Shown in pieces: positions 1 through 64,000 of a DNA stretch of 64,000 nt. The notes below the pieces were generated by a model. The model made no database searches, was not told the origin of the DNA, and was given only the letters and a program-made list of their open reading frames with translations. The translations under genes and the position numbers were made by a program. The stretch's first letter is position 1; every line of letters starts with the position of its first letter. This stretch comes from Macrostomum lignano (Eukaryota). The DNA lies in contig NIVC01000296.1 of the NCBI GenBank assembly GCA_002269645.1, positions 62,001 to 126,000 of the forward strand. Direction: 5' to 3'.

Positions 1-447
1 CGAGTTTGACAAAGCGCTACGTGAAATGATTTCCTTATTTTCGTTTTTCTTTCTTTCGGTGTTGCCGAGGTCAGAGGTGGAGGGAGAAGTTTTGCGCAGA
101 CAAATTAAGAATTAATATTCGTGCCCCGGATCCAACTGCGCAGTAACTGGGCTCTGCTTTTTTTCAAAACTTATCCAAAGCTGCCAGTTCTTGATGCACC
201 TCGTGTTTCGCGCAAATTATCATTCTTTTTAAGTGAGGCGCTGTTTGCAGTCTGTGGATTGGGTCGCCTGGACGTGTTACGACTTATCTTGCAACTGGGT
301 CACCGCCGTCTGTAGCCAGAGGAAGTGGAATTATTTTTATAGAGAGAAATTTTGTAGTAAAAAGCAGCGGCCTGGGTTTTATTGGCATTAGCTCTGACTC
401 TTTTCTTGGCACTGCGATATTGCTGAGTCTGTTGTAGATGCTGGTCT

Positions 448-745
448 GAGAGGAGAGGAGAGGAGAGGAGAGGAGAGGAGAGGAGAGGAGAGGAGAGGAG
501 AAGAGAGGAGAGGAGAGGAGAGGAGAGGAGAGGAGAGGAGAGGAGATGAGAGGAGAGGTGAGGAGAGGTGAGAGAGAGGAGAGGAGAGGAGAGGAGAGGA
601 GAGGAGAGGAGAGGAGAGGAGAGGAGAGGAGGAGAGGTGAGGAGAGGTGAGGGAGAGGAGAGGAGAGGAGAGGAGAGGAGAGGAGAGGTGAGGAGAGGTG
701 AGGAGAGGAGAGGAGAGGAGAGGAGAGGAGAGGTGAGGAGAGGAG
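448..745 (+). repeat. (GAGAG)n microsatellite
   Basis: Pentanucleotide run visible directly. Confidence 0.95.
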
Positions 746-1303
746 ACCAGAGAAAGTAGGGAAAAGTTATTGAGAGAATGAATAAGACTGAATAGACTGG
801 ATATGACAGATAGAATGGACTGTTGCTACCCAATGTCAGACTCGACCAAGCAAAATTGTCAGCCATCATGAGATCATGAGCATGTTAAACAAAGGACCCG
901 TTTTTCGGCTCTCCGGCTTCCAAACTAGCTAGCAATATCCCACCGGGATCAAGACAGAAAAGTGCTAACTGTATTAGCTAATCAACTGATTTCCCTGGAG
1001 TCACGCATCCCATCAGTGCGCCTGATCTTTTTTGTCGCTTAAAATCCCCATCGTTAAAGCCTCAGAGATCTCCAGATAGCGGTTCATAAGACAGATGGAG
1101 CCTCTGGATGCAGGGGTTCCTTGCACTCGGAGCAACTGGCCAAGCTTCCTTAAAGCACCTGTCAGTCAAAGGTCGCTTAGGGACTAACTTGCCTTCTTGG
1201 AAGCTCCTGGATAATTTTGTCCGCCCCATTCTGAACCGAAATAGTTGTCCCCAGTTTGGGAAATCGGTGATGACAGCCGGGACTCTCGAGATTTGGGCTA
1301 GAG

Positions 1304-1814
<511 letters not shown>

Positions 1815-2580
1815 TGAGTGGTGAAGGCCAGTGCTTCCAACTGGGATAAGCTTTTATCTCTCTGACATTTCCTAGCAATGTATTGCGCAACAGTGCACAC
1901 TGCAATGTAAATATTTTCTCTTCGGGCCAGATTTTATACGACGAGAAAAAGATGGCTGGATGCCAAACGCACAAATGCATGGCAACTGGAACGGGACGGA
2001 AACTTCTACAACTATAAAACCCCTTTTATCTCTGATGCATTTCTGGATAATGCAGAATTCTGCCTATGTTGCCATGGGAGACAAGGATTTATCACCCTCT
2101 CGAGGCTCCAGGGCAGCTATGCCGCAAGAGACCCAGCCTGACAGGAATTTCATGCTCGCTAGTTGAATGCCCAGACTAGAATTATAAAGCTGTCGATCAA
2201 TTTAAAATTGCATTGAAATCTTGAAGGTGACAAGTAACCCAGAACTGCTGCATGTTAGCGGCGGTATTCCAGAGTTGTTAATTCTATTATTCACTGAGGC
2301 TCATAAATCACTCTGATCTGTGCATGCATGAGTCATGCAGCTCAACTGGGCATGGCAAATCCCAAATTTCACTTTGAAAAGGGGAAAAAGCTGCCCTCAA
2401 GGCATTCTCAACCTAGTCTAGACTTGTACTCTAAACAGACACCAAGACAGAAATTAGGACAGATTGGACAGACACTAGGACAGACACTAGGACAGACACT
2501 AGGACAGACACTAGGACAGACACTAGGACAGACACTAGGACAGACACTAGGACAGACAGGCCTCTCAATCAACCCCGCAG

Positions 2581-5500
2581 GTGACGAGGCCGGCCAGTGC
2601 CGAGCGCACGGCAATTTGGGCGCGGCGCGCCTCCTTCAGGGCGACCGGTCGGCGGCGATGCGCCACGAGCGGCAGCGGCTCCGTCTGGCCGCTGGTCTCG
2701 GCCTGGACGAAACGGTGGCGAAGGCGCTTTCGAGCCTCGGCCACCTGTACGCCGCGGCCGGCGACCCGGCTGGCGCGCTGGCCAGCCACCGTCGATGTGC
2801 CGATATTTGGCGCGGCGCTGGGCGGCCGTTGGCGCAGGCGGCGGAGCTCGGCAGCATCGGCTGCCTACACCGGCAGCTCGGCAGGCCGGCCGAGGCGGCC
2901 AGCTGGCACCGGGAGCAGCTGCGGCTGGCCGAGGCTGCCGGCAGCGCCGGGGAGCGGGCGCGGGCGCTGATCAACCTGGGTGAGGACGCGATGGCGGCCG
3001 GCCAGCCGGACGAAGCGGCCGAGCATCTGGCCGAGGCTCTTGCCGCTGCCGAGGCTGCTGATGGAAGGTGAATGTCAGCGGCGGGTGGATGATCTTAGGG
3101 GCGGATTTAGGATTTTATTAGGGGCGGATTTAGGATCTTAGGGGGCGGATTTAGGATCTTAGGGGCGGATTTAGGATATTATTAGGGGCGGATTTAGGAT
3201 CTTAGGGGCGGATTTAGGATCTTGGGGGGGCGGATTTAGGGTCTTAAGGGGCGGATGTAGGATCTTAGGGGGCGGAAAATTGTAATTGAATCTTTTAACT
3301 TCTCTCGCATTCGAAAATTCTACCAGCTCGGGGTCCCAGCAACCGGACAGCAAGGATCTCGAAGGCGCTGAGAACTCGGTCGACGCAGCCTTGCTTGTCG
3401 GTCGTGCCTGCGGCGCACTTGGCGAGTGCCGCCGTCTGGCCGGCCGGCTGTCCGAGGCGCGCGCGCTGCATGAGCACCAGTTGAGTTGCGCCCTGCGCGC
3501 TGTCAGTCGCGAACTGGAGACGGCCGCCTGCGGCGCCCTCGGCTGCATCTACGCTGAGCTGGGCGACCCCGAGTCGGCCCTGAAGCTGCACAAATCCCAG
3601 CTTAGGCTGGCCAGTCAGCAAAGGGACAAGCCGGCCATGGCCAAGGCGCTGGGTGGCATAGGTATGTCCAAGTTCTTATGGATTTTCCATGGGTTTTTCA
3701 TGGCATTTCCATGGATTTACCGTGGGAGTTCCTTCGTTTCCCATATATTTTCTGCTGGAAATCAGGATCTCTAAGGATTTTCAATAAAACTTCAGTGGTA
3801 TTTGATATAAGTATCTATTTATCTACATTTTTGCATACTCGGTATCAATTTTTGCATACTAGGTGTTGGCCTTAGTAAGCGGGATTCTTGGCTGGATTGA
3901 AGTTGAACCTCAAAGTTAATGCCACAGCAAGCAATTGTCAACTTGGACAAGGAATATTGATGCAAACGCCATTTGCCCGTCAATTTGCAAAGCTCCCACA
4001 GTAAAAGCATTTCATTAGTCAGTTGAAAAAAACTGAAAATGCGAACAAATTCTGACTATCAATCCCACTGCTGGTCTTACTCGTAGTGATAATTCCTCCG
4101 AAAAGCAAATGCTATCCGTCTTGCAAGCAATTTCGTTATGGATGAAGATGACATAACATGATGAATGGCGGCAGTGCTGCATTCTTTCTGAAAAGCATTT
4201 ACGTAACAGATGAAAAAGTGCTACTAATCCAAGGCGGTTTTCAAACTTTCTAAATATTTTTAAAGATCTCTGGTTAAAAAAGCTTTGAATTAAACTCTAC
4301 TGACCTCACCCCATGGCCATAAACCCCCCCCCCCGCGAATGAAACCCTACCCATTCACCCACCTCCCTCCCTGGCCATAAACCCCCCCCGAATGAAACCC
4401 TACCCATTCACCCACCTCCCTCCCTGGCCATAAACCCCCCCCCCGAATGAAACCCTACCCATTCACCCACCTCCCTCCCTGGCCATAAACCCCCCACCCC
4501 CGGATGAAACCCTACCCATTCACCCACCTCCCTACCTGGCCATAAACCCCCCGCGAATGAAACCCCAAACACTTACCCACCTCACTCCCTGGCCAAAAGC
4601 CCCCGCGATCCTACCCACTCACCCACCTCACTCCCTGGCCATAAACCCCCGCGAATGAAATCCTACCCACACCCACCTTACTCCCTGGCCGTAAACCCCC
4701 TTTCGAAACAAACACTAAAACCCTACCCACTCACCCACCTCAGTCCCTGGCCATAAGGCCCCGCGAATGAAACCCTAACCACTCACTCACCTCACTGCCA
4801 GGCCATAAACCCCCGCAAATGAATAAGGCTACCTGAACGCACCCATAGCATGATCGTAAATTATAAAATTTAATTTAAAAAATCAAGCAAAAATTAAGTT
4901 CAGATAAGTCGCTTCCAAAAAAAAACGATAACCCGAATCCCAAGTTCACAATTCCGCGTAAACCAGTGCTGGCAAACCAGTCCCAAAATTGCACTTAGCG
5001 CCTCAATTCATTGCTATAAATAATAATTGGTCGCGAAAAGTCACGAAAGCAGACGCAAACGTGATAGCAAATGCGAAGCAGTCTTGTCACACACTGTGAC
5101 AACAGAACAGCTGGATTTTGCACTCGATTGCGGTTAAACAAATGGCTGTTCGAAAATAACTCACTGCTCCCTCACGCCCCAGTTGAAGTCGCTCTCGAGC
5201 CACTAAAATCGCTAGAAAAACTTTTTTCCGACCGTTTTTTCCTTTATTTTTTCCTCTTTCCCACTGCGGCCTGCGACTGATGCAGCCGGACGAGATGCAA
5301 AAATCCAAGTTGAAACTTTTTCAACTGATTTTTTAGTTCACAAAAAAGCTTTCCGCATTCTTGGCCGTCTGGGTCTGAGTGGAGACAGGCTGGAACGTAA
5401 CCATTTTTTTTCACGCAAATTTAGCCAGCCCCGACCGATTGCCAACTGCGACTGCCAATTTCGAATAATGGCAATGGTTGTTCAATTGAAAATATACTTT

Positions 5501-8500
5501 GCTAAGATAGTATTACATGTGCTACTCTTCTACTGTAAGTAGCTAATGTAGAAAGCTATTGCAAAAGCAAATTCTTCGAAAGAATTCGGGGGCGCCGAAT
5601 CTAGCATCAGGGAGGGGGGCGCCGAATCTACTCGTAGCATCAGAGGGGCGCCGAATCTTGCATCAGAGGGGCGCCGAATCTTGCATCAGAGGGGCGCCGA
5701 ATCTTGCATCAGAGGGGCGCCGAATCTTGCATCAGAGGGGCGCCGAATCTTGCATCAGAGGGGCGCCGAATCTACTCGTAGCATCAGAGGGGCTCCGAAT
5801 CTAGCATCAATAAGCGCCATGTCTAGCATCAATGGGCGCCGAACTGAGCGTCAAGGACTCATAGGGTACGCTAAAATACGAATTAAGATATACCACAATA
5901 AAGCTAATTCCGTAATGAATGAAATTTAGAATGACCGATATGTATCGAAAACAATAATAGAGAGCCTACAATGGATGCACACGCCGCAATCTATTTATGC
6001 AGGCCAGTGCCAGCAGCGAATGCGGCGGTACCCATCGGCGCTGCAGTACCACACCGAGCAGCTGGAGCTGCTTCAGGCTCTGGACGATGCGCCGGGCGAG
6101 TGCGCCTGCCACGGTCGGCTCGCCGCCTGCCAGCGCGGCCTCGGGCACCCCGACTTGGCGCGGCAGCACGCCGGACAGCAGCTGCGGTTGGCCAGGCAGC
6201 TGGGCGATCGGCGGGCCGAGTGCCGCGCCCTGGAGACGATCGGCTGCCTGGAAGAGGCGGCCGGCCGATTCGGACTGGCAGAGGCCGCGTTCGCCGACAT
6301 GCTGACGGCCGCGCTGTCGCTGCCCTCGGCGACGTGCTCGGAGGCCAGGCGAGCTCAGCAGCGGCTCGGCTCGACCGCCTCGGCAATGGGGCGACACGCC
6401 GAGGCGGAGCAGCGCTACCGGACCGCGCTGGAGGCGGCCGAGGCGGCCGGAGACGAGATTGGAGTAGCTCGGGCCCGCAGCAGCCTGGGACAGGTGCGCG
6501 CACTTCTAGGGTGCACTTTAAATGCACTTATAGGGAGACTTACACTCAATGTACTTTAGCTTTTAATAGGACGGGGTGTACCTACCGGTTGATTAATAGT
6601 AGGCTTAGAGTGCGTACTTTTAGGCATACTTGATTAAAGTAACACTAAAGAACACCCAACAAACTATTGGAGACTAAAAGACAACTAGAGTGCAAAAGCA
6701 GGTAGAAAAACAACATACGCTCGTAATTTCAAGTTTCATTATTTTTTTATTTTTCAGACCTGTCAGCAACTCGGCCGCCTGGCAGAGGCCGAGTCCCACC
6801 TTCAAGCCGCTCTCCGACTCGTTGGCAGCGGCTCTGACGACTCAATCGACCCTCAATCGGCTGCCGCTGATGTCGCCGAACAAGACGAATTCCCAGACGG
6901 TGACGCTCGCGCCTGCTGTCGATTCCGCGCTATGGGTCGCCTCGCCGAGCTGGCGGCGGCGAAGCGTCAATCCAATGAGGAGCTCACGGCGCGTCGGCGC
7001 CAACTAGCGGCCGCCGGCGCCAATCAGCGGCGCCTGGCATCGGCGCACGCCGGGCTTGGCGAGGCGCACCGACGACGTGGCGAGCTGCTGGAGGCACTGC
7101 GCCATCACTGCTCCGAGCTGGCCGCGGCGAGGCAACTCGGCGAGGCCGGCCGACGGCGGAGGCGCTCGGCCGCCTGGGCGAAGTCAACCGGTTGCTAGGC
7201 AACGCCAGTTCGGCCGAGCGCTGCTTCACTGAGGCGCTCGAGACGGCGGCTAAAGCGGTTGCTTCCGGTTGCTGTCGACCGGAAGTCGAAGCCCGAGCCT
7301 GCGCACACCTGGCGGAAGCTCGCTCTGATGCTGGTGATCTGCGCGAAGCCGAGGTGCTGTGCGAGCGCCGGTTGCGGCTGCTAAAAAGCGCCGACTCCGC
7401 TGAGGCCACCGCCGGCCGCCGCGAGGTCCTGGCCCGGCTGGCCAACTTCCGGCGTCGGCTCGGCCAACCGGAAGCGGCCGCCGACTGCTGCGAGCGTTGG
7501 GCAGCGGCCGCGGCTGACAGCCCGGAGGCTCTGCAGGAGGCCTGCACCTGTCTGGCCGAATGCCAGGAGGCCGCCGGCCGGCCGGAGCTGGCGCTGCTGG
7601 CGCACGAACGGCGCCTGCTGGCGGCGCACGAGGCCCGCCGGCCAGACTGGGCCGCCGGCGCCTACGCCGGGATGGCGCGGCTGCATGTCAGCGCCGGCGC
7701 CTGGCAGCGCGCGGAGGCCTGCCAGACAGCGCGTCTGCGCTCCGCGGTGGCGGCCGGCTGGCGCGCCGGCGAAGCGGACGCTGCGGCCGCGCTTGGCGCG
7801 CTCTGCTTGGCGGCTGGCCGGGACCCGACCGAGGCTGTCAACTGGCACCGGGCGGAGCTGCTGGCAGCTGAAGCTGCCGCGGAAGAAGCGAAGAGTCGTG
7901 ATGTTGAAAGCAGCAAGCTTGAAGTTGCGACTGGGACTGAAAACGGAACCGGAAATGCAACCGGAAATGCAGCCGGAAGTGAAAGTGGAACCGAAACTAC
8001 AACCGGAAACGGAACCAGAAGCGGAGCAGAAGGAGCGCAAGACAATACCGTAGCAGCAGCAGCGGTCGGCCGGGCCCACCTGAACCTGGCTCACGCCCTG
8101 GAACTGGCCGGAGATTCCGCCACCGCCGTCATGCAGCACCTGGAGCTAGCGGCAGCAGCCGCCAGTTCCAATTCGGCGATTCGACTCCGCGCCCTGACGA
8201 GCGTCGGCCGGGTGCTGCGGGGCCTCGGCGAGGCGGCTGACGCGGCGTCTCGGCTGCAGTGCGCCCTGGAAGCTCAACGGGGAGCGGCGGAGCCCGAGGC
8301 GGAAGCCGGGGCCAGATTCGAACTCGGGCTGTCGCTGAGGATTCTGGGCGAATCGGCTGCGGCTGTTGAAGAGCTTCGACAGTCGGATCGGCTACTGACC
8401 GAGCTTCTGGCACGACGGCTGACCAACTCGGCGGATGCCGAAGCTGAATCTCGTCAACTGGCTGCGTTGTTGACCTGCCTTGAATCGCTGGAGCATCTGT

Positions 8501-10193
8501 TGATGGACGCGAATGCCGCCGAGGCCCTGCAACTCGCCGAACGACGTCGCGAGCTTGAATCTGACAAGGTGTATGTATCGGCGTCGGCACTTGGCGACAG
8601 CGACTTCTGGTCGAAGTGTCCTCCAGCGCGTCCGATGGAGACTGGCGGATTTTGTACTTTTCCGTGGCTGAAGGCCGCCTGCACGGCTGGCTTCTTTGCG
8701 GACCGCCTGGCTGCGTGGAAAAGTCTGCGGCCTGCTTGCTGGACTGTTGCTATGGAAACCAAACAGCCTGGCAGGGCCTGCTGGAGCAGCTGGCGCCGGA
8801 ATCGAAGCCCGACTGGCGAACTGCGCTGGTGGCGGAGCCGCAACTTCTCGCCGAGCTGGCGGAGCTCCGACCGACTGGAGGATTCGCCATGGCGACGAGT
8901 CTGGCGAGCCTCGGCCGCTGTCGGGCAGCTTCGCAGGCGGAGGACCAGCAGGAGGATGACGAGTTGCCATTGGAAACGGTAGCTGACGGTTGCCAGGCAA
9001 CGGAGCGGGCGAGCTGGAACCGGCTGTGCGAGCAGCTCGGCGGGCTGCCAGCCTCGATGGCGGACGGGCCGCCGCGCGGCGGAGCTTCTGCACCTGGCGC
9101 TGCCAGCCTGCGCGACCGACAGCGAGGAGGAGGACGGGGAGCTGCTGGCAACTGGCGAAGCCTGGCGACGGCTCGGAGGCTGTCACTGCCGACTGGCGGT
9201 TGTCACCCACTGTTGCCATAGCAACAATCTCCGTCGACACTCTCGCCGCCTACTGGAGCGATGCCGGAGTCTGCTGGCTGGTGAGGCGCCTCCAACGGTG
9301 CTGCTTCTGCTGCAGCCGGATGCCAGCCGCCTGGAGGCCGCAGCGGCGCGCCTGCTGGAGTCGCTGATTCGAGAAGAGCCAGCTGGCCGGGCCGCCTCAA
9401 GCGTTGCCTCTTTCAGCGACTGTCGAGTCCTGTTGCTAGGGAGCCCGGAGTCGGCGCTGAGACCGCGCGCCGGCCGGATCGCCGAGGCTTTCGCCGCCGG
9501 CCTGCAATTGGCGAACTCGACAGCGGACCCCGCCGACTGTCGCCGCTTGCTGCGCCAGCTGCTGAACCTGCTGGATGCCGTCGGCGCCGTCCCCGCTGCA
9601 CCGATGTTGAGCAGCTTGACGCCCTGGCGCTCGCTGCTACGCGCGCTGCGATTTCATTTTGCCGAGGACGACGACAACAGCGCTGACGTCGGCAGAGCGT
9701 CGGGAAGAAATCCGCGGAGAGCCGGCTGCCGCGCCCGCCGAGCGCCGACCTGGCGGGTCACGTGACGCGGATAGCCGAGGCGGTCCGCGCGCTGCTCCGC
9801 CTGCCCGACCGCTGCCTGGCCGCCCTCTGCCGCCTGCTGGCCGCTCCGCCACCGCTGCTCGCCCAGCTGGCCGGCCACTTGGACGAAGCCGTCGCCTCGG
9901 CCGAGGTGGCCGCCCGCCTGCCGGCGAGTCTGTGGCGACTGCCCGGCTGTCAGCAGCTGCTGTCCGGGCTGGGCTTCGACCTGGCCGAGGTTGACGAAAA
10001 CATTCTGCTGCTCAGAGCGGCCGCGACCACGCCGGAAGCTCGGCAACTGCTGTGCAGCGCCGCTGTTGCACTCCTGGCCGCGGTGCCGCCGATTCCGGCT
10101 TCGTCGACGAAGTTGCCGTCGCCGACGCCGCCGCCGCCACCACCTCGCCGATCCGGCAAAGCCTGGTACGAGGATCTCGAAAACGACGATTAG
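2581..10193 (+). CDS. TTC28: Tetratricopeptide repeat protein 28-like (multi-exon; 5' end not located; several apparent frameshifts)
   Basis: TPR-rich exons at 2581-3067, ~3340-3661, 6003-6493 and 6758-10193, mostly with clear GT/AG sites (exon 2 acceptor unresolved). C-terminal LWRLPGCQQLLSGLGFDL matches the TTC28 motif LWRLPGCHEFLAALGFDL. Confidence 0.8.
3085..3275 (+). repeat. ~20-bp minisatellite in a TTC28 intron
   Basis: TTAGGGGCGGATTTAGGATC units. Confidence 0.9.
4312..4815 (+). repeat. ~55-bp minisatellite in a TTC28 intron
   Basis: GGCCATAAACCCC...GAATGAAACCCTACCCATTCACCCACCTC units. Confidence 0.9.
5586..5810 (+). repeat. 22-bp minisatellite in a TTC28 intron
   Basis: GCATCAGAGGGGCGCCGAATCT units. 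Confidence 0.9.
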
Positions 10194-10751
10194 GAAGAGA
10201 CAGAATGACGAGAACAGTCCATGCAATGTTCGCTGGTCAAATTGTTTGTGTTTGTGTTTTGTATTCTGTGATGCAGTGTGTCTGCTTGAAATTGTCATGC
10301 TAATCATGAATTTGCACTGTAATATACACACGCATACTTATATAGAGATTTGCACTTGAAAACATAGTAAATAAAGTCAAGACAAATGACGGAGCCGGTA
10401 TATTATTTGACCGAAAACAATTGTTGGTTGCAGGCCATCTCTGGTATGTTCTTTTGGTTCGATTTCATTTTTAAATCGAAATAAGCAGGCAGAAAGTTGC
10501 AGATTTTCCAGAGAGCAGAACAGGACGCATTTGTTTCAACTGAAGTTTTTTTTGGCAACAGCGGCGCAGAAAACAGAAATTTTTTCTTTTTTTAAAAAAC
10601 AACTTGCGCATAAACTGCTTTCAGAGTCTGACTGGATTGGCAGTCCTTGACTGACCGTTGGCTCGTGCCTATTTTTGAGCTGTCTCTGAAATGCAAGTTT
10701 TGAAAATAGTGGCTTTATTATTGTTGAAAATTCTACTGCTCAGTGTGACTC

Positions 10752-11112
10752 GGGTATTGAGAATCTGGTATTAGGAATCGGGTATTGGGTATCGGGAATC
10801 GGGTATTGGGTATTGGAAATCGGGTATTGGCTATTGGAAATCGGGTATTGGATATTGGAAATCGGGTACTAGGAATCGGGTATTGGCTATTGGAAATCGG
10901 GTACTAGGAATCGGGTATTGGGTATTGGGAATCGGGTATTGGGAATCTGGTATTGGGAATTGGGAATCTGGTATTGGGAATTGGGAATCGGGTATTGGGA
11001 ATTGGGAATCGGATATTGGGAATTGGGAATCGGATATTGGGAATTGGAAATCGGGTATTGGGTATTGGGAATTAGATATTGGGTATTGGGAATCGGGTAT
11101 TGGGTATTGGGA
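10752..11112 (+). repeat. GGGTATTGGGAATC-type minisatellite
   Basis: 7/14/21-bp units visible directly. Confidence 0.9.
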
Positions 11113-11197
11113 ATCAAATATTGCGTAACATTTATCAAGAATCACAATTTACTGCAATCTACTGCAATCTATTGCGATCAACTGCAGTATGCTGAAA

Positions 11198-13683
11198 TTA
11201 CTCACTAGCGTAGGCCTTGGCAACGTACTCCCGCATGCTAGCAACCACAGAATCTGGGATGAGCATTTCAAAGCTCTCCTTAGGCAGCTTGGCCAGTTTG
11301 ACATCGGACAGCGCCGAGCAGGTGGCCGCTCGACCCTCGTCAAGCACGAGCGCCCGCTCGCCAAAGAACTCATTGGCGCCCATTGTGCGCACCTGCTTGC
11401 CGCCGACCAAGACGCTGACGCTGCCGTCCAAGATAAAGTACATCGCGTCGCCCGGCTCGCCCTGACGACAGATGACGTCACCTTTGTGCATGGTGAGTAC
11501 TTCTATCGCGTCAATCAGACTATTCACGTGACTGTCCGTGAGGTTGTTGCTGAACAATGGGATCTGCCGGATGACTCGCTCAAAGCATTCCGCATTGCGA
11601 ACCGCTTGATTCTTTTTCAACCAAACGTAGCGAGTTGCGTTCAGCACCCACAGCTCACCGTCTGTCAGGGCCGTGATGCTGGCAGCGCGAGGGCGTGATT
11701 GACGAGAGCCAGGTCACCTGGCGGCGGGGTTTTGATAGTAGTATCTGTTAGCTATCAGTAGTATCTGTTAGCTATCAGTAGTATCTGTTAGCTATCAGTA
11801 GTATCTGTTAGCTATCAGTAGTATCTGTTAGCTATCAGTAGTATCTGTTAGTTATCAGTAGTATCTGTTAGCTATCAGTAGTATCTGTTAGTTATCAGTA
11901 GTATCTGTTAGCTATCAGTAGTATCTGTTAGTTATCAGTAGTATCTGTTAGTTATCAGTAGTATCTGTTAGTTATCAGTAGTATCTGTTAGTTATCAGTA
12001 GTATCTGTTAGTTATCAGTAGTATCTGTTAGCTATCAGTAGTATCTGTTAGTTATCAGTAGTATCTGTTAGTTATCAGTAGTATCTGTTAGTTATCAGTA
12101 GTATCTGTTAGTTATCAGTAGTATCTGTTAGTTATCAGTAGTATCTGTTAGTTATCAGTAGTATCTGTTAGTTATCAGTAGTATCTGTTAGTTATCAGTA
12201 GTATCTGTTAGTTATCAGTAGTATCTGTTAGTTATCAGTAGTATCTGTTAGTTATCAGTAGTATCTGTTAGCTATCAGTAGTATCTGTTAGTTATCAGTA
12301 GTATCTGTTAGTTATCAGTAGTATCTGTTAGTTATCAGTAGTATCTGTTAGTTATCAGTAGTATCTGTTAGTTATCAGTAGTATCTGTTAGTTATCAGTA
12401 GTATCTGTTAGTTATCAGTAGTATCTGTTAGTTATCAGTAGTATCTGTTAGCTATCAGTAGTATCTGTTAGCTATCAGTAGTATCTGTTAGCTATCAGTA
12501 GTATCTGTTAGCTATCAGTAGTATCTGTTAGTTATCAGTAGTATCTGTTAGTTATCAGTAGTATCTGTTAGTTATCAGTAGTATCTGTTAGTTATCAGTA
12601 GTATCTGTTAGTTATCAGTAGTATCTGTTAGCTATCAGTAGTATCTGTTAGCTATCAGTAGTATCTGTTAGTTATCAGTAGTATCTGTTAGTTATCAGTA
12701 GTATCTGTTAGTTATCAGTAGTATCTGTTAGTTATCAGTAGTATCTGTTAGCTATCAGTAGTATCTGTTAGCTATCAGTAGTATCTGTTAGTTATCAGTA
12801 GTATCTGTTAGTTATCAGCAGTATCTGTTAGCTATCAGTAAAAACTAGTAGAAACTTATTTGTGAAACTAGTAGTATCATTCAGTAGTATTATAGCAATA
12901 TTAGCTCGTATTAATATTATAATCTATTTTAACAAAAACAGTAGAATTCAGTTCACCGAAGTAACCGGAGCCTTCGTAAGTTCGAATCCTGGTGCTCTTG
13001 CCTCCCTTCATCACCGTGCAGTCGTACTTGCCGCTTCGAATGACGAAGAAGGCGTCGCCCACGTCGCCCTGTTTGATCACCACCTCGCCTTTGGTCACTT
13101 TGCGCCGGTACATGTAGCCAATGACGCGACTGTAAGTGAGGAGATTGTGCTTGGGTCAATGAATGTCAGTAAATGTGCAATGGCGCCTAGAAATTTTGTC
13201 ACTGTTGCTTGAATAGAAGTGACGGTTCCAGCTGGCAGGCCACATCATCCGAGCGTCCTGTGACGCGGCTTTTGTTTTACGACCTAACTGACAGAGTATT
13301 CTGGCGTGTTACCTCAGCTCCTTGTCCTCGTATCCTTGAAACAGCACCAGCGAATTGATCTGCTTGATAATTTCGGCGATCTCCTTGCTAGTTTTGTTGC
13401 AGTCCTTTTAGTGTCGATGAAATCGCTCTCGACATCTCGTCCAGGTTGCAAGCCTGGATCATGCCGCTCCTCGGGCTCACCACGTTGTCGTTGCTCACTT
13501 CGTCGTCGTCCTCCAGAATGGCATACTGCTGCCGCGAAAAACATCCGTGGAGAAGTGGCTGCTGCCTCGGCTACGGGAGTCTCTGCTGCCCTTTTCGCTG
13601 GCGTGCTGATTAGTGAGAGGCGCTGCCCGTTCAGAGAGGCCTTCTTGCTGCTCATCAGTCAATTCCTCTTGCTCGGTCGGCAT
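11198..13683 (-). CDS. cAMP-dependent protein kinase regulatory subunit-like, divergent, two cNMP-binding domains
   Basis: Exons ~13683-13313, 13129-12957 and 11717-11198; the two introns have consistent phases. Motifs [21 protein letters not shown]...PRAAS and FFGERAL...RAAT. One probable homopolymer frameshift near 13410. Confidence 0.85.
11736..12840 (+). repeat. 20-bp minisatellite filling a PKA-R intron
   Basis: TAGTATCTGTTAGYTATCAG units, highly homogeneous, about 55 copies. Confidence 0.97.
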
Positions 13684-14129
13684 GGCCCTACGCTTTTGGA
13701 CGCGGCCAGTGAACTAATTTGTAATAATAAAGACAGACTCGACACACAGCAAGCAGATCCGGGGGGCGGGGATGAAATCTTGCTTGCTTGTTATTGCACT
13801 AATACGGAATCAGACGGAGGGCGAGAGAGATCAAGTGTCTTGCAAATAGTCTATGGCAATTTGGGCTTGCAGCGAAGCTATAAGGCTATAAAGCGCTGAC
13901 AACGGCGTTTGTTTGCTAGCGCATGTTTATAGCAATGTTGTGGCACTGTATGTGAGCGGAAAGATCAAAGGACTGCTTCCAGACGGTCAATCATCAAAGT
14001 TTAATAACCGAAGTTAGTCTAGTTGAGGCTAACGTACGTACAGGTGAAGTACGGCGATTATTTGCTGCTTTTAGTGCTGATATCCATCGGTCAGAGCCCC
14101 ACCACCACTTCACAATGAGTAGGAGCTCA

Positions 14130-14636
14130 GGAAAGTGACCGGTGACTCAACCTAAGAGCACAGGGGAATTGACCGGTGACTCAGCCTGAGAAGACAGGGA
14201 AAGTGACCAGTGACTCAGCCTGAGAACACAGGGGAAGTGACCGGTGACTCAACCTGAGAAGACAGGGGAAGTTACCGGTGACTCAACCTGAGCGCACAGG
14301 GGAAGTGACCGGTGACTCAACCTGAGAACACAGGGGAAGTGACCGGTGACTCAACCTGAGAACACAGGGGAAGTGACCGGTGACTCAACCTGAGAAGACA
14401 GGGGAAGTTACCGGTGACTCAACCTGAGCGCACAGGGGAAGTGACCGGTGACTCAACCTGAGAACACAGGGGAAGTGACCGGTGACTCAACCTGAGAAGA
14501 CAGGGGAAGTTACCGGTGACTCAGCCTGAAAAGACAGGGGAAGTGACCGGTGAATCAACCTGAGAACACAGGGGAAGTGACCGGTGACTCAACCTGAGCG
14601 CACAGGGGAAGTGACCGGTGGCTCAACCTGAGAACA
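14130..14636 (+). repeat. 34-bp minisatellite
   Basis: CACAGGGGAAGTGACCGGTGACTCAACCTGAGAA units. Confidence 0.93.
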
Positions 14637-14848
14637 GGTAAGCTAACATTAAATGATGCAACACAAATGAAGATAAGCCACTCAATTTAAATTCGTACGG
14701 AACAGGAACGGAACTATCAATAGTAATGGGTCTGCACAAACAGCCACAGTAAGATGTGTGCTGTAGGGTCAGACCTTAGCCAAGCATATATTTACACACA
14801 AGAATTGCAATGCAAAGCCATCGCTAAAAGCAGTTGTTAAGATTGTTA

Positions 14849-17800
14849 TTACAGCAGGCCCTGCATCTCCTGCATGAATTTCTCGTAGGCGTCGTCCTTG
14901 GCGCTGCTGCTCATCTGCTGCTGACGGTGGTGACTAGCGGCGGCCTCGTCGCCGACACCGATAACGCCGGAGATTGGCGGGGCGCTGACAGCAGTTGCCG
15001 CCGCCGACTGCTGATGACCAGCGGAAGAAACCATTGCTGGATGCAGTTGCTTATGTTGCTGCTGCTGCTGGGCGCTTCGCTTGATCCGAACCGCGGTTGG
15101 CACGAGTTTGGTGGCATCGCCGATCAGGTTCTTCAACTGCGGCGCAGCCGAGATGCTCGTCTGTCCGTGGCGTCGGGGGCCGGCCTCGGCCGGGGCTGCG
15201 GCTGCCGGAGCGACAGGCGGCGGCTGCGCCTGCGGCGGAACAATCGCCTGAGGCGGCGGCGCGCGGCGGTGGCATCGCCGGCTGAGGTCGATGAAGCGAC
15301 GCCGCCGCAGCTGCTGCAGCTGCCGCAGCCGCAGCGCGCCGCAGCCGCCGCCGGCGCGGGCGGATTCGGCTGCATCGAAGGCGCAGGCGGCACCAGCGGC
15401 GCTGGCGCCGGCGCTTTCTCGCCGGGAGGCGCCGGCTCGTCGCTGAATCGGATCGACTTCTGCTGCAGCGGCTGTGCCGGAGGCGGCTTCGCTGACGGCG
15501 GCTCGTCCTCGCAGTCGGAGAGGTCCGGCGGCGGTCCCGGCGGCGGCCCGGCCGGCTTTCTGTCCGGCTTCTTCCGCGGCGGCGGCGCCGAGGCTTTTAA
15601 AATGCCGGGCAGGAGGCCGCCGTCAGCTGAGAACACGCTGGACGGAGGCGGGATGGCGCCGCGGGGAACACGGGCGGGAAGCCGGGCGCTTGGGTGGCGC
15701 CGGGCGCAGCGAGGGCAGCGGGATGCTGCTGGTGTCGACGTTCTCGGCGCTCGGACCTGCTCGTAGAACAGCGCGCGCTGCTGCCGGCGCTGCTCGTACT
15801 CTTGGCGGGCGGCGACCAGCTTGCCAGCCTCGTCCGGCTCTCGCGTTGCTGGGGGGGGGGGCAATGAGAATTGGCGGAAATGGGGACAGCTGACTTGCAT
15901 ACTTGCGAGTGCTCCGGAATTGGGATACAAGACTAGGAAGGGGATCATAGATTAGTGCTGCGGGGGTCTTGGATTAGTGATAGGATAACGGATCATTGAT
16001 GGGGATAATGAATTATTGATAGGGATTATTGATTAGTGATGGGATAATGGATTAGTGATGGAGAATGGATTAGTGATGAGATAATGGATTAGTGATGAGA
16101 TAATGGATTAGTGATGGAGAATGGATTAGTGATGGGAGAATGGATTAGTGATGGGAGAATGGATTAGTGATGGGAGAATGGATTAGTGATGGGAGAATGG
16201 ATTAGTGATGAGATAATGGATTAGTGATGAGATAATGGATTAGTGATGGGAGAATGGATTAGTGATGGGATAATGGATTAGTGATGGGATAATGGATTAG
16301 TGATGGTGATTGTGGATTAGGAATGGAGAATTATGAATTAGAGACGAACTTATGGACTAGGGATAGAAAATATGGATTTGGAGCTCCTGGATTAGGGATT
16401 TGAATCCTGTATTAAAAATATGGATTATGGATTGAACAGGATTCTGGATTAATCTATAATCCTAGATTATGGATTAGGAATCAGGGCCGGGATGCTGAAT
16501 TAGGGATGGGGATTCCGGATTAAGGATTAGAAATGCGGATTTGGAAGGTAGAACAGAAATGAATTAACGATAAGATAGCGACAGCAGCGCAGAGGCACTC
16601 ACAACCATAGACAGGATCCGGTCGTAGGTCTCCAGCAGTTTCCTGCGCTTCTCCTGAATAACTCGCAGTGCCAACCTCTCGCCGTCGCTGAAACCAACGG
16701 CGCTGCCGCCGCGATGTCGGCCTCAGCTGACGGATCCAGCTCCATTTTGTCGTACTCTTCCAGCTCAATTAGTATCTGGTCTGGTTGGCGCGCCTTCAGC
16801 ACGCTGGTTCGCACCTGCAAGATGGGAAGTAATTGTCACACACTCATTGCCAGGTCATTGTCACACACTCATTGCCAGGTCATTGTCATTGTCACACACT
16901 CATCGCCAGGTCATTGTCATTGTCACACACTCATTGCCAGGTCATTGTCATTGTCACACACTCATTGCCAGGTCATTGTCATTGTCACACACTCATTGCC
17001 AGGTCACTGTCACACACTCATTATGAGGTCACTGTCACACACTCATTGTCAGTTCATTTTCACACACTCATTGCCAGGTCACTGTCACACACTCATTGTC
17101 AGGTCATTGTCACACACTCATCGCCAGGTCATTGTCATTGTCACACACTCATTGCCAGGTCATTGTCATTGTCACACACTCATTGCCAGGTCATTGTCAT
17201 TGTCACACACTCATTGCCAGGTCACTGTCACACACTCATTATGAGGTCACTGTCACACACTCATTGTCAGTTCATTTTCACACACTCATTGCCAGGTCAC
17301 TGTCACACTCATTGTCAGGTCATTGTCACACACTTNNNNNNNNNNNNNNNNNNNNNNNNNNNNNNNNNNNNNNNNNNNNNNNNNNNNNNNNNNNNNNNNN
17401 NNNNNNNNNNNNNNNNNNNNNNNNNNNNNNNNNNNNNNNNNNNNNNNNNNNNNNNNNNNNNNNNNNNNNNNNNNNNNNNNNNNNNNNNNNNNNNNNNNNN
17501 NNNNNNNNNNNNNNNNNNNNNNNNNNNNNNNNNNNNNNNNNNNNNNNNNNNNNNNNNNNNNNNNNNNNNNNNNNNNNNNNNNNNNNNNNNNNNNNNNNNN
17601 NNNNNNNNNNNNNNNNNNNNNNNNNNNNNNNNNNNNNNNNNNNNNNNNNNNNNNNNNNNNNNNNNNNNNNNNNNNNNNNNNNNNNNNNNNGCTGGCGCCG
17701 CGCTTTCTCGCCGGGAGGCGCCGGCTCGTCGTGAATCGGATCGACTTCTGCTGCAGCGGCTGTGCCGGAGGCGGCTTCGCTGACGGCGGCTCGTCCTCGC

Positions 17801-20364
17801 AGTCGGAGAGGTCCGGCGGCGGTCCCGGCGGCGGCCGGCCGGCTTTCTGTCCGGCTTCTTCCGCGGCGGCGGCGCCGAGGCTTTTAAAATGCCGGGCAGG
17901 AGGCCGCCGTCAGCTGAGAACACGCTGGACGGAGGCGGGATGGCGCCGCGGGGAACACGGGCGGGAAGCGGGCGCTTGGGTGGCGCCGGGCGGCAGCGAG
18001 GGCAGCGGGATGCTGCTGGTGTCGACGTTCTCGGCCGCTCGGACCTGCTCGTAGAACAGCGCGCGCTGCTGCCGGCGCTGCTCGTACTCTTGGCGGGCGG
18101 CGACCAGCTTGCCAGCCTCGTCCGGGCTCTCGCGTTGCTGGGGGGGGGGGGGGCAATGAGAATTGGCGGAAATGGGGACAGCTGACTTGCATACTTGCGA
18201 GTGCTCCGGAATTGGGATACAAGACTAGGAAGGGGATCATAGATTAGTGCTGCGGGGTCTTGGATTAGTGATAGGATAACGGATCATTGATGGGGATAAT
18301 GAATTATTGATAGGGATTATTGATTAGTGATGGGATAATGGATTAGTGATGGGAGAATGGATTAGTGATGAGATAATGGATTAGTGATGAGATAATGGAT
18401 TAGTGATGGGAGAATGGATTAGTGATGGAGAATGGATTAGTGATGGAGAATGGATTAGTGATGGAAGAATGGATTAGTGATGGGAGAATGGATTAGTGAT
18501 GAGATAATGGATTAGTGATGAGATAATGGATTAGTGATGGGAGAATGGATTAGTGATGGGATAATGGATTAGTGATGGGATAATGGATTAGTGATGGTGA
18601 TTGTGGATTAGGAATGGAGAATTATGAATTAGAGACGAACTTATGGACTAGGATAGAAAATATGGATTTGGAGCTCCTGGATTAGGGATTTGAATCCTGT
18701 ATTAAAAATATGGATTATGGATTGAACAGGATTCTGGATTAATCTATAATCCTAGATTATGGATTAGGAATCAGGGCCGGGATGCTGAATTAGGGATGGG
18801 GATTCCGGATTAAGGATTAGAAATGCGGATTTGGAAGGTAGAACAGAAATGAATTAACGATAAGATAGCGACAGCAGCGCAGAGGCACTCACAACCATAG
18901 ACAGGATCCGGTCGTAGGTCTCCAGCAGTTTCCTGCGCTTCTCCTGAATAACTCGCAGTGCCAACCTCTCGCCGTCGCTGAAACCAACGGCGCTGCCGCC
19001 GCCGATGTCGGCCTCAGCTGACGGATCCAGCTCCATTTTGTCGTACTCTTCCAGCTCAATTAGTATCTGGTCTGGTTGGCGCGCCTTCAGCACGCTGGTT
19101 CGCACCTGCAAGATGGGAAGTAATTGTCACACACTCATTGCCAGGTCATTGTCACACACTCATTGCCAGGTCATTGTCATTGTCACACACTCATCGCCAG
19201 GTCATTGTCATTGTCACACACTCATTGCCAGGTCATTGTCATTGTCACACACTCATTGCCAGGTCATTGTCATTGTCACACACTCATTGCCAGGTCACTG
19301 TCACACACTCATTATGAGGTCACTGTCACACACTCATTGTCAGTTCATTTTCACACACTCATTGCCAGGTCACTGTCACACACTCATTGTCAGGTCATTG
19401 TCACACACTCATCGCCAGGTCATTGTCATTGTCACACACTCATTGCCAGGTCATTGTCATTGTCACACACTCATTGCCAGGTCATTGTCATTGTCACACA
19501 CTCATTGCCAGGTCACTGTCACACACTCATTATGAGGTCACTGTCACACACTCATTGTCAGTTCATTTTCACACACTCATTGCCAGGTCACTGTCACACA
19601 CTCATTGTCAGGTCATTGTCACACACTTATTGCCAGGTCATTGTCACACACTCATTGTTAGGTCACTGTCACACACTCATTGTCAGGTCATTGTCACACA
19701 CTCATTGTCAGTTCATTGTCACACACTCATTGCCAGGTCACTGTCACACACTCATTGTCAGGTCATTGTCACACACTTATTGCCAGGTCATTGTCACACA
19801 CTCATTGTTAGGTCACTGTCACACACTCATTATGAGGTCACTGTCACACTCATTGTCAGGTTATTGTCACACACTTATTGCCAGGTCATTGTCACACACT
19901 CATTGTTAGGTCACTGTCACACACTCATTGTTAGGTCACTGTCACACACTCATTATGAGGTCACTGTCACACTCATTGTCAGGTTATTGTCACACACTTA
20001 TTGCCAGGTCATTGTCACGCACTCATTGTTAGGTCACTGTCACACACTCATTATGAGGTCACTGTCACACTCATTGTCAGGTTATTGTCACACACTTATT
20101 GCCAGGTCATTGTCACACACTCATTGCCAGGTCACTATCACACACTCATTATGAGGTCACTGTCACACACTCATTGTCAGGTCACACACAGCCCTTCCCA
20201 GATGTTGAGTCAGCCTGTCATGCTGCCTTCAATGAGCAAATTTTTACCTGCATTCGCTGCTTTTTGTTTTTCTTCAGCTCCCGTTTCCTGGCCTCCTTCC
20301 GCGCCTGGTCGGTCGGGTTCATGAACCGGCCAGTCTTGGTGGTGCCAACTGCTCGCCTGCCCAT
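14849..20364 (-). CDS. WBP11: WW domain-binding protein 11 (splicing factor)
   Basis: Exon 1 (20364-20248) MGRRAVGTTKTGRFMNPTDQARKEARKRELKKNKKQRMQ; exon 2 (19105-18893); Pro-rich exon 3 from 18137/15848; C-terminus DDAYEKFMQEMQGLL* at 14849. Confidence 0.95.
17336..17690. other. Assembly gap (355 N) between two overlapping copies of the same ~1.9-kb segment
   Basis: 15401-17335 is repeated at 17691-~19620 with small indels. Confidence 0.9.
19123..20185 (+). repeat. 25-31-bp minisatellite filling WBP11 intron 1 (duplicated at 16832-17335)
   Basis: TGTCACACACTCATTGCCAGGTCAT units. Confidence 0.95.
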
Positions 20365-20699
20365 GGCTCAGCTTGTTGCAGATTTAGTATTTTTGATATA
20401 AAATTACAAACTGAAAATTTAAATATTCATGCATTACATTATATTGAGATTACTAATTTAATTTATATGGTGACTTTAACTTTGAAATGAGCACCTAATC
20501 TGGCTGGCACTTTGAGGAACATTTTTCATGTATTAACTATAGGCCAAAGAAATACTTAAATTATTATCATAAATTTATAAGTTTGTCATATTGAATAAAT
20601 AAAAAGATTTTATATTTTACAATGACTCCAATACAAAAACTTGTTAAATTTCAGACATACATTATCTGTCATTCTTGGTTGTGCATTTTAATGTTTGAA

Positions 20700-21260
20700 A
20701 ACCAATACTATTTCCAGATTGATGGTGTTGCTATGGGATATCCTCTTGCCCTTATACTTGCTAATCAGTACCAAAGTCATTAGGAGAATGAATAGATAAA
20801 ACTCCTCAATGCCCCACAGTTTTATAAGCATTATGTTGATGATACATTTGCTGTTTTTGACAATAAGTTTCTTATCAGAATAAACCTGGGTTTTTTTCGT
20901 CCATAACTTAGGTGCGATTTTGCACCCTGTGCTAGATTTCAGGGTGCGATTTTCAAGACCAGGATGCACTGCACGTCCACAACACTAAATTGTAAAACCC
21001 ACATCACATCCTTGCAAAAAATTGGGTGCACTTTTCGCACCCTGAGTCAAATTTCAGGGTGCGATTTTTAAGACCAGGATGCTTTTCGCACCCATTCACA
21101 CAAAAAAACCCAGGAATAAACTCCACTTACCTAAACATCAAACTCACCATTGAAAGCATAAAGAAGAGTCTCTCTTTTCTTGATACTGAGGTTGATTCAG
21201 ATTGCTCTAGACATTGTCCTCTTGTGGAAGTTTACTATAAACTGTGGAAATATAGCTTGT
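20700..21260 (+). mobile_element. Degenerate Penelope-like reverse transcriptase fragment
   Basis: DGVAMGYPLALILAN, FYKHYVDDTFAVF and IKLTIESIKKSLSFLDTEV...VYYK match Penelope RT motifs; the fragment is interrupted by a MITE. Confidence 0.7.
20885..21114. mobile_element. 230-bp MITE with 13-bp TIRs and 6-bp TSD
   Basis: CCTGGGTTTTTTT ... AAAAAAACCCAGG, flanked by AATAAA at 20879-20884 and 21115-21120. Confidence 0.8.
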
Positions 21261-21268
21261 CTAACAAA

Positions 21269-21507
21269 TAGTATGAAAAATAAATGTCAACAATAAAATA
21301 TAATACAATTTTTCTTTTTATTCAATGCATTTTGTCAAACATAAGACATTGTCAGGGCAAATTCAATTTACCTTAATTTTTCTTAATTCACCTTTGGTGT
21401 ATTGAATTAAGGTGAATTGAATTGGCCCTGATGATATCTTATGTTTGCAAAATCTGCTGGCTAAAAAGAAAAATTATATGTTTTTGCTGACATTTTCTTA
21501 TTTACTA
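21269..21507. mobile_element. Foldback/MITE-like imperfect palindrome (~240 bp)
   Basis: TCAGGGCAAATTCAATTTACCTTAATT pairs with AATTAAGGTGAATTGAATTGGCCCTGA; the outer arms also pair imperfectly. Confidence 0.6.
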
Positions 21508-23678
21508 TAAATCTACAAGGGGTATCCCAGAAATAGTGTCACTTTTGCTTGCTTCCACAAGTATTAATGTGTGTTAAAAAAGTTATGTGCCCTAAAAGTT
21601 AGTGGCTTATTTTAGCTTTCATGCCATGAAAGTCCAATTTTTATAATTGCTTCCTGCTATAAGCAGCATGCATTTATTCGCATACCCTTGGCCATAGAAA
21701 TAAACACTGCATAGTGCTTCTATGCTCACTCAGAAGAAAGTCTCAAGTAGAGCTGATCAAGCACAGAGTTGCAAGACAGCAGCTGCAAGATGTTTTTTAT
21801 TTTAGAGATATAATTTTTTTCAAATAAGTTGCCCGTGCGCTGTCTATTGATGTCATATTATCCCTAGTGTGGTTTGCTTCTGCTTGTCTAGGCATTGTTC
21901 CACTACATGCTCCATGCATTGGCTGTTATTATCCTTTTTTATGGAACTTTGTTAAGTTGCACTTATGCTCCCGGTTTTTATCTTTTGTCCATACTATGCC
22001 CATAGGTGCCCACCATTGCATCCAGCAGTTGCTCCCACCTTTGGAATTGCTAGCTGCCCCTATTTAATCCCCTGTTTTCATGTGCTAATTCTGTTACCTT
22101 CCTTGCCCTTTTCTTTTATCCTCTGCTCCATTTAACTTGCTGATTCTTGCACACATTTATTTTATTTACTCTCGCTATCTATCTTGCTTTGCCTGATAAC
22201 AAAGCTTAATAAGTTTATCAATTAGTGAACTACTTTTATAATTTAGCACCCTGGTGCTGCCACAAATTTATCTCGATTGACTAACTAACTATTTTAACCT
22301 GCCTAATAATAATTAATAACTGAAAATAAATAATAAATAATAAGCTACATTCTATTTATTTGTTGATCCATAAGCCATAGCATATCTTGAATTCTTTGCC
22401 CATGGGGCATAAAACAATCAAAGTTCTCAACTAAAGAAAGTTCTAAGACTTATTTGTTCTGTAATACGTAAATTACAGTGGTGGCAGCCCTACCATACTA
22501 AAAGTAACAAGCTTAGCAAATTGACGCATTAATTTGAATCACCGCGCTGCTATATGACCACTTCGCTACAATACTTTGAAGGACTTTGAGGACCCCGGCA
22601 GTGGGATTAAAACAGGAGAAAGAATTTTGTTGTGATTTGTCTGCGCGACATCTTTAGATTTAGGATTTATTTGTGCAAATGCAATGCTGGCAAGAATTCA
22701 AATGCAGAATCTGCCTCCACCTCATTGGAGTTAGCAAGACTAACCAACTTCAAATTAAGCTTATTAACTTTTTCTGACCCCACCTTACCTATTACATAAA
22801 TAATTTTTTAGGCAAAATGTGACATTTTATAAGTTAGTTATAAATATAATATAAATTAGAGGCTATGGCCTACCATTTAGGATTTTAGATGTAACAAAAA
22901 GGTCAGCTTATAATATTAATAATTACTAGGCCTTTAGGTCTACTTTGAATTCTATAGGCCTTAATATTATAGTAGGCCTAGAAAAAGAATTTATTTGCTA
23001 TAAATAGACTTATTAATAGGTTACTACTATACTATAGTCTGGATCATGCTAGGTGCACACCCAAACAAAAATTGATAGGTACAAATGCATGCCTAAAAAA
23101 TGAGTGCATGCCCATTCTGAAAACTCTGCTGGTGTTGCAACAATAAATGACCTTTTTATGTTGTGAGAATTAATGACCTTTTTTCATTGCATAATAGACC
23201 CTTTTTGACAGATAATTTGGTTAATTTTTCTGCTTTTTAGGCAATATTGTTTATATTGGAAAATTGATATGTGCAAAGATTTGTTTAAATGCCTTATTAC
23301 AAGCTTAAAAACCTGGAAAGTAGGAAATTTACACTTAAAAATGAACTTTTTTTCTACTTTAGGCCTACAATAACTCTTCTGCATTATTCTATAAAGTGCA
23401 TGCCAGGTGTATTTTCTTAGAAGTGATGCATGACAACTGTGCACACCTACTTTTGGCATGCAAGGCCAATGCACGCCCAATTTTTTGGGCATATACTACA
23501 TGATCTAGAGTGTGGGGTTACTATAGTTATTCTATTATATCAAAATAGAATAGAATTGTAACTTGTAAGGTTCTACTACTCAAACTTGATCTTGATCTAT
23601 GACTGAGATATTTGTGGTATCTACTTAGCTTAGCTACTAACTAGGCGTCTAGGCCTATTAATAGCTAATAAGAATTTT

Positions 23679-24138
23679 GGCAATCTTCAAGTTTCGTTCG
23701 TTTAATTATTTCCGGAATTATTTCGCCCTCTATTCAAGGGTGGTGGGGGGTGGGTGTTGGAATTAAACGAACGAAACTTGAAGATAACCGAATTTTTAGT
23801 ATATTGGATTGACTAGGCCTACTGTAGTTCTTTAAAATATTATAATTTCTAATCTAAGTCTAAGATAGGCCTATCCTACATAGGAAAAGTAAGATTCTAT
23901 AATTTTTTTATCTAAACATAATTCTACTATAATAGGCATAACATTACATTATTGATATTATTATAACATATAGCATAACATTTATTTTATTACACTACAA
24001 CTAAACCGGAACCAGTGATACTGATTACTGGGCAATCTTCAAGTTTCGTTCGTTTAATTATTTCCGGAATTATTTTCGCCCTCTATTTAAGGTGGTGGGT
24101 GGGTGTTGGAATTAAACGAACGAAACTTGAAGATAACC
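23679..24138. mobile_element. Two copies of a ~108-bp MITE (23679-23789, 24031-24138)
   Basis: Each copy has 25-bp inverted repeats ATCTTCAAGTTTCGTTCGTTTAATT / AATTAAACGAACGAAACTTGAAGAT. Confidence 0.75.
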
Positions 24139-24743
24139 GATTACTGAACCAGGTCCATAAATTTATTTTAAATAAAATTATAAAATATGAGCCAAAGTTT
24201 GAAAAGCCTTCATAATTATAAAAAACTAAAAGCTTTGATAATTTTTTAACTTGCAATATTAGTTGGCACGTAGCGATCGACTGCAGAAAGAAAGAATTAA
24301 ACAGCTTGATTTTGTGGTATTGCACAATCAAAAAATTACAAATAAAGCAATTTAACTTTGTGCCAATCCTTCTTAGATAGATGTTTGCGCTTTAACAAAG
24401 CTTAATCACTAGGCATGTTTTCCATTAGCTACTACTCAAACTACTAAAAAATCATTAGCTTTTGCTTCTCCGTTTTACAAGATACGCTAATTCCATTTCC
24501 TGCTACAACACCCTGCGTAAACGAGTATTTTTCGGCCTTACATTTTGACACGGGTGGCTACAAACTAGAATAAACCACACGAATATCGTGTTATAAGCTG
24601 TTGACATGGACCCATGTTCTTTTAATTTTCAACCTGAAATCCAGGCACCATCTTTTGTTTCATAACGTGGTACCTTCTATACAATTTTACTCTCTAGTTT
24701 CTTAGCAATTTAACTTTGCGCCAATTGTACATGCAGGCTGATA

Positions 24744-25164
24744 AGGGGCGTCGCCAACGGGGGGGGGACAGGGGGGACATGTCCCCTCTCAGTAAAAGAT
24801 CTGGGGGGATATAATGCCAATGCTTTGTCCCCCACCCCACCTTGTGACCCGTTATGGAAATCAATAATTTTCGCTGCAGGGCGGATAGAACATGTAGTGC
24901 CTGCGGCGCTAAAATGAGTGCCTGCGGCGCCAAAATGAGTGCTTGCGGCGCTAAAATGAGTGCCTGCGGCGCTAAAATGGTCGAGTGCCTGCGGCGCTAA
25001 AAGGAGCGCCTGCGGCGCCAAAATAAGTGCCCGCGGCGCTAAAATGAGTGCTGACAACACCGATTCTGAAATAATGTACATGTAAGAATTTCGTCATGTA
25101 CATGTACATGTATAATTATTGGCTAATTGTCTCTCCCCACCATAAAATCCATGGCGACGCCCCT
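24744..25164. mobile_element. Non-autonomous DNA element with AGGGGCGTCGCCA TIRs and internal ~21-bp repeats
   Basis: AGGGGCGTCGCCA (24744) and TGGCGACGCCCCT (25152-25164); internal GCCTGCGGCGCTAAAATGAGT repeats; TSD imperfect. Confidence 0.6.
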
Positions 25165-25449
25165 GCATGCAGGAGAAATTTAATCTTAAAACGCATTATG
25201 TATATTATGAATGCAAGCGTAGGTAGGTGTGCTACCAAATATGACTTAAGTCTACTTACTTAGTCTACCATGCAGTCTAGATGTACAAGTCTGATAATTC
25301 ATGACTGTCCAGTCCGTTCATCCGGCTCCAATGCGTGGCTGATGAATTGAACTATATGTACATGTACATGTATAAATGCAATGTACTCTTGACTCCAAAA
25401 AACCAGCTGCAGTCTCACTGGCACACAATTGTGCATAATTATATTATTA

Positions 25450-26235
25450 TACGAGGGGTGTCCAGAAAATATAGTGTTACTTGTACTTGTTTCGGGCATT
25501 GGTAGATTAAGTTGCATTTAACACAAGTTTGGTGTCGTTTGAAAGCCGCAAGTCTCTTCTTTAAAATGTCTTAAACTTAAACCTAAACTTAAACTAAAAA
25601 AGACTTAAAGATTTGGATTTATATTTCAAGAAATATATGTGCATTAATTAGAGGGAGGTCGTAGACTACAGATCGAAGCTATGGACACCACCAGCTGTCT
25701 GCATGGACAAACGATCCAGTTTCATGTCCCCAGTGAGCAATCGGGGAACCCAACGGGCACTCAGCTTGAAATAATCCATCTTCTGCAGATACTTGTAAAC
25801 TATGAACTCCGGGCAATCCATAGTCGATCAGCCATTGCTTTGCTTTGGCGGCAGTCCACTCTTTATTGATCAAGTCGAGAATGCGATCAGGCTGCTGCTG
25901 GCTTGGATCTCAGGGCGTCCGGACCTTGGCATGTCGCTCACGTCAGTTCTTCCATCCTTGAACTCGTTCACCCACTTCTTCACTGTCATCTTGCTGACGG
26001 AATGGTCACCATGAGCAGTGCAAAGTTGCCTGTGAATATCAGCTGCCTTGGAACCCGGAGCTCCAAAGGGTATAAGGATGGCATGTCGCTGCCCAGTCTT
26101 TGAATACACGCCCAGTTGACGATTGACGGATGAAAATTGAGCAACAGTGATAAATGTTTCGGCAAAAAGCTTTTCACTGTATGTCGCAATTTTGACCATG
26201 AAACAACTCATGCATACAAAAGTATCGATTGTCAT
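25450..26235 (-). mobile_element. Mariner/Tc1 transposase relic
   Basis: ADIHRQLCTAHGDHSVSKMTVKKWVNEFKDGRTDVSDMPRSGRP (mariner HTH), followed by ARWVP; TACGAGGGGTGTCCAGAAA mariner-like terminus at ~25450. Confidence 0.75.
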
Positions 26236-27898
26236 CTGAGCAGAATGTTAATTTTAGCAGATAGGCCTATTTGAGCTTCTGCGAGTTCATGACTCGACCG
26301 ATCTCCCTCTAATCTAATTAAATGCAAATATCTCTTGAAATATAGATCCAAATTGATTGCAGTTGAAGTCATTTTAAAGAATAGACTTTCCGTTTTCAAA
26401 CAACACCAAACTTGTATCAAAGCAACCTACATGTACCACATGTCCGCAACAAGTAAAAATAACACTACATGAACATGAATATGGCACATATATTTTTTAC
26501 TAGTCATGACGACCAACTTGAAGTAAAAGGAAGCGAAACCACGCGTTTCTTAAAAAAGTTCAGGCAGGTTTTTGCCAAAAATTACGTTGCGAACTTTGGA
26601 GTTAACAAAGAAATTTCCCGCATTAAAATACTGACTCGTAATATAACTGCTTTTCCCAAGTCAAACTCCCGTCCTTCTTCTCCAAGTGGTTCTTATACTT
26701 AGTTTAAATAAATGGTAATCGATAACAATAATCCAATAAATAAAACTAATTGAATATAATATACTTGAACGCACAACCTCATAATGTGAACGTGTAGATT
26801 AAAATTTGTTTTAAATTTCAAGAGAATTTATGTTTAAAACACACAATAATGTATTTAATATAATGTAAAATATATATGCTTGTTCATAACTGCATGCAGC
26901 AATATTAGTATGGTTCAATGAAATGTATTGAAATTCAAAGAAAGTGAAATTATTTGCGCCAAAAATAGTATTGTGAAATATTAACTACTTTTTTTCAAAA
27001 TATGAGTATTAAAATGTCGCTAATTGCAGCTTTAATGAATTCTCCTTTGCAAAACCTAGCAATTAGTATTGGATAAAATTACCTACTACTAGCTTTAATT
27101 GTACCTTCAGACAATATCAGTAGAACTAAACTCCATGTCTTTTCCAAATTGTTTCCGAGACTTTCACACGGTTTAATGTGCAGCATATCGATTGTGGCAG
27201 CGCATCGGCAGCACAATCACACTGCAGCCAATTACAGATGCCAATATGAAGATGAAGCACCCAATCCAGACAAGCTCGAGGCCTGGAATCAGGATGAAGG
27301 GCATCACATAAGTGCTACTCTGCAGCAATTGGCAGCATTGAGATGACAGTCACAAGCCAGTAAAAAGACTGAGTGATAGGAATCTAAGGTTAGTCCGCGA
27401 AGATAAAAGCAGATTAGCAGAACTTAATGAGAGATTTCTCCGTTGAATCAGTGCAGACGTAAAAAGAACTATAAAAAGATTATAGAGAACCCAGCGGACG
27501 ACTGCGGCCCAGAGGAGGGGAAAGAGGCGAGGGAATAGAAAAGAGAAATATGAGAGAAAGGAGAGGAGAGGAGAGGAGAGGAGAGGAGAGGAGAGGAGAG
27601 GAGAGGAGAGGAGAGGAGAGGAGAGGAGAGGAGAGGAGAGGAGAGGAGAGAGAGAGAGGAGAGGAGAGGAGAGGAGAGGAGAGGAGAGGAGAGGAGAGGA
27701 GAGGAGAGGAGAGGAGAGGAGAGGAGAAAAGAAGAGAAAAGTGAGAGAAGAAAGCTGAGAAGAGACACAAACATTGAGCGGGCCGGATTGCTATTGTGAA
27801 GTTTCAAAGGACCCGAGGGCTGGATAGAGAGGCTTTGCGGCCCGCATGTGTTCCGCGGGTAAGAGTTTGCCGACTTCTACGAGACAGCAGCAGCTCAC

Positions 27899-30800
27899 CC
27901 CGCTCCTGCCGGAAGCAGTGAGGCACAACATCCAGGTGCATGCCCTTGGCCTCGGGCCAACGCTCGTACTTCTTGTCGAGCACTTCGCCGCTGCAGCTGT
28001 ACCAGCCGGAGTTCAGCACCGTCAGGTTGGCCAGCGTCACCTTCAGGATGCCGTCCTGACTGCGGCCCGAGGCGATGACGAAGCGGGAGCCGATCCAGAG
28101 GCCCGAGCTGCTGTTCAGGGAGTAGCTGCCCAGGACAGTGGCTGATGGTGGGGAAAAATTGCGAATGGGATTTTCAACGGAACGGTCTTGAGATTTGCGG
28201 CCTGGGCTTCTTGACTAGGGCTACGGCTTTGTGTGAATTTATGGGAGACAATGATATGCTGGGAGATTAGAGAAAGGAATCGGAACCCTGAGATTAGACT
28301 CAGGAAGGGAATCGGGATCCTGAGATTAGACTCAGAATGGGAATCGGGATCCTGAGATTAGACTCCGGATGGGAATCGGGATCCTGAGATTAGACTCAGG
28401 ATGGGAATCGGGATCCTGAGATTAGACTCAGAATGGGAATCGGGATCCTGAGATGAGATTCGATCAGGGTTAGATTCGGGATCCCATTAGATCCCTATAG
28501 ACGCATAGTTGCTAAGGCGTGGCCTTATCTGATGGACATGCTCAGGCACTTAACAAGAGAATAGCAAGGGATCCTGGCCTAAAAGTACTTAGATAGAGAC
28601 TCAGTCAGCAGCAGTTACCGTTGGCATCGAAGTCAGCAGCAGCGGGCAGGAACCGGATTTGCATCTTGGCGAAGCTGGGCCTGATGTGGCACACCAGGGT
28701 GAGGCTGGACCCGGTGCACTTGCTGGTGTTGCTGCTGAAGCTGATTGTCGGGATCCGCAGCTCCTGGGGCCACACGCGCCGAGGCGGCTTCGTCGACAGC
28801 GGAGGCGATGTTGTCGGACCGTTGGCGGACGGGGCGACGGCGCGCGGGGCGTAGGGAACCAATGCGAAGGGAACTGACAGGGAACGAAAGGGCGGCGTCT
28901 TAAAAGCCAGCGAGGCGTTAAGCCGAACTTCGCAGCTGAAAATGGACAGGATCTGAGTAGAGTATAGGATGCACCTCAGGGTAAAAGGGACCAGGAGACA
29001 AGGGACCAGGAGACAAGGGACCAGGAGACAAGGGACCAGGAGACAAGGGACCAGGAGACAAGGGACCAGGAGACAAGGGACCAGGAGACAAGGGACCAGG
29101 AGACAAAGGACCAGGGGACAAGGGACCAGGAGACAAGGGACCAGGAGACAAGGGACCAGGAGACAAGCGACCAGGAGACAAGGGACCAGGAGACAAGGGA
29201 CCAGGAGACAAGGGACCAGGAGACAAAGGACCAGGGGACAAGGGACCAGGAGACAAAGGACCAGGGGACAAGGGACCAGGAGACAAGGGACCAGGAGACA
29301 AGGGACCAGGGGACAAGGGACCAGAAGACAAGGGACCAGGAGACAAGGGACCAGAAGACAAGGGACCAGGAGACAAGGGACCAGGGGACAAGGGACCAGG
29401 GGACAAGGGACCAGGGGACAAGGGACCAGAAGACAAGGGACCAGGAGACAAGGGACCAGGGGACAAGGGACCAGGGGACAAGGGACCAGGGGACAAGGGA
29501 CCAGGGGACAAGGGACCAGGGGACAAGGTGTTGTGGGTGAAACAAAATTTCCCCATATACATTTATTTACATGACTGCGCAAATGTTAATATGAAAAGGT
29601 CGAACGAACCCAACTAGAAAGGAACAAAATAAAAATGAATTGAGAGCTGAGCTCAGCGTCAATGAGCCATGCATATATTGAAGGATTAAAGCCAAAGTAC
29701 AACACAAGGGACCAGGAGACAAGGGACCAGGAGACAAGGGACCAGGAGACAGGGGACCAGAAGACAAGGGACCAGGGGACAAGGGACCAGGGGACAAGGG
29801 ACCAGGGGACAAGGGACCTGGAGACAAAGGACAAGGGACCAGGGGACAGTCAGACCGAACAGGATAGGACAACCAAAGCTAAGGCCAACCTGATTACTGA
29901 AAACTGCTAAATACAATTCCTATGGATGCAAGGAATTAGTTAAAGAGGCTGGACAATGGACTCACCTGTAGATCCCAATCGTGTCCCTGGTGACTTGAAT
30001 CTGCACACTTGATTTGTAGCACTCCAGACGGTTCTGCAGCTCCCTGGGGATGCTGAACACTCCCAGATCATCTGGCTGGCAGGGCACCTGTAGAATCGAA
30101 CTCGGGCCCACCGGCTCGATTGGCGGCTGCAGACGGCGCCTCCCGTTGGACTCCTGCAGCCAGCGGACACTCGGGGGTGCCGCCGGCGTGGCTGCAGAGG
30201 ACGGCCTCAGGACCAGCAGCCTGAAGTTTAGCCTCGATGGAGCGTTCAGAGAGCGTAGCTGGTTATAGAAATCACTTTTGCGAGACAGGTAGGCTCTGCC
30301 AGGGCCCCGCTTCATCTCAGCTGAGCTGGCCTGGCGCAACAATTCCCTGATTAGAGGCGGATGGACAGGTAGCAGCCTCCGCGTGCTGGGATACATGTCG
30401 ACGTCCACTGCGATGGTGGTGCTGGCCTGGACGGGACAGGCTCGGAGGGTTTGGCCGGGCTGGCACAGACTGCAGGTGTAGGTGCCGGCCAGCTCAGGTG
30501 TTACTAGAGACATGATGAGCTCGCTCTTCTTGCTGTGAGTTTGCTGCTTCAGCCCGAGATATGGACTCCAGCTGCGGAGGGTGAGACAGGGGGTCCACAG
30601 GTAAAACTCCAAATATAGCTTGTAATACGGATCAGGGAAAGTAGGGAAACTAATTTGCAAGCTTTAGGCTTAAATTTCATCGCCTGCGAAAGGCGCCTTT
30701 AATAAGTAATACTTCATAAATAAAAAATAGGCAAGTTCTGTTTCTAAACTGCCGAGGCAAATGAAGATAAGATCCCATTCAGATCGCGAGGCGAGTTCAG

Positions 30801-31975
30801 ATCCCAAGGCCAGATCCCGGGGCGAGTTCAGATCCCATTCCCAAAGCCAGATCCCGGGGTGAGTTCAGATCCCAAGGCCAGATCCCGGGGCGAGTTCAGA
30901 TCCCATTCCCAAAGCCAGATCCCGGGGCGAGTTCAGATCCCAAAGCCAGATCCTGGGGCGAGTTCAGATCCCAAGGCCAGATCCCGGGGCGAGTTCAGAT
31001 CCCAAAGCCAGATCATGGGGCGAGTTCAGATCCCAAGGCCAGATCCCGGGGCGAGTTCAGATCCCAAAGCCAGATCCTGGGCGGGTTCAGATCCCAAAGT
31101 CAGATCCCGGGGCGAGTTCAGATCCCAAGGCGAGTTCAGATCCCAAAGCCAGATCCCGGGGCGAGTTCAGATCCCAAAGCCAGATCCCGGGGCGAGTTCA
31201 GATCCCATTCCCAAAGCCAGATCCCGGGGTGAGTTCAGATCCCAAGGCCAGATCCCGGGGCGAGTTCAGATCCCATTCCCAAAGCCAGATCCCGGGGCGA
31301 GTTCAGATCCCAAAGCCAGATCCTGGGGCGAGTTCAGATCCCAAGGCCAGATCCCGGGGCGAGTTCAGATCCCAAAGCCAGATCATGGGGCGAGTTCAGA
31401 TCCCAAGGCCAGATCCCGGGGCGAGTTCAGATCCCAAAGCCAGATCCTGGGGCGGGTTCAGATCCCAAAGTCAGATCCCGGGGCGAGTTCAGATCCCAAG
31501 GCGAGTTCAGATCCCGGTGCGAGTTCAGATCCAAGGCGAGTTCAGATCCCAAGGCCAGATCCCGTGGCGAGTTCAGATCCCAAGGCCAGATCCCAGGGCC
31601 AGATCCCAAGGCCAGATCCCGGAGCGAGTTCAGATCCCAAGGCCAGATCCCGGGGCGAGTTCAGATCCCAAGGCCAGATCCCAAAGCCAGATCCCGGGGC
31701 GAGTTCAGATCCCAAGGCCAGATCCCGGGGCGAGTTCAGATCCCAAAGTCAGATCCCGGGGCGAGTTCAGATCCCAAGGCCAGATCCCGGGGCGAGTTCA
31801 GATCCCAAAGTCAGACACAGAAAGTGACAGACTTACAAATGCGAGCTGTTTTCTTCGCCAAGCGCCATCGAAGACCCATCCGAGCCGAACTGGATCGGCG
31901 CTCCATCCTTTGACCAGCGGACGGCCTCCTTGCCGACTCTGCAGCGTCTCACTTTGCAAACAATAGCGGCGTTGG
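27899..31975 (-). CDS. Multi-exon immunoglobulin-domain protein (approximate limits)
   Basis: Ig motifs AIVCKV...VRWSKDG (~31837-31975), LAGTYTCSL (~30088-30640), LTLVCHI (~28618-28935) and [18 protein letters not shown] (27899-28141). Some splice phases are unresolved. Confidence 0.6.
28985..29850 (+). repeat. 15-bp minisatellite in two blocks (28985-29527, 29704-29850)
   Basis: GGGACCAGGAGACAA units. Confidence 0.95.
30775..31812 (+). repeat. ~32-bp minisatellite in an Ig-gene intron
   Basis: GCGAGTTCAGATCCCAAGGCCAGATCCCGGGG units. Confidence 0.95.
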
Positions 31976-33033
31976 TAAAATAATTAACAAAAGATGAATT
32001 GTCGCTAATTCTGAGACTGCATCCTTCCAGACGTGGCAGCAGCAATAGGCTTGCTGCAGTCGCTGTTGAAAGCGGTGGATTGTGGGTTTGTGAAATTTAG
32101 CGACGCATTCATAGAATTTAGCTCATACGATGACAGTAAAAGAAAACAGTATCGAGAAGGCATGCATACAAAGGCATATAGCTGTCCAGGTGCAAAGCAT
32201 GTCGAAAAACAAAGCTTGCAGCGTTTTTGCCATAGACAACTAAGGAATGTGCAGTAGCCAAGCGATATGCGTACGGAGGCTTCGCGGAGTGAAATTGTGC
32301 ACCCCAAATTTAAGACAGCATTCGAGCAATCCATGGTTTTATTTGTCCATGGGTCAAAAAAGCATCAATTTTGTCAAGCTCAGCCACATGTAGGTATATG
32401 AGATTGATCGACACGATAGCACCTGACAATTCAATTCAGACTCCACCTTATGAGCTTAAGTTTACATAAAAGTCCCAAATTTTCATCTTTGCTTGCTCTC
32501 TCCTATCCCAGGTCCAGTTTTTGTCACTTTTTTTGCCAAATCCAGCTTCCTGGTGTCACTGTGACCAAAATGACGTATCATTTGTGTACATAGGTTACTT
32601 TAGGTTCACTTTATGAGCTTAATTAAGTTGACAGGCCCTTTTAAAATCATGCACAAAATTCCGGAACGCGGCTCGAACTTACCTAATAAAGCTTTCAAAA
32701 CTAGCAAGTTCATGTCGGACCCAATTTAATCCAGATCGATTTAATAGCTATTGCGGATAACAGTTTTATTCTTAATGGAAGAAAATTTATATTTACTTAC
32801 TTCCTAATTCTTAGCGTCATATATACGTGCTACATGTATACATCTTTGAAGACACTGCAGGCGGAAATGCACAGTAATCGCAGTTTACACCAAAGCCCAC
32901 ATCTACATCTAATAGCTATCCATAGAAATCCGACGTACTGCTGTATATGAAAGTTACGTACAATTAAAGTTAAGATTGGATCGCAAAACAGATAGACGCA
33001 TAGATACACGTGAAAGCAGCTAACCTTCTTGAC

Positions 33034-33575
33034 ACTACGTAGTGTGCAGAAAGTTGTTGATTTTGGAGGTGAGGTGGGTGTCAGAGCCAATGCAAATTCA
33101 GCGCCTATCTAAATACATTAGACCAATTCTAATTGGTCCAGAGTCATTATGTGAGATATGCATGTAACTCTCATGTAAATCTAATTATACATGTAATCAG
33201 TGTACACTGTGTCGTACAGAAGCGACGACCAGTACAATATAGTACGCATAATTAGCGCTCCGCAGTTGTTGTACGCAGAAACGCGCGCGCCCCCAGCCCC
33301 GCACAATGCAGCATTGGTGTAGCGCAGAATTAACTGTCCATATTAACTGTCCATATACCAAAAATTGGCAGAATTAGAGCGCCCACCCACCCCATAACTG
33401 GCCATATTATTACTTGTCCATATTTACTGTCCATCCCAAAATTGGTGTACACGCAGAATTGTAGCGCCCACCCATCCAAGAAAATATTCTGTCGCCTCTC
33501 ACAATTAATTGGAGGCCCCGCGCGGAGGCATGATGAGTCAGTCAGCCAGTAAATCGCCGCTGTCCACCCCTCTGC
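33034..33575 (+). repeat. Left terminal inverted repeat of the Polinton
   Basis: 33034-~33470 is the reverse complement of ~42390-42825 with 5 mismatches by manual comparison. After an indel, 33514-33575 again matches 42221-42282. Confidence 0.95.
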
Positions 33576-33830
33576 CCTGCGCTGGCCGCTATAGCTACCA
33601 GCAGTGTTACGCAACAACCCGGTCGAGCCACAATGCTAACTTTATAGCCAGACACGTCATCAAGGTGGGAAAACACAAACTTCTATGCATGAAATATTCT
33701 CGTAAATGCCAAACCAACTTTGTTCAGACAGCAAACTATAAATAAGAAAATTTGGATTCTCGGCCGTTTATCTAAATTCACCAAGTTCAATTAACAACCC
33801 AATCATTGGAAAACGCAGTGTTTGACAAGC

Positions 33831-34775
33831 AATTTTTGGTTGCCAAAGCACAAGAGGATCAGACCGACAAAGCATGAACTGCCAACAACTTGGAACAAGG
33901 ATTTCAACACCTCCAACGCCAGCACCGAAAATAGGCACAAAAGGCTCATTTTTCTGGAATCCTTGATAACGACAACACCGTAAAAAGCTCGTTAACATGT
34001 AATTAAAACAAAAACTTATTGAGACTCTCGGGTATATAAGCACCAACCCGGGGCACCAAGCACCCGTACCTGCAAAATTTTCTCGGATTCTCGGCAGTTT
34101 TTCAAGCTCAAATAACACCCCCACCACTAGTGCGAACAACGCAGCAAGTGCTGACAAGAAATGAGCTGGATTTCCAGAGACTACCCCCTATTATCGAACG
34201 AGGAAAAAGACGAATATCAGGCCTTGAAAAAATCTGCTGACTGGTTGTGCATTTGCCACAGCAAACCGATTTCCGAGCGATTAGTCACCTTCAATGCCAA
34301 GGTCGAGGAAATTGATCAAGGCCCCTACGACAGCCAAGACTACGCAGCAGCCAGGATAAATGAGCAACTACGGGACAAAATGAGATTCAAAGCTGATTTA
34401 GCACGAATGGAGAGATTACTGGCTCCGATACTAAGTGAAGAGCATCGCCAAAAATACGTTTTCGGAACCATCAAGATCTGTATAATCCGTCGTGGGAGGA
34501 GCAACAAAAGATTTGGAATTTTTGGTTGCCAAAGCACAAGAGGAACAGGCCGCCAAAGCTTGAACTACCAGCAACTTGGAGCAAGGATTTCAGCACACCT
34601 CCAACGCCAGCACCCGAAAATAGGAACAAAAGGTTCATTTTTTCCGGAATCCTCGATAACGACAACTCTGTAAAAAGCTCGTTATCGTGTAATTAAAACA
34701 AAAACTTATTGAGACTCTCGGGTATATAAGCACCAGCCCGGAGCATCTGCAAGCGCCCGTACCTGCAAATTTTTC
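33831..34775 (+). promoter_or_regulatory. Two diverged ~250-bp direct repeats (33831-34082, 34517-34775), each ending in a TATATAAG box upstream of an ORF
   Basis: Both share AATTTTTGGTTGCCAAAGCACAAGAGGA...GTAATTAAAACAAAAACTTATTGAGACTCTCGGGTATATAAGCACC. TATA boxes at 34033 and 34723; ATGs at 34161 and 34792. Confidence 0.8.
34161..34673 (+). CDS. Polinton ORF1, unknown function (170 aa; C-terminal part runs into repeat copy 2)
   Basis: ATG-initiated ORF downstream of a TATA box inside the element; no recognisable motif. Confidence 0.5.
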   Translation: MSWISRDYPLLSNEEKDEYQALKKSADWLCICHSKPISERLVTFNAKVEEIDQGPYDSQDYAAARINEQLRDKMRFKADLARMERLLAPILSEEHRQKYVFGTIKICIIRRGRSNKRFGIFGCQSTRGTGRQSLNYQQLGARISAHLQRQHPKIGTKGSFFPESSITTTL

Positions 34776-34791
34776 TAAACAGACAAGAGAC

Positions 34792-35544
34792 ATGGAGACA
34801 GTGCAAGACTTCAACTGCGTCAAGCGAGAGCTGCTGGCACTCAAACCGCGAGGTCCGAGCTTCAACGGGGTTGAAACGTTTGACATTGAATATGACAAAC
34901 AGGGACCTCTCTACTTGGCCAATGCGGTCCCTGTTTTGATCGTCAAGGGCGTGCGTACTGACAACGAAGGTCGCGAATTCATCATCATTGCACAAAAACA
35001 CATTGAAAGCTGCATACCCTACACTTTCAACACTGTGGCGGAGCACCTTTCCAGCGAAAGTCTAGCTCTGCTGGGCTACAACCCAGCGTTTGGAGGTGAC
35101 AGTGCAGCGTTTGGGCTGGCTCACGACTTTAAAATGTACGACCAAAACGGACTGCCTGTAGAGGATTACAAAAACAAGAGCGGCTACTACAGGATTCTGT
35201 TTACTCTCGACACGGCCGTGATTCGAGACGCTGTTTTGACCGCAATGCCAAAAATTCAACAGCTACAGTTTGTCGAAGAAGCCAAACAGGCATTCGATCG
35301 TTGCTATTGGACGCCACCTCCAAAAATCAAGGTAGGCGCCAAGAAAGTAAGCAAGAAAGCAAAGAAACCACCAAAGCTTGTCAAGGAGAAGCAGCCAAAG
35401 GTGCCTAAAAATCAGGCCAGAAAGCGACAGCATCAATCGAAACTAGTAGCAGCCAACGAATCAAAGAAGCGGTCGAAAGCCCCCAAGAAGGATACGAAAG
35501 TAAAAACTGCCGAAAAATCTACTTGCAGAACGTCGAGTGTGTGA
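34792..35544 (+). CDS. Polinton ORF2 (250 aa), possible OB-fold ssDNA-binding protein with Lys-rich tail
   Basis: ORF after a TATA box. FKMYDQNGLPV...YYRILFTLDTAVIRDAVLTAMPKIQQLQF resembles the beta-strand pattern of viral (T7 gp2.5/NCLDV-type) SSBs. The functional call is tentative. Confidence 0.55.
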   Translation: METVQDFNCVKRELLALKPRGPSFNGVETFDIEYDKQGPLYLANAVPVLIVKGVRTDNEGREFIIIAQKHIESCIPYTFNTVAEHLSSESLALLGYNPAFGGDSAAFGLAHDFKMYDQNGLPVEDYKNKSGYYRILFTLDTAVIRDAVLTAMPKIQQLQFVEEAKQAFDRCYWTPPPKIKVGAKKVSKKAKKPPKLVKEKQPKVPKNQARKRQHQSKLVAANESKKRSKAPKKDTKVKTAEKSTCRTSSV

Positions 35545-36002
35545 ACCGAGTGTTTTGCGCGAAATGGAGCCGCATGCCTGACTTGGACTGGGCGAACGCA
35601 CGGACATTTCGCAGACCAAGAGCTCTTATCAATTTGCGAATAGGAAAATGTACAATCAACTTTTTTCAGCGTTCTTTGTCTGCAATTGTATTCGGTTGTC
35701 GCTCAGTCAACCAAGTTTTGCGTCTTTTTCCTCAATGTAAACCAATTTCTGTTGTTGTTACCACTAGTACTTACCGCGCTGAAGTAGACAGATGGCCAAA
35801 CTTTTTCCAAATTGCATACTCCGGGTCCCGCTGGGTGAAGTGGGAGTGTGAAGTTTTCAATGGAATAGTAATAAAGTCTCCATTTCGCAATGCTAAATGT
35901 TTATTATGCGGAAAGAATGGCCGCCTTGTTTTCCTTGGAATACGAAACTTTAAAGAGCTCTGTCAAATGTACGATCATGTGACTAGCGTTTTGCATGTCT
36001 AA
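35523..36002 (+). CDS. Compact TATA-binding protein (TBP)-like protein encoded by the Polinton
   Basis: LQNVECVN ~ TBP [41 protein letters not shown] ~ [45 protein letters not shown]...[27 protein letters not shown] ~ [12 protein letters not shown]...[27 protein letters not shown]. Both TBP repeats are present with TBP-like spacing. First ATG is at 35574. Confidence 0.75.
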   Translation: [159 protein letters not shown]

Positions 36003-36142
36003 TCCATGTAGCTGTTGCGTAACTTTACTGCTTTACCACTGTACCGAATTTGTATGTACGTACAAGCTGCTATGAAATGGTCTATAAATATATTGTGCAT
36101 AAATTGCAGTGCACTGCAACCAACATCTTTTTGCTAAACAAA

Positions 36143-36499
36143 ATGACAAACGGAATCTCCAGACTATGTTCTTGTCGCGGCGAGCTCGCAGAGCTCGCCA
36201 AAGCCCGTCCCACTCTTCGGCGGTTCATTATTCGAGGTGCAGGCAAGGAACTGATTCATTGTCTCTGTGAATTGAGTCACAACGTGCTCCGGGGAAATAT
36301 CGATCTTTCTCCGAAACAGTATCTGCGATTAAAGCGATACAGAAGATCGTTGCGTGAATTGGCAGACACAAAATTGTCTATAAATAGGAAGAAGAATATG
36401 CTTCTCTCGAATCCTCAAGTCGGTGGCTTTCTACCCATCCTTGCATCTGTTGCTGCACCGCTAATATCAAGCCTGTTTGGCGGACTACTTGGTCGCTAA
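36143..36499 (+). CDS. Polinton basic core protein with adenovirus pX-like C-terminus
   Basis: 118 aa, Arg/Lys-rich (LCELSHNVLRGNIDLSPKQYLRLKRYRRSLR). Ends QVGG|FLPILASVAAPLISSLFGG, like adenoviral pX MRGG|ILPLLIPLIAAAIG. Confidence 0.7.
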   Translation: MTNGISRLCSCRGELAELAKARPTLRRFIIRGAGKELIHCLCELSHNVLRGNIDLSPKQYLRLKRYRRSLRELADTKLSINRKKNMLLSNPQVGGFLPILASVAAPLISSLFGGLLGR

Positions 36500-36500
36500 A

Positions 36501-37154
36501 ATGAATAAATACGTTGTTGTACCAGAAGAAGAATTTAATAGACTAAGTCAAGGCGCACCCCGAGAAATTGCATCCAAAACAGAATATGAAAAACTCATTG
36601 AATACAACACTCAACTCCAAAATAAACTAAGTCAGATCAAGCAAAAGAAGAGTAATAGTTTTCCTGAACGACAACAACGTGTTTGGGACATGCTGACAGA
36701 AAGATACCCAAATTTGGAGTACAACAAGTCGTGGGAAATTGTATTTGATGGAAAAACCTGGCCAGGAAGCAATATTTTCGATCTATTGAAGGAGATTACA
36801 TCGAATAAAAGGCGTGACCGCCCAAGCCCAAAATATAGTACCGCTTTTTGGGCCCTGGCCGAAGAGGCAGATATTGCAAAAGCTCTACTAGGACGACGCC
36901 AACAAGAAGAAGTCAGTGTGAAAAAAGAAGTCGGCACAGATCCGGATCGAGACGATTTTTTAGTCGAGCAAGCAATTGGAACTAATGATTTCTACAACGA
37001 CTTCCACAAAGACCAAGCCAGTGGCCTGAATGAAATTAAAAAATATGAAGATCGTGGCAGCAATGCCTACAGGCATGCTTCATACCAACTTCGCGAACCA
37101 AAGAGGCGGCAGAAACCAGCAGTAAAATACGAGACGTTAAAAAACTATAAATAG
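36501..37154 (+). CDS. Conserved Polinton/adintovirus protein of unknown function
   Basis: 217 aa from the ATG at 36501. EIVFDGKTWPGSNIFDLL...P...AFW matches a motif I recall in Maverick ORFs adjacent to the pX-like gene. Confidence 0.6.
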   Translation: MNKYVVVPEEEFNRLSQGAPREIASKTEYEKLIEYNTQLQNKLSQIKQKKSNSFPERQQRVWDMLTERYPNLEYNKSWEIVFDGKTWPGSNIFDLLKEITSNKRRDRPSPKYSTAFWALAEEADIAKALLGRRQQEEVSVKKEVGTDPDRDDFLVEQAIGTNDFYNDFHKDQASGLNEIKKYEDRGSNAYRHASYQLREPKRRQKPAVKYETLKNYK

Positions 37155-37287
37155 AAATCATTTTCATGATTTATAATCTGTTTTTGGATCATGGGTGCCG
37201 CAGCTGTAACTTCAAAGCTTTGCTCAGACAAACCGTCTGTGGAGTTCAAGTGTAATTACTCATGCTGTGCATCGACTCTAGTTGCGA

Positions 37288-37979
37288 ATGAGGGTGAAAA
37301 CCGCTCTTCGGAGAGTGTACGAACAGGGGGACGCCGCTTTTACAAATGCTGCCCGTGTATATCAGGAGGCCAAACGGCTGGTCCCCTCCCTGACGAGACG
37401 CCAAACCGACGAATGGCTGAAGACCCAATCGAGCTACACCCGGCACAAGAGGGTTAAAAGAAAATTCCGAACCGGAAAAGTAATGTCGGGAGGCTTCATG
37501 GAAACTGTGCAAGCGGATTTGATGGACATGTCGCGATACGAACAATGGAATGATGGTCATCGATATATTCTAGTTGCAATTGACGTGCTTAGCAAATTGG
37601 CTTTTTGCCAGCCAATAAAATTGAAAAGCGACACTCCAAAGGCTTTTGAAAGCATGATCAAAGACTTCCCCATTAAGCCTTTATATCTACACGTTGATCG
37701 AGGTACCGAGTTTTATAACAATCGCATGCAGAACTTACTGAAAGCCAATAATATCAAAATGTACAGTACAAACTCTGTATACAAGGCAAATATGGCTGAA
37801 AGGCTGATTAGGACTCTCCGAAAACGGTTCGACCGGACCGCTTTGTTATAGACAAAATTCTGCGTCGCAATGTCGTCATCAATGGTGTTGCTCATCATTT
37901 CGCTAGTTGGCGCGGCTATCCCGAGTCGTTCAATGCATTTGTACGAGTTGAGGAAGTTATAAATATAAGACAAGGATGA
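37288..37979 (+). pseudogene. Retroviral-like (rve) integrase with internal deletion and out-of-frame C-terminal chromodomain
   Basis: DDE triad: YILVAIDVLSK, LHVDRGTEF, MAERLIRTL; stop at 37849-37851. Another frame (37833-37979) reads FVIDKILRRNVVINGVAHHFASWRGYPESFNAFV, a chromodomain-like sequence. Confidence 0.88.
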
Positions 37980-38013
37980 ACACACATACACTCGAAACGT
38001 GTAGTATATTACA

Positions 38014-39166
38014 ATGCATCTATTCCTACCTAGCAATGCGTGCGTTGAGCACTATCCTGAGAATAATTCGGCACATTATAGCATTAATTTGCCCGACACC
38101 CTCCACTTTCCGAATCATGAAGTCTGCATCGAACGGATCTACTTTTGTAAAGAATTCAAAACCGTCCCCGATAATCGAATGGTTGATGTCCTGACCAACG
38201 CTCCCGAGGATGAAGTGATTGACATTGAGGTTAGAGAAAAACCCGCCTCCACGTATTAAACAGTTTGCGTCGGTTTCTCTCGCCGCGGGGCTATCAACAG
38301 CCAACGAAGTGGTTGATGCAATCATTGCCGCTCTAAAATATGAGCAAGACGATAATGCGATGATTTGCATTGAGCGTTCACAGGAAGGCCAAATTTCAAT
38401 TGTGAACAAATCATGGTATGGTGCGAACATTAGGCTGTCCAGTAATGTGTGTAGCATGTTTAAAAAGGTTGACGACGCTGGAAATAAATCAAATATCGAA
38501 GTAACGACTTTTTTATTAAACCCAAGAAATTCGTTAGTATTCGCTATAGAATTGGAGTCCTCCTCCATAGAGAGTCCCATGACTCTAACGTTTGAAAAGA
38601 GTGTCTGGCCTTCTAGAACGTCACTGCGGATTGCTAAAAGATTCTACCGCACGCCTGACGAGCTCTTAAATTATGTTAATGGAGCGCTTTGGAGCGTCGT
38701 TTCAAAGCTCCCAATAAGTCCAGCGACGAGAGTGGATGCATTCAGCTACAACCCTTTTCTGAACCGGTGTGAGTGCAAACCCATTGAAAACATTTTATTC
38801 GACATTGGAGAGCTTGCTGCCATTCTCGGCTTTCGCGAAGATGTTTTCAATGAAACTCCAAAGACCGCTAAACGACCAATCGATTTAACAAATGGTGTAC
38901 AAACTATGTACATCTATTCAAATATTGTCGACTCTGCCATTGTTGGAGACGTCAAAGTCCCCCTGCTTGGGGCAATTCCTTTGAATGAAAAGGTATACGG
39001 CGAACGAGAGTACTACGAGTTTGTCAATCCATCCTACTTACCGTTGGTGAAACACCCATTCAAAACCATTGAGGTGCAAATCTGTGACGATATGGGCAAG
39101 TTAATGGATCGGATTCTTCGAGGCAAAACTGTTTTATCGATCAACATTCGTGAAATTAAGCTATAA
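38014..39166 (+). CDS. Minor capsid protein (penton), split by a 1-nt frameshift near 38219-38259
   Basis: N-terminus LFLPSNACVEHYPENNSAHYSINLP and C-terminus IDLTNGVQTMYIYSNIVDSAIVGDVKVPLLGAIP...PSYLPL...TIEVQICDDMG are typical of Polinton penton. The two halves are in different frames. Confidence 0.85.
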
Positions 39167-39210
39167 ATAAAGAAGTTTTCACGAATAAAAGGTAGCAACT
39201 GATCGACAAT

Positions 39211-39579
39211 ATGCCTTCAATCTTGATCGGAGGAGCTTTACCGGTATTTTCCGGTGCACAGCGCGGCAACGGCCTGTTTGGCAGCATTGCCCGATTTGCC
39301 CTGCCAATTTTAAAGAGTTTTGGCAAAAATATTCTTCGCCACGGAACACGAGCCCTAGCTACAACAGTTAACGACACACTCGATCAAGGCGGGAACTTGA
39401 AAGAAGCAGCATTGCGTAACTCTGTCCAGGCAGCTAAAGATGCTTTCAAGGACACTGTCGCACAACGAGGTAGCGGCAGACAAAGACGAAGAAAAATGAC
39501 TAACAAAAAAACGAGAAAAAGACTGCAGCATTCTGATATTTTCGACTCTATAAATAAAAAAACCCGTGTCAATAACTGA
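39211..39579 (+). CDS. Polinton core/cement protein precursor (pVII-like), basic C-terminus
   Basis: 122 aa with LIGG|A, QRGNG and QRGSG glycine motifs, amphipathic LFGSIARFALPILKSFG and Arg/Lys tail; lies directly upstream of the capsid gene. Confidence 0.7.
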   Translation: MPSILIGGALPVFSGAQRGNGLFGSIARFALPILKSFGKNILRHGTRALATTVNDTLDQGGNLKEAALRNSVQAAKDAFKDTVAQRGSGRQRRRKMTNKKTRKRLQHSDIFDSINKKTRVNN

Positions 39580-39622
39580 TCTGTCTATTAGAGCACCACA
39601 CTAAGCCGCTGTTGAAAGAAAA

Positions 39623-40906
39623 ATGACTGAGTGCCTGTGTACAAAGTCGGAATTCGAGCTATTTGCTCCTCGCGCACACCAAATTGCTGCAATTAGCGCT
39701 ACCACTGAAGAAGTTCACCCTGTTGCCAGTGTTGAAAATGCCAGCGTGGTCGAATTTAGGATTGTTGGTGGTGAGACGTTTATCGATCTTAACGACATTG
39801 ACCTCGAGATTAAGGCCCGCGTTAAGCAGTCTAATGGTACAAATCTTGCTGCTGATTCGAATGTTGCGCCGGTCAATTACGTCCTTGAAAGCATGTTTAA
39901 AAACGTCACGTTGACAATCAACGGGACACACGTAGAGTCGAGCAATAACAACCACGCTTACAAAGCCTACATTCGCACGTGTTTGAATTACGGACACGAT
40001 TCAAAAACCAACCAACTGAGAATGATGGGCTACGCAAAGGACGCTGGAGGTCAAATGGCTGTGGTTGGAAATCCTGGCTTTGTAGCCCGCAAGGCGATGG
40101 CAGCAAACTCACGCACCTTTCACCTTTATGGACCTCTTAGTTTAGACTTTTTTGTTACCAACGACCGAATGCTACTGCCATACACTGATATGGTAATTAC
40201 GCTGACCATGCACAATTCCGGCTTCGTTCTGGAAAACCACGCGGACGGGGTTGATGCGCGGCTAGTACTCGAGAGTGCCAAACTACATGTGCGCCGCGTC
40301 AAGGCAAACCCCCAATTGGCATTGGAGATTGAAGAACAACTAGGCAAACAGAATGCAATCTATCCGATTGAGCGACTTGTTGTGCACAATACTTCAGTGG
40401 CTGGCGGTGTTCGGGACATGTCAATCAATAATATATTTCCTGAACAAAAGCCTAAACTAGTGGTTGTTGGCATGGTAAACAGCGGCGCGTACAACGGTGT
40501 GGCTACACATAACCCGTTTAAATTTGAGCCATTTGGGGCAGACAGTGTCGCTCTGTATAAGGACGGAGTCAGTCTGTGTGGACAACCGTTTACTCCTCGA
40601 TTCGGTGTTCATAACTATGCTCGCGAGTATGCCATGCTACTAAAAAGCCTAGGAAAGATGAATCGGGACCTGGATATTGACGTATCATATTCCGACTATG
40701 GAGCTGGCTACTGCTTCTTCGCCTGGAATCTCATGCCCGACATGGAGCTGGGCGGGCATAGCATGCCTCGCGAGCGAGGGAATCTGACGCTACAAATAAA
40801 GTTTTCTGCTGCCTTGGCCGCAGGAATCAACGTGTTGGTGTTTGGCTACTTTGACAATACTGTGCAAATCACTCGCGGTCGTCAGGTTATTATAGACTAC
40901 GTGTAG
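39623..40906 (+). CDS. Major capsid protein (double jelly-roll, hexon-like)
   Basis: Intact 427-aa ORF. CTKSEFELF...HPVASVENASVVEFRI...FIDLNDIDL, LVVVGMVNSGAYNG...NPFKFEPF and YGAGYCFFAWNLMPD match Maverick capsid motifs (F54H12.2-type, from recall). Confidence 0.92.
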   Translation: MTECLCTKSEFELFAPRAHQIAAISATTEEVHPVASVENASVVEFRIVGGETFIDLNDIDLEIKARVKQSNGTNLAADSNVAPVNYVLESMFKNVTLTINGTHVESSNNNHAYKAYIRTCLNYGHDSKTNQLRMMGYAKDAGGQMAVVGNPGFVARKAMAANSRTFHLYGPLSLDFFVTNDRMLLPYTDMVITLTMHNSGFVLENHADGVDARLVLESAKLHVRRVKANPQLALEIEEQLGKQNAIYPIERLVVHNTSVAGGVRDMSINNIFPEQKPKLVVVGMVNSGAYNGVATHNPFKFEPFGADSVALYKDGVSLCGQPFTPRFGVHNYAREYAMLLKSLGKMNRDLDIDVSYSDYGAGYCFFAWNLMPDMELGGHSMPRERGNLTLQIKFSAALAAGINVLVFGYFDNTVQITRGRQVIIDYV

Positions 40907-40954
40907 AAACAAACATCTTTTTTATTCTCGAATAACGGCTATATTCATGCCGAT

Positions 40955-41404
40955 ATGAATAGTCTAGATATATTAGAACGTCTAATACTACCTGTCCCTG
41001 TTCGAGTAACACCAGTTGACAGGATTCCGCAGCCTGTTTATCCTGCTGCATACGTGATTAACTTTGACACTGGCAATCTACCAGGCACTCACTGGGCTTT
41101 AATTTGTCTTCATGCCGATGAGAGCGTGACATTTTTTGACCCCTTGTGTATCGATCCTGTGCCAGATTTATTAAAGTTGTGGATCGCAAAGTATGTCCCT
41201 GTGGAGGTGGCCATGAACCGGCATCCTGTACAGCATCCGCTGAGTGTGACCTGCGGGGCTCATGTAATATTTGTGGCTGAAAAACACTTTCTGGAGGGTC
41301 TGTCAATTGAAAAAATATTGCGCGACTGTTATAGCACAAATCTTTACGAGAACGACTTGATGGTGCAGAATCACTGTCTACAAATAAAGCAGCATCATCC
41401 ATAA
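40955..41404 (+). CDS. Adenain-like cysteine protease
   Basis: 149 aa with catalytic motifs INFDTGNLPGTHW (His), TFFDP (Asp) and QHPLSVTCG (Gln/Cys). Confidence 0.92.
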   Translation: MNSLDILERLILPVPVRVTPVDRIPQPVYPAAYVINFDTGNLPGTHWALICLHADESVTFFDPLCIDPVPDLLKLWIAKYVPVEVAMNRHPVQHPLSVTCGAHVIFVAEKHFLEGLSIEKILRDCYSTNLYENDLMVQNHCLQIKQHHP

Positions 41405-41406
41405 AT

Positions 41407-42056
41407 ATGATTGGGCGGCCTATCAAAATGTATCAAACAATAGACCCCGACTCTTTAAAATTTGCCCCCAAAACGTCGGCAATTTTTGCTGGGGTGGCTC
41501 AAAGCGGCAAGACCACACTTGTGAAAAACCTATTGAGACAAGAATTTTTTCAAGATCCGAAGCCGATTCGTGTAGACTGGTTTGGCCACTATCCGGATCC
41601 TGAACTGTTTGAATTGCCGTACCCTGTAAATTTTCGTTCGTGTACATTTGATCCTGAACAATATGTCCCTGAACCAAATATTCTGCTTGTCGTCGATGAC
41701 CAAATGCATGCCATGGAAAAGAGTGGCGCTTTTACAACTTTTTTCACGCGCAAAGTCTCCCACGTGGGGTTCCGACTTTGGTATCTTGTGCAAAACCTGT
41801 TTGCAAAGGGTAAGGAGCACCGAACTCAGTCGCTCAATTCGAACTACCTTGTTTTATTCCGCAATGTACGGGATGCCAGCACAGTGTCTCATATTGCAAG
41901 GCAGCTGGTCCCCACTAATCCAAAAAGTTTTGTCAAAACGTATGAGGATCTACTCGCGACCCCTACTCATACTTGATTGTAAACTGTTTGCAAAATGCTC
42001 CTGCTCGCTATTATTCAAACGTTTTGGGTCGTCACCCAATTGTGTATGCTAAATAA
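41407..42056 (+). CDS. A32/FtsK-like genome-packaging ATPase; C-terminus frameshifted at a C4 run (41960-41963)
   Basis: Walker A GVAQSGKT, Walker B LLVVDD, plus LVQNLF...SLNSNYLVLFRNVRD. The -1 frame continues PYSYLIVN...VYAK* to 42056, followed by an overlapping AATAAA. Confidence 0.9.
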
Positions 42057-42220
42057 ATATACGTATCAAAGCTCGGCCGGCTTTTTGTGTAAATATATAT
42101 ACGCCTTTTGAAAACTTATTTGGGAGAGGGGGTTGGGGGATGACGTAATTGTCTCGGAGTGTCGACGAGGGCTGAATTCTAGAGAGTGAAGTATGGAAGG
42201 AGTGGATGTAACAGGCTGCA

Positions 42221-42825
42221 GCAGAGGGGTGGACAGCGGCGATTTACTGGCTGACTGACTCATCATGCCTCCGCGTGGGGCCGCCAATTTTGTGGGGGTC
42301 ACAGACAATTCTGTGCGTACACCGATTTTGGGTGTATATATGGACAGTAAATATGGACAATTAATAATATGGACCGTTATGGGGTGGGCGGGCGCTACAA
42401 TTCTGCGCGTACACCAATTTTGGGATGGACAGTAAATATGGATAAGTAATAATATGGACAGTTATGGGGTGGGTGGGCGCTCTAATTCTGCCAATGTTTG
42501 GTATATGGACAGTTAATATGGACAGTTAATTCTGCGCTACACCAATGCTGCATTGTGCGGGGCTGGGGGCGCGCGCGTTTCTGCGTACAACAACTGCGGA
42601 GCGCTAATTATGCGTACTATATTGTACTGGTCGTCGCTTCTGTACGACACAGTGTACACTGATTACATGTATAATTAGATTTACATGAGAGTTACATGCA
42701 TATCTCACATAATGACTCTGGACCAATTAGAATTGGTCTAATGTATTTAGATAGGCGCTGAATTTGCATTGGCTCTGACACCCACCTCACCTCCAAAATC
42801 AACAACTTTCTGCACATTACGTAGT
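42221..42825 (-). repeat. Right terminal inverted repeat of the Polinton
   Basis: Reverse complement of the left TIR, with one extra internal subrepeat unit (CCATATT...GCAGAATT type). Confidence 0.95.
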
Positions 42826-45014
42826 CTTGACAATATACGGGTTTAATTCTACATGTATATCGGCGGTCGCGTGATCAAAGGTCATGATGATGCAATTTTT
42901 CTATGTTATGCAGCGCAGTTAGATAATTGTTACCTGCCAGCTATTCGGGGGTATGATTCTCGTATGGCTTGCCTACAGTTCGCATACACTATATATACTG
43001 AACAGTGATTAAAATGCTAATTTTTCGCCAGGTTGTTCGAAAATTTGTTCTCTTTAACATGATGCAAAGTTTTGAGCTAAATCTATGCAGACATTACATG
43101 GCATACTTATAACTCAGTGAGCACAATGGCACGGTACATGTATTTAGAGTTTTCAAGATTAGCAATTAATTAATATACTATATGTAACCTCATACCCTTC
43201 TGTTTGATTGTCTTTTGCTCTTTTGCTCTCGATCACCTCGTCCAGGAATAAATTATTGAGCTTTTGAGAGACGCTTTTTTGCAACTGAGCAGTCCTATTT
43301 AGGCCAGCACCGACGAGTGTAGCGCCCTCTGTACCTCTATAGCGACATGTACTCTTCTTAGTGGTTCTTTTCATGAATCTAGCATGCTTGCTATATATAT
43401 TTTTCACTAACTGATGGAAAACCCAACTTTTATCCATCACGCATGCTATTAAATTTATAACTGTAATCATCCATCATTATTTTTCTCTTTATCTCAAGGC
43501 GTCCTAGGACACAAAGTTAGCTCTGCGATTCTGTAGTTCCTGGAAGAGGAACTCTCGATTATCTTGGAGCACTGCTATTATAAGTAGACACACTCATGTG
43601 ATATTCACCCCATGGAACTTGTAGTTGTGTAGTTCAGTAGATTGAACATTGAACAGTTCTTATTCTTATTCAAATCTTAGCCGAAAAACACATCGGTCGT
43701 CATAAGTCTCGTTCGTGCATTAAAATCACTCAGCATTTAGTCGCACCATTTTAAGATCGCGTTTTCCACGAAGTTAAGAAATTCGCTGGTCATATTATGT
43801 TTATAAACTGTGTTTTAACATCGCCTGATTGTTTTACTGTACTTACCGACATTGTTTAATCTTGTATTCATGCACAAATTTATTTTTTTTACTATTTATT
43901 ATATTTTAAATTTTGCTCCTAAAAATTCAAATAGCTAAGCAAGCAATTTTGCTAGCTATTCACAATAAAGCAAAAGTATTATATATTTTATTATTATTTA
44001 ATTATTAAATTATTGGTTCATAAAATTTCTCTATTTTTTTTAGGAATGTTTTATGTAGACAGGATATTTTAATGAAAAAAGAATTTGATATTTTTATTAA
44101 GCTAAATAGCCCTATTCCAATTTACCAATAGACAATACAATCAAATGTAATCAGCTATAATGTTATAATAGGGCTCTTGTAGGTATAAAGCATTAAAATT
44201 AATTTTTTAAAGAATACAAAAGAAATAATAAGCAAATAATAAGATCCCTAGACTTATAAGCAAGGATAAGACTAATAAATAACTTTTTCAATAATACTAA
44301 CCTTGTATATAAGCAAGTAGGAGGGCTTCGAGTTCCTGTTGTTTTTTTACAGAGTTTTCGAGATAGTCTAAATTACCCGTCTTTGATTTGTGATTAAATC
44401 CAGCCCCAAGAGTCGGCAATAGAGGAGAGAGAGCTGCGTGGACAGAAGAGATCAGAGGGAAGATAAGAGCAGAGGGGAGAGATAAGAGAGGAGATAAGAG
44501 TATAGGTGAGATCAGAGGTAAAAAGAGGGAAGAGAGAAGAGAGAAGAGGAGAGAAGAGAAGAGAAGAGAGAAGAGAGCTGAGAAGGGAGCTAAGAAGAGA
44601 CACAAACGTTAAGCGGGCCGGATTGCTATTATGAAGTTTCAAAGGACCATCAGACCGGACAGAGAGGCAAAATAATTCTCCAGAAGTGAAGGTACGAGCA
44701 TGAGGATAAGTGGACCACGCTCGTACCCAAATGCAAACAAAAAACCTCAAACCAAGAAAGTACTACGAGCGCAGCATATGGTTCTTGAGCAGATTTTCAT
44801 TGTCAAAATGAACGCGCGATATTGAAACTTAAAAATCTGAAGTTTAAATCTGTAAAAAATAAATCTGCCGACCCTGTCGTCACATTTCCAGGAGGCTTCA
44901 AGTCCTCCAAGATGCAAACGAGACAAGGAGGTGAGAGTGGTGACTTGAAATTTGTCTTACAAAACCCTCATTAAACAGTTGCCGTGCCATTCATCTTGGA
45001 TTCCCTTCAATGCC

Positions 45015-47700
45015 TCACCCCTCATTATCTCACCCCTCACTATCTCAACCCTCATTATCTCACACCCTCATTATCTCACCCCTCACTATCTCACCCCTCA
45101 TTATCTCACACCCTCATTATCTCACCACTCATTATCTCACCCCTCATTATCTCACCCCTCACTATCTCACCCCTCACTATCTCACCCCTCATTATCTGAC
45201 CCCTCACTATCTGACCCCTCATTATCTCACCCCTCACTATCTCACCCCTCATTATCTCACCCCTCATTATCTCACCCCTCACTATCTCACCCCTCATTAT
45301 CTCACCCCTCACTATCTCACCCCTCACTATCTCACCCCTCACTATCTCACCCCTCACTATCTCACCCCTCACTATCTCACCCCTCATTATCTCATTCCTG
45401 ATTATCTCACCCCTCATTATCTCACCCGGCCAGGCGCAGGCGGCCACTCGGATCCAGGCGTTCTACCGCGGCTCGCAGTGCCGCCGGGTGACCCACTGCC
45501 TGACTCGGCAGCGCTTCGACCAGCTGGCAGACGAGCTGGCCGCAGCCGCACGAGGCGAAGTCGGGGAAGAAGATGACGATGAGTCGCAAGGCAGCCCAGC
45601 TTCAGTTGACAAAACTGATGAGGCTGGCGAGCCCAGACTGAGTCACGCCGCAAGCCTGCTCATCATGGTTAAGTGCCTCAACAACTTCTATTTGCCTCAC
45701 GTGGATGGGAATAGAATGGTGAGAACTCGGTTTTCTTGTTCGAAGTTTAAACTGCGGTTTATGCACTATATTTTCCAGAAAAAATTTTTTATGAGATTTA
45801 GTAGATTCTAAAAATCCTAAATTCCTAGAAAATCGTAGTTTTTTTCAGTTTCTAAGATTCCTAAATTTCTAAGAACAAGCAGTTTCTAAGAATCTGCAGT
45901 TTCCCTAATAAAAACAGGCAGTTTCTAAGAATTTGCAGTTTCCCTCAGAACAAGCAGTTTCTAATAATCTGCAGTTTCCCAAAAAACAAGCAGTTTCTAA
46001 GAATCTGCAGTTTCCCTCAGAACAAGCAGTTTCTAATAATCTGCAGTTTCCCAAAAAACAAGCAGTTTCTAAGAATCTGCATTTTCCCTAAGAACAAGCA
46101 GTTTCTAAGAATCTGCAGTTTCCCTAAGAACAAGCAGTTTCTAAGAATCCACAGTTTCCCTAAGAACAAGCAGTTTCAAAGAATCCGCAGTTTCCCTAAA
46201 AGAAGCCAGAAACTCATGAAGTCCCGACTCGACCCGCGCCAGGTCCAGCTGTGCTGGCTTCATCGCCAGCTGCTGCCCCAAGCAGGCGGAGCCATCAGCC
46301 TCGCCAATCCTGATCTGGACACCTTCGCCATGGCGAAGTTCGTCGGCAACGCCATCGTCTGGGCGTCGTCGTTGTCAGCCGAATCGGCTGAATCCGACAC
46401 CGACCAGTTCGCGGCGTCAATCGCTGTTGAAGGCCTAGCAGAGGCGGTTCTAGAAGACGCCTGCCAGCCGGTGCTGCAGTATTTGCTCACTCGAGCCTGC
46501 CACCTTCGCCTCGCCGAGGGTGTCGTTCGGACTGCCGCGGCGGCGACAACGTCGGACGGGGTCGGAGACGAGGTCAGCCGGCAGCGGAGGCCGTTGCGGC
46601 GCCTCCTGCTGCTGCTCCTGACTGGCCGACCGCCGCCGCCTCCGCCGCCTCGACTGCCGGAAGCCACAGCCTGGGGCCCAAATCTGCTGCGCGCCATCCA
46701 CCTGTGCCGGCGCGAGGCGGCCGAATTGGCGCCAGACCGGCGCGCCGCCCTCAGGGCCGGCCTGAGGAGGCTGGCGCCGGCGCCAGCGAGAGCCGTGGCC
46801 GCCATCGCGGCGGCGGCCAAGACGGAGGCCGAGACGGAGACTGTCGATGCGTTTCATCAGCTGGGCAGCCTCTGCTGGTTGGTGAGTGACCAGAGTGAGC
46901 TGTCAATTAGGGACCAAAATTCTGCTTGGAATCTGCTACAACCTCATATGAGATTTCATGTGTGACTCAGCTACATCATGAGATCTCAGGATCAGCTACA
47001 GTCTCCCATGAGATCTCAGAATCAGCTACAGTCTCCCATGAGATCTCAGAATCAGCTACAGTCTCCCATGAGATCTCATAATCAGCTACAGTCTCCCATG
47101 AGATCTCATAATCAGCTACAGTCTCCCATGAGATCTCAAGATCAGCTACAGTCTCCCATGAGATCTCAGGATCAGCTACAGTCTCCCATGAGATCTCAGA
47201 ATCAACTACAATCTCCCATGAGATCTCAGAATCAGCTACAGTCTCCCATGAGATCTCAGGATCAGCTACAGTCTCCCATGAGATCTCAGGATCAGCTACA
47301 GTCTCCTATGAGATCTCAGGATCAGCTACAAACTCCCATGAGATCTCAGGATCAGCTACAGTCTCCCATGAGATCTCAGGATCAGCTACAGTCTCCCATG
47401 AGATCTCAGGATCAGCTATGGCCTCCCATCCCAAGCTTAGCTATAATCTTTCATGAGATCTTAAGTAAGACTCAGCTAGAGGCTCAAAAGAGCTGAGGCA
47501 TGAGTAAGCTACAGCCTCATAAGAGAGGCATGAGAAAGCTACAGTCTCATAAGAGCTGAGGCATGAGAAAGCTACAGTCTCATAAGAGCTGAGGCATGAG
47601 AAAGCTACAGTCTCATTAGAGCTGAGGCGTGAGAAAGCTACAGTCTCATAGGAGCTGAGGCATGAGAAAGCTACAGTCTCATAAGAGCTGAGGCATGAGA
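45015..47700 (+). repeat. Four unrelated intronic minisatellites in the HECT gene (45015-45427, 45870-46200, 46975-47420, 47490-47700)
   Basis: TTATCTCACCCCTCA (15 bp); CAAGCAGTTTCTAAGAATCTGCAGTTTCCC; ATGAGATCTCAGGATCAGCTACAGTCTCCC (30 bp); GAGGCATGAGAAAGCTACAGTCTCATAAGAGCT (33 bp). Confidence 0.9.
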
Positions 47701-50700
47701 AAGTCAGCAATACCTGCCCGCCACCCGCCAGTGCCCGGACCTCACCCTGGGCATGCTGACTCCAGCCGACGGCCCAACCAGACGCAGCTTCCTACTCGGC
47801 CTGTGGCGCGCATCTGCGGAGGCTGCACAGACAGAGGATGATGAGGCACCAGCCCGACTGATGTCCGCTTTTGTCCAGCTGTTCCGGCCGGAGCCCCTGA
47901 CCCCAGCCGACCTGACCCGGATTTCTGTCGACGCCGTCAACCGATTGACTTTGCTGCCTTCTCCTGAAACCAATCGGCGCCTTCTGCAGCGCCTTCTGTT
48001 GCAGCTTGTCTCCGACAATGAGCACTGCCGAAAACACGTCGCCGCAGTTGTCGCTGCCCGTTCCCCCGGAGCTCGGGCTGACTTGGCTTCGTTGATGACC
48101 TTCAATTTGCTGACCCCCTTCGTCGAGCGAGCCCGAAAATTTCGCGACGGTCAACGCGCCGCGGCGCTGAAAGCTTCGTCGCTATCAGAGGAGGACAGCA
48201 GCTGCCGGCGCGAACCCTGGCGTCAGCGCTGGACCCCCGGCACGGCATGTACACCTTCAGCGGCCCGGCTGGAGACCGCCTGCTGCCAACGCCGTCGTTG
48301 TCTGCAGCTGAGGAGTTCGCTGGCGACTACCGGCTGCATGGCCGCCTACTTGGCGCCATTCTGAGCGCTGGGATCGCTTTCGATTTGGCGCCGGCGCCAT
48401 TTTCGCCCTGCTTTCTTCGTCTGGTGCTGACCGCCGCAACTGGGGAAGGCGAGGGCGAGAGCGACGGCTACTGGGAGGCGTCGTTAGAGGACCTCAGCGA
48501 AGTTGACCTTGAAATGCACGGGTGAGAAAAATTAAAACCTGGTGTTCGCCCCTGACACTTCAGGATGGTCGCCCCTGACACCTCAAAATGGTCGCCCCTG
48601 ACTGTTGTGCTTTTGGCTTTTAGCCTTTAGCAATTGTCAGTCTAGCGGTCTGCTGACCTCTGACGCGTCTATTATTTATTTCATAACTCAATAGCATGGT
48701 TCAATTCATCAACGCAGTCGCGTAACAAAAATGTCTATGGCAAAGCCATCAACCCACAACACCCTCCCTCTTCTATAGGTAGGTGTACAATTATCACTCA
48801 GGTACGATAAAAAATTCTAGTTTTCTTGGCCAAGCGTTCGCCTGGGTGACGGCTTGGATTGAACTCCGGCCTCAGTCTGTTGCTGTTGTGCTCTCTCAGC
48901 TTGTTCTGTTCCCGGTAGTATCTCAGTGTCTGTCGATGACGGACGCGTCTGTTGGCCGTCGTCACTTGGACCGTTGCCACCGGGCTTGGAATTCCCCATT
49001 TCCGTAGTTCCGTGAGCCTCAGGTACCTCACCGATTCGTAGTTGATCGAGGTGGGTCTTTAGATTTCGTCCAGTCTCTGTGGTGACGACTGCTGTGTTGC
49101 TGCCAAGCATTTTGGCGAATCTCACAGTTCGTGGCTCATGAGAACTCGATGTACGGTAGATGAGTGATTCTCCTGGGATCCACTTGGACTGAGTGCTGCT
49201 CTCCGAGATGGGGAGTCTTATTTGTCTGCCGTTCAACAACTCGGACGGTGATGCTTGCTGCTTCCCTTTGGCAGCTCTGTAGAACAGTAGAAATCTGTCA
49301 ATACTTCTTTGGGATAAACCATTGGTCTTGATTGTCTCTTTGACGGTTCGCACCATTCGCTCTGCAATGCCGTTGCTCTGTGGATGGTAGGCGGGCGTTG
49401 TGATGTGCGAACAGCCAATCTGGGTGAGCCAGCCGGTCACCGCTTCGCTCACAAAACTAGGGCCGTTGTCTGACACGAGACACTTGGGCACCCCCTGTTG
49501 TGAGAACAATCTTCTAAGTCTGGAAATGACTGTGTCGGCCTTCATATCGCTCGTGATGAAGACTTCCGGGTAGCTCGAGTGCGCATCCACAATGATGAGT
49601 AGGTACTTGCCCTCTATCGGACCGGCAAAATCAATGTGCAATCGCTCCCAGGGGTTGTCAGGTTCTGGCCACGAGTGCCGAAAGTTCTTATTTCTGGACT
49701 TGTACGCGTTGCACACGTTGCATCGTCCAATGTAGTCAGCGATGTCACGGTCCATCTGTAGCCACCAGAACTGTTCCCTCAAAATCGACTTTGACTTTTC
49801 CACCCCACCGTGCGTTGAGTGTACAGCTGCCAGGGCAGTTTCTCTCAGGACACGAGGCAATACAATTCTGTTCATTCTGTAAATAATTCCATCATTGACA
49901 GTTAGCTCATCTTGAACCTTTGAGTAGCTGAGTAGGTGTGGGTCGTCAAATAGATTATTGTTAATTATGGCTGCGCCCAGGCATCTGAACTCCGGGTCCT
50001 CTCTGGTTGCGTGTGCAATGCGATCCAGCTGAATTACTCCCGGGTTGTCAGCTTCGAGGAGTCCGATCGATGCTGTCTGTGCATTCGGCTTAGCGGGCAC
50101 CAGTCGAGATAGCGCATCCGACAGCATTAGCTTTGATGGTCGATACTGTATGTCATAGTCATAAGCAGCTAGTATGATTGCCCATCGTTGTAGTCGAGCT
50201 GAAACTCTGGTGGGCAGCTGTTTGTCTGGCGCGAATATGTATGTGAGGGGCCGGTGATCAGTTATCAGTGTGACACTCCGGCCATACAAGAACCGATGGC
50301 ATCTTTGAATGCACCAAACCAGTGCCAGGCCTTCACGCTCTATTTGCGAATATTTTGTTTCGGCGTCAGACAGAGTCTTGCTCATGTACAGCACGACTTG
50401 ACCGCTTTGTGTCAACACTCCGCCCAGAGCTCGCTGAGAACTGTCGCATTCCAGTTCAATGGGCTTCTCCGGATCAAATATTTGAAGACTCGATTGATCA
50501 GAGAGAGTGACCTTGATTTCGTCAAATGCTATTTGACACTCCTTTGTCCACTCGAAGTCCTCATTTTTCTTTCTTAGTCGATTGAGAGGCTTGGTCAGTG
50601 CAGCTAGGTTTCTGATGAACTTGCCGCTAAAATTTACGAGGCCCAGGAAGGATTCAAGCTCGCCAACGTTCTGCGGTGGTGTCATGTCCTGGATTGCCTT

Positions 50701-51689
50701 CACTTTGGCTGGGTCCGGCTTGAGCTGATCTCCTTCCAATAAGTAGCCTAGAAACTTGATCGAAGTCTTGCGGAATTCACTTTTCGCCGTGTTGATCTTC
50801 AATCCTTGCTGGTTTAGTCGATGCAATACTTCCGTCTCACGAACTGCCAATTGTTCTACGCCTTTGCCGCATATCAATATGTCGTCTACGTAGGCAATGA
50901 CGCCAGGAATTCCTTGTAGGACTTGGCTAATGTACCGCTGGAAGATCGCAGGTGCTGTTTTCACTCCGAACGGAAGCTTGTTGAAAGCGAACATCCCAAA
51001 TGGTGTTGACATTACTGTCAGCTCTTTGGAAGCTTCATCTAGTGGGATCTGGTGATAAGCTTTCTCTAGGTCCAGACGAGCGTATATCCGGCTGCCAGCA
51101 GCAGTTGCAATCACTTCGTCAGGTGCTGAATCTCACTCAGAATTACCTCAGAATTGTCGCCCCTGACACCCCGAAATGGTCACCCTTGACACCTCAGAAT
51201 GGTCGCCCTTGACACCTCAGAATTGTCGCCCCTGACACCCTAAAACAGTCGCCCCTGACAACTAAAATGATCGCTCCTTACCTGAAATTCATCTCAAAAT
51301 CCTGACACTCAAAAAAGTGAAGCAAAGAATGCAACTTTCTGTCCACCTCCAGCCGCCTGTCCGCTCTCAGCTCGGCCAGTGAGGAGGGCGGACTGCCCGA
51401 ACTTCTGAGCAGTTCGGCGACAACCTTCGCCGACCCGTCCGGCTGTGGGCCGCCACTCCGGCCAGACGGCGACACAGAGGCGGTGACACCGGACACTTTG
51501 GCCGAGTTCCTGCGCCTCGCCTGCGGCCGTCGGGTTCGCCAGCTGCTGCTTGCTACGGCAAGACACTTCGCCGCCGGACTGACGGCCGTCCTGCCGCGGC
51601 CAGAACTGCTGACCAACTTTTCCCACTGGGAGCTGGTGCGGCTCATCCAGGGCCAGGACTTAGGGGCTGCGCGCGGTTTGCAGAATTGA
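45434..51689 (+). CDS. IQ-motif + HECT E3 ubiquitin ligase (UBE3B/UBE3C-like), HECT C-lobe not found
   Basis: AATRIQAFYRG IQ motif (45434-45667); exons ~46208-46881 and ~47708-48521 (YRLHGRLLG...LEDLSEVD). The 48521/51371 splice is phase-consistent and continues VTPDTLAEF...HFAAGLTAVLP...FSHWELVRLIQG. Confidence 0.75.
48603..48761 (-). repeat. 159-bp 3' LTR with adjacent polypurine tract
   Basis: TGTTGTG...CACAACA inverted termini; on the minus strand it is preceded by ATAGAAGAGGGAGGG (48762-48776); contains a minus-strand AATAAA. Confidence 0.85.
48603..51125 (-). mobile_element. 5'-truncated Ty3/Gypsy LTR retrotransposon (RT-RNaseH-integrase + PPT + 3' LTR)
   Basis: Uninterrupted 765-aa ORF (48817-51114) with LDLEKAYHQ, YVDD, CDSS RNase H, HHCC and DDE integrase motifs; inserted antisense in the HECT gene intron. 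Confidence 0.93.
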
Positions 51690-51789
51690 ATCGGAAATGA
51701 AAACCATTATTATTGTTTGGAGACTGATAAGAGTGCCTAACCCCAACTTTGCTGCCACCCCTGCCAGCAGTCTCACTAATAATGCAGCC

Positions 51790-54700
51790 ACCTCACTCCC
51801 TGTCCCTCCTAACCCCGTAACCCCTTACTGCAGCCACCTCACTCCCTGTCCCTCTTAACCCCGTAACCCCTTACTGCAGCCACCTCACTCCCTGTCCCTC
51901 CTAACCCCGTAACCTCTTACTGCAGCCACCTCACTCCCTGTCCCTCCTAACCCCGTAACCCCTTACTGCAGCCACCTCACTCCCTGTCCCTCCTAACCCC
52001 GTAACCCCTTACTGCAGCCACCCCACTCCCTGTCCCTCCTAACCCCGTAACCCCTTACTGCAGCCACCTCACTCCCTGTCCCTCCTAACCCCGTAACCCC
52101 TTACTGCAGCCACCCCACTCCCTGTCCCTCCTAACCCCGTAACCCCTTACTGCAGCCACCTCACTCCCTGTTCCTCCTAAACCCTCAAACCCCTACTGCA
52201 GCCATCTCACTCCTAGATCTCTGAATTTACCTAAAAAATCGATATTGCAATGAAACAAAGACGGCATCATAATATACTCGGATTATTTTCTTCATCCCTA
52301 ATTGCAAGGCATAGTTAGTACCCGCTATATTTAATAAAATATGCAAACATTCTATTTATTGTCTTTTTCTAAGCTCAAATATTGCTTTCTACTCAAGCCA
52401 TGCGCAGCTCGATTGATTTTTTCTCGTATTTCGTATCGGTAATGTTAATGTTGAATAACTGCGTGTTCGGACTAATTAAATAAGTCTTTAAATCAATAAA
52501 TCAATAAAAATGCGTGAAAAGACAACTGGGAATTCACAAATGTTAAATATTTTTTCTCATCGTTTCTGTTCCTCATCATCTGGGCAGCTTGGATGAAAAC
52601 CTTTATCCAACTTTGTACTCTACAAAATCCTTGCAAATTATTCTGGGATCTCTGTTTGTCTGAGTGGAATCCCTCAATGTCCGGTGCGGCTCTGCAGCCC
52701 CCCCCCCACTGTAGGATTCATCCCAAATCCCTCGGCTGCAGTTGGGCAGGCACAGGTGCCGTGATTGACAGATTATTATCTTCACACCTCTCGCCTATCT
52801 GTGGCTGGGCTGCATTTTAATAGACAGAATATTAACACTTGCAAGCCGTGCTGCTGGCCGTGTTTTTATTGCGTTCGAATCCAAAAAAAAAGTTTAGCAG
52901 CGACGAGTTTTTTTGAATTCATCTTTCCCAATGCCACCACTCAGCGACACTCGGATTGGTCCGGCATGGAAACTGAACCCGCGTCTCCCCCCTGTGATAA
53001 GGTAGCCTAAACAGGGAAGGCAGCTATAACTACTGCCCAATGCAGATGGTACAGCATCCAAAACAAGCAGCAGACTTACTGGAACAGTTGAAAGCAGAAT
53101 GCTGCAGCAAGTTCATCAGCCTCTACTCGAACTGCAGCCGAGCGGAGTCCTGTACAGCAGAGCTGGCGCGGCGGTGCAGCTCATGTGCATTGTGACCAAC
53201 ATCAGCTTGGTGGATCTGGACTCTCTCACCTGGACGTTTCGAGGGTGAGACTGAGGAGCTGTAGTACCATTTTCTGAAATTTTAACTCAATCACACTGAT
53301 TCTTTCCCTGACCTTCCAAACCCTCCTTACCCCTGAACCCCTATCTCAGCCACATCACCTCCTGCCCCCCCTAACCCCTGAACCCCTATCTCAGCCACCT
53401 CAAACTCCTACCCCCTAACCCCTGAACCCCTTATCTCAGCCACCTCAACTCCTACCCCCTAACCCCTGAACCCCTATCTCAGCTACCTCAACTCCTACCC
53501 CTAACCCCTGAACCCCTATCTCAGCCACCTCAACTCCTACCCCCTAACCCCTGAACCCCTACCTCAGCTACCTCAACTCCTACCCCCTAGGCCTAACCCC
53601 TGAACCCCTATCTCAGCCACCTCAACTCCTACCCCCTAACCCCTGAACCCCTATCTCAGCCACCTCAACTCCTACCCCCTAACCCCTGAACCCCTTATCT
53701 CAGCCACCTCAACTCCTATCCCCCTAACCCCTGAACCCCTATCTCAGCTACCTCACCTCCTGCCCTTCCTAACCCCTGGACCCCCTACCGCACTACCGCC
53801 GCCACCTCAGTCCCCGTTCCTCATAACCCCTCAACCCCTACTGCAGCCACCTCACTCCCCGCCCCTTCTAACCCTTGGACCCCCTACCGCACTATCGCAG
53901 CCACCTCACTCCCTGCCCCTCCTTAACCCTCAACCCCCTGCCGCAGGCATCTCACTCCCTGCACCTCCTTACCCCTCAACCCCTACTGCAGCCACCTCAC
54001 TCCCTGCACCCTTTAAAATCACCGACTCCTACAGCAATACAGAGGTACCCACAACATCCATTCATAGTAAATGACTCGAAAATCGCATGCAATATCAATC
54101 TAGCAAGTCTGTAAGCTTTACCTTCAGTTCGACTAGATACAGACTCGCGCCTCTGACTTGGTAGACAAGGAACAGCCAGTGTTGTGCCGCGCGTGTCATT
54201 CGTCACATCCGCCAGGCCGTGGTGCCGTCAACGAGCCGCGCATTGTCAGCCCCCCCCCCTTCAGTCTTGCTTCCAGGAAATGCGAGAAATGCTGCTGCAG
54301 AAGAGCCGCTGTGTTTTCTTATTCATGGCCCAGATTCGTGTTTGGTTCGGGCGCGAGTTTTCCATCCCGATTCTCCCTCTTCTAACAGCGGTGGTTTCTT
54401 TTCAAAAGCAGCATTTTTCCAGACCGGTTCGCGCGTTGCGAAAAATGAAAGAAGAAATATTTACCAGTATACTCTTTCGGGTTTCTGGCTGGGGGGGTGG
54501 ACTTCGGGTGATCTCTGACCCCTTCTGCCAGAGCTGCGTGCATGCGGATTCGAAAAATTTTGGGATCTTTTCTAAGTCCCTTCCTATTTGCGGAATTTTT
54601 ACAATGCCAGAGCAATAAAGTAGTTGGCCTGTTCAATAATCTACTTTGCCAGTACCATCATATCCACGAATATGGCTTGGAAGCATTTGAACTTTGTTCT

Positions 54701-55780
54701 TCAGATTTCATTCATTCGCATCCAGTGAAAAAATTGCCGGGACACAGCGACCTTGTGGAATATGTTCAACAAATCTTTCAATTGTATTCTCAAAAAAGCC
54801 TTCAGACTCGAGCTAATGAATAGAGCAGCCTTATCGTTCTAGTAAAACTAAAAACACAACCTACCCAACCAACAACCCCCGATCTACCCAAACAACAACC
54901 CTGATCTGCCCAAACAACAACCCCGATCCTACCCAAACAACAACCCCCGATCTACCCAAACAACAACCCCCTATCCTACCCAAACAACAACCCCCGATCT
55001 ACCCAAACAACAACCCCCGATCTACCCAAACAACAATTCCCGATCTACCCAACCAAAAACCCCCGATCTACCCAAACAACAACTCCCGATGTACCCAATC
55101 AACAATCTAATCTACCTAACCAAGAACCCCCGATCTACCCAATCAATCCCCGATCTACCCAAACAACAACCCCCGATCCTACCCAAACAACAACCCCCGA
55201 TCTACCCAAACAACAACCCCCGATCTACCCAAACAAAAACCCCCGATCTACCCAAACAACAATTCCCGATCTACCCAACCAAAAACCCCCGATCTACCCA
55301 AACAAAAACTCCCGATCTACCCAAACAACAACTCCCGATCTACCCAACCAAAAACCCCCGATCTACCCAAACAACAACTCCCGATCCTACCCAAACAACA
55401 ACCCCCGATCTACCCAAACAACAACCCCCGATCTACCCAAACAACAATTCCCGATCTACCCAACCAAAAACCCCCGATCTACCCAAACAACAACTCCCGA
55501 TCTACCCAAACAACAACTCCCGATCTACCCAAACAACAACTCCCGATCTACCCAAACAACAACTCCCGATGTACCCAATCAACAATCTAATCTACCTAAC
55601 CAAGAACCCCCGATCTACCCAATCAATCCCCGATCTACCCAATAAACAATCCCCGATCTACCCAACCAACGACCCAATCTACCCAATCAACAACCCCCAA
55701 TGGATCCAACTAAATCCCCCCAAAATCTACACAATCAACAACTCCTGAATGTACTCAACAACCCCCAAATCTACCCAACC
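51790..55780 (+). repeat. C-rich minisatellites (51790-52205, 53325-54010, 54860-55780)
   Basis: CAGCCACCTCACTCCCTGTCCCTCCTAACCCCGTAACCCCTTACTG-type and CCCGATCTACCCAAACAACAAC-type units. Confidence 0.9.
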
Positions 55781-57926
55781 CATCAGAGCCGCGGAGCCGC
55801 TGGACACGCCCGTACCTGGCATGGCATTCAGGCCCGCTTATCACGCCAGCCGCCTTCAGGTGACCAGCATGAGCCCCCTGTTCGCCGGGCGCTACACCTG
55901 CAGAGCCGAGCTTCGCCGTTCAACAGGCGCCGTCTCCGCCACCGTCCACCTTCGCCTCGGCCGTCGGTGCCGTCCGCCGCCGCTGGAGGCCACCTGCTCC
56001 ACCGGTTTCTGCCTGGAGCTGCGTCGACACTGCCGGCCCTCCGGCGAGGTTGAACGCAGCCCCTTGATAACGGACGCCTGTCCGGAGGCTGCTTCGCTGT
56101 GCCCGCTGTCCGAGTCGGTCGATCTGCGCCAGACCTTCGCCGAGTTTGTCAGGCCCGCCTGGCGCCAGCTGATTCTTGCCTGCGGCTGCGCCTGCGTTCT
56201 GGCGCTCTCGCTGGCGCTGACTGGCGCCGTCTGCTGGCGCCAAATTCAACAGCGGCGCCGACGGCATTGCATTGAAAAGAATTCGAATTCATCCACGACT
56301 GAAGCGGCAGCTGAGCTGCCCGTTGCCATGACAACCACCGTGTACGATATGGTGGTGAGTTTTCAGACTGTCTGGTCACTATGGAGCATTTTTAAAGCTT
56401 ATATAAGTGTACATTTCACTCTGAAGTATCACATTTTACTCTAAAGTGTCAAATTTCACTCTAAAGTGTCACATTTCACTCTGAAGTGTCACATTTTACT
56501 CTAAAGTGTCAAATTTCACTCTAAAGTGTCACATTTCACTCTGAAGTGTCACATTTTACTCTAAAGTGTCAAATTTCACTCTAAAGTGTCACATTTCACT
56601 GAAGTGTCACATTTCACTTTAAAGTGTCACATTTCACTCTAAAGTTTCACATTTCACTGAAGTGTCACATTTCCCTTTAAAGTGTCACATTTCACTCTAA
56701 AGTTTCACATTTCACTGAAGTGTCACATTTCACTTTAAAGTGTCACATTTCACTCTAAAGTTTCACATTTCACTGAAGTGTCACATTTCACTCTAAAGTG
56801 TCACATTTCACTCTAAAGTGTCACATTTCACTCTAAAGTGTCACATTTCACTCTAAAGTGTCACATTTCACTCTGAAGTGTCACATTTCACTCTGAAGTG
56901 TCACATTTTACTCTGAAGTGTCACATTTCACTCTGAAGTGTCACATTTCACTCTGAAGTGTCACATTTCACTCTAAAGTGTCACATTTCACTGAAGTGTC
57001 ACATTTCACTCTAAAGTGTCACATTTCACTCTGAAGTGTCACTTTTCTCTCTCTACCACATCTAGTCCCTTTCTACTACATCTAGTTACAATATACTCTC
57101 TACAACATCTAGTCACTCTAGATGTCTACTAGAGCTCTACTATGTCTAATCATTAATTCGTACACATCTAGTCACTCTCTATCACATCTAGTCACTCTCT
57201 ATCACATCTAGTCACTCTCTATCACATCTAGTCACTCTCTATCACATCTAGTCACTCTCTATCACATCTAGTCACTCTCTATCACATCTAGTCACTCTCT
57301 ATCACATCTAGTCACTCTCTATCACATCTAGTCACTCTCTATCACATCTAGTCACTCTCTATCACATCTAGTCACTCTCTATCACATCTAGTCACTCTCT
57401 ATCACATCTAGTCACTCTCTATCACATCTAGTCACTCTCATACACGCCCCAATATCAGGCCACCCGCAATCAGTCGGGAACTCAACACGTTGCCGTCAGC
57501 CTGTCACCCCGCCAGCGGTCGTACCCCTGCTCACCGCTTAACCAACGATTCGCTCTTCAACAATGGCACCAGCCGCAAGCCCCGGCTCTGGTCCACAGCT
57601 CCAGGCAGCCTCCGGAGACGCCTCATCAGTACCAGCAGCTGCAGCACTTTTGGACGGCCGCCACCGCTGAGGAGTCGCCCGCCTCCGCCCTGATCAGCCG
57701 ACGTCGGCACCGGCGTCGAAGTCGCTCGTTGGACGTCGCCGCGTCGGTAAGTCGACGCGGTCGGCTTCGCTTATCGGCGGCGTCGAGTTATTCAACGGAC
57801 AGCCAGTCGACCTTCTCGGACGGCGGCGGCTCGGGGCTGGATGGTGCCGCGACCGCGGCTGCTCAGCAGCAGCGACTGTTGGAGGACAGCAGATCCTGGC
57901 TTGCTGCTAGAGAGTTTTGCGTTTAA
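53040..57926 (+). CDS. Single-pass membrane protein with Ig domain and Cys-rich segment
   Basis: Exons ~53040-53244 (AVQLMCIVT...LTWTFRG), 55787-56354 (FAGRYTCRA, Cys cluster, TM LILACGCACVLALSLALTGAVCW) and 57459-57926; splice phases are consistent. Confidence 0.7.
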
Positions 57927-58860
57927 CTGCCGTCTACTATGCTATCTTTTGTTGCTGCCTACTACTGAATAGTTTTGTGTTAGTAGCATAATTAGCGCGT
58001 TAAAGAATTTTATAAAATTTAAAGTTAGTTGATTTTGCATTTCTTTGTCATTTCTGGATTGCTACAAGCGTATTGAGTTGCTGCTGGCCCGGCTTTGCTG
58101 TTTCCTAGAAAAGCGATTGCTAACGTTTAGGTTAAGTTTAGATTATTACAAAGTTTCGTGAGCATTGTTTTTAAAATACCTGTAGAACTGTTTAGCGCTC
58201 TGTTATCTGTAATCTATCACCTGGATTAGCTATCCGCCATATCAGTTATACACTTAATCAATTCTATTACTTTATACATCTAGGCTAGGCTAGCAATCCA
58301 TTCCATTCCCACATCCGTGTATGCTAGTCTAGCAATCCATCATATCCGTTAATCATTGGCTAGACTAGCAATCCATCACATCAGTTAATCCATTGACTAG
58401 GCTAGCAATCCATTACATCAGTTAATCCATTGACTAGGCTAGCAATCCATCATATCTGTTAATCATTGGCTAGACTAGCAATCCATCACATCAGTTAATC
58501 CATTGGCTAGGCTAGCAATCCATCACATCAGTTAATCCATTGACTAGGCTAGCAATCCATTACATCAGTTAATCCATTGACTAGGCTAACAATCCATCAT
58601 ATCTGTTAATCCATTGGCTAGACTAGCAATCCATCACATCAGTTAATCCATTGGCTAGGCTAGCAATCCATCATATCCGTTAATCCATTGGCTAGACTAG
58701 CAATCCATCATATCCGTTAATCCATTGGCTAGACTAGCAATCCATCATATCCGTTAATCCATTGGCTAGGCTAGCAATCCATCATATCCGTTAATCCATT
58801 GGCTAGGCTAGCAATCCATCATATCCGTTAATCCATTGGCTAGACTAGCAATCCATCACA
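56410..58860 (+). repeat. Three minisatellites (56410-57050, 57165-57438, 58310-58860)
   Basis: CACTCTAAAGTGTCACATTT, CACATCTAGTCACTCTCTAT and GGCTAGCAATCCATCACATCAGTTAATCCATT units. Confidence 0.92.
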
Positions 58861-59419
58861 TCCGGTAACTTATAGTCCGTCAACACATTGCATTATGCAG
58901 AGCCTCTTTCACACCTAGTAATTTAATTTAGTAACTATGCGAAAATTGAATGCAGCATTGCACAAGACGGTGCGAATAGCCTCAGGAAATATTGCTGCGC
59001 ACTTGCTGTACTTTGCGTGACGCCATATCTAAGAAGTGAAAAAGAATTATTTCAAGAAGCTTTGAAGCTCAGTCAAAATCTGATAGCAGATCGCGTGGCG
59101 TGATGACAGTGGATAATCTCCGAGCATCAAGTCTCCATGCCAGATTAGAATCCTCGGGTTTGAATGCCGAGATTAAATCAAGGCCAGATTTTCTAAGAAG
59201 TCACGCTGGTATTTGTGACATTATCAAATGTTCAATTCTTAGCTTTGAAAGGGTTTGATAACGGGGGTTTGTGTGAAGCTGGTGTGCTGTGCGAATTTTC
59301 AGTTTTGTAGCTAAAAAATGATATCGAAAGAGGTGGGAATTTGTGAATTGCTCACTGTGAAGGATATATGTTTCTCGTTTTAGGCTATCAAGAAGTAATC
59401 ATCTGTGGATTAGATGTAG

Positions 59420-60782
59420 GTAGAGATTGAAATTAATAGGGGAGGACCTGATAGAGAATGGAGATAGACACGGATAGAGAATGGGGAATAGACACGGATA
59501 GAGAATGGGAAATAGACACGGATAGAGAATGGGGAATAGACACGGATAGAGAATGGGGAATAGACACGGATAGAGGGGAATAAACACGGATAGAGAATGG
59601 GGAATAAACACGGATAGAGGGGAATAAACACGGATAGAGAATGGGGAATAGACACGGATAGAGAATGGGGAATAGACACGGATAGAGAAGGGGAATAGAC
59701 ACGGATAGAGAATGGGGAATAGACACGGATAGAGAATGGGGAATAGACACGGATAGAGAATGGGGAATAGACACGGATAGAGAATGGGGAATAGACACGG
59801 ATAGAGAATGGGGAATAGACACGGATAGAGAATGGGGAATAGACACGGATAGAGAATGGGGAATAGACACGGATAGAGAAGGGTAACAGACACGGATAGA
59901 GAATGGGGAATAGACACGGATAGAGAAGGGTAACAGACACGGATAGAGAATGGGGAATAGACACGGATAGAGAATGGGGAATAGACACGGATAGAGAATG
60001 GGAAATAGACACGGATAGAGAATGGGGAATAGACACGGATAGAGAATGGGGAATAAACACGGATAGAGAATGGGGAATAGACACGGATAGAGAATAGGGA
60101 ATAGACACGGATAGAGAATGGGGAATAGACACGGATAGAGAATGGGGAATAGACACGGATAGAGAATGGGGAATAGACACGGATAGAGAAGGGTAACAGA
60201 CACGGATAGAGAATGGGGAATAGACACGGATAGAGAAGGGTAACAGACACGGATAGAGAATGGGAACAGACACGGATAGAGAAGGGGGAATAGACACGGA
60301 TAGAGAATGGGGAATAAACACGGATAGAGAATGGGGAATAGACACGGATAGAGAATAGGGAATAGACACGGATAGAGAATGGGGAATAGACACGGATAGA
60401 GAATAGGGAATAGACACGGATAGAGAATGGGGAATAGACACGGATAGAGAATAGGGAATAGACACGGATAGAGAATGGGGAATAGACACGGATAGAGAAT
60501 GGGGAATAGACACGGATAGAGAATGGGGAATAGACACGGATAGAGAAGGGTAACAGACACGGATAGAGAATGGGGAATAGACACGGATAGAGAAGGGTAA
60601 CAGACACGGATAGAGAATGGGGAATAGACACGGATAGAGAATGGGGAATAGACACGGATAGAGAATGGGGAATAGACACGGATAGAGAATGGGGAATAGA
60701 CACGGATAGAGAATGGGGAATAGACACGGATAGAGAATGGGGAATAGACACGGATAGAGAAGGGTAACAGACACGGATAGAG
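59420..60782 (+). repeat. 24-bp minisatellite upstream of the Sp5-like gene
   Basis: GACACGGATAGAGAATGGGGAATA units. Confidence 0.96.
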
Positions 60783-61156
60783 TTAGTAGTGAGAACAGCA
60801 GAGCAGAATGCCATTAGGAAGCTGGGATGCTGGCCGCTGGCCAATGAAGCAGAGCCGGAGACGCCACGCGAGTGTCAGAACGGAGGCAGGGAGTTGTTGA
60901 CAGGCGCTGTCCAATGAGACACGTGGACCCATCAAACTGGAGTTGGAGAGGGTGAGGGCTGGGGGTGGGTGGATGACAAGTCGGCAAAGACAAGGACTCC
61001 TTGCCGACTCCGCCTTCATGTTTGGACAAAGCAGACACTCTTCAATCTGCTTGTCGAGTTCTAAGATAACTGCCACTTTTTTATTTGGCCCATTAAAAAA
61101 ATCCTGAAAGCTTCAGAGAATCGACGCAATAATTTCGAATCCATTAGCAAATTGTT

Positions 61157-62857
61157 ATGTCAAACTTTGGCGTTCATTATCAGGTGAGTGAATGAAAAAT
61201 AAGTGAGTTTATGGCTTAAAGACTTAAGAAATGATTTTGTGAGTTCGTGAGTTCGTGAATTCATAAGTAGGATCAGATTTATGAGATAAGTGAATCAAAA
61301 TATCCCAAGAACAAAATCCCCGTATAGGAAGCTGGCCAGGCCATAGACAGCCCTCCTCTATTTGTTCCTCGCGTATGCTAATTTTCAACCCCGAGAAGAG
61401 GAGATGCATAAAATATACTTGAAGCAGGGCTAAATTCGGAATCAGTTCGCTACTCGACAGATGGCATGACGAGCGCCTCCTCTCTGTCCCCTTTTAAGCC
61501 ACCTCCTTTATATGGCAGTTGGCGTTTGAGGATGCAGATAGTTCAAATTTATCCTCACTCCTCCCCTGTTCCCTCTCCATTCGTCTGTCTTCAGGAGAAA
61601 GTAGCAAAAGAATAACACTTTATACACAGTAAAAAAATAACAAACACGCGCATGACAGACTTGACAAAGAGCTGCCTGGCGTGGGTGGGGTGCTTATTGA
61701 GTCGTAATTCGTTGGTCCGGCTGCGGGAGAGAGTTCATGACTGAGGTACTGACTGAGTTCATGACTGAGGTACTGGCTGAGTTCATGAGTGAGCTCATGA
61801 CTGAGGTACTGACTGAGTTCATGAGTGAGTTCATGACTGAGGTACTGGCTGAGTTCATGAGTGAGGTAATGACTGAGGTACTGGCTGAGTTCATGAGTGA
61901 GGTAATGACTGAAGTACTGACTGAGTTCATGAGTGAGTTCATGACTGAGGTACTGACTGAGTTCATGAGTGAGTTCATGACTGAGGTACTGGCTGAGTTC
62001 ATGACTGAGGTACTGACTGAGTTCATGAGTGAGTTCATGACTGAGGTACTGACTGAGTTCATGAGTGAGTTCATGACTGAGGTAATGACTGAGTTCATGA
62101 GTGAGTTCATGACTGAGGTACTGACTGAGTTCATGAGTGAGCTCAACAAATATATTGTATGAATTGGCACTATGCTTGCTGCATGCTAAAAATTAACCTG
62201 TGAATCACACAGGAGGCCGCCTCAACCGCCTCGGCTGACCAACTTCCAAGCTTGCATTGCTCAACTGCGTGGCACTCCCAGCTGCCCAACCAGCTTCATC
62301 AATATGGTCAGCCGCAGATCCAATACAGCTGCTATTTTTCCGGCACGTACCAGCCTGCCAGCTACTTGGTGCCAACTTCGCCACCGCCGCCACCGCCGCC
62401 GCCGCCGCCTCCGCCGCCTCCGCCGCCGCCGCCGCAGCCCGCTAGACGAAAGTCGAACACCTCAAAGTCTGGAGCAGCGATCAGCCCGTGTGACTGCCCG
62501 AACTGCCAGCAGGCTCAGCTGCAGCACCAGCAGCTCAGATGCTCCGTCAACACTGCGAGCAATGGGCTGCACAACTGCCACGTGCCGGGCTGCGGCAAGG
62601 TGTACAGCAAAACTTCCCACCTGAAAGCTCATCTGCGTTGGCACACGGGCGAACGGCCCTTCCTGTGCCACTGGACCCTGTGCGGCAAGCGGTTCACCAG
62701 GTCGGACGAGCTGCAGCGACATGTGCGAACTCACACAGGTGAAAGGCGGTTCGGCTGTTCCGCCTGCGGCAAGCGGTTCACCAGGTCGGACCACCTGGCC
62801 AAACACGCCAGGACCCACCAGCAGCAGGACTCCGTGGAGACGACCGCAACCGCCTGA
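61157..62857 (+). CDS. sp5: Sp/buttonhead-family C2H2 transcription factor, Sp5-like
   Basis: Exon 61157-61183 (MSNFGVHYQ|gtgagt) joins 62213-62857 in phase. Buttonhead box CDCPNCQ and three fingers [31 protein letters not shown]... The Sp5 versus Sp6-9 assignment is by recall. Confidence 0.88.
61733..62145 (+). repeat. 12-bp-based minisatellite in the Sp5-like intron
   Basis: TGAGTTCATGAC / TGAGGTACTGAC units. Confidence 0.93.
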
Positions 62858-62945
62858 AGCTGCTGTCGCTGAACGAACTCAAAATATTCAGACTTACACT
62901 AATTAAAATTACCAATCAGTTGTCCATGAGTTCGTAGAAGATAGA

Positions 62946-63690
<745 letters not shown>

Positions 63691-64000
63691 CAGGCAAGCA
63701 GATGTGCCACTTCAGCGGGCCGGCCAGACAGACAGGCCGGCTCTGAGACCCCGAAAACCCCGGGATTAGGGCTATAGACACCAGCTGCTGCTGGTAATGC
63801 TTGGGAGCAGCAGAAGCTACAGTCTATGGTCTAAACCCCGGGTTCTCGTGGGTTTATTGTCTATGGTCGAGAGAATTTCTGCGGTAGTGGCTGTTTCAGC
63901 GGTCGGTTTAATCATCACTTCACTGACAGAAGCTATAAAGCTATAGAAAGACAAATAAGCATTTTAAAACGATTTAAGTTTAGCCTGAGACTTTTTTTAG

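Follow-up and report, generated by a model that had tools for sequence, protein, structure and literature searches.

Polintons are defined by a polymerase and an integrase on the same element. In the group 1-like animal Polintons/Mavericks (adintoviruses, Polintoviricetes), the protein-primed polymerase (pPolB) lies together with the integrase and virion genes on one element. According to passages of PMC8097293, vertebrate Mavericks start with (AG)3 or (AGT)2, and intact elements have no introns in pPolB. Parts of PMC4028283 describe nine capsid-less Polintons without the MCP, protease and ATPase. Bidnaviruses and Drosophila Vesanto virus are segmented and encode a pPolB, in part derived from that of Polintons, on segments with common terminal inverted repeats (excerpts of PMC8363768 and PMC11071296); bidnaviruses have ssDNA, a parvovirus-type capsid and NS1. 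Polinton-like viruses without pPolB keep the virion module and mostly swap in other replication proteins, without rve (sections of PMC11161782). Yeast killer/helper plasmids are pairs of linear pPolB-family replicons, one assisting the other, that are cytoplasmic and have neither particles nor a capsid half (portions of PMC13348850). No bipartite Polinton was found in the main texts of the papers searched, whose supplements could list partial Polintons.

Here we describe an element within a window of 64,000 nucleotides of Macrostomum lignano contig NIVC01000296.1 that we consider, with a probability of roughly 70%, to be the structural segment (S-A) of a bipartite Polinton/Maverick whose polymerase segment is a second type of element, R. 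S shares with Polintons the terminal inverted repeats (TIRs), 6-bp duplication, rve integrase, adenain-like protease and packaging ATPase, together with candidate capsid and penton genes, but what Polintons hold on one element is here split over R and S. In contrast to vertebrate Mavericks, S and R ends read 5'-ACT...AGT-3' and the R pPolB has introns. The concerted loss of the virion module in R recalls the capsid-less Polintons, although R is without an integrase and has a complementary S with matched ends. Bidnaviruses and Vesanto virus resemble S plus R in being segmented; unlike bidnaviruses, the present pair has a Polinton-type capsid by its relatives, no NS1-like match among the ORFs scanned, both parts integrated with 6-bp duplications, and an integrase on one part only. 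Like the pPolB-less Polinton-like viruses, S has a virion module without pPolB, but it retains rve and encodes no substitute replicase. S and R are also paired as the yeast plasmids are, and differ from them in having a capsid half.

The element in the window

The earlier note, made from the letters alone, had described a unidirectional, fully bounded element with a perfect 6-bp target-site duplication, TIR cores about 99% identical and a longest ORF of 427 aa, and this description holds. At two homologous loci (C2048 and C2183) the flanks are joined around one CTTGAC, representing empty sites; the outer 449-nt TIR arm has 9 mismatches, 1 of them in its first 329 nt; and every gene lies on the + strand, with 427 aa as the longest ORF. 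The features are:

33028..33033, strand., left target-site duplication CTTGAC, single at the empty sites
33034-42825, the element (S-A copy), 9,792 bp, with CTTGAC at both flanks
33034..33064, +, terminal block of ~30 bp starting ACTACGTA, variable from copy to copy and common to the pPolB-only family R2
33034..33575, +, left TIR (449-nt arm 33034-33482, 69-nt arm 33507-33575)
33831..34776, +, two direct repeats of ~255 bp, ~89% alike (33831-34083 and 34517-34776), also in sister S-A copies
34161..34673, +, ORF1, no assigned function; kept in S-B (dN 0.28, dS 2.0), frame broken in the window copy
34792..35544, +, putative OB-fold ssDNA-binding protein of T7 gp2.5/Enc34/ASFV CP312R type, with a basic tail
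35574..36002, +, TBP-like protein, a weak assignment
36146..36499, +, small conserved Polinton accessory protein, presumably the one labelled GasderminX; homologues on pPolB-bearing elements (E 1e-7 to 1e-17)
36501..37154, +, conserved accessory protein, which we take to be the one labelled PZ-like; homologue in the full-length Polinton C114 (E 4e-6)
37288..37975, +, rve integrase (Pfam rve E 1.8e-8, above cut-off), truncated in the window copy
38014..39166, +, penton (minor capsid) candidate, by position; frame interrupted in the window copy
39211..39579, +, candidate small basic core protein (dN 0.08, dS saturated)
39623..40906, +, major capsid protein candidate, 427 aa, open frame
40955..41404, +, adenain-like maturation protease (E 4e-15 to the C4948 protease, His and Cys aligned)
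41407..42055, +, packaging ATPase, Walker A GVAQSGKT; frame interrupted near the 3' end in the window copy
42221..42825, -, right TIR
42826..42831, strand., right target-site duplication CTTGAC

The complete virion module claimed earlier is not intact in this copy, in which the integrase has lost ~375 bp internally at 37821-37829 (a segment present in 12 of 13 colinear sisters), the penton and packaging ATPase frames are interrupted and ORF1 is broken. The single-base frame breaks may be assembly errors. Across S-A, the integrase frame is open over at least 90% of its length in 9 of 14 copies.

The capsid candidate is 29-45% identical to proteins of animal Polinton-type elements, some of them labelled F54H12.2-like, and 17 long metagenome contigs with its relatives carry pPolB alongside in 13 cases and an integrase in all 17. 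Homology and synteny support its assignment as a putative Polinton double-jelly-roll major capsid protein; it gave no Pfam, NCBIfam or PDB sequence match. The penton candidate has a middle region that diverges fast between S-A and S-B, and its weak homologues adjoin related capsids. The protease and the A32/FtsK-type ATPase were assigned via homologous genes of full-length elements, as direct Pfam matches are weak: in C4948, the protease weakly matches Peptidase_C5 and the ATPase homologue Pox_A32. A PDB sequence search with the protease gave nothing.

The ssDNA-binding gene guessed at earlier gains moderate support from its predicted fold. Its AlphaFold model (pLDDT 66) retrieved the T7 gp2.5/Enc34/CP312R family in all of the best 9 Foldseek rows (E 1.4e-3 to 1.9e-2), and VIA-align gave Z 7.8 and rmsd 5.2. 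For the guessed transcription gene, a TBP-like protein is weakly suggested: the S-B orthologue matches Pfam TBP at E 1.5e-4 and 22 bits, under the cut-off of 22.9, and 13 of 14 PDB profile matches are TBP, but at E 0.08-0.7; the predicted model is poor (pLDDT 42). Neither ORF had a match in the ESM Atlas, and ORF1, ORF0 of S-B and several R ORFs had no convincing Pfam match. An Rfam search found nothing.

S and R families in the genome

The absence of pPolB and helicase motifs noticed earlier was borne out by dedicated searches. With six tblastn queries (five group-matched polymerases and a small R1 ORF), no match at E<=0.1 was obtained in 28 S stretches including the window, and a 16-sequence pPolB profile reached a best E of 1.4 in the same stretches (positive control, 2e-298). 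Among the ORFs scanned, no Pfam helicase above cut-off or other replicase was found, and the sole convincing Walker A in the element is that of the packaging ATPase.

The genome contains ~70 positions of two sister families, S-A and S-B, of ~10.2-10.5 kb, which differ by ~26% at the DNA level and are both without pPolB. As the earlier note had asked, such copies are found repeatedly, at loci independent of one another and with differing target duplications. The window copy does have a private integrase deletion, as might be expected if an ordinary Polinton had suffered a one-off deletion after insertion, but that explanation is refuted by the dozens of pPolB-less copies, colinear and differently flanked, that occur in two diverged families. 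Gene order is identical in 13 colinear S-A sisters and 12 S-B loci. Between S-A and S-B, dN and dS are 0.067 and 1.73 for the capsid, 0.126 and 1.31 for the integrase, and 0.10 and 1.54 for the ATPase; the genes of both families are under purifying selection. Counting against a bipartite reading, all five core frames are open in just 2 of 14 S-A copies and 1 of 11 S-B copies. Relatives were not found in viral_contigs or a first metagenome scan; capsids of 78-80% identity (P0001-P0003) and relatives of the ssDNA-binding and TBP-like proteins (P0017-P0022) did come to light. Two candidate helpers were rejected: the 7.6-8.6 kb elements with an S-A TIR have no gene-sized ORF in the three examined and are fold-backs of S-A ends and R2-like DNA, and the 14.3-kb C1313, which has no pPolB, is an S-A copy that has been rearranged and has its capsid block duplicated.

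The same genome has ~100 positions of 9-10 kb elements, R1 and R2, that encode a spliced pPolB, have TIRs and are flanked by 6-bp target duplications (130 of 154 candidates scored in the census). All 23 R loci encode pPolB, and S or Polinton virion genes occur in none of them; the sole integrase match at these loci falls beyond the boundaries of the element at C1412. Despite the lack of an integrase in R, perfect 6-bp duplications flank 10 of 11 R1 loci and 7 of 11 R2 loci. R1 also encodes a PC4-related protein. R1 and R2 are sisters (dN 0.30, dS 1.7-2.0) separated at a depth comparable to that of S-A and S-B, and in a FastTree phylogeny, which gave long-branch warnings, their pPolBs group with Polinton-type pPolBs of amphibians, fish and lancelets. 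One intron lies inside the YxDTDS motif of pPolB; a 9-nt microexon was ruled out. Mean divergence is 0.85-0.9% among S copies and 3.0-3.9% among R copies, on different genes, so that S appears younger, again counting against a bipartite reading.

It is conceivable, but in our judgment very improbable, that S replicates without pPolB, using host enzymes and its own ssDNA-binding and TBP-like proteins, or moves by integrase cut-and-paste, with R as a plasmid-like parasite of its integrase and capsid that gives nothing back. The ssDNA-binding gene is indeed carried by S and not by R, and R occupies more positions than S (103 versus 70). However, no replicase was found in the S ORFs, and terminal 60-mers show no hairpin or folding above shuffles. 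In pPolB replicons, identical terminal motifs fit a common protein-primed origin, and those of S and R do so. In some small viruses a replicase cannot be recognised (parts of bioRxiv 10.64898/2026.06.19.733378 and PMC11071296), which speaks for the pPolB-free explanation.

Matched ends of S and R

The ends of S-A, S-B, R1 and R2 all start with ACT, followed by a variable block, ~30 bp in all, that is common to S-A with R2 and to S-B with R1. Over the first 30 nt, S-A and R2 differ on average by 8.4 mismatches (6.1 within S-A) and S-B and R1 by 9.3 (7.7 within S-B), versus 16.4 for S-A with R1 and 14.6 for S-B with R2. In the variable part, position-matched 6-mers number 39 for S-A/R2 and 54 for S-B/R1, versus 0 for S-A/R1, 0 for S-B/R2 and 2 for R1/R2. 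After nt 31, S and R of one pair differ at 22-23 of 29 positions. Against the bipartite reading, the pairing is unclean further in, where R1 shares nt 28-50 with S-A, and in C56 an S-B-like TIR is joined to R2-like DNA.

These sharings also bear on whether S and R could be independent non-autonomous elements that borrow from full-length Polintons, their common ends reflecting descent only, which we regard as unlikely. The genome does contain full-length Polintons that have pPolB and integrase as well as capsid (C114, C4948), and Polinton genes are abundant in it, with 974 pPolB and 1,738 integrase candidates, a further point against the bipartite reading; integration in trans has been proposed for an integrase-less Polinton-like virus (passages of PMC11296320). 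Yet the polymerase of C114 is unrelated, and its ends are of the usual AGTAGT type and differ from those of S and R at 19-23 of 30 positions; C114 is the one full-length element with verified ends, so other helpers are possible. No autonomous element with S-type ends was found in a partial census, in which the end-sharing elements are themselves incomplete. Dozens of variable 6-mers are shared within pairs and none across them, a pattern that requires the members of each pair either to keep exchanging sequence or to be replicated by the same machinery; in addition, the capsid and integrase genes are under strong selection, and an element merely carried along would have no need of them.

A one-piece parent with ACTAC ends might instead persist, unassembled or as an exogenous virus, with S and R as its recurrent defective deletion products. 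Related capsids usually have pPolB in cis, as in the metagenome contigs above, and the assembly is fragmented (5,269 contigs). Among the termini taken in (the first 100 of 240 and the first 100 of 160), 62 of 72 paired ends span <=11.1 kb; of eight long end-pairs, two (C694 and C56) were probed in part. We nevertheless consider a persisting parent quite improbable. Deletion products would share the whole TIR, in conflict with the divergence after nt 31, and the split layout is repeated in two lineages with dS above 1.3. The resolvable long or adjacent cases are both nested insertions, namely a retrotransposon-like stretch inside R2 (C694) and R1 within the capsid gene of another family (C4072). 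No joined S-R copy was found among 70 S and 103 R positions, the closest matches lying 42.8 kb apart.

A probable bipartite Polinton

Judged from sequence, the two segments have complementary gene content and shared termini, as in a bipartite or segmented virus. Together S and R hold the Polinton core gene set; S alone is not a Polinton in the strict sense. In the bipartite reading, an ancestral one-piece Polinton would have split into two TIR-bounded linear elements of ~10 kb each, S with the integrase, ssDNA-binding protein, TBP-like factor and virion genes, and R with the spliced protein-primed PolB, to which R1 adds the PC4-related protein. Given the common terminal ~30 bp, which probably serve as replication origin and integrase site, the R polymerase/terminal protein would prime and copy both elements, and the S integrase would insert both with 6-bp duplications. 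The pair would later have diverged into two matched systems, S-A with R2 and S-B with R1, whose ends gene-less fold-back elements may parasitise. The two halves thus probably copy and insert each other and perhaps package each other; trans-complementation, packaging and a role of the ends as origins are all what we infer. The earlier suggestion that S borrows replication from a helper stands insofar as a polymerase is needed from elsewhere, but the likely supplier is pPolB-only, without integrase or capsid, and not an autonomous relative. Nor was the expected longer pPolB-bearing relative with the same TIRs encountered. As R, too, is incomplete and has no more than its terminal 30 bp in common with S, the relation looks mutual rather than that of a satellite to its helper.

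More tentatively, and with rather more doubt than confidence on our part, S and R might form a true bipartite double-jelly-roll animal DNA virus, copied by R, packaged by the S capsid, transmitted between cells or worms and integrating its segments separately as proviruses, with S-A+R2 and S-B+R1 as two such viruses that share a single host and are held separate by the 30-bp codes at their ends.

A Polinton divided stably into halves that depend on each other, if true, would show how a segmented genome can come about in this group of dsDNA viruses, and the swapping of polymerases that is reported for Polintons could have taken this route. The existence of two matched pairs suggests that the 30-bp terminal element encodes specificity in both protein priming and integration. 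Both halves would be dropped as debris by surveys requiring all core genes to lie within ~20 kb (e.g., parts of bioRxiv 10.1101/2023.08.22.554363).

Particle formation by animal Polintons also becomes testable in M. lignano, a flatworm kept in the laboratory. No RNA record is listed as containing the S virion block; 61-78% of its words occur in runs X10, X16 and X18, as contigs, which cannot show transcription. R2 appears to be spliced: contigs from three runs, each of a different study, lack its introns.

The window element and the S families

The element at 33034-42825 (9,792 bp) is flanked on both sides by CTTGAC. Two further loci homologous to its insertion site (on contigs C2048 and C2183) have the flanks joined around a single CTTGAC, which shows it to be a genuine insertion that duplicated 6 bp, bounded as an earlier note had proposed. 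Its TIR measures 449 nt with 9 mismatches and has an additional inner arm of 69 nt. The unidirectional genes and longest ORF of 427 aa described in that note were confirmed, with + as the coding strand, as was the lack of PolB: across 28 stretches of the integrase- and virion-gene-bearing S elements, including the window, five related pPolB queries and a small ORF of R1 (a pPolB-bearing family treated below) gave no tblastn match at E<=0.1, and a pPolB profile gave a best E of 1.4 (control 2e-298). The features concerned are:

33042-33060: terminal positions 9-27, variable among copies
34792, + strand: ORF, candidate ssDNA-binding protein (SSB)
35574, + strand: ORF, weakly TBP-like
37821-37829, + strand: site of the integrase deletion
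38260-38870, + strand: middle of the candidate penton gene

A complete working virion module was not confirmed for the window copy, which is damaged: its integrase lacks ~375 bp that 12 of the 13 colinear sisters keep (~260 bp in the remaining one), and the frames of penton, ATPase and ORF1 are interrupted. Its single-base frame breaks may be assembly errors. Its flanks (window 1-33000 and 43000-64000) are dense in micro- and minisatellites, with 79 tandem-repeat rows across the window.

In the genome searched (764 Mb, 5,269 contigs), many end-pairs matching this TIR lie ~10.2 kb apart (among the best 40 of 86 candidates). Among 19 loci examined, 13 are colinear sisters (~96-98% identity) in a family here termed S-A, one is a rearranged copy, four have only the ends in common and one stops at a contig end; of nine S-A loci with both ends available, five show perfect 6-bp duplications (four distinct hexamers) and four do not. 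A capsid search revealed a sister family, S-B (~10.5 kb), with a capsid 88% identical to that of S-A, a like gene order, ~74% DNA identity, its own TIR (~655 bp) and perfect duplications at 5/7 tested loci. Together the families occupy ~70 positions; since some loci are present twice in the assembly (e.g., C296/C4045 and C2246/C522), S and R counts are positions, not independent insertions. S is a real, recently mobile family, its ~10-kb PolB-less copies recurring at separate loci with distinct duplications, as the earlier note had foreseen. Every gene common to S-A and S-B has a dN far lower than its dS (capsid 0.067/1.73; integrase 0.126/1.31; ATPase 0.10/1.54; SSB 0.25/3.4), so selection has maintained the polymerase-less layout for a long time. 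Copies with all five core frames open number 2/14 in S-A and 1/11 in S-B. A one-off deletion, confined to the window copy, could appeal to the damage seen there; beside these recurrent, selected sister families, we regard it as wholly improbable.

The penton middle is ~25% identical between S-A and S-B, the penton ends 76-86%, as expected of an exposed, fast-evolving insert. S-B has an extra ORF0 (L066:137-490; 117 aa, Cys/His-containing) with no S-A counterpart, and S-A carries a duplicated ~255-bp segment in its place. Inverted identical flanks or a duplicated capsid block in L042/L043 (C1313), L020/L022 (C996), L023/L024 and L026/L027 are signs of either fold-back rearrangement or artefacts of the assembly. 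Beside one S-B insertion (L065:4865-8639) lie apparently intron-poor frames that we take to be ubiquitin-activating-enzyme-like.

The left-arm genes suggested in the earlier note fared unequally. A model of ORF 34792 (pLDDT 66) resembles the ssDNA-binding proteins T7 gp2.5, Enc34 and ASFV CP312R (best Foldseek E 1.4e-3; Z 7.8, rmsd 5.2), giving moderate support to an SSB, since a Z under 8 can reflect a common arrangement; the apparent transcription gene is weakly TBP-like. Neither had a tblastn match in R stretches or three other Polinton loci tested, and their genome censuses (89/89 and 94/94 candidates scored) gave matches, including fragments, only at S-A/S-B identity levels.

Polymerase-bearing elements and their termini

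Seven loci with a pPolB or a capsid were sampled. At C114 lies an ordinary Polinton of 16.8 kb whose ends read AGTAGT. In place of the longer autonomous relative envisaged in the earlier note, we found 9-10 kb TIR elements (C491, C173, C566) with pPolB, a 6-bp duplication, ACTAC ends and no S genes. A census of their polymerase (130 of 154 candidates scored) gave at least 135 matches in two subfamilies, R1 and R2 (the latter at ~69% identity), at no fewer than ~103 positions; proteins annotated as Macrostomum lignano match the polymerase at 89-97%, which makes this flatworm the probable host. pPolB was present in 23/23 R loci examined, inside which no capsid, penton, protease, ATPase, SSB or integrase was found, the sole integrase match lying in the flank of C1412. 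Perfect duplications occur at 10/11 R1 and 7/11 R2 loci, the remaining five having their second end beyond the stretch examined; two of the R2 loci measure only 4.4 and 6.0 kb.

R1 encodes a relative of the C114 PC4-domain protein (E 1e-9), which makes R itself Polinton-derived. In a FastTree phylogeny, the R1 and R2 polymerases are sisters (dN 0.30, dS 1.7-2.0) in an animal group with amphibian, fish and lancelet sequences, unrelated to the C114 and C4948 polymerases. GT-AG introns interrupt the gene at corresponding positions in R1 and R2, one within the YxDTDS motif; these are skipped in contigs of sequencing runs X10, X16 and X18 (three studies; presumably RNA), and one contig of the DNA-type run X9 crosses one intron unspliced.

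In all four families the first bases are 5'-ACT, reversed relative to the AG/AGT starts that PMC8097293 reports for vertebrate Mavericks. Terminal positions 9-27 vary among copies in short blocks and many combinations, and the two ends of a copy usually agree. Among distinct termini (16 S-A, 8 S-B, 13 R1, 8 R2), mean mismatches per 30 nt were 8.4 for S-A/R2 and 9.3 for S-B/R1, near the 6.1 and 7.7 found within S-A and S-B; cross pairs gave 16.4 (S-A/R1) and 14.6 (S-B/R2). Position-matched 6-mers in the variable part numbered 39 for S-A/R2 and 54 for S-B/R1, versus 0 for S-A/R1, S-B/R2 and S-A/S-B and 2 for R1/R2; beyond nt 31 no relation remains between partners (22-23 of 29 positions differ). 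Because variants, not just a consensus, are common to partners, this suggests that they exchange terminal sequence or use the same copying machinery. The pairing is not clean, however: nt 28-50 are common to R1 and S-A, and an S-B-like TIR is joined to R2-like DNA at C56. Termini at C19:1374878, C1117:173160, C1282:85661, C1788:15088 and C4191:919 begin ACTACATA, which falls short of the A-type search pattern by one base; internal sequence differs in four of the five, and they are possibly a third family.

A proposed two-part Polinton and its alternatives

We consider it likely (probability about 0.7) that S and R together constitute a two-part Polinton. R would be transcribed and spliced in the nucleus (splicing is observed for R2), yielding a polymerase with a predicted terminal-protein domain, as in the Polinton pPolB layout in the available text of PMC11161782. 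This protein would prime at the ends common to S and R in their free linear form and copy both, aided by the S SSB. The S integrase would insert either, which would account for the 6-bp duplications of integrase-less R, and the virion proteins of S (ATPase, protease, capsid) may package either. S (10.2-10.5 kb) and R (mostly 8.8-10.1 kb, the polymerase gene filling only about half) are alike in size, which would fit a packaging constraint. The location of a replication accessory protein, the candidate SSB, on S adds to the interdependence of S and R. Apart from splicing and insertion footprints, we infer these steps.

That S elements are instead satellites on ordinary Polintons, close to the earlier note's proposal of a helper, is unlikely: such Polintons exist, as at C114, but the pPolB-only R elements have the matched ends, making the two-part arrangement the likelier explanation. 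One-way parasitism by R, which lacks integrase and virion genes, is improbable.

A hidden one-piece parent could draw on 13 of 17 metagenome contigs (>=8 kb) with a related capsid, which carry pPolB in cis, so that the one-piece state is usual and presumably ancestral. No joined S-R copy was found among the positions and end-pairs listed, and we judge such a parent rather improbable. The nearest S and R positions lie 42.8 kb apart (among 70 S and 103 R positions listed). Searches with terminal patterns found 240 A-type and 160 B-type ends, against 0 and 3 for the controls; from the first 100 of each, 72 end-pairs were listed, 62 spanning <=11.1 kb and 8 exceeding 13 kb. Among the long pairs, that at C4 is an S-B locus; that at C694 has, in two probes, frames that we take to be retrotransposon-like endonuclease and RNase H; and C56:643541-661960 (L245-L252) holds an element of 18.4 kb in which R2-like DNA follows an S-B-like TIR, where eight probes covering 9.6 of 18.4 kb showed no Polinton protein. 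Five others had no S-type SSB or TBP match in the complete censuses. An R1 copy near another family's ATPase (L253, C4072:14540) sits inside that family's capsid gene; the spacing at C2932 resembles this case.

Known systems and other Polinton content

S resembles the Polinton morphogenesis-plus-integrase module, but without the defining pPolB in cis. Already published are Polintons without a capsid (PMC4028283), PLVs whose replicase has been replaced (PMC11161782), an integrated PLV without integrase (PMC11296320), the exchange of polymerases between Polintons (bioRxiv 10.1101/2023.08.22.554363) and bidna-like viruses with segmented genomes and common TIRs (PMC8363768, PMC11071296). The literature searched, whose coverage excludes most subscription papers, Repbase and supplements, yielded no description of a bipartite Polinton or of Macrostomum Polintons, and the word 'bipartite' is absent from the accessible portions of PMC11071296, PMC11131425 and the 2026 preprints looked up.

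Gene-less fold-backs of 7.6-8.6 kb (L036, L037, L039 and L041, on C1705, C816, C356 and C1588) combine outer S-A TIRs with R2-like inner DNA (72-77% identity), with perfect 6-bp duplications at C1705 and C816, and are probably parasites of the S/R pair. At C362:496180-525281 and C157:54556-77045, several A-type termini follow one another, at C362 with a spacing of ~9.9 kb, which suggests concatemers or tandem arrays. The genome is also very rich in genes of several other Polinton families, with 974 candidates for pPolB, 1,738 for integrase and 293 for ATPase; in many of them the frame is open.

Follow-up and report, generated by a model that had tools for sequence, protein, structure and literature searches.

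The locus analysed here lies in a 64,000-nucleotide stretch of Macrostomum lignano DNA (hereafter the window) and comprises an endogenous element of the Maverick/Polinton type. The element ends in ACTACGT...ACGTAGT, carries terminal inverted repeats (TIRs) of 449 nt whose arms are 98% complementary, and is flanked on both sides by a 6-bp target duplication, CTTGAC (33028-33033 and 42826-42831). Its principal features are given below; lineage A denotes the lineage of the window element and lineage B its sister lineage, and eight A/B copies were compared.

33034..42825, + strand: Maverick/Polinton (adintovirus-like) endogenous element, 9.8 kb, without a DNA polymerase gene
34792..35544, + strand: left-end ORF of 250 aa; codons 1-180 conserved (74%), but not the Lys-rich tail (32%)
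35332..35528, + strand: predicted phase-0 intron (AAG/GTAGG ... TTGCAG/AAC) that would link ORF 34792 with the TBP-like frame; retained by 8/8 A/B copies
35529..36002, + strand: TBP-like frame, 157 aa from the predicted acceptor; its ATG at 35574 is absent from lineage B
36143..36499, + strand: pX-like ORF, with the 36082 box upstream
36501..37154, + strand: ORF 36501, with the 36378 box upstream
37191..37457, + strand: small conserved ORF, overlapping the integrase start
38014..39166, + strand: penton-like ORF, split in the window copy by a frameshift near 38256
39211..39579, + strand: core-protein-like ORF
39623..40906, + strand: major-capsid-like ORF
40955..41404, + strand: adenain-like protease ORF, without an exact box; TACAAATA lies 164 nt upstream, in lineage A only
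41428..41976, + strand: ATPase ORF, ATG conserved

The integrase, which begins at 37288 and has been shortened in the window copy by a ~370-bp deletion near 37825 (it spans 355 aa in the longer copy L001), matches the rve profile above cut-off (PF00665, E 1.8e-8). The window protease and ATPase proteins match their counterparts in polymerase-bearing lineages (E 4e-9 and 6e-26, respectively); a lineage D protease matches Peptidase_C5 above cut-off, and the ATPases of lineages C and D give weak Pox_A32 matches. Pfam and PDB sequence searches with the candidates for the double jelly-roll major capsid and the single jelly-roll penton returned no match, and these names rest on gene position; both genes are 31-33% identical to those at the same positions in polymerase-bearing elements. 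IMG/VR scans using a TBP alignment, the capsid and a capsid alignment as queries recovered no relatives, and a metagenome scan yielded one 2.8-kb contig. With the polymerases of lineages C and D as tblastn queries, no protein-primed type B DNA polymerase was found in the window element or in loci L001-L008, while the controls L012 and L024 matched; given this absence, the window element is at most a polymerase-less Maverick member or derivative.

The left-end gene and the TBP-like frame

The left-end gene is preceded by a canonical box that forms its putative early promoter, and a second copy of this box lies further upstream:

34033..34040, + strand: TATATAAG box, a copy from an internal 260-nt duplication
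34723..34730, + strand: canonical TATATAAG box, 69 nt ahead of ORF 34792; putative early promoter

The first-pass annotation assigned a TATATAAG box to each of two left-end genes. Boxes do exist at both 34033 and 34723, but they represent one box duplicated (33831-34083 against 34517-34776) that is single in lineage B, and the internal duplication rules out two independent TATATAAG early promoters. The 34723 box is identical in lineage B at 8/8 positions, with flanks that agree at 10/30 and 9/30. Profile searches with the ORF 34792 family against Pfam, PHROGs and the PDB gave nothing significant; one of 11 family members matched a PHROGs ssDNA-binding family at a non-significant E of 0.55, and an ssDNA-binding role for the protein is a guess. 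The lineage C ORF at this position is not supported as a homologue (3% probability).

The proposed TBP-like gene is borne out by a frame that is under purifying selection (dN/dS 0.07) and has a TBP fold. The window frame itself gives no match to Pfam TBP (PF00352); its lineage B orthologue (78% identical) reaches E 9.5e-5, at 22.6 bits against a cut-off of 22.9, and a profile built only from viral sequences matches host TBP with 95% probability (E 3e-8). The structural model of the frame, for which the input alignment contained host TBP, has a pLDDT of 88 and a Foldseek TM of ~0.78 to solved TBPs. The 142-aa ORF that begins at the ATG gave a single-sequence model with a pLDDT of 38 and no usable fold, and Pfam and PDB sequence searches with it were blank. 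ESM Atlas held no usable match for a TBP-like homologue, and outside homologues numbered five for ORF 34792 and only two for the TBP-like frame. A UniRef record containing a lineage B sequence is labelled Macrostomum lignano.

Alignment to host TBP, with DNA-face positions in yeast TBP numbering, shows that two of the four DNA-wedging phenylalanines are kept (the equivalents of F116 and F190 are retained, as is that of N69), and that the equivalents of F99, F207, N159, T124 and T215 are changed. With half of the intercalating phenylalanines, both threonines and one asparagine lost, the window protein may not bind DNA in the manner of TBP.

No box lies directly ahead of the TBP-like frame, and splicing probably joins this frame to the early gene upstream of it. 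Its start codon could alternatively come from a trans-spliced leader, flatworm spliced leaders ending in AUG (PMC12582326), or the TTG at 35523 may serve. We rank cis-splicing above trans-splicing because the phase-0 donor is conserved exactly where the conservation of ORF 34792 stops. In eight runs of assembled contigs, whose RNA status is guessed because no run is on record as RNA, the splice joint expected from this intron did not appear, and the acceptor is crossed unspliced by four contigs; such contigs reveal no transcription starts. Depth was somewhat higher over 34700-35900 in four runs, which consist of assembled contigs and so allow no ranking of genes.

A recurrent box ahead of the structural genes

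The sense strand of the window element bears seven TATAAATA boxes, plus a conserved variant, TACAAATA, before the ATPase gene:

33736..33744, + strand: CTATAAATA box at the left end; no long ORF within 260 nt; in 8/8 A/B copies
36082..36090, + strand: CTATAAATA box, intergenic; 60 nt ahead of the pX-like ORF
36378..36386, + strand: CTATAAATA box within the pX-like CDS (codons S-I-N-R); 122 nt ahead of ORF 36501
37145..37153, + strand: CTATAAATA box at the end of ORF 36501; 45 nt ahead of ORF 37191, 142 nt ahead of the integrase
37957..37965, + strand: TTATAAATA box, in the last integrase codons in copy L001; 56 nt ahead of the penton-like ORF
39161..39169, + strand: CTATAAATA box overlapping the penton-like stop and AATAAA; 49 nt ahead of the core-protein-like ORF
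39548..39556, + strand: CTATAAATA box within the core-protein-like CDS, overlapping AATAAA; 74 nt ahead of the capsid-like ORF
41379..41386, + strand: TACAAATA variant box, 49 nt ahead of the ATPase ATG (48 nt in lineage B)

All six copies reported in the first-pass annotation (36082, 36378, 37145, 37957, 39161 and 39548) were found exactly, including the two inside upstream coding sequence (36378, pX-like; 39548, core-protein-like), as were two copies in the host DNA of the window (5014 and 22998); the CTATAAATA copy at 33736 and the TACAAATA variant at 41379 had been overlooked. The boxes precede the ORFs named there (given as 50-143 nt upstream); measured from first T to ATG, the distances are 60, 122, 45, 56, 49 and 74 nt, where the value for the 37145 box is the distance to the small ORF at 37191 and not to the integrase.

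Within the window, CTATAAATA occurs in eight exact copies, all on the + strand, as compared to a mean of 0.39 in shuffles (0/100 reached eight). In the structural module, TATAAATA ranks as one of the two leading words found de novo, with six sense and no antisense occurrences against a Markov expectation of 0.16. A codon-aware null that keeps both the proteins and the stop positions produced a mean of 0.38 boxes where six are observed (0/1500 runs reached six), and lineages A and B behaved alike. This result argues against the enrichment being fully explained by overlapping stop codons and AATAAA signals, a possibility raised together with the original claim. The seven boxes are present in 8/8 A/B copies, with none antisense, and are identical (8/8) between lineages A and B; ungapped flanks agree at only 9-25/30, and synonymous sites are 70-76% different, which is near saturation.

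Of 57 chosen boxes, which are non-independent sites picked from 79, 40 lie 38-60 nt ahead of the ATG, and the typical spacing in three other TBP-bearing lineages (see below) is 40-60 nt. Out-of-frame ATGs following a box number 18 up to +30 (+6 to +30) and five at +33 to +35, with none beyond, as compared to ~21 expected. The ATG pattern lends indirect support to transcription starts ~30-36 nt downstream of the boxes, as for Pol II. Because they are conserved, confined to one strand, narrowly spaced from ATGs, and unexplained by stops, codons or AATAAA, the boxes behave in a promoter-like fashion, and we consider it very probable that they are promoters. Some may possibly double as poly(A) signals.

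Other Maverick lineages in the same genome

The genome contains three further TBP-bearing Maverick lineages, each with a different box. Our comparison covered four TBP-bearing lineages (A/B, C, D and F, of which D and F are related) and one TBP-less lineage, E, of a distant type. The TBP-like genes of C, D and F pass the Pfam gathering cut-off. Each lineage is enriched in its own box, at 0.94 per kb for TATAAATA in A/B, 0.82 for TATAAG[CT] in C, 1.07 for TTAAGAA in D and 0.71 for [CT]ATAAGAA in F, and the boxes of other lineages occur at 0-0.08 per kb, except for TTAAGAA in F (0.29). In lineage E, of which two copies were read from TIR to TIR, there was no match to the TBP profile (best E 0.26 among E loci), and a TATA-type box precedes one of 25 starts, with an A/T run directly before the ATG.

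The left-end genes of C and D are preceded by TATAAAAG/TATATAAG-type boxes. Early and late boxes are distinct in A/B, C and D; relative to canonical TATA, the late box departs clearly only in D, partly in C and F, and not in A/B. The earlier proposal of two promoter classes stands in that such classes recur in four Maverick lineages; the terms early and late are assigned from gene function. In lineage D, the TBP gene itself lies 64-82 nt behind the D late box, a position that fits poorly with a simple early-to-late order.

Each TBP-bearing lineage combines its own TBP-like gene with its own box and likely switches on its late genes with that factor; the case for a viral factor rests on this cross-lineage correlation, which is not causal proof given the few lineages, the kinship of D and F, and the distance of E. 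It is conceivable, and close to an even prospect, that Mavericks possess a minimal late-transcription switch in which a captured, fast-evolving TBP, produced in some lineages through alternative splicing to an early gene, co-diverged with a private core-promoter word, giving orthogonal pairs (TATAAATA, TATAAGC, CTTAAGAA and YATAAGAA) within one nucleus. Such pairs would provide a natural series on the rewiring of TBP specificity, and crossing the four natural TBP variants with the four boxes of this one host would test how TBP recognition can change.

Candidate readers of the boxes and comparison with known systems

We favor, with moderate confidence, a model in which the TATAAATA boxes are the shared core promoter of the structural (predicted late) genes and are read by the element's own TBP-like protein together with host Pol II. 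Host TBP would start the left-end early transcript at TATATAAG; left unspliced, this transcript would encode ORF 34792 with its Lys-rich tail, and spliced at the phase-0 intron, it would fuse the first 180 residues of ORF 34792 to the TBP-like domain. The viral TBP-like protein would then occupy the TATAAATA boxes and yield short-leader mRNAs starting ~30-36 nt downstream, from pX, ORF 36501, the small ORF/integrase, penton, core protein, capsid and, via TACAAATA, ATPase. A factor-box pair of this kind would be particular to every co-resident Maverick lineage.

A rather unlikely alternative is that the boxes are real promoters read by host TBP, with the viral protein acting as a decoy for TBP inhibitors, as a repressor of early or host promoters, or as a Pol II recruiter without sequence choice. 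The canonical TATA consensus is TATAWAWR, and TATAAATA fits it; the word appears 92-98 nt upstream of two of three sampled host H2B genes (TTATAAATAG at -92/-98), with CTATAAAAG at HSP70 genes and TATAAGCT at -52 of an H2A-variant gene (a histone H4 proxy search was blank). As these host-gene boxes resemble those of A/B and C, host TBP may read both. The loss of half of the DNA-wedging phenylalanines and the placement of the lineage D TBP gene behind a late box fit the same explanation, as does the Epstein-Barr virus (EBV) TBP mimic, which binds TATA and TATT alike in vitro (PMC4893493). Host TBP tolerates TATA variants, however, and host boxes vary in sequence among the sampled genes, yet each Maverick lineage fixes one exact, lineage-specific word; the D box, CTTAAGAA, is not a TATA and yet keeps equal spacing, and early genes of the same elements carry a different, canonical box.

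It is improbable that the boxes are late promoters recognised by the RNA polymerase that a large helper virus supplies, in the style of virophages. Poxvirus-type motifs contain TAAAT and baculovirus-type motifs TAAG, with transcription starting inside the motif; TAAAT is found within TATAAATA and TAAG within the C, D and F boxes, and an element without a DNA polymerase needs help in trans. Starts inside the box, however, would place the 18 out-of-frame ATGs at +6 to +30 in leaders, whereas none lies beyond +35, a pattern that fits starts ~30-36 nt downstream; each lineage keeps its own TBP-like gene, and the helper-type-looking lineage E has neither boxes nor such a gene. Finally, an origin of the motif as a side effect of gene ends (stops, AATAAA and conserved amino acids in a compact, AT-rich genome) is largely refuted and highly improbable: most copies do lie at or near an upstream ORF end, with 37145 and 39161 overlapping stops and 39161 and 39548 overlapping AATAAA, but the codon-aware null falls far short of the observed count, 36082, 36378 and 37957 are free of both signals, the copies within coding sequence need rare codon choices (4/216, 3/72 and 4/72 combinations), and the C, D and F boxes contain no AATAAA and yet sit at the same position.

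Few endogenous DNA viruses of animals are as widespread as Mavericks/Polintons. The window element shares with described Mavericks, Polintons and adintoviruses its TIRs, 6-bp target duplication, rve integrase, adenain-like protease, packaging ATPase, and pX-like and penton-/capsid-position genes; its lineage differs in having no polymerase gene and in ending with ACTACGT...ACGTAGT, as opposed to the AGT/AG motifs of vertebrate elements (PMC8502044; PMC8097293). The timing of Maverick gene expression is essentially undescribed in the literature searched, in which we found no analysis of the pairing between TBP-like gene and box; in Starrett et al. (2021), the sole use of 'TBP' is to label a gene in a figure legend, and 'promoter' is absent from the main text (PMC8502044). 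Our analysis supplies predicted start sites and a predicted splice junction, and the box pattern offers a simple marker in the sequence by which lineages that encode a TBP-like gene can be told apart from one with helper-virus-like promoters.

Virophages and giant viruses such as mavirus and CroV share a late promoter motif that is read by the helper virus. The Maverick resembles this arrangement in placing one conserved motif ahead of most genes in a small, capsid-coding, integrating element, but differs in that box spacing and the ATG pattern suggest starts of the Pol II type and in that it encodes its own TBP-like factor. Large DNA viruses also possess diverged TBP folds (TM 0.6-0.75 to our model in BFVD); these homologues serve viruses with their own RNA polymerase, whereas the window Maverick encodes none.

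The closest likeness is to late transcription in beta- and gammaherpesviruses, in which viral TBP mimics (KSHV ORF24 and EBV BcRF1) act on TATT boxes (PMC12529657; PMC4893493). Both systems have a virus-encoded, diverged TBP fold; early genes carry canonical TATA, structural genes a single fixed variant of it, and host Pol II is used (presumed for the Maverick). They differ in that the Maverick, known from its sequence, is a ~10-kb integrated element with a bare TBP domain of ~160 aa, probably spliced to an upstream domain, and without a recognised six-protein complex; in addition, the A/B box qualifies as a canonical TATA, and a single genome houses several lineages that differ in their boxes. 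If our model is correct, Mavericks would have arrived at an early-to-late cascade run by a TBP mimic on a path separate from that of herpesviruses and with many fewer components.

The element and its TBP-like frame

Maverick element, 33034-42825: 449-nt inverted repeats, CTTGAC target duplication
Left-end ORF, 34792-35544: upstream of the TBP-like frame
TBP-like frame, 35529-36002

The element encodes an rve integrase. Its protease and ATPase, and the genes in the pX, penton and capsid positions, have matching counterparts among this genome's polymerase-bearing Mavericks; capsid and penton are named here by gene position and sequence match, their folds being putative. No DNA polymerase was found in the element or in eight fetched relatives. 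Dozens of copies are present in the genome and fall into two sister lineages, A and B, with capsid identities of about 98-100% (A) and about 88% (B). Compared with the fetched locus L001, the integrase of the window copy is truncated and its penton-like ORF is split. The termini (33034-33040 and 42819-42825) read ACTACGT...ACGTAGT, unlike the AGTAGT/AGTAGA termini of the copies examined from three further lineages (C, D and E); another copy, L042/L035, terminates in ACTACT. A small Cys-rich ORF (window 37191-37457; L005:3635-3913 in lineage B) overlaps the start of integrase in a different reading frame, is 66% identical between lineages, has no Pfam match and begins MGAAA, which we take to be a possible myristoylation motif.

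The 142-aa ATG-based ORF had no match in Pfam or PDB sequence searches and did not fold when modelled from its single sequence. The TBP-like coding frame begins 15 codons ahead of it, and lineage B lacks an in-frame ATG near the frame start. These 157 codons are under selection (dN/dS 0.07); the lineage B orthologue matches Pfam TBP at E 9.5e-5, slightly below cut-off, and a profile from six viral sequences matches host TBP (95%, E 3e-8). A model from a 17-sequence alignment reached pLDDT 88 and a TM of about 0.78 to solved TBPs, a fold partly imposed by the alignment, which contained host TBP. The DNA face is much altered, with two of four intercalating Phe retained.

A phase-0 acceptor precedes the frame in A and B; at least five of seven lineage C loci examined also have one, there with a clear pyrimidine tract. 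A phase-0 donor marks the end of upstream-ORF conservation in 8/8 A/B copies, and recurs in four lineage C ORFs examined; five outside homologues show it as K-V codons. Because acceptor and donor are conserved, the upstream ORF and the TBP-like frame are predicted to form an alternatively spliced fusion. In eight runs whose RNA origin is a guess, no contig carried the joint at the predicted intron and four crossed the acceptor unspliced.

Conserved boxes ahead of structural genes

All six boxes named by the first-pass annotation (36082, 36378, 37145, 37957, 39161 and 39548) are present, on the forward strand. Exact CTATAAATA occurs eight times in the window, versus 0.39 in shuffles; the annotation was right to count two copies in host DNA, but its count for the element overlooked one at 33736, making six. 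The host-side copies lie at 5014 and 22998. A de novo word search of the structural module ranked TATAAATA in its top two (sense 6, antisense 0; Markov expectation 0.16). When every protein and every stop position was held fixed, 1500 null runs gave a mean of 0.38 and none reached 6; the outcome in lineage B was the same. Overlapping stop codons and AATAAA signals, the alternative source that the annotation named, do not fully explain the enrichment, as three boxes overlap neither. The two left-end TATATAAG boxes also exist, but are not independent, both deriving from one 260-nt duplication.

Across eight fetched copies, four per lineage, seven sense-strand boxes and no antisense box are kept in 8/8. 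Each box is identical between A and B at 8/8 positions, versus 9-25/30 in ungapped 30-nt flanks, and 70-76% of synonymous sites differ in four genes. A variant, TACAAATA, lies 48-49 nt ahead of the conserved ATPase start in 8/8 copies, and the 37145 box lies 45 nt upstream of a small conserved ORF in both lineages; the protease has no conserved box ahead of it in A/B copies, nor does the TBP-like frame have any box within 200 nt upstream. A Fic-domain ORF (PF02661, E 2e-10; L005:106-474) adjoins the lineage B gene block on its left side, and the stop of this ORF overlaps the leftmost TATAAATA box.

The spacing analysis took the 57 boxes, out of 79 catalogued across A, B, C and D, that have a recognisable gene no more than 165 nt downstream; the other 22 were left out (no long ORF, a broken copy, a duplicate or a distant start). 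Four starts were assigned from homology in place of the first long ORF. The median box-to-ATG distance is 51 nt, and 40 of the 57 fall at 38-60 nt. ATGs occupy 26/1425 positions at +6 to +30 versus 8/1931 beyond (Fisher p 7e-5, optimistic because the sites are related). Of the out-of-frame ATGs, 18 lie up to +30 and 5 between +33 and +35; farther on there are 0 against about 21 expected. Such a distribution is consistent with Pol II-type initiation about 30-36 nt past the box and speaks against initiation within the box. The boxes are a real, selected promoter-like feature, and we are confident that they are promoters.

Lineage-specific pairing of TBP-like genes and boxes

The genome was searched with Pfam TBP, and 150 of 330 candidates were scored. 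The scored matches include host TBP (3 loci), a TRF2-like gene (3 loci) and a large multi-copy set (well over 80 element loci); the A/B and C families were found separately and are additional. Element-borne TBP-like genes are thus far more numerous than host TBP copies. Nine fetched multi-copy matches all lie inside polymerase-bearing Mavericks of a single lineage, D. Capsid and ATPase searches yielded lineages C and F, and a neighbouring element yielded E. Pfam-positive TBP-like genes are present in all three of C, D and F, and the sense-strand word ahead of structural genes differs from lineage to lineage, with no TATAAATA in any of the three.

Words ahead of structural genes, by lineage
A/B: TATAAATA, 0.94/kb
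C: TATAAG[CT], 0.82/kb
D: TTAAGAA, 1.07/kb
F: [CT]ATAAGAA, 0.71/kb

At the left end of C and D, most genes carry TATAAAAG or TATATAAG; the D gene there is PC4-like. In D and F (L024:4523-5600; L100:1420-2512), the TBP-like gene starts with an ATG of its own. The upstream ORF, whose end it overlaps, resembles a DEDD-type exonuclease by eye, with no Pfam match. In lineage C, a deoxynucleoside kinase (PF01712, E 9e-21; L011:4132-4803, L012:1809-2387) directly follows the TBP-like gene, and in some elements an ORF that looks dUTPase-like by eye lies behind the lineage box.

Lineage E, the control, gave no TBP-profile match in two copies covered between terminal repeats:

L093:3366 to L112:2567
L091:6262 to L113:2427

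A TATA-type box precedes 1 of 25 E starts; a 90% A+T run lies ahead of the ATG instead. This very abundant lineage has a pox-A32-type ATPase, and its A/T-rich run ends in AAAAA directly before most ATGs. Promoters of large DNA viruses and virophages have similar A/T-rich runs, and by analogy lineage E may depend on a helper virus.

Candidate readers of the boxes

The cross-lineage comparison is the evidence of most weight. With four lineages and a single distant control, it is a correlation and no proof of causation. Host TBP could serve the A/B boxes, and perhaps those of C, because TATAAATA is a canonical TATA word and related words occur in host promoters: among 28 stretches, with a start found in 26, CTATAAAAG occurs in eight HSP70 copies, TTATAAATAG at -92/-98 in two of three H2B genes and TATAAGCT at -52 in one H2A variant. 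The D TBP gene itself sits behind a D box, which we count against the viral-factor step; that of F sits behind TATAAAAG. Reading by the element's own factor is nonetheless the explanation we lean towards. Under it, the TBP-like protein would bind the boxes, set the start sites and drive late transcription as a putative causal link, with early/late timing and splicing as further candidate steps.

Among the open-access main texts searched, we found no earlier description of a Maverick TBP-box pairing. A term search found neither TATA nor TBP in PMC8097293, PMC10748475, PMC11131425 or bioRxiv 2026.06.19.733378, and in the passages searched of Starrett et al. (PMC8502044; preprint) TBP appears only as a figure-legend label. 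Herpesvirus TBP mimics act at TATT boxes (PMC4893493, PMC12529657). The proposed working mode in Mavericks is like that of these beta- and gamma-herpesvirus factors, and the identity of the Maverick pairing with such a system is putative.
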